A DNA stretch of 36,642 bases from the sequence record DRR723986_9195; one strand, 5' to 3'. The notes beneath the pieces are model-generated. The model made no database searches and was not told the origin of the DNA. It saw nothing but the letters and a program-made list of their open reading frames with translations. The position numbers and the translations under genes are program-made. The first letter of the stretch is position 1. The number at the start of each line of letters is the position of its first letter. Positions 1 through 36,642 of the stretch are shown piece by piece.

Positions 1-434
<434 letters not shown>

Positions 435-438
<4 letters not shown>

Positions 439-1208
439 GCCGACTTGAAGGAAAATCCGCGCTGATCACGGGTTCGGCCCGGGGCATCGGCAAGGCCTTT
501 GCTGCGCGGTTTGCAGAGGAAGGCGCCCGGGTGGCGATTGCCGATATCAACCTGGCCGGCGCAGAAGCGGCGGCCAGTGAAATCGGCCCGAATGCCTATG
601 CCGTACAGTTGGACGTCACCGACCAGTCGTCGATCGATGCTGCCATCGCCGCCGTGGAACAGAAGACCGGCGGGCTCGACATCCTGGTCAATAACGCGGC
701 TCTGTTCGATCTGGCACCGATTGTCGAGATCACCCGCGACAGCTACCAGCGCCTGTTCGACATCAACGTTTCCGGAACCCTGTTCATGATGCAGGCCGCG
801 GCAAAGTCGATGATCAGGCGTGGTCAGGGCGGCAAGATCATAAACATGGCCAGCCAGGCAGGCCGGCGCGGTGAAGCGCTGGTGGGCATCTATTGCGCCA
901 CCAAGGCAGCGGTCATCAGTCTGACCCAGTCGGCAGGTCTCAACCTGATCGAACACGGCATCAACGTGAATGCCATCGCCCCCGGCGTCGTCGACGGCGA
1001 GCACTGGGACCATGTGGATTCGATGTTCGCGAAATACGAAGGCCTGCAGCCCGGTGAAAAGAAGGCAGCGGTCGGAGCCGCGGTGCCTTTCGGCCGCATG
1101 GGCACCGCCGAAGATCTCACCGGCATGGCTGTTTTCCTGGCGTCGAAAGACGCGGATTACATCGTATCGCAGACTTACAACGTCGATGGCGGCAACTGGA
1201 TGAGCTGA
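435..1208 (+). CDS. polS: Sorbitol (L-iditol 2-) dehydrogenase, SDR family
   Basis: [27 protein letters not shown] and NVDGGNWMS motifs typical of SmoS/PolS; lies between smoK and mtlK. Confidence 0.9.
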
Positions 1209-1211
1209 CCA

Positions 1212-2723
1212 ATGACCCAGAACCTAAGTGAAACTGTGCTCTCTTCTCTTCCTGAAACCGTCAAGGCACCGGCGTATCGCCGGTCGGACCTGACCCCCGG
1301 CATCCTCCACATCGGCGTCGGCAACTTCCATCGCGCGCATCAGGCCATCTACCTGAGCAAGCTGTTCGATCTCGGCGAAGGCCGTGACTGGGCCATCGTC
1401 GGCGCGGGCCTCAAGCCCTACGACAAGACCATGCGTGAACGCCTCCAAGCCCAGGACTGGCTGACGACTGTGGTCGAGCTCGACCCGGAAGGCCTCAGCG
1501 CGCAGGTCTGTGGCGCCATGATCGACTTCGTCGACGTGGATCCTAAGGCGCTGATCGCTCGCCTTGGCGAACCCGATATCCGCATTGTCTCGCTGACGAT
1601 CACCGAAGGCGGCTATTTCGTCGACCCGAACACCGGTGGCTTCGACGTCAATCATCCGGAAATCCAGGCGGATCTCGCCTCACCGGATGCGCCACAGACC
1701 GTGTTCGGCGTGCTTGTCGCCGCCCTGCTGGCCCGCCGCGACAAAGGCCTTGAACCCTTTACCGTGATGTCTTGCGACAACCTGCCCGAAAACGGCCATA
1801 TGGCGAAACAGGCCGTTGCCGGTTTCGCCAGAGCCTTGTCGCCGGAAGCCGGAAGCTGGATTGCCGACAACGTCGCCTTTCCAAACGGCATGGTGGACTG
1901 CATCACCCCCGCGACCGGCGACCGCGAACGCGGCCTGGTTCAGGAACGCTTCGGCCTGACCGATGCGGCCCCTGTCGTCTGTGAACCCTTCCGCCAATGG
2001 GTGCTGGAGGATCATTTCCCGGCCGGTCGCCCGGCTCTGGAAAAGGTCGGCGTCGAATTCGTTGAGGACGTCGCTCCATACGAGCTGATGAAATTGCGCA
2101 TTCTCAATGGCGGTCATGCGACCATCGCCTATCCGGGTGCGCTGCTGGGACATTACTTCGTCCATGACGCCATGGCCGATCCACTGATCTGCGCGTTCCT
2201 GAAAAAGCTTGAAGAAGACGAGATCCTGCCGACGGTTCCGGAAATTCCGGGGGTCAGCTTCGAGACCTATCTCACCACCGTGATGGACCGGTTCTCCAAT
2301 CCGGCGGTGGGAGACACGATCCCCCGTCTCTGCCTTGACGGCTCCAACCGCCAGCCGAAGTTTATCCTGCCTTCTATCCAGGACCGCCTCGACAAGGGGT
2401 TGCCGGTGGCTGGCCTTGCCCTCGAAACGGCTCTTTGGTGCCGTTACTGCCTCGGTCACAACGAGGCTGGAGAACCGCATGTCATCGAGGACAACAATGC
2501 CGACATCCTGAAGGCCTGGGCACAAGGCGTATACGCCGACAAGCCTGCGCGCATCGAAATGCCGGAGCTATTCGGTGGGCTCGCTTCCGACGAAACCTTC
2601 CTGAAGGCCTTCAGCTACGCCGCAGGCATGATCGCTGAAGATGGGGTAGCCGCAACGCTGAAAGCCTACCTCGACGGCCGCTTCGACAAAGGCGCCCCCG
2701 CCCTCAAGGGGAACGCCCACTAG
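1212..2723 (+). CDS. mtlK: Mannitol 2-dehydrogenase (long-chain polyol dehydrogenase family)
   Basis: HIGVGNFHRAHQA, SLTITEGGY, MSCDNL, FPNGMVDCITP and KLRILNGGH motifs; polyol operon context. Confidence 0.9.
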   Translation: MTQNLSETVLSSLPETVKAPAYRRSDLTPGILHIGVGNFHRAHQAIYLSKLFDLGEGRDWAIVGAGLKPYDKTMRERLQAQDWLTTVVELDPEGLSAQVCGAMIDFVDVDPKALIARLGEPDIRIVSLTITEGGYFVDPNTGGFDVNHPEIQADLASPDAPQTVFGVLVAALLARRDKGLEPFTVMSCDNLPENGHMAKQAVAGFARALSPEAGSWIADNVAFPNGMVDCITPATGDRERGLVQERFGLTDAAPVVCEPFRQWVLEDHFPAGRPALEKVGVEFVEDVAPYELMKLRILNGGHATIAYPGALLGHYFVHDAMADPLICAFLKKLEEDEILPTVPEIPGVSFETYLTTVMDRFSNPAVGDTIPRLCLDGSNRQPKFILPSIQDRLDKGLPVAGLALETALWCRYCLGHNEAGEPHVIEDNNADILKAWAQGVYADKPARIEMPELFGGLASDETFLKAFSYAAGMIAEDGVAATLKAYLDGRFDKGAPALKGNAH

Positions 2724-2730
2724 GAAACGA

Positions 2731-2773
2731 GGGATCACACTCGCGCCACCGTGTGCGCAATGTGATCCCATTT
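2731..2773 (+). terminator. Hairpin after mtlK, probable terminator
   Basis: GGGATCACA (2731-2739) pairs with TGTGATCCC (2761-2769), with an inner GCGC/GCGC stem; short T-run follows. Confidence 0.55.
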
Positions 2774-2873
2774 GCCTTTCAATTTGCCCTGTCCCGCTTA
2801 CCTTGATGTCATTGACAGACGAGGATTTGACCTTCGCCTGCACGACGGAAAGCGGTAAGGCGGGATTACGGGC

Positions 2874-3413
2874 ATGAGACAACTGAACAGACGGGACCTT
2901 CTGGCCGGCAGCGCGGCAATGGCATTGCTGCCGGGAACGGTGTTTGCGGCAGGCAACGACTTCTTCCGACTTGGTCTGGCCGAACCGGCCTTCGAAATCG
3001 AACCGAAACTCGACCTTCCCGATCTTGATGGCACCGTCCACACGCTTGCCGACTATTCCGGAAAGATCCTGCTTGTATCGTTCTGGGCGACATGGTGCCC
3101 GCCCTGTCGAAAGGAAATGCCGGGTCTGGCGCGTCTCAACCGGGAACTCGGCCCCGAAGGCTTTGCAGTGCTCGCCGTCAACGTAGGTGACCGGCAGGAC
3201 CGGATCGAAGGTTTTCTGGACGAGATCGACCATGATGGTCTCACCGTCCTGATGGACACGGACAAGGCCATGCCGAGTACCTGGTTCCTGCGCGGTTTGC
3301 CGGTGACCTACGTCCTCGATGGCACCGGCAAGGTTGCCCTCGCCGCCATTGGCGACCGGGTGTGGGATTCAGAGGAAATGATCTCCGCGCTGCGCAGTTT
3401 GAAGACCGCCTGA
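2874..3413 (+). CDS. TlpA/ResA-like thiol:disulfide oxidoreductase with a twin-arginine signal
   Basis: NRRDLL Tat motif plus hydrophobic stretch ending VFA; FWATWCPPCRKEMP (CxxC); cis-Pro motif GLPVTY. Confidence 0.85.
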   Translation: MRQLNRRDLLAGSAAMALLPGTVFAAGNDFFRLGLAEPAFEIEPKLDLPDLDGTVHTLADYSGKILLVSFWATWCPPCRKEMPGLARLNRELGPEGFAVLAVNVGDRQDRIEGFLDEIDHDGLTVLMDTDKAMPSTWFLRGLPVTYVLDGTGKVALAAIGDRVWDSEEMISALRSLKTA

Positions 3414-3444
3414 CCACGTCGAACATCGCCAGGGTGAAAGACCC

Positions 3445-4272
3445 TCAGCCGTTGTCCATCGGCACGATCACAGGCCGCCCTCCACCCGGACGTGTCAGGA
3501 TTTCCAGCGGAAAGTCATAGGCTTTCGACAACAACTCCGCCTGCATGACCTCGTCCCGCGTACCGAAGGCAAGACGGCGGCCACCCTGCATGACCAGCAC
3601 CCGGTCGGCAAAGGCAGCGGTCAGGTTGAGGTCGTGCATCACCGCGACGACGCCGCCACCACGCTTGGCGTAATCGGCTGCAAGCTGCATGATCTGGACC
3701 TGGTGCTTGATGTCGAGACTGGAGACCGGTTCGTCCAGGAACAACCAATGCGGCAGGCCTTCTTGCGGAAGCGGGTCCCAGACCTGACACAACACCCGTG
3801 CGAGCTGCACCCGTTGCTGCTCGCCGCCGGACAGCTCCTGATAACTTCGCCCTTCGAACCCCGACAGGCCGACTTTCGCAAGGGCTTCGGCAATGCGCCG
3901 GGCACGGAAGCTCCGCTCCCGGCGGCTGGAGGTCAGGCCGAGGCCGACCACTTCAGCCACGTTCAGCGGAAAGGAAATCTGGCTTGCCTGCGGCAGCACC
4001 CCGCGCATGGCGGCAAGCACTTCCGGTGACAGGCCACCAACCTCCAGCCCTGCCAGCGTTAACCCGCCGGAATAAGGCAATTCACCGGTCATTGCCTTCA
4101 TCAAGGTCGTCTTGCCGGAACCGCTCGGCCCGATGATCGCCAGCACTTCCCCAGCCTTTGCGTGAAAGGAAAGGTCCTGCACGATCCGGGTCTTGCCTGC
4201 CGAAACAGACACCTGCTCGACAACAAGATCGGGTGCCAGCGCCGTGCCATTTTCAATTGTTCTGTGCAACAT
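3445..4272 (-). CDS. hmuV: Heme ABC transporter ATP-binding protein
   Basis: GPSGSGKT, LSGGEQQRVQLARVLCQ, LFLDEP, VMHDLNL; last gene of the hmuSTUV run. Confidence 0.9.
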   Translation of the reverse strand: MLHRTIENGTALAPDLVVEQVSVSAGKTRIVQDLSFHAKAGEVLAIIGPSGSGKTTLMKAMTGELPYSGGLTLAGLEVGGLSPEVLAAMRGVLPQASQISFPLNVAEVVGLGLTSSRRERSFRARRIAEALAKVGLSGFEGRSYQELSGGEQQRVQLARVLCQVWDPLPQEGLPHWLFLDEPVSSLDIKHQVQIMQLAADYAKRGGGVVAVMHDLNLTAAFADRVLVMQGGRRLAFGTRDEVMQAELLSKAYDFPLEILTRPGGGRPVIVPMDNG

Positions 4273-4281
4273 GACTACACC

Positions 4282-5424
4282 CTAAAGACCTGTGAGGCCG
4301 CGCTTGCGCAGCAGGATCCAGAGGAAGAAGGGCGCACCGGCAAAGGCGGTGATGATACCGATGGGCATTTCCGCCGGTGCCACGATGGTGCGCGCCAGCG
4401 TATCGGCGGCTATCAGCAGGCAGGCGCCAAGAAGCGCCGCGGCCGGCAGCATGTAGCGATGGTCGGGACCGATTGTGAGACGAAGCAAATGCGGCACGAC
4501 GATGCCGACAAAACCGATGCCGCCGCTGACAGCCACGGAGGCGCCGGTTGCCGCCGCCACCAGCAGGATGCTGAGGTTCTTGAGCCGCTGCACCTTGATG
4601 CCGATGTGCGAGGCGGCGGCTTCGCCAAGCGTCAGACCGTTGAGACCGCGTGCCAGGAACGGCACGCAGACCAGCATGGTGAGGATGATTGGCGCGGCAG
4701 AAGCGACCTTCTGCCAGTTGGATCCCGCGAGCGACCCAAGTCCCCAGAACTGCAGGTCGCGCAGCTCCTGGTCATCGGCCACATAGACCAATAGCCCTGT
4801 CATCGCACCGGTGAGCGCACCGAGCGCAATGCCCGCCAGCAGCAATGTCGCAACTGACGTGATGCCTCCGCGCGTGCCGATCCTGTAAAGAAGCAGCGTC
4901 GTGACGAGGCCGCCCGCAAAGGCCGCCAGTGGGACCGCATAGATACCCAGAAGCGCCATCACCGGCGCCAGTACGGTATTTCCGAGAACGATGAACGCGG
5001 CAGCGCCCAGACCTGCCCCCGCCGAAACGCCGACAATGCCCGGATCCGCCAACGGATTACGGAACAGACCCTGCATTACGGCGCCGGACACCGCCAGGGC
5101 CGCTCCGATGAGCGCTCCCAGCGTAACCCGCGGCAGGCGAATATCCATGAGCACGATCCAGTCCCTTGGCGAAACGCCCTGCGGCACGCCCTCTCCCGCT
5201 CCCGCGAAATAGGACGGCACATGTGGCAGGAGCTCCAGAACCGGGATCGAGATAGGGCCGATGGCAAGGCTTCCCAGAACGACGAGACATGCCAGCACGG
5301 CGAGCAGCACAATGACGGCCCGGGCGAGCGGAGCCCTGTCTCCGCGCTGCAGGTCGGCAAGCCCAAGGAGAGAGGAAATCCATCCCCTTCTGGCGGGCAA
5401 GGCCGTATCGCTCATCAGTGCCAT
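4282..5424 (-). CDS. hmuU: Heme ABC transporter permease (FecCD family)
   Basis: IRLPR, QGLFRNPLADPG, GGIGFVGIVVPH and PIGIITA motifs; TGATG overlap with hmuT. Confidence 0.9.
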   Translation of the reverse strand: MALMSDTALPARRGWISSLLGLADLQRGDRAPLARAVIVLLAVLACLVVLGSLAIGPISIPVLELLPHVPSYFAGAGEGVPQGVSPRDWIVLMDIRLPRVTLGALIGAALAVSGAVMQGLFRNPLADPGIVGVSAGAGLGAAAFIVLGNTVLAPVMALLGIYAVPLAAFAGGLVTTLLLYRIGTRGGITSVATLLLAGIALGALTGAMTGLLVYVADDQELRDLQFWGLGSLAGSNWQKVASAAPIILTMLVCVPFLARGLNGLTLGEAAASHIGIKVQRLKNLSILLVAAATGASVAVSGGIGFVGIVVPHLLRLTIGPDHRYMLPAAALLGACLLIAADTLARTIVAPAEMPIGIITAFAGAPFFLWILLRKRGLTGL

Positions 5425-6323
5425 CAGCTTGCCGTATCCGCCAGACGGGTCGACAATTCACGGACGGCTTCTGCAGTGCGCGGACCGAACCCCAGCAGGA
5501 GCTGCCCGTTCATGCGGACAAGTCGCCTGTTCTTCCCTGCCGGCGTTTGCGCCACGGCCGGATGATCGAACACAGCTTCACCGCTCGTTGCGTCTTCGCC
5601 GTCGCCGTGGCGATCCATCATCAGCACGACGTCCGGTGCCGCACTGACGATCGCCTCGTCGCTGAGGATCTTGTAGCCGGAAAAGCCGGACGTCGCGTTT
5701 TCAGCACCCGCAAGCGCAAGTATGCCGTTGGCCGCCGTATCCGATCCGGCGGCGAGGATACGCCCGCCCTTTGTCGACAGGACGAAGAGGACACGAACGC
5801 CAGATGTCCGGCTTTCAGCGGCACGTTGCGCCTCGGCCAGATCCTGTTCAAGCTTGCCCGCAAGAGCATCGGCCTTCGCCTCGACGCCGAGCACTTCACC
5901 AACGACACGCACCTTTTTGATGATGCCTTCGGCGGTATATGCCTCCGGCACATCCGCCATCGCCACACCGGACTTGCGCAACACGTCCACTGTTTCCTGC
6001 GGCCCGCTGCCTTCCAGCATCAGGATCAGCTCCGGATTGACGGAGAGCACACCTTCCGGGGACAGCGCGCGCATGTACCCGACATCCGGAAGGCTTGCCG
6101 CTTCCGCCGGGAAAATGCTGGTGCTGTCGCGGGCAATCAACCTCTTGTCTTCACCCAGGGCGTAGACGATCTCCGTCACCGAACCACCGATGGCGACAAC
6201 ATTGCTGCTATCCGGACTGCCCGTGCCTTCCGCAAACAGTGGTTTGCCGGGCAGGACCAGGGCTGCGACGGTCAGCGCGACAGCCGCCGAGACGCCGGAA
6301 AAACGCGAAAGTGACCCAATCAT
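5424..6323 (-). CDS. hmuT: Heme ABC transporter periplasmic binding protein
   Basis: GGSVTEIVYALG, DSTS, VGYMRALSPEG (heme-ligating Tyr) and LGFGPR; start placed at ATG 6323, which overlaps the hmuS stop (ATGA) and precedes a signal peptide. Confidence 0.9.
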   Translation of the reverse strand: MIGSLSRFSGVSAAVALTVAALVLPGKPLFAEGTGSPDSSNVVAIGGSVTEIVYALGEDKRLIARDSTSIFPAEAASLPDVGYMRALSPEGVLSVNPELILMLEGSGPQETVDVLRKSGVAMADVPEAYTAEGIIKKVRVVGEVLGVEAKADALAGKLEQDLAEAQRAAESRTSGVRVLFVLSTKGGRILAAGSDTAANGILALAGAENATSGFSGYKILSDEAIVSAAPDVVLMMDRHGDGEDATSGEAVFDHPAVAQTPAGKNRRLVRMNGQLLLGFGPRTAEAVRELSTRLADTAS

Positions 6324-7408
6324 TCCGCTGCTCCCAGCTTTACCGCCCGATCCAGTTTCGGCAGGTTTTCGGCAAGGCCACGCCAATCGGACCGTTCCTG
6401 GTTGCCCTCACCACGCACACCGAAGAACTGGATGATCTGCTGTCCGTCGCTGTCATAAGCTTCCACCGACGTGACATGGCCGACATCCGCCGGTTTGCGC
6501 ACGGCCCAGACCTCGTGGATGTGGTCGGTCCGCAGATGCAGATGGAAGGTCGGGTCCATCACGTTGATCCATGGACCCCGGTCCATCACCGTTGCCACCG
6601 CCCCGGAGTGGATCTGAATGCAACCGCGATTGCCGACAAAACACATGATCGGGATGTTTTCCGACGCTGCAAGACGCAACAAGGCCGGCACCGCCCCACG
6701 ATCGAGCGGCCAGGCCCAGGCATCGCCCGCCAGTTCAAAAGCACTGACCCGGTCGAGGTCCAGATCTTTCAAAAGTCCGTGGAACTGATGCGGATCGGTC
6801 ATAGCCTCCCAGCGGTCGCGCAGCATCGCTTCAGCTCCTTCGGATGCCTGTTTTCGGCTGAACGGTTTTGCTTCGCTCACTTGCGGCAACACATCCGGCG
6901 TCTGGTCGTCCAGCACGAGCTTTTCAACCAGAGTGTTCCACGCATCCAGGTCCGTTTCCGCACGGGTGTGGATCTTCATCACCGCATCACCATGGGCATC
7001 GAAGAACTGCAGTGACCGGCGGATATCGTTGCCGTCAGCCTTTTCGACCGCAAAGCCATGCACCCAATTGGCCGGAAACATGCGCGTGTCGATCTGCTCG
7101 CCCAGCATCAGGGCCGCCCGCTTGCCGTTCACGAATTTCTCGAACGGGCCGATCTTCTCGTGCACCGCGCTCTCGTTGCGCGTCAGTGCCATGACCGTGC
7201 CGACGGTCTGCAACCCCGGAAACAGATCCTCGAAACGCGGCGCGATACGGCGCACGCCATGCCCTACGAAGCTGGCGACCAGCTCCGCTTCCGTAATGCC
7301 GAGTATCTGCGCCAGATCCCGCTCCCGCATCTTCGGATTGTCCGCGCGTGCCGCCCGGATGTCGGCTGCGCTCTGCCTGGTTTCAGAGGAGATCTGATCG
7401 GCATTCAT
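6320..7408 (-). CDS. hmuS: Hemin-degrading/trafficking factor (HemS/ChuS/HmuS family)
   Basis: MALTRNESAVHEK, SLQFFDAHGDAVMKI, FVGNRGCIQIHSG and FHLHL motifs; ATG 7408 preceded by a GGGGA RBS. Confidence 0.9.
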   Translation of the reverse strand: MNADQISSETRQSAADIRAARADNPKMRERDLAQILGITEAELVASFVGHGVRRIAPRFEDLFPGLQTVGTVMALTRNESAVHEKIGPFEKFVNGKRAALMLGEQIDTRMFPANWVHGFAVEKADGNDIRRSLQFFDAHGDAVMKIHTRAETDLDAWNTLVEKLVLDDQTPDVLPQVSEAKPFSRKQASEGAEAMLRDRWEAMTDPHQFHGLLKDLDLDRVSAFELAGDAWAWPLDRGAVPALLRLAASENIPIMCFVGNRGCIQIHSGAVATVMDRGPWINVMDPTFHLHLRTDHIHEVWAVRKPADVGHVTSVEAYDSDGQQIIQFFGVRGEGNQERSDWRGLAENLPKLDRAVKLGAAE

Positions 7409-7503
7409 GAGTTCTGTCCCCAATCGCTATGGTCTTCCTGCAGCCCGCGCTCAGTTTCCCGCCTCATCATCCCGTAACGTAAATTACTGAGATTATTAGG
7501 AGT

Positions 7504-7520
7504 TTTTGAATCATTCCAAA
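7504..7520. promoter_or_regulatory. Iron control element (Irr box)-like site
   Basis: TTTTGAA-TCA-TTCCAAA has one mismatch to the ICE consensus TTTRGAAYNRTTCYAAA; lies in the divergent heme uptake promoter. Confidence 0.6.
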
Positions 7521-7555
7521 GAGACGCTTTTCCTTGGCGACCGCAATCTAATACT

Positions 7556-7570
7556 TGACTCCTATATTCA
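7556..7570. promoter_or_regulatory. RirA IRO-like box (TGA-N9-TCA) overlapping a TTGACT -35-like hexamer
   Basis: TGA-CTCCTATAT-TCA in the AT-rich hmuS/receptor intergenic region. Confidence 0.55.
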
Positions 7571-7593
7571 TATTTCATTAGGAACACAATACC

Positions 7594-7608
7594 TGAGTCA
7601 CTGACTCA
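7594..7608. promoter_or_regulatory. Perfect palindrome TGAGTCA-C-TGACTCA (also fits TGA-N9-TCA)
   Basis: 7-bp perfect inverted repeat with a 1-nt spacer, about 67 nt upstream of the receptor start. Confidence 0.45.
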
Positions 7609-7674
7609 TGTTTAAAACGCTGTGTGAGAGGCAGCGAAAAGGACGCGAACAACGCGCACTCTTGGAGAATTTTT

Positions 7675-9816
7675 ATGGGGCTCAAGAAGACCGGTAACAC
7701 CCGCTTGATGGGTGGTGTTGCCCTTTGGGTTTTGGCTTTTAATTGCGGGGCGGCTGCACAGGATGCAGTCGCAGATGCAGCACCGGCGACACCCGTTGCC
7801 GGACAGGATCAACCGGTGTCGCAGCTACAACAGATCGTTGTCAGCGCCGGCGTGCCCAAAGTCGCGATCGATACTCCTCAGGCCGTCACCGTGCTGGGCC
7901 AGGAAGCCATCGACGACCTGCAACCGCGCTCGATCGGAGACGTCTTCCAGGAGATCCCGGGCGTCACGCCGATCGGCAGTAACTCGATCCTCGGCGAAAG
8001 CATCAATATCCGCGGTATTGGTGAAGCCCTTTCCGGCGACGAGACCCGGATCATCATGCAGGTAGACGGGGTCAACAAGTTTTTCGAACAGTACCGGATG
8101 GGGTCGTTCTTCTCCGACCCGGAACTTTATAAACAGATCGAGGTCCTGCGTGGACCGGCATCATCAACCCTTTATGGCGCCGGTGCGATGGGGGGTGTGA
8201 TCACCTTCACCACGAAGGATGCCAGCGATTTCCTCGATCCGGGTGACCTGATCGGTGGCCGGCTGAAAACCTCCTGGGATTCGAATGGCAACGGCTGGCT
8301 GGGCAGCGCGATCGTCGCGGCGGAACCGGTCAAGAACCTCGAGTTGCTCGGCGCGCTCAACTATCGGCAGTCTCAGGACATTACGGATGGCCAGGGCAAC
8401 GAGGTCCCGGACACGGATTTCAGCTCCATCAACGGGCTGATCAAGGCCCGTTACACCTTCGGGGAAAATGAAGACCAGTCCGTTTTCGCAAGTTACCAGA
8501 ACTGGTCGAGTGACGAGGACGACCAGAACTACGACCAGATTGCCTGGGGTCCGGACTTTGGCGATGTCGACCGCACAGTGACGGATCAGACCGCGATCGT
8601 TGGTTATGCAAACGGGTTTTCAGGAAACGATCTGCTTGATGTGAAGGCCCAGTTCAGCTGGTCCGACACGCGTGTCGAGCAGAAGAACCAGGATCAGATC
8701 TGCGCCCAGTTCGCACCGGCGCCCGCGCCGCCGACCTGCTATTACCCGTTCGGCTTCAATTCCGAATATTCCTACGAGACCTGGCAGGGCAAGGCCGACA
8801 ACGTCGCAACGTTCCAGCTGGGCGAAGACTGGATGGCCTATGTCACGACCGGCATCGACGGCCAGTACCAGGAACGTCGCAATCCGCGTGATTTCGGCAC
8901 CTATGTGCGCAGTGGTTCAGGGACTCACCCGGAAGGCGAAACGGTCAACGTCGGCGGCTATGCGCAGGCCGAACTGGTGTGGAACGACCGCATCACCCTC
9001 ATTCCTGGCATGCGGATCGACTACAGCAACGTGTCTGTCGGCAGCTATGTGGACGGCAGCGGCAACACCATCAACCTGAACGAGGAAAAGAGCGCCGTCG
9101 GCTACTCGCCAAAGCTTGCAGCCATGATCAAGATGTCCGAATGGCTCGGCGTCTTCGGCTCTGTCGCCCATACCGAGCGTCTGCCGTCCCTCGACGAGGT
9201 GTTTTCGAACTACGTCGTCAACGATCTCGACAAGGAACTGTCGAACAACTTCGAGGCAGGTGTCACCTTTTCTTTCGATGACCTGATCATGGGCGGAGAC
9301 GCTTTCCGCCTGAAGGGAACGGCGTTCCGCAACAACGTCACCAACTACTACGCCAGCTACTGGAACGGTTCGACGGTAGTGACGGAAATCATTCCGAAAG
9401 CCCGTTACGAAGGGCTTGAGCTGGAAGCCTCCTACTGGACCGAAAGCATCTACGGGTCTCTCGGCGCCTCGCTGATCCGGGGCAACAACGTCAGCACCGG
9501 CGGCTACATGAATGCCGTCCCCGCCGACAGCGCCTTCCTCAAGATCGGCTACGTCTACCGTCCATGGAACCTCGATTTCGGCTGGAAGGGCGACTTCTAC
9601 GCCGCCCAGGACCGTGTGGGCGCTGACGAACAGGAAACCGCTGGCTACGTGCTGCATAACCTTTATGCGGCATGGAAACCGACCGACGGTTTCATGGCGG
9701 ACAGTGAGGTCCGGTTCAACGTCGACAACGTGTTCGACAAGTCGTACCGGAACCACCTGAGTGAAGACGAAGGTGCAGGCCGCAGCTTCAAGCTGAGCTT
9801 CGCCAAGAAGTTCTGA
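7675..9816 (+). CDS. TonB-dependent heme/hemoprotein outer-membrane receptor (HmuR/BhuA-like)
   Basis: Signal peptide, TonB-box-like QIVVSA, plug motifs INIRG and IEVLRGPASSTLYGAGAMGGVI, C-terminal NVFDKSY...GRSFKLSFAKKF; divergent from hmuSTUV; GGAG RBS before ATG 7675. Confidence 0.88.
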   Translation: MGLKKTGNTRLMGGVALWVLAFNCGAAAQDAVADAAPATPVAGQDQPVSQLQQIVVSAGVPKVAIDTPQAVTVLGQEAIDDLQPRSIGDVFQEIPGVTPIGSNSILGESINIRGIGEALSGDETRIIMQVDGVNKFFEQYRMGSFFSDPELYKQIEVLRGPASSTLYGAGAMGGVITFTTKDASDFLDPGDLIGGRLKTSWDSNGNGWLGSAIVAAEPVKNLELLGALNYRQSQDITDGQGNEVPDTDFSSINGLIKARYTFGENEDQSVFASYQNWSSDEDDQNYDQIAWGPDFGDVDRTVTDQTAIVGYANGFSGNDLLDVKAQFSWSDTRVEQKNQDQICAQFAPAPAPPTCYYPFGFNSEYSYETWQGKADNVATFQLGEDWMAYVTTGIDGQYQERRNPRDFGTYVRSGSGTHPEGETVNVGGYAQAELVWNDRITLIPGMRIDYSNVSVGSYVDGSGNTINLNEEKSAVGYSPKLAAMIKMSEWLGVFGSVAHTERLPSLDEVFSNYVVNDLDKELSNNFEAGVTFSFDDLIMGGDAFRLKGTAFRNNVTNYYASYWNGSTVVTEIIPKARYEGLELEASYWTESIYGSLGASLIRGNNVSTGGYMNAVPADSAFLKIGYVYRPWNLDFGWKGDFYAAQDRVGADEQETAGYVLHNLYAAWKPTDGFMADSEVRFNVDNVFDKSYRNHLSEDEGAGRSFKLSFAKKF

Positions 9817-9822
9817 CCCATG

Positions 9823-9855
9823 ACCCGCCGCCTGTCCCCGTGGGCGGCGGGTTTC
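9823..9855 (+). terminator. Rho-independent terminator
   Basis: ACCCGCCGCCT...GGGCGGCGGGT stem immediately after the receptor stop, followed by TT. Confidence 0.7.
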
Positions 9856-9907
9856 AAGCCCGGTTGCGGCTGACGACTGCGCATCGAAAAGCGCTCCCTT
9901 TCCCTTC

Positions 9908-9921
9908 TGGAAACGCTTTCA
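9908..9921. promoter_or_regulatory. Auxiliary LacI-family operator (imperfect)
   Basis: TGGAAACGCTTTCA, a variant of the perfect site at 9953-9968. Confidence 0.55.
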
Positions 9922-9952
9922 TCAAAGTGACATCGACACCCTGTATTCAGTG

Positions 9953-9968
9953 TTGGAAACGTTTCCAA
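9953..9968. promoter_or_regulatory. LacI-family operator
   Basis: Perfect 16-bp palindrome TTGGAAACGTTTCCAA with the central CG typical of LacI sites, just upstream of the LacI gene's RBS. Confidence 0.8.
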
Positions 9969-9985
9969 GACTGAAGGAGCCAAGG

Positions 9986-11050
9986 GTGAGATCGCGTCCG
10001 CCGACGATCAAGGATGTTGCCGAGCAGGCCGGTTGCGGCATTGCAACGGTGAGCCGCGTCCTCAACGGCACCGGCTCCGCCAGCGCCGACACCCGCCGGA
10101 AGGTTCTTTCGGCAGCAAAAGCACTCGGCTTCGAATTCAGCGCGCTTGGCCGATCCCTGCAAAGCAGCTCGACAAAGACACTCGGCTGCATCGTCCCTTC
10201 TCTCGCCAATCCCGTATTTGCCGAAGTCGTCCAGGCTGCCCAGCAGGAAGCCCACCGCGAAGGCTATCAGCTCATTCTGGCCTGTTCGGAATACGACGAA
10301 GTGCTGGAGCTTCAGGCCGCGCGTACCCTGATTGCCAAACAGGTCGACGGCCTGGTCCTGACGGTCAACAATGCCGCCAACAGCGAGGCTCTGGAACTGA
10401 TCCGGGATAGGGACCTTCCCTGCTGCCTCGTCTATAACCGCTCCTCTTTCGGCTTGCCCGCGTGGGCCGTCGACAACCGTGCCGCCGCGCGTGAAGTCGC
10501 AAGGGCCTTTCACAGCCAGGGACACGTTCAAACCGGTTTTCTGGCCCTGCGGTTCCACCGCTCCGACCGCTCGCGTGAGCGCTACGAAGGCTTTGCCGCC
10601 GCATGCCGCGAGTTCGGCATGGCAGACCCGCTTCTTCTGGAAATCGAGGAGCAGGACGGCACCCTTCTGGAATTGCTCGGCACGCTTCTGGCGGAGCATC
10701 AGGCCCTGACCGGAATTTTCGCGTCGAACGACTTTCTCGCCCTTGCCGCCATGAAGGCCGCACGGGCCCTTGGCAAACGTATTCCCGACGATCTGTCGCT
10801 GGTCGGCTTCGACGGTATTTCCACCGGGCTGCTCGTCGACCCTCATCTGGCGACCGTCGAAACAGATCCGCGCACCATGGGTCAGGGCGCCGTCCATTCC
10901 GTGCTGGCAAGGCTGCTGGACCGGCCCACCCCCGACCTGCCGTCCGCCGCCGCCACATTCAGTTTCCGCGCGGGAGGCAGCCTTGGCCCTCCCGTTCCCG
11001 GAAAAGCCGATGGCAGAGAAGCTGCCACTTCCCTGCCATCCAATGAGTAA
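9986..11050 (+). CDS. LacI-family transcriptional regulator
   Basis: PTIKDVAEQAGCGIATVSRVLN helix-turn-helix; IPDDLSLVGFDG; GTG start after AAGGAG. Confidence 0.9.
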   Translation: MRSRPPTIKDVAEQAGCGIATVSRVLNGTGSASADTRRKVLSAAKALGFEFSALGRSLQSSSTKTLGCIVPSLANPVFAEVVQAAQQEAHREGYQLILACSEYDEVLELQAARTLIAKQVDGLVLTVNNAANSEALELIRDRDLPCCLVYNRSSFGLPAWAVDNRAAAREVARAFHSQGHVQTGFLALRFHRSDRSRERYEGFAAACREFGMADPLLLEIEEQDGTLLELLGTLLAEHQALTGIFASNDFLALAAMKAARALGKRIPDDLSLVGFDGISTGLLVDPHLATVETDPRTMGQGAVHSVLARLLDRPTPDLPSAAATFSFRAGGSLGPPVPGKADGREAATSLPSNE

Positions 11051-11089
11051 CCCCGAGACCTGCTTGAGATCGCTTCAGGAGTCACTGAC

Positions 11090-12085
11090 ATGAAACGTAC
11101 ACTTTTCGCATTGGCCATGACAATGGCGGCCGTCGTGCCGGCAAAGGCCGAAGATGCCGTTTGCTACAACTGCCCTCCGCAATGGGCCGACTGGGCATCG
11201 ATGCTGGAAGCCATCAATGAAAAGCTCGGCATTGCCATGCCGCATGACAACAAGAATTCCGGCCAGACCCTCAGCCAGCTTCTGGCCGAGAAGGCCGCGC
11301 CGGTCGCCGACGTTGCCTATTACGGCGTGACCACCGGCATCAAGGCCGGCAACGAAGGTGTCGTCACTGCCTATAAGCCGGCCGGTTTCGATGACATCCC
11401 CGAAGGCCTGAAAGACCCGGAGGGCAAGTGGTTTGCCGTTCACTACGGCACCCTCGGCATGTTCGTGAATGTCGACGCGCTCGGCGACGCTCCGGTACCG
11501 CAGTGCTTCGCCGATCTGAAAAAGCCGGAATACCGCGGCATGGTCGGCTACCTTGATCCGTCTTCCGCCTTTGTCGGCTATGCAGGTGCGGTTGCCGTCA
11601 ACCTGGCCTTCGGCGGCGATCTGGAGAACTTCGATCCGGCTATCAGCTACTTCAAGGAACTGGCGGAAAACGACCCGATCGTCCCCAAGCAGACCTCTTT
11701 CGCGCGCGTCGTTTCCGGCGAAATCCCGATCCTCTTCGATTATGACTTCAACGCCTATCGCGGCAAATACGAAGAAGACGGCAACTTCGAATTCGTGCTG
11801 CCGTGCGAAGGTTCCGTACGCGTTCCCTACGTGATGAGCCTGGTGGCAGGCGCACCGCATGAAGAAGCCGGCAAGAAGGTTCTGGACTTCATCCTGTCCG
11901 ACGAAGGCCAGGCCATCTGGACCAATGCCTACCTGCAGCCGTCCCGCCCGGTGGAACTGCCGGCTGAAGTCGCCGCGAAGTTCCTGCCTGCAAGCGATTA
12001 CGAGCGCGCGGTTGCCGTCGATTATGCCCACATGGAACGCGCCCAGGCCGGTTTCGGCGAGCGTTACCTGAACGAAGTCAAATAA
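11090..12085 (+). CDS. ABC transporter substrate-binding protein (AfuA/PotD-like cluster), ligand unknown
   Basis: Signal peptide ending AKA; PVADVAY, KDPEGKW and LDFILSDEGQ motifs; followed by two permeases and an ATPase. Confidence 0.85.
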   Translation: MKRTLFALAMTMAAVVPAKAEDAVCYNCPPQWADWASMLEAINEKLGIAMPHDNKNSGQTLSQLLAEKAAPVADVAYYGVTTGIKAGNEGVVTAYKPAGFDDIPEGLKDPEGKWFAVHYGTLGMFVNVDALGDAPVPQCFADLKKPEYRGMVGYLDPSSAFVGYAGAVAVNLAFGGDLENFDPAISYFKELAENDPIVPKQTSFARVVSGEIPILFDYDFNAYRGKYEEDGNFEFVLPCEGSVRVPYVMSLVAGAPHEEAGKKVLDFILSDEGQAIWTNAYLQPSRPVELPAEVAAKFLPASDYERAVAVDYAHMERAQAGFGERYLNEVK

Positions 12086-12097
12086 CATCCTGACCTG

Positions 12098-12133
12098 GCG
12101 GGCCGGAACGCGTTGGCGTTCCGGCCTGTTTTT
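12098..12133 (+). terminator. Intra-operon hairpin (partial terminator or mRNA stabiliser) after the binding-protein gene
   Basis: GCGGGCCGGAACGC-GTTG-GCGTTCCGGCCTGT followed by TTTT. Confidence 0.65.
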
Positions 12134-12148
12134 CCGAAGGCATTCTTC

Positions 12149-12952
12149 ATGTCCGACAGAACATTCGTGACCGCCTGCCTTTTACCGCTGGCGGTATTCG
12201 CCCTCGCTTTTCTGGCTCTGCCGCTGGTGCGCCTGGTTCAGGCTTCTTTTGAATCGGAAGCCGGCTGGAACATCTACCTGCAGATCCTGCAAACGCCTCG
12301 ATATCTTGAAACCCTGGTCAACACGGTGCTGGTGTCGCTGGCGGTCAGCCTTGCCGCGCTCGCTCTGGCAACCACCGCCGGCCTGTTCCTGGCGCGAAAC
12401 CGGTTCTTCGGACGCGGCCTGCTGCTTTCCGTCCTGACGCTGCCGCTGGCTTTTCCGGGCGTCGTCATCGGCTTCCTGATCATCCTCCTGGGAGGACGTC
12501 AGGGGCTGTTCAACCAGCTATTGCCCGGGCACGTCGTGTTCGCCTATTCGCTGACAGGCCTCTTTCTCGGCTATCTCTATTTTTCCATCCCGCGCGTCCT
12601 GCTGACGGTGATGGCCGCCGTTGAAAAACTCGACCCCGCACTGGAAGAAGCCGCCCGCACCCTCGGCGCATCGCCGAGGCGCATTGTCATCGACGTGATC
12701 CTGCCCGGTCTTGCCCCGTCCCTCGTAGCCGCCGGTGCAATCGCCTTTGCCACCGCCATGGGAGCCTTCGGAACCGCCTTCACGCTGGCCACCAATATCG
12801 ATGTCCTGCCGATGGTGATCTATACCGAATTCACCCTCTCGGCGAACATCGCCATGGCGTCAGCCCTGTCCGTTCTGCTGGGCCTTGTGACCTGGGCCCT
12901 GCTTTACATCGCCCGCAGTTTTGCGGGAACGACAGTTGCGGCGGGAGGCTGA
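12149..12952 (+). CDS. ABC transporter permease
   Basis: Multiple transmembrane helices; EAA loop LEEAARTLGAS. Confidence 0.88.
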   Translation: MSDRTFVTACLLPLAVFALAFLALPLVRLVQASFESEAGWNIYLQILQTPRYLETLVNTVLVSLAVSLAALALATTAGLFLARNRFFGRGLLLSVLTLPLAFPGVVIGFLIILLGGRQGLFNQLLPGHVVFAYSLTGLFLGYLYFSIPRVLLTVMAAVEKLDPALEEAARTLGASPRRIVIDVILPGLAPSLVAAGAIAFATAMGAFGTAFTLATNIDVLPMVIYTEFTLSANIAMASALSVLLGLVTWALLYIARSFAGTTVAAGG

Positions 12953-12953
12953 C

Positions 12954-13745
12954 ATGAAAAGATCCCTCGCCTGGTGGCTGCAATGTGCGGTCACGCTTGT
13001 TATCGCCGCCTTTCTGCTGGTCCCGGCCATCCAGTCGATCCTGGCCGGGGTGACAGCCAACTACTTCCGCGGTCTATCCTCGGGCCTGACCCTGAAATGG
13101 ATCGGGCGGGTCTGGGAGTTATATTCCGCCAGCATCTTCCTGTCGCTCTGGCTCGCGATAGCCTGCCTTGCCGTCACTCTGATGATCGGCGTTCCGGCGG
13201 CCTACGCCCTAGCCAGGAATCCCGGACGCCTGTCGCGCCTGCTGGAAGAGTTCATCTCGTTGCCGCTCGCCATTCCCGGCCTCGCACTGGCGCTCGCGCT
13301 CTTGCAGCTTTACGGGACCTTGTCCGGGTTCCGCACGTCCTGGACCTTCATTCTCGTCGGCCATGTTCTCTACACGCTGCCGTTCATGGTGCGATCCGTC
13401 TTGGCCGTTCTGATGGCCATGGATTTCCGCAGCCTTGAAGAAAGCGCGGCGACACTTGGCGCGTCTGCCTTCACGCGGTTTCGAACGGTGATCATCCCCA
13501 ATGCCATGCCGGGCATCCTGGCTGGTGCCCTGACCGTGGTGACGCTCTCCATCGGCGAATTCAACCTCACCTGGATGTTGCACACACCTTATCTGAAAAC
13601 CCTGCCCGTCGGCCTTGCCGACAGCTATGCCTCCATGCGGCTGGAGGTCGCCTCCGCCTATACGCTCGTCTTCTTCGCGATGATCGTACCGCTGTTGATG
13701 GCAATGCAATGGGCCTCCGCCAGAGCGCAAAGGATCGCTCAATGA
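12954..13745 (+). CDS. ABC transporter permease
   Basis: Multiple transmembrane helices; LEESAATLGAS and SIGEF; GGAGG RBS before ATG 12954. Confidence 0.88.
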   Translation: MKRSLAWWLQCAVTLVIAAFLLVPAIQSILAGVTANYFRGLSSGLTLKWIGRVWELYSASIFLSLWLAIACLAVTLMIGVPAAYALARNPGRLSRLLEEFISLPLAIPGLALALALLQLYGTLSGFRTSWTFILVGHVLYTLPFMVRSVLAVLMAMDFRSLEESAATLGASAFTRFRTVIIPNAMPGILAGALTVVTLSIGEFNLTWMLHTPYLKTLPVGLADSYASMRLEVASAYTLVFFAMIVPLLMAMQWASARAQRIAQ

Positions 13746-14785
13746 CCCTGACAATCGAAAACGCCGCCAAGACCTTTGCCGATGGCACGCGGGCTCTCTG
13801 CCCGACCAATCTGACAGTCGGTCCCGGCGAAATCCTGTCGCTGCTCGGTCCCTCCGGCTGTGGCAAGACGACCCTGCTGCGCATCATTGCCGGACTGGAG
13901 CGCCCCGATGCGGGCAGCCGGATCCGGTTCGACGAGACCGACGTGACCGGACTTGCCGTGGAACATCGCAATGTCGGCATGGTGTTTCAGTCCTATGCGC
14001 TTTTTCCCAACATGAGCGTGCGCGCGAATGTCGGCTACGGCCTGAAGGTTAGAAAAGTGCCGGCGGTAGAACGCCGGCAACGTGTGGACGAGGTGCTGAG
14101 CCTGTGCCGCCTTACCGACTACGCCGACCGGCCGACACATGCCCTGTCGGGCGGGCAGCGCCAACGGGTGGCCCTGGCCCGGGCCGTGGCACCGCGCCCC
14201 AGGATCCTGCTGCTGGACGAACCTCTGTCCGCGCTGGACGCCGCCTTGCGCGACAACCTGCGTGACGAACTGGCCGCCATGCTGCGGCAATTCCGGATCA
14301 CGGCTGTTTTCGTCACCCACGACCAGAGCGAGGCGATGGCGGTCGCGGACCGGATCGCGGTGATGTCGAGCGGAACCATGCTTCAGGTCGGCCGGCCAGA
14401 AGAGCTGTACCACACTCCGGCCAATGCCTTCGTCGCCCGGTTCATCGGCAACGCCATGCCATTGACCGGACACATGGAAAACGATGTACTGCAGCTGCCT
14501 GGCGGACAGTTGAAGCTTCCCGCTGGCGCCGCCGGCAAAACAGCTTACATACGGTCGGAAAACGTCCGGCTAGACCAGACAGGATCCTTGTCGGGAACGG
14601 TGGAAACCGTCACATTCTCCGGCGGTCATTTCCGTCTCGCCGTGGGCGGCGTCCTTCCGGATGCCGGCCTTCTCTATCTTCAGCACCCGGGCAGGACAGC
14701 CCCTGAAACCGGCAGCACCGTGCGCCTCGCCATTGATCCCTCCGACCTCATCTTCCTTGCAGACCAGACATCGACCCATTCATGA
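13742..14785 (+). CDS. ABC transporter ATP-binding protein (PotA/FbpC-like)
   Basis: GPSGCGKT, VFQSYALFP, LSGGQRQR, LLLDEP, VTHDQ; ATGA overlaps on both sides. Confidence 0.9.
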   Translation: MTLTIENAAKTFADGTRALCPTNLTVGPGEILSLLGPSGCGKTTLLRIIAGLERPDAGSRIRFDETDVTGLAVEHRNVGMVFQSYALFPNMSVRANVGYGLKVRKVPAVERRQRVDEVLSLCRLTDYADRPTHALSGGQRQRVALARAVAPRPRILLLDEPLSALDAALRDNLRDELAAMLRQFRITAVFVTHDQSEAMAVADRIAVMSSGTMLQVGRPEELYHTPANAFVARFIGNAMPLTGHMENDVLQLPGGQLKLPAGAAGKTAYIRSENVRLDQTGSLSGTVETVTFSGGHFRLAVGGVLPDAGLLYLQHPGRTAPETGSTVRLAIDPSDLIFLADQTSTHS

Positions 14786-15594
14786 CCAAGATCATTCAGA
14801 TTTCAGACACCCACATTGTTCCTGAAGGTGCACTCGCCTACGGACAGGTCGACACGGCCGCGGCCCTTGCCGAAACGGTCGCCACAATCAACCGCCTGCT
14901 GCCGCAGATCGGTCCAGTCGACCTCGTGATCGTTACCGGTGACCTGACCGAACATGGAACGCCGGAAGAATACGACCGCTTCAAGATGCTGATGGCGGAC
15001 CTCGACCTGCCCTACAGGGTGCTGCCGGGCAACCACGACCGGCGCGAGCCGATGCGGGAGAGCTTCGCAGACGCACAGTGGATGCCCCGCACCGGCCCCC
15101 TGGACTGGCAGATCGATTTTGAAGACTTTGCCGTTGTCGGGCTCGACAGCCTTACCGAAAGCGCAGCGCATGGCACACTTGAACCGGCAACCCTGTCCTT
15201 CCTGACGGACGCGCTCTCCGGTCTTGGCGACAAACCCGCGATAGTGGGTTTTCATCACCCTCCCTTTGCCGTGGGGATCAAGGCGATGGACGCGCAGAAC
15301 CTGCACGACGCAGATAGCCTGGGCACCGCCCTCTCCCTTCATTCCGGGCAGGTTCGGCTTGTCTGCGGCCATCTGCACCGCTCCATCGCCGGCCTCTTTT
15401 CCGGCAGCCTGTGTCAGGTCTGCCCCGGCACCTCGCATGCGGTCACGCTGGACCAGCGCACCAACGCCGGCAACAGCCTGACCAAGGAACCCGGCGGGAT
15501 GCTGCTGCACGAATGGCGTGACGATGGTTTCCTGACCCACCTCATCCCGGTCGGCGCCTTTCCGGGGCCTTATCCCTTCCTGGGTGTTTCCTGA
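14782..15594 (+). CDS. Metallophosphoesterase/phosphodiesterase (GpdQ/CpdA-like)
   Basis: Calcineurin-like motifs SDTH, TGDLT, PGNHD, HHPP and CGHLH; no signal peptide. Confidence 0.85.
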   Translation: MTKIIQISDTHIVPEGALAYGQVDTAAALAETVATINRLLPQIGPVDLVIVTGDLTEHGTPEEYDRFKMLMADLDLPYRVLPGNHDRREPMRESFADAQWMPRTGPLDWQIDFEDFAVVGLDSLTESAAHGTLEPATLSFLTDALSGLGDKPAIVGFHHPPFAVGIKAMDAQNLHDADSLGTALSLHSGQVRLVCGHLHRSIAGLFSGSLCQVCPGTSHAVTLDQRTNAGNSLTKEPGGMLLHEWRDDGFLTHLIPVGAFPGPYPFLGVS

Positions 15595-15634
15595 GGACCT
15601 GAAACGGGCGTCATGCAACGCGCCTGCCGGTGCC

Positions 15635-16708
15635 TCATGGCCCGGGAAACGTCGACCGCCAGCGGCGCAAAAAGGTTTCCCGGGTCAGGGCATCCAGTGC
15701 GACCATGAGCGCAGGGGAAAGACCGATCGGCCGCAGGGCTGTCGAACTCAGGACTTCGCCTTCGTTGCCATCCTCCGTTTCCAGAAGCGGGCTGATCAGC
15801 AATGCTGTCCGAAGTGCAAGCGTGCCTTCCGAGGACAAGAGAAAATCCAGGAACGCCTCGGCCTCGGCTTCGTTGTTTGCCTGCTTCGGGATCATGAAAG
15901 TGCGCGACAGGACCAGTGTATAGTCGGACGGCAGCACGATGCCGATCCGGTCGTCGTTGAGCTGATAGCCCTGGGCGTAGGAACCAAGCACGTTGTAGGC
16001 GATCAGGTAGCGCCCCTCGGCAACACCCTTGATGATGTCGACCGAGCAACAGGTGGAAATTGCCTGTGAGCGGCCGAAGGATTCCTGCAGCGCGCCGAAG
16101 GTGGTTGCTTCCTGCGCGTCGGCAAAAGCAAACAGATATCCAAGCCCCGACTGCTCGATGTCATAGGTCGCGACTCGCCCGGCATAGGGAGTGCCGGAAG
16201 GCCGAAGGAGATCGAGCAGGTCGAAGCGGGTCTGCGGAATATCCTCCACGGGCACCAGCTCGCGGTTATAGACGATCACCGCGGGCTCGCGGGTGATGCC
16301 CCACAATTCGTCGCGCCAGCGAAGGGCCTCCGGCAACTGTTCGGTCAACCGTGAGCGGTAAGACGCTGCGCAGGCTTCGTTGACCAGCTGCACCATCTGG
16401 TGAACACCGGAGCTGATGACAATGTCGGCGCCTGGAACGCCGTCGCGGCAGTCCCGGCGGGACAGGCGGTAGAGCTCGTTCGATCCCCATTGCTCGTAGC
16501 GCACCTGTAGCCCAGGCCGGGTGCGCAGGAAGCTTTCGACCACGGGACCGAAGATGGAAATATCCGTCGTGGAGCGCACCACCAGCACACGGTTGGTGGT
16601 CTCCGGTCCGAAATTTTCCACCAGCTCCTGGGCCGACACGGCCTGGCCGGTGGCAAGTAGCATCACGACTGCAGCCAGGCACTTCAGCAGATAGGCGGGC
16701 CGCTTCAT
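15635..16708 (-). CDS. Periplasmic binding protein (AfuA/PgtC-like) coupled to the sensor kinase
   Basis: Signal peptide ending VSA; EPAVIVYN, SGLGYL, IAYNVLGSYA and FLDFLLS; ATGA overlap with the kinase stop; no cognate permease. Confidence 0.8.
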   Translation of the reverse strand: MKRPAYLLKCLAAVVMLLATGQAVSAQELVENFGPETTNRVLVVRSTTDISIFGPVVESFLRTRPGLQVRYEQWGSNELYRLSRRDCRDGVPGADIVISSGVHQMVQLVNEACAASYRSRLTEQLPEALRWRDELWGITREPAVIVYNRELVPVEDIPQTRFDLLDLLRPSGTPYAGRVATYDIEQSGLGYLFAFADAQEATTFGALQESFGRSQAISTCCSVDIIKGVAEGRYLIAYNVLGSYAQGYQLNDDRIGIVLPSDYTLVLSRTFMIPKQANNEAEAEAFLDFLLSSEGTLALRTALLISPLLETEDGNEGEVLSSTALRPIGLSPALMVALDALTRETFLRRWRSTFPGP

Positions 16709-18102
16709 GTCCGCCCCTCCGGTACGGCTGCAAACACAAGGGCTGCACGAAAACGCGCCCCACCGGTCTTTTCCAGGCGCAATTCGCCATCGTAGGAAAG
16801 GGCGACGGAATGCGCGATCGCAAGACCGAGGCCGGAACTGCTTTGCCGCGACAGCGCGCCCTTGTTGAAACGGGACCCCAGTTCGGCAAGCACCCCATCC
16901 ACAGGTCCACCGCCCGCATCTTCCACCCAGATACTGGCTCGCCCGCCTTGCAGCGAAGCCCCGATCCGTACCGGCGAGCGGCCGTATTTGAGCGCGTTGT
17001 TCAGGAGGTTCTTCAAGGCTTCCTTCAGCGATTGCACATCCGCCAGCACTTCGACAGGGTCTTCGCCGATATCCAGGATCACGTCGAATTCCGGATTGAG
17101 AACAGCATGATCGCCTTCCTCGAAAACGTCGAGGGCAATATCGCGCAAGTCCACCTTCTCCCGTCTGGCGCTGTCGCCGCGGTGGATCACCAGTGCCTGG
17201 CTCAGAAGCTGGTCGAGCAGACGGCCGAGGCTTGCCGTTCGGGTCTGTATCCTCTCGACGATCTTTTCCTTGCGGGAAAGTTCCGGTTCGTCGGTGAAGA
17301 GATCCGCCTGGGCCCTGAGGGCAGCGACAGGCGTCCTGAGCTGATGCGCGGTGTCGGAGATCAGATGCCGCATGGAATTCATCTGCCGGTCGAGCCGGGC
17401 CATGAAGCCGTTTAGGGCATTGATCATCACCGCCGTTTCCCGCGGCACCGAGGTGTCGAGCGGTGTCAGGTCGTGGGGGTCCCGTGCCGAGAGACCGCCG
17501 GCGATCCGTTCCAGCGGCTGCAGCACCGAGCGGACGACGACGACCGACAACAGCACCATTGCCAGGCCGGAGGCTGCAAGCACGTAGAGCGCCTTGCGGG
17601 TGATGTCATAGGCCATGTCGTTACGCGCCCGCAGGGTCTGACCGACAACCACCTTGATCGTGCCGTTGAGCGTACGCTCGGCAAACCGGCGCGAGACCAC
17701 GGCAAAACGGGCCGGCTCTCCAAAGAACGAACCGTCGAAAAACCCTTCCCGGAAATCGCGCCGGCCTGTCGGCAGGGTGATTTCATCATAGCCGGTCAAC
17801 GTCGCACCCTCCGGGCCGATAATGCGATAGCCGATCCTGTCGTCGGGGGCGAGCGCCAGCAACTCGAACGCCGAAACCGGCAACTCGATGACGGGCCTGT
17901 CGTCCTGAACGGTGATAGACGAGGCAATGCCTGTTGCCGCGCCCAGGAGCAACCGGTCGTAGGCGCTTCTGGCCGCTTCCCGGCCATAGGCGAATGCCGC
18001 GATGGAAACGATCACCCCGCCGAAGATCAGCAGAAAGGCAATCCCGAAGGCAACACGTGCGGTGAGCGAGGTCGACGCCAGCCTGCGGATGAGATCAGTC
18101 AT
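16705..18102 (-). CDS. tctE: Sensor histidine kinase, TctE-like
   Basis: N-terminal TM and AYDRLL (2CSK_N-like), second TM and HAMP, H-box DTAHQLRTP, N-box NLLNNALKYG, G2 box SGLGLAI; start at ATG 18102 overlaps the regulator's end. Confidence 0.8.
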   Translation of the reverse strand: MTDLIRRLASTSLTARVAFGIAFLLIFGGVIVSIAAFAYGREAARSAYDRLLLGAATGIASSITVQDDRPVIELPVSAFELLALAPDDRIGYRIIGPEGATLTGYDEITLPTGRRDFREGFFDGSFFGEPARFAVVSRRFAERTLNGTIKVVVGQTLRARNDMAYDITRKALYVLAASGLAMVLLSVVVVRSVLQPLERIAGGLSARDPHDLTPLDTSVPRETAVMINALNGFMARLDRQMNSMRHLISDTAHQLRTPVAALRAQADLFTDEPELSRKEKIVERIQTRTASLGRLLDQLLSQALVIHRGDSARREKVDLRDIALDVFEEGDHAVLNPEFDVILDIGEDPVEVLADVQSLKEALKNLLNNALKYGRSPVRIGASLQGGRASIWVEDAGGGPVDGVLAELGSRFNKGALSRQSSSGLGLAIAHSVALSYDGELRLEKTGGARFRAALVFAAVPEGRT

Positions 18103-18766
18103 CGACTTCCAGCTTGTAACCAAGTCCTCTCTGGGTCTCGATCCGGACAGATCCGCCCGAGAGTTTCTTGCGCAGCCGCGCAACATAAAGCTCCAGCGCG
18201 TTCATGCTGACGTCGGTGTCCTGGAAACTGAACACCCCTTCGAACAGACGTTCCTTGCTGACGGTCTTGCCGCGATTGCGGACCAGGATCTCCAGCAGCG
18301 AGAATTCGCGCCGGGTCAGATTGATCGGGCTGTCGCCCTGACGCACGACCCGCGCGGAAGCATTGAACGTGAGGCTGCCGAGCGTCAGTTCCTCGGCCTT
18401 GTCGCCCTGTTCGCGGCGATAGAGTGCGCGGATGCGGGCTTCAAGTTCGCGGTGGTCGAACGGCTTGACCAGGTAATCATCCGCCCCGGAATTGAGCGAG
18501 GATACCCTGTCATCGACGGAAAATTCCGCCGTCAGCATCAGCACCGGCGTGCGCTCGCCCCGAGACCTGATCTCTTTCAGCAGCTCGGTGCCCAGGCCAT
18601 CCGGCAAATTGATATCAAGAACGATCACGTCGTAATGCTGAACGTTGACGCAGGCCCTCGCCTCTTCCAGCGACTTTGCCAGATCGCAGGCAATGCCTGA
18701 CCGGTCCAGCCGGATCATGATCGCCTCCGCCATGTCAAACGTGTCTTCAACGAGCAAAAGGCGCAA
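18095..18766 (-). CDS. tctD: OmpR-family response regulator, TctD-like
   Basis: LLVED, LDINLPDG, GADDYLVKPF, YVARLRKKL and RGLGY; TTG start after GGAGG; divergent from tctCBA. Confidence 0.82.
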   Translation of the reverse strand: MRLLLVEDTFDMAEAIMIRLDRSGIACDLAKSLEEARACVNVQHYDVIVLDINLPDGLGTELLKEIRSRGERTPVLMLTAEFSVDDRVSSLNSGADDYLVKPFDHRELEARIRALYRREQGDKAEELTLGSLTFNASARVVRQGDSPINLTRREFSLLEILVRNRGKTVSKERLFEGVFSFQDTDVSMNALELYVARLRKKLSGGSVRIETQRGLGYKLEVDD

Positions 18767-18833
18767 AGATTCGTTCCTCCCACCTCCAGTCTTGCCCCGC
18801 AATTTCGCTGCTTGCAAGCAATGTGCCCCCTGG

Positions 18834-18851
18834 TGACAGGTTGATGACAGG
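18834..18851. promoter_or_regulatory. Direct repeat TGACAGG-N4-TGACAGG, candidate TctD binding site
   Basis: 7-bp direct repeat with an 11-bp period (OmpR-type geometry) in the tctD/tctC divergent region. Confidence 0.6.
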
Positions 18852-18958
18852 GTTTGGCGCTAGGCTCTCCTCACGTCCGTTGGGAGGACCCGCTTTAACG
18901 CGGCACAACGGATACCAGGGGCTCACCAAAAGCCTTGCACATGTGGAGGAAACACAAC

Positions 18959-19948
18959 ATGGCATTCAAAACGACCCGCCTTCTGCTGGCGGCCGCATTC
19001 CTTGGCGCATCCGCTTTCGGCGCAACAGCTGCCGATTTCACGCCGGAAAACCCGGAGTGCATCGCACCGGCCAACCCGGGTGGTGGCTGGGACTTCACCT
19101 GCCGCCAGGTCGGCAAGACCCTTCAGGACCTGAAGCTTCTCGACAAGACCATGCAGGTTGTGAACCTGGCTGGCGGCGGCGGCGGTGTGGCCTATGCTGA
19201 AGTCGTCAACAAGCGCGGCGACGACAACGACCTGATTGTTGCAGCTTCCTCGGCAACCGCAACCCGCCTTGCCCAGGGTGCCTTCCCGGGCAACACCATG
19301 GACCAGGTTCGCTGGGTGGCTTCCGTTGGCGCTGACTACGGCGTGATCGCCGTTGCGGCCGACAGCCCGATCAACACCCTGCCGGAACTTCTCGACCAGA
19401 TGAAATCCGACCCGACGTCCGTATCCGTTGCCGGCGGTTCCGCCGTTGGTGGCTGGGATCACCTGAAGGTTCTGATCGCTGCAAACGCTTACGGCATCGA
19501 AGACGTCCGCACCGTGAAATACATCGCTTTCGACGGTGGTGGTGAAGCCGTGACCCAGCTTCTGGCCGGTTCCGTCCAGGCTTTCACCGGTGACATTTCC
19601 GAAGCCAAGGGTTTTGTCGACAGTGGCGACATCAAGGTGATCGCTGTTCTGGCACCTGAGCGTCTGTCCGGCGAATTCGCCGACTTCCCGACGGCAAAGG
19701 AACAGGGTGTCGACGCGATCGGCGCAAACTGGCGCGGTTTCTACGCACCGGGCAACATGTCCGACGACGCCTATAACGCATGGGTGTCCAAGATCTCCGA
19801 TCTGTACGCAAGTGAAGAATGGAAAGGCATCATGGCTGCAAACGGTCTGGCTCCGCTCGACCTGCAGGGTGCCGAGTTCCAGGAATTCGTTGCCAACTCG
19901 GTTCAGCAGATCCAGAACATCTCCAAAGAAATCGGCATCATCAAATAA
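18959..19948 (+). CDS. tctC: Tripartite tricarboxylate transporter substrate-binding protein
   Basis: Signal peptide; PANPGGGWD, NLAGGGG, FDGGGEA and NWRG motifs; GGAGG RBS. Confidence 0.9.
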   Translation: MAFKTTRLLLAAAFLGASAFGATAADFTPENPECIAPANPGGGWDFTCRQVGKTLQDLKLLDKTMQVVNLAGGGGGVAYAEVVNKRGDDNDLIVAASSATATRLAQGAFPGNTMDQVRWVASVGADYGVIAVAADSPINTLPELLDQMKSDPTSVSVAGGSAVGGWDHLKVLIAANAYGIEDVRTVKYIAFDGGGEAVTQLLAGSVQAFTGDISEAKGFVDSGDIKVIAVLAPERLSGEFADFPTAKEQGVDAIGANWRGFYAPGNMSDDAYNAWVSKISDLYASEEWKGIMAANGLAPLDLQGAEFQEFVANSVQQIQNISKEIGIIK

Positions 19949-19967
19949 GAATGCCGTCAGTCCGACT

Positions 19968-20001
19968 GGAGGGGGCGCAGTCCATGTGCCCCCTTCTTTT
20001 T
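19968..20001 (+). terminator. Rho-independent terminator after tctC
   Basis: GGAGGGGGCGCA-GTCCA-TGTGCCCCCTTC followed by TTTTT. Confidence 0.7.
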
Positions 20002-20220
20002 CAGGACGCGTCCGAACGCGGGCAAATATCCGGTTTACCGCACGCAGCTTTGAGACTGACAGCGTAACGCCGGAAGTATGTCTGCCTGATCATTGTCCGC
20101 CCGATTGAGCAAAGTGGATTGTCGGCGGACACAGTGGCACACTTCGGGTGCCAACAAACAACAGAACACATAAGGGGCGGCCGCCGGACTTGGGGAGGAG
20201 CCGCTATTAGGAAGGTATCC

Positions 20221-20652
20221 ATGAGCGACCGCATCTTTGGCGCGGTCGGGCTACTTCTCGCGCTGGGATATGCCTGGGCCGCTCTTGTCATCGAAGAAAG
20301 CTTTCTGTCCGACGCCGTCGGCCCGAAGGCGTTCCCCCTGATCATCGCATCCGTGTTGGGTCTGTCGTCGCTGGCGATTTTCCTGAAACCCGACGTCGCC
20401 CCGGAATGGCCGTCGCTGCCGCGTCTTCTTGAAGTCGCCATGGCAGTGCTGGCGATGATCCTCTACGCGATACTTCTGCCGGAAGCCGGCTTCATCATCG
20501 CGACAGCCGTTGCCGCTGCCTATCTGACCTGGCGCCTCGGCTCTTCACCGATCGGCTCACTTTTCACCGGCTGCCTGACTTCGCTCGGCATCTATGCGGT
20601 CTTCCACCTCGTTCTTGGCCTCTCCCTGGCCAAGGGCCCGTTCGGCTTTTAA
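20221..20652 (+). CDS. tctB: Tripartite tricarboxylate transporter small membrane subunit
   Basis: DAVGPKAFP motif, about four TM helices, lies between tctC and tctA; ATG at 20221 after GGAAGG. Confidence 0.85.
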   Translation: MSDRIFGAVGLLLALGYAWAALVIEESFLSDAVGPKAFPLIIASVLGLSSLAIFLKPDVAPEWPSLPRLLEVAMAVLAMILYAILLPEAGFIIATAVAAAYLTWRLGSSPIGSLFTGCLTSLGIYAVFHLVLGLSLAKGPFGF

Positions 20653-20664
20653 CGGAGCATCGCC

Positions 20665-22206
20665 ATGGAAACTCTCTCTTCACTGGCCGACGGCTTCATC
20701 ATCGCGCTGACCTGGCAGAACCTGCTGCTGGCCCTGCTCGGCTGTTTTCTCGGCACCATCATGGGCGCCCTGCCGGGCCTCGGCCCGTCCAATGGCGTCG
20801 CTATCCTCATCCCGCTTGCCTTCACGCTCGGTCTTGGCGCTACGCCGTCATTGATCCTGCTGACGTCGGTCTATTACGGCGCCATGTACGGCGGGCGTAT
20901 CTCGTCGATCCTCTTGAACATTCCCGGTGACGAACCGGCGATGATGACCTGTCTCGACGGTTACCCGATGGCCCAGCAGGGCCGCGCAGGCGAGGCCCTC
21001 TCGCTGTCGGGCGTTGCCTCCTTCGTTGGTGCCTTCCTGGCCACCTGGGGCCTGATCCTGCTGGCACCGCAGCTGGTCAAGATCGCGCTTCTGTTCGGTC
21101 CGGCGGAATATTTCGCCCTGTTCACCCTGGCCTTCGCCACCCTGGGCGGCGTTGCCTCGACCAACCAGGCCAAGACCGCCTTCGCAGCCGCGCTCGGCAT
21201 TGGCCTTGCCACCGTCGGCGTCGACACCCAGACAGGCGTGCCGCGCTTCACCTTCGGCGAAGTGCACCTCTACGACGGGATCGACTTTCTGGTTGCCATC
21301 GTCGGCCTGTTTGCTCTGTCCGAGGTCTTCCTGTTCCTGGAACACCGCCACGGCAATGCCGACGCCAACTCCAGCAAGGTTACCGTCGGCCGGCTGATGC
21401 CCAGCTTCTCGCTGCTGAAGTCCTGCACCCCGACCATGCTGCGCACCAGTCTGCTCGGCTTCATTGCCGGCGTTCTGCCTGGTGCCGGCGCGTCGCTCGG
21501 CTCGTTCATCTCCTATACGTTCGAGAAGAAACTGGTCGACAAGGAAGGCACCTTCGGCAAGGGCGATCCGCGCGGTGTGGCCGCGCCTGAAGCCGGCAAC
21601 AACGCCGCCGCGGGCGGTGCGCTGGTGCCGATGCTCGCACTCGGCGTTCCCGGTTCCGGGACCACGGCCGTGCTGCTGGCGGTTCTGCTGGCGCTCAACA
21701 TCACCCCGGGCCCGCTGCTGTTCACCCAGCAGCCGGATGTGGTCTGGGGTCTGATCGCGGCCCTGTTCATTGCCAACTTCATGCTGCTGGCCATGAACAT
21801 CCCGATGATCGGTCTCTTCACCCGCGTCCTGTTGATCCCGCCGCGCATCCTCATGCCCATCGTGGCCATGGTCAGCTTCGTCGGCATCTACGGCATCTCC
21901 GGGTCCTCCTTCGACCTTCTGGTCATGGTCGGCTTCGGTGTGCTGGGCTGGGTGCTGCGCAAGCTGGACGTGCCGCTGGTCCCGATCATCCTTGGCACGC
22001 TGCTCGGCAACGCCATGGAAAACAACCTGCGCCGCGCGATCACCATCAGCAACGGCGACTGGTTCACCCTGATCGACAGCCCGCTGTCGCTGACCCTGTG
22101 GAGCATGGCCATCATCGGCTTCGTCCTGCCGATCATCTTCGGCAAGGTCCTGAAAGCCCGCATGCGTCACATGAAGAAGGACGAAGAGGGCTCGGTCATC
22201 GACTGA
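20665..22206 (+). CDS. tctA: Tripartite tricarboxylate transporter large membrane subunit
   Basis: GALPGLG, YYGAMYGG, LLNIPG, APEAGNNA and LGVPGS motifs. Confidence 0.93.
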   Translation: METLSSLADGFIIALTWQNLLLALLGCFLGTIMGALPGLGPSNGVAILIPLAFTLGLGATPSLILLTSVYYGAMYGGRISSILLNIPGDEPAMMTCLDGYPMAQQGRAGEALSLSGVASFVGAFLATWGLILLAPQLVKIALLFGPAEYFALFTLAFATLGGVASTNQAKTAFAAALGIGLATVGVDTQTGVPRFTFGEVHLYDGIDFLVAIVGLFALSEVFLFLEHRHGNADANSSKVTVGRLMPSFSLLKSCTPTMLRTSLLGFIAGVLPGAGASLGSFISYTFEKKLVDKEGTFGKGDPRGVAAPEAGNNAAAGGALVPMLALGVPGSGTTAVLLAVLLALNITPGPLLFTQQPDVVWGLIAALFIANFMLLAMNIPMIGLFTRVLLIPPRILMPIVAMVSFVGIYGISGSSFDLLVMVGFGVLGWVLRKLDVPLVPIILGTLLGNAMENNLRRAITISNGDWFTLIDSPLSLTLWSMAIIGFVLPIIFGKVLKARMRHMKKDEEGSVID

Positions 22207-22230
22207 TCGCTGCCAACACCGCAAGAAACG

Positions 22231-22266
22231 AAAACGCCCTCTCCTTCCGGATGAGGGCGTTTTTAT
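22231..22266. terminator. Probably bidirectional rho-independent terminator
   Basis: AAAACGCCCTC...GAGGGCGTTTT with A and T runs on either side, between convergent genes. Confidence 0.8.
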
Positions 22267-22378
22267 TTGCGGACGTCTCACCGCCGCCATTCCCGATGGT
22301 CCGAAGCGAAGCTGCCACCCAGCGGGAAACCAGGTGCAAGGTGCCAGTCAAAAATGCTTCAGATTTGAGAAGACGAAC

Positions 22379-23953
22379 TCAGCTAAACCACCAGCGCTCC
22401 GTAGCGCGCAGACCGTCGAGCGGCCAGTTTGCGGCGACTTTTTCCGGATGACTGACCTTGTCGCTGAGTGCCATCACATAGCTTGCGAACATGGGGATGA
22501 TGGTGCCGCCATCGGTCCTGACGATGTTCTGCATCTCGCGATACATATCCGCGCGCTTTGCTTCGTCGAGTTCGGAGCGCGCTTCGCTCAGAAGCCGGTT
22601 GAAGCGCTCGTTGTCCCAATAGGTGTCGTTCCACGGCGCCCCGGCAGCGTAGGCGAGCGTGAAGGTCGCGTCCTCGGTCGGTCGTCCGGTCCAGTAGACC
22701 GCGCAGAACGGCTTCTTCATCCAGACATCGGACCAGTAACCGTCATTGGGCTCGCGCACCGGCTGAATGTTGATACCGGCCGCCTCTGCCTTGCTTGAAT
22801 AGAGCACTGCTGCATCGACAGCGCCGCCAAAAGCAGCGTCGGAGGCGGAGAGTTGCAGATCCAGCGAGCTGAGGCCCGCCTGTTTCAGATAATATTTCGC
22901 CTTGTCCGGATCATAACTGGTCTGCTCAAGATCGGCTGCGTAAAAGCGGTTGGCCGGGCTGATCGGGTGGTCGTTGCCAACCGAGCCATAGCCAAAGAGG
23001 ATCTTGTCGACGAGTTCCTGCCGGTCGATGGCGTATTTCAAGGCCATGCGGACATTGTTGTCGTTGAAGGGCGCTGCCCGTGTGTCCATGGCGAACGTAT
23101 AGTGCTGACCACCGGTCGCCGAGACGATCTGGACACCCGGAGCGCGCTGGAACAGATGCACCGTTTTCAGATCCACCTGGTCCACGACGTCGACATTTCC
23201 GGTCATCAGTGCAGCCTGCCGCGCTGCCGGATCAACAATGGCCATCAGGACAACCGCATCGAAATGGGCACGGTCCGATTTCCAGTAATTCGGATTGCGC
23301 GTGAGCTCGGCGATGTAGCCGGGTTTGAAGTTGGTGACTTTGTACGGACCGCACCCATCACCGCTGGTGGGATCGATCTTGCCATCCGATGACTTCAGGA
23401 TCGGCATATGGTAGTCGCTCACCACATAAGGGAAATCGGCGTTGCCTGCATCCAGCGTGAAAACGACGGTATCGCCGTCGCTGGCAATGTCGGTAACCGG
23501 TGCAAGGAAGGGCTTGGCAGCCGAACTGCTGTCCGCGCCGCGGTGATAGTTGATCGAGGCAACGACATCATCGGGTGTCACGGTACCGCCGCTGTGGAAC
23601 TCGACACCGCTGCGGATCTTGAACGTCCAGACCTTTGCATCGGGAGATGAAGTCCAGCTTTCAGCCACTTCCCCGACGAGAGATCCGTCCGAGGCGATCT
23701 CCACCAGGTAGCCGTTGCGGGCAAAGGCGAAGACCTGCGAATAGGTGTTGTCCCAAACTGCCGGATCGTACGTGTCGTTGGTATTGCCCGAGGCAATCCC
23801 GAAGCGGATCGTTCCGCCTTTTTTGGGCTGGGCAACGGCCGGCCCGATACCAAGAGACGATACGAGAGCCGTGGCGCCGAGCGCAGCAGTTCCCCCGAGA
23901 ACGCTTCGCCGCGAGACTGCCAGTCGGTTTTGCGGCGTAAAGGCCTCTCCCAT
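22379..23953 (-). CDS. Family 5 (OppA/DppA-like) ABC substrate-binding protein with a Tat signal
   Basis: SRRSVL Tat motif; WTFKIRSGVEFHSG, GCGPY, RNPNYW and VRMALKYAIDR; AGGAG upstream of ATG 23953. Confidence 0.88.
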   Translation of the reverse strand: MGEAFTPQNRLAVSRRSVLGGTAALGATALVSSLGIGPAVAQPKKGGTIRFGIASGNTNDTYDPAVWDNTYSQVFAFARNGYLVEIASDGSLVGEVAESWTSSPDAKVWTFKIRSGVEFHSGGTVTPDDVVASINYHRGADSSSAAKPFLAPVTDIASDGDTVVFTLDAGNADFPYVVSDYHMPILKSSDGKIDPTSGDGCGPYKVTNFKPGYIAELTRNPNYWKSDRAHFDAVVLMAIVDPAARQAALMTGNVDVVDQVDLKTVHLFQRAPGVQIVSATGGQHYTFAMDTRAAPFNDNNVRMALKYAIDRQELVDKILFGYGSVGNDHPISPANRFYAADLEQTSYDPDKAKYYLKQAGLSSLDLQLSASDAAFGGAVDAAVLYSSKAEAAGINIQPVREPNDGYWSDVWMKKPFCAVYWTGRPTEDATFTLAYAAGAPWNDTYWDNERFNRLLSEARSELDEAKRADMYREMQNIVRTDGGTIIPMFASYVMALSDKVSHPEKVAANWPLDGLRATERWWFS

Positions 23954-24142
23954 TCCATGGTTCTCCTTGATGAGCGTGATAGGTTTCAGTTCAACTTGTT
24001 TGCCGGTACGGACGGCCAGTCGCGAAAACCGGAAATTCGGCAAATTCCGCCCGCCCGGCCCGGCGGTGTCACCATCGGGCCTTGCATGATTTTGTTTCGA
24101 GTGTCCGCTGCCTTGCGTCCGCAGCCTGGGCCGTGCCGGTGC

Positions 24143-24898
24143 CTAGCTGGCGTAGTTCGAGCCTTCGTCGTCCAGAATGGCTTTCAATTCGGCGAAGTGG
24201 TCGCGCCCAAGGCCGGGATAATTTTCAATTTCCTGCGCGGTCTTCTCGGCAATCTCAGGGCTGAGAATGCGCAGTGGTTTTCCGGTCTGCAGTGCCCGGA
24301 TGTAGGTCTCTGCAGCACGTTCGAAATGATAAAGGCGGTCAAAGGCTTCCGCGACAGTGCTGGCGACGACCAGAACGCCGTGATTGCCCATGATCAGCAC
24401 CTTGATCTTCGGGTCGCGAAGCAACGTCGCGCAGCGTTCGCCTTCTTCCTCGAAAGCAAGCCCGCCATAGTTCTCGTCAATTGCGAAGCGGCCATAAAAA
24501 GTCGCGGTGTTCTGGTCGATCGGCGGCAGAGTGCTGTCGGCAAGGCAGGCCAGAACCGTGGCATGGACCGAATGCACATGCATGACGCAGCGCGCATGTG
24601 GGCATTGCCGGTGGATGGCGCCATGCAATCCCCAGGCAGTCGGGTCCGGAGCGTTTGGGTGTTCCAGCGTTTGCGGGTCATTTGCATCAAGCAAAATCAG
24701 GTCGGATGCCCTGATCCGGCTGAAATGCCGCTGGCGGGGGTTTACCAGAAAAGCCGTGCCTTCGTCATTGACGGCGAGGCTGAAATGATTTGCGACAGCT
24801 TCGTGCATTCCAAGACGCTCGGTCCAGCGGAATGCTGCCGCCAGGTCGATCCGCTCCGCCCAGTGAGTGATGTTCGAATGTTCTGCAACACGCAGCAT
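24143..24898 (-). CDS. Class II aldolase/adducin-family metalloenzyme
   Basis: RIDLAAAFR, NHFS, LHGAIH, CVMHVHS and MGNHG metal-binding motifs; GAGGGAG RBS. Confidence 0.85.
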   Translation of the reverse strand: MLRVAEHSNITHWAERIDLAAAFRWTERLGMHEAVANHFSLAVNDEGTAFLVNPRQRHFSRIRASDLILLDANDPQTLEHPNAPDPTAWGLHGAIHRQCPHARCVMHVHSVHATVLACLADSTLPPIDQNTATFYGRFAIDENYGGLAFEEEGERCATLLRDPKIKVLIMGNHGVLVVASTVAEAFDRLYHFERAAETYIRALQTGKPLRILSPEIAEKTAQEIENYPGLGRDHFAELKAILDDEGSNYAS

Positions 24899-24975
24899 GC
24901 ACTGTCTCCCTCGCTTTCTCTTCGACGCTAGGGAGCGCTTCCAACATTGACAAACAATATATTCGATGGCGTTGC

Positions 24976-24990
24976 ATTAATAAAATTAAT
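24976..24990. promoter_or_regulatory. LysR T-N11-A box
   Basis: ATTAAT-AAA-ATTAAT palindrome (TTA-N7-TAA) in the AT-rich divergent aldolase/LysR intergenic region. Confidence 0.6.
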
Positions 24991-25028
24991 ACGCATTATG
25001 TCAGTTGATGAATGAGTGAGGTGCACGC

Positions 25029-25907
25029 ATGAAGACGGTTGGATTGCCTCCGCTGGCCTGGTTGCGGGCATTCGAGGCAACTGCGCGCCATCTCAGCTTC
25101 ACCCGTGCCTCGCAGGAATTGAACCTGACCCAGTCCGCGGTCAGCCAGCATGTACGCAGCCTCGAGACCTTGCTCGGCTGCAGTCTTTTTGTGCGCAAGA
25201 CGCGTGCCCTGGAACTGACGCTCGAAGGGGAAACCTATCTGCCGAGCCTGCGTGAAGCCTTCGACCTGATCACAAGGAGCACGCAGCTTGTCACCGGCAG
25301 TGACCTGGGGCGCAACCTGACGCTTCAGTGCAATCTGGCCTTTTCCGTCTATTGGCTGGCCCCGCGCCTTCGCCGGCTTTACGAAGAATTTCCCTGGCTG
25401 ACGCTCAATATCGTGACATCGATCTGGGACACCGAAAAGCGCGCGGCCGATGCCTCTCTGGAAATCCGCTTCGCCCGTCCGGAGGACATGCCGACCGCCG
25501 CCATTCGGCTTGCCGAGGAAAAATGCTATCCGGTCTGCTCACCCGGCCTGCCTGAAGAAGAGCGCTCACTGGAGAGCGGCAGGCTGTTCGACTGCGCGGG
25601 CATCACCGGCTCCTGGTCCGGTTGGATGAACTCGCAAGGCAGGTCCTTTGCAAGGGAAGCCGAAGTCAATCTGGCGTCGACCTATGTGATCGCGATTTCG
25701 GCAGCCTTGAACGGTGCGGGCCTCGTCCTCGCACATGACACGCTCGTCGGTGACCTCCTCCGAAGCGGTGACCTTGTTCGTCCCTTTGAACATCAGGCGC
25801 CCCTGAGTGAAGCCTACTTCGTCCGGACCCCGCCACCTTACGCGGAAACGCCTGCCTCCAAGGTGTTTTTGGACTGGATCCAGAAAGAGCGGGCTTCTGC
25901 GCGCTGA
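25029..25907 (+). CDS. LysR-family regulator, GcvA-like
   Basis: LPPLAWLRAFEATARHLSFTRASQELNLTQSAVSQHVRSLE helix-turn-helix; WLAPRL and PVCSP. Confidence 0.9.
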   Translation: MKTVGLPPLAWLRAFEATARHLSFTRASQELNLTQSAVSQHVRSLETLLGCSLFVRKTRALELTLEGETYLPSLREAFDLITRSTQLVTGSDLGRNLTLQCNLAFSVYWLAPRLRRLYEEFPWLTLNIVTSIWDTEKRAADASLEIRFARPEDMPTAAIRLAEEKCYPVCSPGLPEEERSLESGRLFDCAGITGSWSGWMNSQGRSFAREAEVNLASTYVIAISAALNGAGLVLAHDTLVGDLLRSGDLVRPFEHQAPLSEAYFVRTPPPYAETPASKVFLDWIQKERASAR

Positions 25908-26237
25908 TCTGCAATCCAGCGCTGCCAGCGCAAGCAAAGGCGCTTTCACAAGAGCGCAATAGTCAGAGTTTTTGAATACGGCAACGCGCCCAAGGCAATA
26001 GGTTATCCAGGGCCCGGATCTTACCGCGCAGCCACGCCGTGACCCACCCGGAATACCGGTGGAGGGGGCATCATACCCTCCCCCTGAGCCCTCAAAAACG
26101 GCCAAAACCACTCCCCCAAACTCAAAACCGCCGCCTTCAAGTCAAGTGACATGCCGCACAAGTGCGACCTGCAGGACGCGTGATATCCAGCCTCTCAACG
26201 AGAACTCAAGTGATACCGAAATAGAGGTGTAAATCTG

Positions 26238-27308
26238 ATGCACGTTCAAATCAGAAAACCAAAGAACCCCATCCCCAGGAACTACTTTCCCCACAACCGT
26301 GTGGAACAAAAGCGCGACGGCGTCTGGGTGAGGTGCGGGGTCGTTATGCCTGTCGGCGCCGGCGACAGCTGGGAGACGATCGGCAAGTTCTGCGACGGCA
26401 TCCCTGCCGAAGAAGTGGCCTATGCCAACTTCGAGACCTATGACCCCGCCGAGATCAACTGGTACCTGAGAGAATATGTCGGCTGCCACAAGCCTGGCCC
26501 TCGCGGCTTCAACTTCATGTTCGATGGCGCCAAGCCTGGTCTTATCCTGGCTCCGTTCCGGGATGCGCTGATCGGCGATGTGGTGGAACGCGCGCACAGG
26601 CAGGAGGAGCGCCGTCAGCGCCGCACCATCCTCGACCGACGATGGGACAACCGCAATATCGACATTCCGGAGGGTGAAAAACTCGTCGTCCAGGCACGCG
26701 AAATGATTTACCGCCGCGTCCAGAACCACGTCCCGAACTCGCAGGATTTCGATCTGCAAAAGGAATTGACGGGATTTCTCGTGGGCGAGGCGATTGACGG
26801 TGGCGGTGGCCTCCTCACGCCACACAAGGCGCTCTTGAAGACCCTACTCAAGCCCCTCAAGGAACTCCATCCGGAAAACGAGCGGGTTCGTAAGCTGCGC
26901 AAGAAGTATTATGAAGGGTTCGCAAACGGGGTGGCGGCGGCGCTCTTTCCAGGGCACGACTACGCGCTTCACGACAAGGTCCCGGGAGAGAGGTTCTTCT
27001 ACAATGCCGGTCTCGAGCATGGTCGCCAGATGAGCGGTCTGCAACGTTACCAGTTCGTGATGGGCCTGATGGAACGCGCACGCCGTTACGGTCTGCGGGG
27101 AGGCAACCCGATCTATCAGCAGAAAGCCAACTTCTCGAAGGGTTTTGGCGGACGCGCCGTTGCGTTCTATCTCGCACGGGAATTGTCTTCCAGCCGTTTG
27201 CTGGAACGCAATATCCACGAGACACCGCTCAAGGAAGACATTGTGGATGCAGTAAAGGACACCCTCACGGACAAAGCCAAGGAAGCTGTCGGTATCCCGT
27301 CCTTCTGA
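26238..27308 (+). CDS. Hypothetical protein with a degenerate LysM-like N-terminal segment
   Basis: 356-aa ORF with a GAGGT RBS and coding-like codon usage; VGAGDSWETIG...GIPAEEVAYAN resembles the LysM V-x2-GD-S/T-L-x2-IA pattern; remainder unrecognised. Confidence 0.7.
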   Translation: MHVQIRKPKNPIPRNYFPHNRVEQKRDGVWVRCGVVMPVGAGDSWETIGKFCDGIPAEEVAYANFETYDPAEINWYLREYVGCHKPGPRGFNFMFDGAKPGLILAPFRDALIGDVVERAHRQEERRQRRTILDRRWDNRNIDIPEGEKLVVQAREMIYRRVQNHVPNSQDFDLQKELTGFLVGEAIDGGGGLLTPHKALLKTLLKPLKELHPENERVRKLRKKYYEGFANGVAAALFPGHDYALHDKVPGERFFYNAGLEHGRQMSGLQRYQFVMGLMERARRYGLRGGNPIYQQKANFSKGFGGRAVAFYLARELSSSRLLERNIHETPLKEDIVDAVKDTLTDKAKEAVGIPSF

Positions 27309-27402
27309 GACGGGCTACTGCTGTCTTTAGGCGACTGCTCAGGACGTGCAGAAGGCGGCACCGATCAAAATGCGAGCACAGAAATATTCATCTTGTGCGT
27401 GT

Positions 27403-27430
27403 TGAGGGGTGCGCAGAGGCCCCCCCCTCA
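27403..27430. terminator. Hairpin between convergent genes, possible terminator
   Basis: TGAGGGG...CCCCTCA stem; no strong U-tract. Confidence 0.4.
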
Positions 27431-27452
27431 CTTCCTGCGGAGACCCTGTCGG

Positions 27453-27899
27453 TTACTTCTCGGCCGCCAGGCTTTGCCAAACCTGCCACGCCTCGTCGAA
27501 CGCCGGTGTTCCGCCTTCCGACTGGATATAGGCGCGGACATAGGCCTGACGGCCTGCAATTTGTTTGGGAATGGTGAGGGTATATTCCGGGCCGCCCATG
27601 CCGCCTTCGACCGTCGTCAAGGTGTGCGGGGCGGGATCGGTCCCTTTGGTGTCGACCCCGCCGGCGACCGGCTGCGGCGCGGTGGTCCAAATGGCGATTT
27701 CATCGACTTCGCGCAGAGCCTGTTCCGGCAAAAGCAGAATGTGATCGGCACCTGTTTCGACCTTGCGTCCTTCGGGTACGCCAAACTGCAGGCCGTCGAC
27801 AACTTCAGTCTTCATCTCAATCACTCTTTGCTGCTCGGCATTGCAGGACGCCAGAATAAACGGAACCAGAAAGGGAAATATTTTCAGCCACTTCACCAT
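27453..27899 (-). CDS. tsi3: Tsi3-like T6SS immunity lipoprotein
   Basis: Lipobox ILASC after a hydrophobic signal; C-terminal GGMGGPEYTL...K....R...V.A..QSEGGTPAFDEAW matches my recollection of P. aeruginosa Tsi3 (GGSAGSEYRL...QSEDGEPTFALAW); start overlaps the effector stop. Confidence 0.8.
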   Translation of the reverse strand: MVKWLKIFPFLVPFILASCNAEQQRVIEMKTEVVDGLQFGVPEGRKVETGADHILLLPEQALREVDEIAIWTTAPQPVAGGVDTKGTDPAPHTLTTVEGGMGGPEYTLTIPKQIAGRQAYVRAYIQSEGGTPAFDEAWQVWQSLAAEK

Positions 27900-29164
27900 G
27901 ATATCTTGGCGCCTGACATGTCGGAATGAGCTTCACCGACAAAGCTTCCCCAACCGGTCACCCTATCGTCCCACGGCCGTGAGGTGTATTCGGACCCAAG
28001 CGCCGCAACGTTGTCAGCAGGCCAGTTCCTGGCATGCTGCGCATAGGCGGCAAAATTGATACCGGGAAACGCAGCAGCGGTTCTTGGCAAGTCCGTTTTT
28101 GTCTTTTTGCCGACGAGATTGGCAACATACCTGATGTATTTCGCAACAGCGAAGATGTTGAACTCGTCGCACGTCAGAAGCGTCGCGATCTGCGCGCCGT
28201 CGAGACCTTGCCTCCGTTTGTGTTCAAGCAACCCGGAGAACAGATCCGTACGCGCGACAGTGTCGTCGCGGACCTGACCAAGGCCTACAGAGGTTGTGCG
28301 CCTTGAGACCGAATGCGTCGCCGCGGTGTAGTCCAGCATGTCTTCGTTTTGAGATTGATCACGCTGTTCCGCCAAGACGATCGCTCCTATGACTTCCGGC
28401 GTCAGATTATAGGTTTTTGCAGCAGCGTTCATCACGGCTCCCCGGGACGGGCGACCGTTCAGGTAAATCGGCTCAAACAATGTAGAGATCGGCAAACTCG
28501 TAATGCGCGCGGCCTGCCGAAGACGTTCACTGGCGGAACTGGGAACAGTCAGACCATTCCAGAGCGGATTGGAGTAACTGCGCGACACGGGACCGGATGC
28601 GCCAGGATCACCTTGCGGATTTGTCTTCTGCTCATAGAGGATACGTGCCTGGTCAAACGCAGAAACGCGGTGATTGAAGATGTCGCATCCCGTTGCACCG
28701 CTGCCTGAGAAAGACGCGGATGCACTTGAGGGAATAGTCGCACTGGTGATGGGTTTCTTGGTGCTGATCGAAAGCAAGCCGTACTTGCGCATGCTGTCGG
28801 CAAGATCGTTTGCAAGCCCGAACACCTTTGCCGGATTGCCAAATTGCGCGTTGAGGATTGAAGCATCCCGGTCGAAAAAGAAGAAACCAGCCAGGTTGTT
28901 TTCGATGCTGGAAACTGAGACAGGCCCGGCTTTCGCTGCCATCAGCATTACCGCGTCGTAAAGCGAAGGAGCGCTTTGCTGATTGAAGTACCTTGTAAAA
29001 AAATCTCTCAGAACTTTCCCGGATTGCAATTGCGTGATTGTTGCATCGAACCTCGTGTCACGTTCAAGAAGTTCCAGAGCTTTTGCCCGCTCCCCGTCGG
29101 TAACCCATCGGAAGACATCTCCCAGTTCCAGGAGTTTGATGACCTCATCGCCAACAACAGTCAT
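27893..29164 (-). CDS. tse3: Tse3-like (Tge1 family) peptidoglycan muramidase effector
   Basis: FSGSGATG, YSNPL, PISTLF, IGAIVLAEQRDQ, TSVGLGQV, DEFNIFA.AKYIRYVANL, RNWP.DNV.AL and SEYTSRPWDD match my recollection of P. aeruginosa Tse3; no signal peptide; ATG 29164 chosen, TTG 29176 is an alternative. Confidence 0.85.
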   Translation of the reverse strand: MTVVGDEVIKLLELGDVFRWVTDGERAKALELLERDTRFDATITQLQSGKVLRDFFTRYFNQQSAPSLYDAVMLMAAKAGPVSVSSIENNLAGFFFFDRDASILNAQFGNPAKVFGLANDLADSMRKYGLLSISTKKPITSATIPSSASASFSGSGATGCDIFNHRVSAFDQARILYEQKTNPQGDPGASGPVSRSYSNPLWNGLTVPSSASERLRQAARITSLPISTLFEPIYLNGRPSRGAVMNAAAKTYNLTPEVIGAIVLAEQRDQSQNEDMLDYTAATHSVSRRTTSVGLGQVRDDTVARTDLFSGLLEHKRRQGLDGAQIATLLTCDEFNIFAVAKYIRYVANLVGKKTKTDLPRTAAAFPGINFAAYAQHARNWPADNVAALGSEYTSRPWDDRVTGWGSFVGEAHSDMSGAKISW

Positions 29165-29386
29165 GATTTTCTTCAACCCCTCTATTGCTCGGGCTGGTCA
29201 GGACAGAAATTGTTTTCCAATCCAAAAATTAAAATAAATCAACTAGTTAACAAACTTTCAGAATCCAACCCTAATTGATTGCCGACCCAGTTACAACTCT
29301 AAGGGGCGCAATCGCAATGAGCGGAGCCATACCCGGCCGGTATTTGAACAACCTTGCTGGAGACGTCGGAAAACGCCCCTCCCCGT

Positions 29387-30130
29387 TCAGATCTCCGTCC
29401 GCATCCGGTAGCCCGGGGCGAAGATCAGGCGGACATGGGTGATCGGCAGGGGGCCGGTCCAGGTGATGCGTTCCATCGCAAAGAGGGCTGCGCCCGTGGA
29501 GGCATCCAGTTTGCGCGACAGGGTCTTGTCGGCATTGACGGCGAAGAAGGAAATGTCGCCGTGGCTGTAGGGCGCGTTGTGCACCAGCCACTCGTTGGCG
29601 CTGACGTCCTCGAACGTCATGTCACGCGCAGCAGGAGCTGCTTCCAGGTTGATGTAGCGTTCTTCGAAGGCATAAGGCCGGTCGTCTGCAAAGTGCAGCG
29701 TCTTTAAAAACAGGACATCCGGGCCGAGCGTCACCTGGAACGCGCCGTGCAACATGGGCGGCAGGGGCCGGAGATCCTTTTCCAGAAGGCTGTGCCGGTA
29801 GGTGCGGCCAAGCGCTTCGACTTCTTCACGCAGGATCGGAATGGTGAGCGTCGCGCGCTGAGGCGGGTTGAGCGCAACACGCGTTCCCGCCCGGCGCTTG
29901 CGCACCACAAGCCCGCTTTCGGCCAAGTCCCGGAGAGCACGGTTGACGGTGGTGCGGGCGCAGCCGAACTCTTCCGCAAGATCGGCCTCATGGGGGATCT
30001 GCTCCCCCGGCTGCCAGATCCGGTCATGGATCCGCCGAAGGAGTTCTTCGCGAATGCCCGTCCAGGAATTTGTGTCCGCAAGCGCCAAGTCGTCTACCCG
30101 TTCAAGTCGTTCTTCAAAGTCGTTCTTCAC
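29387..30130 (-). CDS. hutC: Histidine utilisation repressor (GntR/UTRA)
   Basis: WQPGEQIPHEADLAEEFGCARTTVNRAL winged HTH, EERYIN in the UTRA domain; GTGA overlap with hutF; hut context. Confidence 0.85.
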   Translation of the reverse strand: MKNDFEERLERVDDLALADTNSWTGIREELLRRIHDRIWQPGEQIPHEADLAEEFGCARTTVNRALRDLAESGLVVRKRRAGTRVALNPPQRATLTIPILREEVEALGRTYRHSLLEKDLRPLPPMLHGAFQVTLGPDVLFLKTLHFADDRPYAFEERYINLEAAPAARDMTFEDVSANEWLVHNAPYSHGDISFFAVNADKTLSRKLDASTGAALFAMERITWTGPLPITHVRLIFAPGYRMRTEI

Positions 30131-31506
30131 AGTCTGGCGCGCAACGAGGCCATGGTGGCCCGGTATTTCGCGCGGATGGCGTTGCCTTTTACATGGTTTC
30201 CGCCGGAAACAACATGCCGGCCGGCGGACCAGACCTCAGCGACCATCCGGTCGTCACCGGCAAAGATCCAGGCATCCAGAATTTCGTCGCCTTCCCGGCC
30301 TTCCAGGTCGATGGCGGTGCCATCCAGTGCGATGAGATCGGCGAGCGATCCTTCCGATATCCTGCCCGCCGCACGCCCCGCCGCCTGCGCACCACCGGCC
30401 ACGACGCTGTCGAAGAGGACCCGACCGGTGGACTTTTCCTTCGTTGCAACAGAAGCCCGGCAGGTATCCCGCAGGCGCTGGGAATATTCCAGCGTGCGCA
30501 GCTCTTCGGAGAGCGCGATGCGGATGTTGGAATCCGAGCCGACGCCGAAGCGGCCGCCCGCGGCCAGGTAGTCGACGCCGTCGAAGATCCCGTCGCCGAG
30601 GCTGGATTCGGTGAGCGGACAAAGCCCCGCGACGGCCCCGGTCGCAGCAAGACCGGCGGTCTCCTGCGAGGTCATCTGCGTGCAGTGGATTAGGCACCAG
30701 TTTTCTGAAACCGCGTGGTTGGCAAGCAGCCATTCCACCGGGCGCTGCCCCGAGGCCGCCAGAACCTCGTCCACTTCCGGGATCTGCTCGGCAAGATGCA
30801 TGTGCAGCGGGTTGCCGCCGGCAAGGGCAACGGCCTTCTTCAGACTGTCGGCATCCACGGCCCTCAGTGAATGCGGGGCAACGCCGATAACCGCATCATC
30901 CGGCAGGGACTTGAGCGCCTCAGACGCAAGCTCGTGCAGTTTCTGGAAACGGTCGAAGTCGTTGCCAAAGCGGATCTGTCCGGCAGCCAATGGGCGTCCG
31001 TCGCAGCCGCCGAACTGGTAATGAACCGGCAGATGCGTGAGGCCGATGCCGGTATCGGAAGCAGCCGCCATGATGCGGTCCGACATTTCCGCCAGATTGG
31101 CGTAGGGCGCCCCGCCCGGCTGATGATGCAGATAGTGGAACTCGCCAACGGCGGCATAACCTGCCTCCAGCATTTCCATCTGCACGAAGGCGGCAATCGC
31201 CTCCACATCTTCCGGCGTCAGGGCGTCCAGAAAACGGAACATGATCTGGCGCCAGGTCCAGAAACTGTCGCGGCTTTCGCTACCGCGCCGCTCGCTCATG
31301 CCCGCCATGGCCCGCTGGAACGCATGGCTGTGCAGGTTGACCGGGGCCGGCAGAAGAATGCCGACGCGTACGCCGATTGGCTGCGCATCTCTTTTAACTG
31401 AGGCGATCCGGCCGTCCGGCCCGATCGAGACAGCGACATTTTCCGCCCAGCCGTCGGCCAGAAGCGCCTTTTCCGCAAAAACCGTCGCGCCAGAAACTGT
31501 CGACAT
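30127..31506 (-). CDS. hutF: Formiminoglutamate deiminase
   Basis: NLHSHAFQRAMAG, DSFWTWR, EFHYLHH, APHSLRAV, HMHLAEQ and GSDSN. Confidence 0.93.
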   Translation of the reverse strand: MSTVSGATVFAEKALLADGWAENVAVSIGPDGRIASVKRDAQPIGVRVGILLPAPVNLHSHAFQRAMAGMSERRGSESRDSFWTWRQIMFRFLDALTPEDVEAIAAFVQMEMLEAGYAAVGEFHYLHHQPGGAPYANLAEMSDRIMAAASDTGIGLTHLPVHYQFGGCDGRPLAAGQIRFGNDFDRFQKLHELASEALKSLPDDAVIGVAPHSLRAVDADSLKKAVALAGGNPLHMHLAEQIPEVDEVLAASGQRPVEWLLANHAVSENWCLIHCTQMTSQETAGLAATGAVAGLCPLTESSLGDGIFDGVDYLAAGGRFGVGSDSNIRIALSEELRTLEYSQRLRDTCRASVATKEKSTGRVLFDSVVAGGAQAAGRAAGRISEGSLADLIALDGTAIDLEGREGDEILDAWIFAGDDRMVAEVWSAGRHVVSGGNHVKGNAIRAKYRATMASLRARL

Positions 31507-31522
31507 GCCGTCTTTTCCTCCG

Positions 31523-31552
31523 TTGACACGTTAATATGTGCATGCATATTAT
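31523..31552 (+). promoter_or_regulatory. hutI promoter (TTGACA...TATTAT) overlapped by a HutC-like operator
   Basis: TTGACA at 31523-31528 and TATTAT at 31547-31552; palindrome TAATATG-TGCATG-CATATTA (31532-31551) resembles the HutC TGTA-N2-TACA-type box. Confidence 0.7.
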
Positions 31553-31586
31553 CTTATATCGCAATCTAATCAAGCCGGAGATGGAC

Positions 31587-32792
31587 GTGCTGAAACGCCT
31601 CCTCACAAACGCCAAGCTGGCAACGCTCACCGCAAACGGAGAGCCGTACGGCCTGATTGAGGACGGCGCACTGGTGATCGAAGGCGGGCGGATCGCCTGG
31701 ATCGGCAAGGCCACAGACCTGCCGTCTCATTATGCGTCGCTCAGCGCGGATGATATCGGCGGACGGCTGGTGACCGCGGGGCTGATCGACTGTCATACCC
31801 ATGTTGTTTTCGGCGGCGACCGGGCACGTGAATTCGAAATGCGCCTTCAAGGTGCAACGTACGAAGAAGTGGCCCGGGCCGGTGGCGGCATCGTTTCCAC
31901 GGTCAAGGCAACGCGCGCAGCCAGCGAAAAGCAGCTGCTGGAAGCTGCCCTGCCGCGTGTCGATGCCCTGATTGCCGAGGGCGTCACCGCCATCGAGATC
32001 AAGTCCGGCTATGGCCTCGACCGGGAAACGGAGCTGCGCATGCTGCGCACCGCCCGCAAGATCGGCAAGCTGCGCCCGATCACCGTCAAAACCAGCTTCC
32101 TGGGCGCCCATGCCATTCCGGCCGAATACAAGGACAAGGCCGACCTCTATCTGGAAAAGGTCTGCCTGCCGACGCTGGAAGCGGCTCATGCCGAGGGACT
32201 GGTGGATGCCGTGGACGGTTTTTGCGAAGGCATCGCCTTTTCGCCGGAACAGATCGGCAAGGTATTCGACAAGGCCAAGCAGGTCGGCCTGCCGGTGAAG
32301 CTGCATGCAGAGCAACTGTCCAACCTGAAGGGCGCGGCCCTTGCCGCTTCCTATGGCGCCCTTTCCGCCGACCATCTGGAATACCTGGATGAAGCCGGCG
32401 TCAAGGCGATGGCCGAAAGCGGGTCTGTCGCTGTGCTTTTGCCGGGCGCTTTCTACACCTTGCGCGAAACGCAGTTCCCGCCGCTTGATGTTTTGCGCAA
32501 GCACAATGTGCCCGTCGCGCTGGCAACGGACTGCAATCCGGGTTCATCCCCCCTCGCCTCGTTGCTCCTGACCATGAACATGGGCTGCACCTTGTTCCGC
32601 ATGACACCGGAAGAAGCGCTGGCCGGCGTCACCCGCGAAGCGGCGAAGGCGCTTGGTCTGGACGATCAGGGCACGCTGGCACCCGGCAAACGGGCGGATC
32701 TGGCTGTCTGGAACGTCAGCCACCCGGCCGAGCTTTCCTACCGGATCGGCTTCAACTCCCTCTTCAAACGCATTTTCGGAGGCTCTGAATGA
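31587..32792 (+). CDS. hutI: Imidazolonepropionase
   Basis: [37 protein letters not shown] and [13 protein letters not shown] 31587 is 6 nt after GGAG (ATG 31581 is an alternative). Confidence 0.93.
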
Positions 32793-34345
32793 GCGCCCTT
32801 ACCCTGACACCGGGCTCCGTGACCCTGGCGGATCTGGAACGCATCTACCGGGAAGAGCTGCCAGTGCGCATCGACCGCACGGCGGAAGCTGCGATCAACC
32901 TTGCGTCCGAACGAGTTGCCAAGGCGGCCCGTGGCAGCGAGGCCGTTTACGGCGTCAACACCGGCTTCGGCAAGCTGGCCAGCGTCAAGATCGCCCCCGA
33001 GGACACTGCAACCCTGCAGCGGAACCTGATCCTTTCCCATTGTTGCGGCGTCGGCGAACCGCTCGACAAGACCACCACCCGCCTGATGATGGTGCTGAAG
33101 CTGCTCTCGCTTGGCCGAGGTGCCTCCGGTGTCCGCTTCGAAGTGATGAAGCTGATCGAGGATTGCCTTGAAAGAAACGTCACGCCGATGGTTCCCTCGC
33201 AAGGGTCTGTCGGTGCATCCGGCGATCTTGCGCCGCTGGCCCATATGACGGCTGTCCTGATCGGTGAAGGTGAAGCTGATTTTGGCGGCACGCGCATGCC
33301 CGGTGGTGAAGCCCTTGCCAAGGCGGGCCTGACCCCGGTCGTGCTTGGCCCCAAGGAAGGCCTTGGGCTGATCAATGGCACGCAGTTTTCGACCGCCTGT
33401 GCGCTCACCGGCCTGTTCGACGCCTGGCGTCTGGCCGAAGCGACCCTGATGACTGCCAGCCTTTCCACCGACGCCATCATGGGCTCGACCGCACCGCTCC
33501 TGCCGGAAATCCATGAACTGCGCGGCCATCGCGGCCAGATCGAAGTGGCAAGGGCCATGCGCGCAATCATGGACGGCTCGGAAATCCGCGAAAGCCACCG
33601 CGAGGGCGACACCCGCGTGCAGGACCCTTACTGCATCCGCTGCCAGCCCCAGGTTGCCGGTGCCTGTGTCGATCTGCTCCGCATGGCGGCCCGCACGCTC
33701 GAGATCGAAGCCAATGCGGCAACCGACAATCCGCTGGTACTGATCGATGCCGACCGGATCGTTTCCGGTGGCAATTTCCATGCCGAACCGGTTGCCTTTG
33801 CTGCCGACCAGATTGCACTCGCCATTGCCGAACTCGGTGCGATTTCCCAGCGCCGTGTCGCGCTCATGGTCGACCCGACGCTTTCCTTCGACCTGCCGCC
33901 GTTCCTCGCCAAGGATCCGGGCCTGAACTCGGGCATGATGATCGCGGAAGTGACGACCGCCGCCCTGATGAGCGAGAACAAGCATCTCGCCAATCCGTGC
34001 TCGACGGATTCCACGCCGACCAGTGCCAACCAGGAAGACCATGTTTCCATGGCCGCCCACGGAGCTCGCCGTCTTGCCCGCATGAACGCCAACCTCAGCC
34101 AGATCTTGGGTGTGGAACTTCTGTGTGCCGCCGAAGGCATCGAGCACCGCGCCCCGCTGAAGACCAGCGCTTCGCTGCAAACGGTGATGGGCACTCTTCG
34201 CGGTGTCGTTCCCTCCCTGGAAAAGGACCGCTACATGGCACCGGACCTGGAAACGGCAGCCGGCCTGATCCGCAGCCGCAAGCTGGTCTCGGCGATTTCC
34301 GCCGGCCACATGATCACGCTGGGAGATGCCCATGCAGCCGGTTGA
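32789..34345 (+). CDS. hutH: Histidine ammonia-lyase
   Basis: [11 protein letters not shown]-forming [35 protein letters not shown] and NQEDHVSM. Confidence 0.95.
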
Positions 34346-35159
34346 CGTCTTCCGCGGTGATGGCCCGGTCATTCTTGGCGTGCCTCATGCGGGCACATTC
34401 GTTCCGGACGATATCAAGGCAAGGTTCAACGACACCGGCCTGAAACTGGCCGACACCGACTGGCATGTGGACCGGCTTTATTCCGATCTCCTGCCCGGTG
34501 CGACCATGGTGAAGGCGAACTTCCATCGTTACGTGATCGACGCCAATCGCGATCCGGAAGGCGTCAGCCTTTATCCGGGCCAGAACACCACAACGCTCTG
34601 CCCGACCACCGATTTCGATGGTCGACCCATCTACCAATCCGGCATGGAACCGCAGACCGGTGAAATCGAGGCCCGGCGTCTTGCCTGGCATGCTCCCTAT
34701 CACGCTGCCCTTCAGGCGGAAATGGAACGGGTCCGCGCCAAACACGGCGTCGCCATTCTCTACGATTGCCACTCGATCCGCTCCGTAGTGCCGTTCCTGT
34801 TCGAAGGCACGCTGCCCGATTTCAATACGGGCACCAACAACGGCACGACCTGCGCCAGCGCTATCGAGGCTGCCGTCGTCTCCTGCACCCAAGCAGCTGA
34901 AGGTTACACGTCGATCCTCAACGGCCGCTTCAAGGGTGGCTGGACGACACGGCATTACGGCCGACCGGCCGAAGGCTTTCACGCCATTCAGATGGAGCTC
35001 GCCCAGAAGACCCATCTTGCCACCGAAGACACGCCCTTTGCCTATGACGAGGCCAAGGCCGACCGGCTTCGGGCCCATCTGAAAGACATCCTGAGCGCGC
35101 TGGAAAACCTCGCGCCATCCTTATTCCAGAACAACACCCAGGGAGCGAACAATGACTGA
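34332..35159 (+). CDS. hutG: N-formylglutamate deformylase/amidohydrolase
   Basis: [37 protein letters not shown] and HAIQMEL. Confidence 0.92.
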
Positions 35160-36642
35160 TCGCCGCCACAACGCCCGCGACGTATTCCCGCCCACCGGCA
35201 CCGAGCTCAACACCAAGTCCTGGCTGACCGAAGCCCCGCTGCGCATGCTGATGAACAACCTTCATCCGGATGTGGCGGAAAACCCGCATGAGCTGGTCGT
35301 CTACGGCGGCATCGGCCGCGCGGCACGCACCTGGGACGATTTCGACCGTATCGTCGCAAGCCTCAAGAGCCTTGAGGAAGACGAGACGCTGCTGGTGCAG
35401 TCCGGCAAACCGGTCGGTGTCTTCAAGACCCACAAGGATGCCCCACGCGTTCTGATCGCCAATTCCAACCTGGTGCCGAACTGGGCCAATTGGGACCATT
35501 TCCACGAGCTGGATAAGAAGGGCCTGGCCATGTACGGCCAGATGACCGCCGGTTCCTGGATCTACATCGGCACACAGGGCATCGTGCAGGGCACCTATGA
35601 GACCTTCATGGAAGCCGGACGCCAGCACTACGAAGGCAACCTGAAGGGACGCTGGATCCTGACCGGTGGTCTCGGCGGCATGGGCGGTGCCCAGCCGCTT
35701 GCAGCCGTCATGGCCGGGGCATGCTGCCTTGCGGTGGAGTGTGACGAGAAGAGCGCCGACTTCCGCCTGCGCACACGCTACGTCGACGAAAAGACCCACT
35801 CCCTCGACGAGGCGCTGGCACTGATCGACCGCTGGACCAAGGCAGGCGAAGCCAAGTCCGTGGCGCTGATCGGCAACGCCGCCGATGTCTTCTCCGAACT
35901 GGTGAAGCGCGGCGTGAAGCCGGACATCGTCACCGACCAGACCTCCGCCCATGATCCGGTCAACGGTTACCTGCCCCAGGGCTGGACCGTCGCCGAATGG
36001 CGCGCCAAGGCCGAGACCGATCCGAAGACGGTGGAAAAAGCCGCTCGCGCGTCCATGAAGGTGCATGTCGCCGCCATGGTCGACTTCTGGAACATGGGTG
36101 TACCGACACTCGATTACGGCAACAACATCCGCCAGGTTGCCATGGAAGAAGGCCTGGAAAACGCCTTTGCCTTCCCGGGTTTCGTGCCGGCCTATATCCG
36201 CCCGCTGTTCTGCCGCGGCATCGGCCCGTTCCGCTGGTGCGCGCTTTCCGGCGATCCGGAAGACATCTACAAGACCGACGCCAAGGTAAAGGAACTGATC
36301 CCGGACGACCAGCACCTGCACAACTGGCTGGACATGGCGCGCGAGCGCATTTCCTTCCAGGGCCTGCCGGCACGCATCTGCTGGGTTGGCCTTGGGCAGC
36401 GCCACCGCCTCGGCCTTGCCTTCAATGAAATGGTCCGCAACGGCGAACTGAAAGCGCCGATCGTGATCGGCCGCGACCACCTCGACAGTGGTTCGGTCGC
36501 ATCGCCCAACCGCGAGACCGAAGCCATGAAGGACGGCTCCGATGCCGTGTCCGACTGGCCGCTTCTGAATGCCCTGCTCAACACCGCTTCCGGCGCGACC
36601 TGGGTGTCGCTCCACCATGGCGGCGGCGTCGGCATGGGCTTT
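35152..36642 (+). CDS. hutU: Urocanate hydratase, 3'-truncated by the window edge (absent from the ORF track because it has no stop)
   Basis: Manual translation from ATG 35152: [11 protein letters not shown]...[100 protein letters not shown]. Confidence 0.96.

Follow-up and report, generated by a model that had tools for sequence, protein, structure and literature searches.

The window, a stretch of 36,642 nucleotides from sequence record DRR723986_9195, contains two overlapping genes on its minus strand. The upstream gene (27893..29164) is assigned to the Tse3/Tge1 family of muramidase effectors and encodes a protein of 423 amino acids and 46.0 kDa with no recognisable signal peptide. The gene directly downstream (27453..27899) is assigned to the Tsi3/Tgi1 family of immunity lipoproteins and encodes 148 amino acids. 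The two genes overlap by seven nucleotides, ATGGTGA (27893..27899, minus strand), which hold the stop of the effector and the start of the immunity gene, as had been pointed out in the initial annotation. On the minus strand, the effector could be read from an ATG, giving 423 amino acids, or from a TTG at 29176, giving 427. The ATG is favoured because the residues that it opens with, M1 and T2, hardly vary across an alignment of 28 relatives, and the TTG was rejected since the relatives start at the ATG.

Upstream of the effector there is an AT-rich leader or promoter region (29165..29386, minus strand), in which the GC content drops to 0.53. No sigma-70 consensus was found in this leader, and a scan of positions 27200-29500 for promoters and terminators gave no promoter-like and two terminator-like sites, which is not above the level in shuffled sequences. 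In the RNA libraries of two studies, single contigs extend over both genes, with ends at 29277 (X2) and 29276 (X6). This is a weak hint of an RNA 5' end near 29277, as the contigs show neither strand nor level and such libraries can contain DNA. Two other contigs, of 62.5 kb (X9) and 3.5 kb (X1), are uninformative on transcripts.

Sequence and structure of the two proteins

The effector aligns to the solved Tse3 of P. aeruginosa (PDB 3wa5_A) with an E-value of 3.3e-67, covering residues 21-414 of the query and 21-398 of the chain, and the PDB search matched six distinct Tse3 sequences. The Pfam model PF22115 (T6SS_Tse3_cat) matches over its full length (1-189 of 189) at 148.1 bits, with a cut-off of 27 (E 3.7e-43), and places the catalytic, SLT-fold domain at residues 152-349 (28118..28711, minus strand). 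A putative N-terminal helical domain at residues 20-98 (28871..29107, minus strand) is suggested by PF22120 (T6SS_Tse3_N) and the PDB alignment; PF22120 scores 23.4 bits and so stays below its cut-off of 27.2, but the alignment to Tse3 still starts at residue 21. No family model matched the effector in the NCBIfam search. Its N-terminus, MTVVGDEVIKLLELGD..., contains no hydrophobic core, and the highest Kyte-Doolittle mean over 12 residues within the first 40 amino acids is 1.22, compared to 2.25 in the small ORF. Judged by this hydrophobicity rather than by a dedicated predictor, the effector is predicted to have no Sec signal peptide.

Pairwise mapping places the counterpart of Glu250, the catalytic residue of Tse3 (PMC3792639), at Glu266 in the motif LAEQRDQ (codon 28367..28369, minus strand), and this residue is invariant in the alignment of 28 relatives. 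The Ca2+ ligands of Tse3, as listed in the main text of PMC3792639, are N181, D253, Q254, E258, D262, S275, Q280, E375, S378 and D382. All ten side chains, representing the sites Ca1-Ca3, are identical in the effector (N199, D269, Q270, E274, D278, S292, Q297, E392, S395 and D399), and together with the catalytic glutamic acid 11 of 11 residues are retained. The last three are located in the loop EYTSRPWDDR (residues 392-401; 27962..27991, minus strand), the counterpart of the EF-hand-like Ca3 site, with E392/Y393 encoded at 27986-27991. The motifs YSNPL (residues 197-201) and LGQV (residues 295-298) are also present, and all four motifs that the initial annotation had considered intact are thereby recovered. 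The effector may accordingly be described as a predicted muramidase. The initial annotation had described Tse3 as goose-lysozyme-like; this label of the fold needs correction, as Tse3 adopts an SLT fold according to its solvers, with goose-type lysozymes only among its structural neighbours (PMC3792639). Three named interface residues of Tse3 are altered in the effector by the same mapping, V176 to S, V282 to R and M391 to S.

The small ORF matches the NCBIfam model NF038331 at 95.6 bits (cut-off 45; E 2.6e-27) and the Pfam model PF22211 at 33 bits (cut-off 26). Its predicted structure has a pLDDT of 86.8, and in a comparison of this model to the PDB, Tsi3 chains took the first five ranks (E 1.1e-7 to 7.4e-7; TM 0.75-0.79), which suggests that the protein adopts the Tsi3 β-sandwich fold. 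The protein starts with MVKWLKIFPFLVPFILAS followed by Cys19, a putative lipoprotein signal peptide (27843..27899, minus strand) with the lipobox ILAS-C, read by eye from the translation rather than called by a predictor. Most Tsi3 relatives in an alignment of 25 share the Cys19 column, and the solved Tsi3 has a cysteine at the equivalent place, so that the immunity protein is probably targeted to the periplasm. Loss of R60 in Tsi3 abolishes binding (PMC3792639), and its counterpart, R63, is kept here and invariant in the 25 relatives. Among the other contacts, E103, Q124, E126 and P130 are kept as E105, Q126, E128 and P132, while S99 and P62 are replaced by M101 and V65, so that five of the seven residues named for Tsi3 in PMC3792639 are retained. 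These conserved residues suggest that the two proteins may bind each other.

The matches to Tse3 and to the NCBIfam Tsi3 model are far beyond chance, and the two genes encode genuine homologues of Tse3 and Tsi3, as the initial annotation had proposed. Tse3-Tsi3, also known as Tge1-Tgi1 or PA3484-PA3485, belongs to the H1-T6SS of P. aeruginosa and has been solved in the structures 3WA5, 4LUQ, 4M5F, 4N7S, 4N80 and 4N88. Similar to Tse3, the effector has a probable two-domain layout (over residues 21-414), the catalytic glutamic acid and the ten Ca2+ ligands. Similar to Tsi3, the immunity protein has the β-sandwich (as modelled), the N-terminal lipobox cysteine, the essential arginine and a QSE motif, and the order and coupling of the genes are also shared. 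The pair differs in its alphaproteobacterial host, its separate clade and several named interface residues altered on both sides, and its identity to the pair in P. paraeruginosa (locus L063) is only 39.8% for the effector and 26.6% for the immunity protein. Tge2/Tgi2, Tge3 and the C-terminal domain of VgrG-3 in Vibrio cholerae are also T6SS peptidoglycan glycoside hydrolases with periplasmic immunity (PMC4832377). These belong to other families, and no match to any of them was obtained with the window proteins in the PDB and Pfam searches.

Genomic site and the T6SS of the nearest genome

The pair is located in a variable island (22207..29386) between tctA, with its stop at 22206, and hutC (29387-30130), as identified by DNA comparison with genomes of the genus. 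The matches to these genomes end at approximately 22207-22265 and restart at approximately 29370-29400. The island contains an SBP_bac_5 gene, a class II aldolase gene, a LysR regulator gene and an ORF of 356 amino acids in addition to the Tsi3-like and Tse3-like genes, and the neighbours of the pair are transport, metabolic and regulator genes. The same site holds about 256 bp in one genome (G034), while in another (G004) it is filled by 14.3 kb with different genes, two IS110 transposase genes among them. The pair was found in one of 37 sampled species of the genus, and TssC in 27. No tRNA genes were found in the 36.6-kb window and no meaningful flanking repeats within 21800-29600; the sole clear hairpin (22226-22268) follows tctA. 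The 356-aa neighbour belongs to no Pfam, NCBIfam or PHROG family, its structural model (pLDDT 78.9) has no match in the PDB (best E 0.71), and its homologues are absent from the other Tse3 loci.

Nearest to the window is the genome G001, with 99% identity over 11 kb (22000-33000). The effector in this genome is 100% identical to that of the window, and the immunity protein is 96.6% identical. None of its 14 T6SS proteins matches the window by tblastn at E<=1e-3, in agreement with the initial annotation, which had seen no hcp, vgrG, PAAR or tss gene here and had suggested cargo of a T6SS encoded elsewhere as one option. A search of G001 for such genes identified one T6SS cluster (C1:5932896-5960220), located 2.14 Mb from the identical effector gene and containing 12 of the 13 core parts. 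The cluster contains the single matches to Hcp, TssC and VgrG, a PAAR gene, TssA, B, E, F, G, K, L and M, as well as ClpV, PpkA and PppA, which are also present in P. aeruginosa. The closest solved relative of its sole Hcp is PA0085/Hcp1 (E 9.1e-55). Tse3 secretion is reported to require the Hcp1 residues L28, A29, T59, S115 and T122 (PMC8262886), and four of these five are identical in the Hcp of G001, with a serine in place of A29, according to a hand mapping of the alignment. By analogy with G001, a T6SS is probably also encoded in the genome from which the window is derived, and the pair may provide cargo for it.

Distribution of the family and the closest relatives

Relatives of the Tse3 family were identified at 55 loci in many phyla, of which at least 15 are alphaproteobacterial. 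The host of the window pair is, as the initial annotation had emphasised, a lineage far from Pseudomonas, but the family is no Pseudomonas speciality, and the lineage is less surprising than that account implied. All the published Tse3 work found by the literature search concerns P. aeruginosa, though the family spans many phyla. A Tsi3-like ORF adjoins the effector in 32 of the 55 loci, which makes the toxin-immunity layout noted in the initial annotation the usual one. Of 50 related loci, 33 are in genomes that contain TssC, and a Tsi3-like neighbour was observed at 28 of these 33, as compared to 2 of the 17 in genomes that contain a family member but no TssC. Given these 17, the Tse3 fold is not bound to the T6SS everywhere. 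The pair in the window is an ordinary member of a known and widespread family.

A quick tree was built from 36 rows, omitting 20 loci that matched only in part, and it places the effector in a separate, well-supported clade of four rows (SH-aLRT 100, stem 0.87). The other three members (L010, L011 and L012) are from Erythrobacteraceae and an uncultured marine alphaproteobacterium, and their effectors are 49-65% identical to that of the window. Similar to the window, these loci contain no T6SS gene among the neighbours scanned by Pfam, although the contig of L010 is only 3.9 kb. The Tsi3 of L010, from a relative in Erythrobacter, is 56% identical to that of the window; the ATGGTGA overlap is the same, and both proteins start with MVKW. 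In contrast to the window, no Tsi3-like ORF was detected beside the effector in L012. The three loci belong to another order of the Alphaproteobacteria than the window and differ in their insertion sites, with htpG, an asparaginase gene and rlmN around L011, and L012 located between carA and carB. Their pairs are named no further than "hypothetical protein" in the databases searched.

Export, function and alternative readings

The genes are best explained as a Tse3-Tsi3 (Tge1-Tgi1) effector-immunity pair that forms an orphan cassette and serves as a T6SS-fired weapon against the cell wall, to which we assign a probability of about 0.8. The grounds for this are the homology, the intact key residues, the coupling of the genes and the T6SS in the nearest genome, while the enzyme activity, the immunity binding and the Hcp route are what these would imply. 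The conserved Hcp residues, the frequent occurrence of TssC and a Tsi3-like neighbour in the family, and the RNA-library contigs over both genes also speak in its favour. The altered interface residues on both sides, the size of the effector, the low PF22120 score, the family members in genomes without TssC and a phage-sheath-like gene in G001 speak against it. The 46-kDa effector would be synthesised in the cytoplasm without a signal peptide, most likely be loaded into the lumen of the Hcp1-like rings of the single T6SS of the cell, and be injected into the periplasm of Gram-negative neighbours. [quoted passage not shown] The immunity lipoprotein would be exported by Sec/Lol and tethered in the periplasm, where it would plug the groove for the substrate, its Arg63 extending to Glu266 and Asp269, and so protect the producer and its siblings.

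A true Tse3-Tsi3 pair could also leave the cell by a route other than Hcp, such as another contractile device, a VgrG- or PAAR-bound route, vesicles or lysis. The 17 genomes with a family member but no TssC are in line with such an exit, and so is the eCIS_core domain (PF13699, DUF4157), present in 21 of the 120 relatives listed, which implies that the catalytic module travels by other systems. G001 also contains one phage-sheath-like gene (C1:91761, 31.9 bits). Furthermore, Tse3, at 44.4 kDa, has been termed the largest known Hcp1 cargo (PMC8262886), and the effector, at 46.0 kDa, slightly exceeds it and is thus at or above the known size limit. However, while the eCIS_core fusions and the members in Actinomycetota, Myxococcota and other groups that lack Tsi3 have PF22115 in common with the effector and often contain PF22120 as well, the fusions have N-terminal extensions, and in the effector PF13699 is absent and the alignment to Tse3 starts at residue 21. 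A Tsi3-like neighbour, present in the window, is lacking in 15 of the 17 TssC-negative genomes. No PF13699 match was obtained in G001, in a search run without a positive control, its sole Hcp is Hcp1-like, and the three other members of the clade are all in TssC-positive genomes. We therefore regard a non-Hcp exit as unlikely.

Slightly less probable still is that the cassette is mainly defensive, with the lipoprotein acting against Tse3-type attacks by neighbours and the effector silent or not exported. Such a role would suit an orphan cassette, as secretion genes are absent from the 36.6-kb window, and also the divergence of the immunity protein in G001 next to an unchanged effector. Against it, the reading frame of the effector is whole with all of its 11 catalytic and Ca2+ residues kept, its 90% cluster contains 60 sequences, with the full 423 amino acids in 12 of the 15 members listed, and the RNA-library contigs include not only the immunity gene but also that of the effector. 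Endolysin-spanin cassettes likewise consist of a muramidase gene followed by an overlapping gene for a small lipoprotein, but a phage lysis cassette was rejected since none of three proteins (the effector, the immunity protein and the 356-aa neighbour) belongs to any PHROG family, phage genes are absent among the scanned neighbours, there is no tRNA or flanking repeat, and the similarity of both proteins to the T6SS pair extends over their full length; a housekeeping periplasmic wall enzyme with an inhibitor was rejected as the effector lacks the required signal peptide, and readings of this kind are highly improbable.

Beyond the T6SS-fired pair itself, a more elaborate scenario is possible but tentative in its entirety. 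The window species, Erythrobacter, Porphyrobacter and one MAG might represent a separate marine alphaproteobacterial lineage of the pair, which might move from one order to another as a cassette of just the two genes, with no mobility gene, and insert at housekeeping sites, next to the hut operon in the window and in the carA/carB gap in Porphyrobacter. The interface might have been re-wired, by S99 to Met in Tsi3 and by V282 to Arg, M391 to Ser and V176 to Ser in Tse3, such that there would be no cross-protection against a Pseudomonas-type Tse3. With its 46 kDa, the effector might also be the largest Hcp-lumen cargo known.

To T6SS specialists, there is nothing surprising here. Through the assignment, two genes otherwise unnamed or annotated as "hypothetical protein" in the databases searched receive a named function. 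It also points to a cell-wall-targeting weapon in a single species of a genus that is marine and often host-associated, and this weapon is absent from the 36 other sampled species. As TssC is widespread in the genus, the pair may offer a natural setting in which to examine how the gain of one effector alters the competition among close relatives that share a T6SS.

The effector and the immunity protein

The effector ORF runs on the minus strand from an ATG at 29164 to a stop at 27893 and encodes 423 aa (46.0 kDa). A TTG at 29176 is an alternative start that would add four residues, but we took the ATG as the start because the relatives begin with Met-Thr (M1, T2), which is almost invariant among 28 aligned sequences. 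The immunity ORF (148 aa; 27899 to 27453, minus strand) overlaps it by 7 nt (27893-27899), where ATGGTGA holds both the immunity start and the effector stop. The effector lacks a hydrophobic N-terminal segment, and the N-terminus of the immunity protein, MVKWLKIFPFLVPFILAS followed by Cys19, is a lipoprotein signal. The ORFs thus bear out the layout described in the initial annotation, a signal-less ORF whose stop overlaps the start of a 148-aa lipoprotein.

That annotation had also called the two proteins homologs of Tse3 and Tsi3, and comparison with the solved structures and with the Pfam and NCBIfam models proved this correct for both. In a PDB search, the effector matched all six distinct solved P. 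aeruginosa Tse3 sequences, best of all 3wa5_A (E 3.3e-67, residues 21-414). It scored 148.1 bits against the Pfam catalytic-domain model PF22115 (cut-off 27) and 23.4 bits against the N-terminal model PF22120, slightly below the cut-off of 27.2. The Tse3 of P. paraeruginosa, to which the effector is 39.8% identical in a pairwise alignment, has 408 aa, equal in length to the numbering of the structure paper, and was used as the mapping reference. The catalytic Glu250 of Tse3 corresponds to Glu266, and the effector has the same side chain at each of the ten Ca2+ ligands that the main text of PMC3792639 names (N199, D269, Q270, E274, D278, S292, Q297, E392, S395 and D399 in effector numbering). 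Translation and residue mapping placed every motif and codon of the initial annotation where it had been reported.

The immunity protein scored 95.6 bits against the NCBIfam Tsi3 model (cut-off 45) and 33 bits against that of Pfam (cut-off 26). The five top matches of its AlphaFold2 model (built from 25 relatives; mean pLDDT 86.8) among solved structures were all Tsi3 chains (E ~1e-7, TM 0.75-0.79). For the model of 27456-27899 (minus strand), the next-ranked folds were those of BT_1490 and of photosystem II PsbP proteins (E 3e-4 to 1e-2, TM about 0.45-0.5).

Arg60 of Tsi3 forms salt bridges to Glu250 and Asp253 of Tse3, and its loss abolishes binding (PMC3792639). The corresponding Arg63 is invariant among the 25 relatives, and the Tsi3 contact residues E103, Q124, E126 and P130 are also conserved in the immunity protein. 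In contrast, S99 and P62 of Tsi3 are replaced by Met and Val, and V176, V282 and M391 of Tse3 are replaced by Ser, Arg and Ser in the effector. Among the interface residues named in the main text of that paper, the predicted core of the lock is therefore conserved, while its rim is altered on each side.

Host, insertion site and neighbouring gene

Tail-to-tail with the immunity gene, 144 bp away and inside the same island, lies an ORF of 356 aa (26238-27308, plus strand) that lacks a signal peptide and falls in none of the Pfam, NCBIfam or PHROG families. A LysM-like module at residues ~38-110 is common to 301 cluster representatives (E<=0.001), and 3 of 10 scanned relatives pass the Pfam LysM cut-off there; the remainder of the protein is helical, and nothing in the PDB matched its model (best E 0.71). 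Relatives over the full length are scarce (five at E<=1e-30; 2 of 61 genus genomes), and the ORF was not found beside Tse3 at other Tse3 loci. One named relative, from "uncultured Roseibium sp.", is 78% identical, and because of this match the host is probably Roseibium, in agreement with the alphaproteobacterial host proposed initially.

Matches to DNA from 41 genomes of the genus end just past tctA (~22207-22265) and restart at hutC (~29370-29400). The gap between these genes is 7.2 kb in the window, ~256 bp in one genome (L078 in G034) and 4-16 kb in other species, and is a variable insertion hotspot in the genus. In the genome G004 it spans 14.3 kb (L077, G004:C34:121400-136400) and encodes a heavy-metal ATPase, TerC, TauE, an FGE-sulfatase-domain protein and two IS110 transposases. 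In the window it holds an SBP_bac_5 gene, a class II aldolase, a LysR regulator, the 356-aa ORF and the Tse3-Tsi3 pair, over which the GC content drops from ~0.62 to 0.53-0.58; no tRNA, integrase or flanking repeat was found. The effector was found in one of 37 species of the genus and one of 61 genomes overall, in both cases G001, the nearest genome compared, and was absent from 24 other families of the order in the same search. [quoted passage not shown]

Fourteen RNA-library rows carry 37-55% of the sampled words of the locus. In two of four RNA runs examined, a single contig spans both genes (X2, 27138-29277; X6, 26953-29276), with ends at most one base apart and 112-113 nt upstream of the effector start codon. 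The contigs of these studies are otherwise short and give neither strand nor level, and the libraries may contain DNA; the shared end hints weakly at a bicistronic transcript from near 29277.

The secretion system and the proposed route of export

As first annotated, no T6SS gene lies in the window, where none of the 14 T6SS proteins of G001 has a match at E<=1e-3. G001 shares 59% of sampled 31-mers with the window, is 99% identical over 22000-33000, and encodes an identical effector (C1:3796340-3797608) and a Tsi3 with 96.6% identity. The search for tss and hcp genes proposed in the initial annotation, when run in G001, recovered one T6SS cluster, a single gene run at C1:5932896-5960220, separated from the effector by 2.14 Mb on a contig of 6.15 Mb. 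It contains PpkA, PppA, TssM, TssL, TssK, a DUF6931 gene, VgrG, TssA, TssB, TssC, Hcp, TssE, TssF, TssG, ClpV and a PAAR gene, hence 12 of 13 core parts; TssJ was not found. Hcp, TssC and VgrG have one match each in G001. We infer that the genome of the window also encodes a T6SS.

Bordering the cluster, beside its PAAR gene, G001 encodes a 660-aa protein that carries an M23 peptidase domain at its C-terminus (C1:5960316-5962301, L004:8317-10302, minus strand), a candidate for a second effector aimed at the cell wall. Another PAAR-domain frame, of 409 aa (C1:4352962-4353162), lies 1.6 Mb from the cluster.

The closest solved relative of the G001 Hcp is PA0085, the Hcp1 of H1-T6SS (E 9.1e-55). 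Hcp1 binds Tse3, and its residues L28, A29, T59, S115 and T122 are reported as necessary for Tse3 secretion (PMC8262886); in an alignment mapped by hand, the G001 Hcp has the same residue at four of these positions and Ser in place of A29. Tse3, at 44.4 kDa, is described there as the largest known Hcp1 cargo, and the effector is larger still.

The best reading is that the pair encodes a T6SS-delivered muramidase and a periplasmic immunity lipoprotein, for which we infer activity, binding and export route. The muramidase would be carried from the cytoplasm inside Hcp rings and injected into the periplasm of neighbours, and the lipoprotein would plug its active site in the periplasm of the producer and its kin. 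A different route of export is one rival, as members of the Tse3 family elsewhere do use other routes and a single phage-sheath-like gene is present in G001. Another is that the pair is mainly defensive. A phage lysis cassette is disfavoured, as the three proteins scanned had no PHROG match and the scanned neighbours gave no phage context.

Distribution of the family

A protein search with 8000 scored candidates gave 185 relatives of the effector at E<=0.001, and a scan of one genome per species gave 55 loci, in Alpha-, Beta- and Gammaproteobacteria, Myxococcota, Acidobacteriota, Actinomycetota and others. When 36 near-full-length rows were placed in a quick tree, the window effector formed a clade with those of Erythrobacter, Porphyrobacter and an uncultured alphaproteobacterium (SH-aLRT 100, long stem of 0.87), apart from the other 32 rows, including Pseudomonas. 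The Erythrobacter protein is 65% identical by tblastn and 66% over 406 columns of the tree alignment. Its contig (L010) is just 3.9 kb; the two other relatives lie amid htpG, asparaginase and rlmN (L011) and between carA and carB (L012), with no T6SS genes among the scanned neighbours. TssC is present in all three genomes. The Porphyrobacter effector between carA and carB (L012:6941-8290) has 49% identity, and 318 nt 3' of it is a 173-aa ORF (L012:8608-9126) that belongs to no Pfam family, goes unrecognised by the Tsi3 HMM and could be a different or strongly diverged immunity gene.

TssC was found in 33 of 50 genomes bearing family members, a count over 50 of the 55 loci (L048, L051, L060, L061 and L062 were omitted for size). 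An iterated HMM seeded with the window Tsi3 identified a Tsi3-like ORF at 32 of the 55 loci and, within the 50 assessed for TssC, at 28 of 33 TssC-positive versus 2 of 17 TssC-negative loci, a descriptive comparison in which kin are not independent. In this descriptive sense, the window pair falls in the T6SS-linked, Tsi3-paired portion of the family. The TssC-negative genomes are chiefly Actinomycetota. Tse3-domain proteins in TssC-less Actinomycetota, Myxococcota and other genomes mostly lack a Tsi3 neighbour (for example, loci L030, L036, L039-L043, L049 and L054; proteins P0037, P0043 and P0050). The TssC-less members often have long N-terminal extensions, and an eCIS_core (DUF4157) domain occurs in 21 of 120 relatives listed. 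The Tse3 muramidase module seems also to serve non-T6SS contractile injection systems.

In a literature search with most subscription journals outside its scope, experimental work on this Tse3 family was found in P. aeruginosa only, and no report of an alphaproteobacterial member was found. The one paper found with "Tse3-like" or "Tse3 homolog" deals with another kind of immunity protein, one resembling a formylglycine-generating enzyme. The Tse3-Tsi3 family itself is already known, with Pfam and NCBIfam models and numerous relatives; the window pair is a further member of it, of modest significance.
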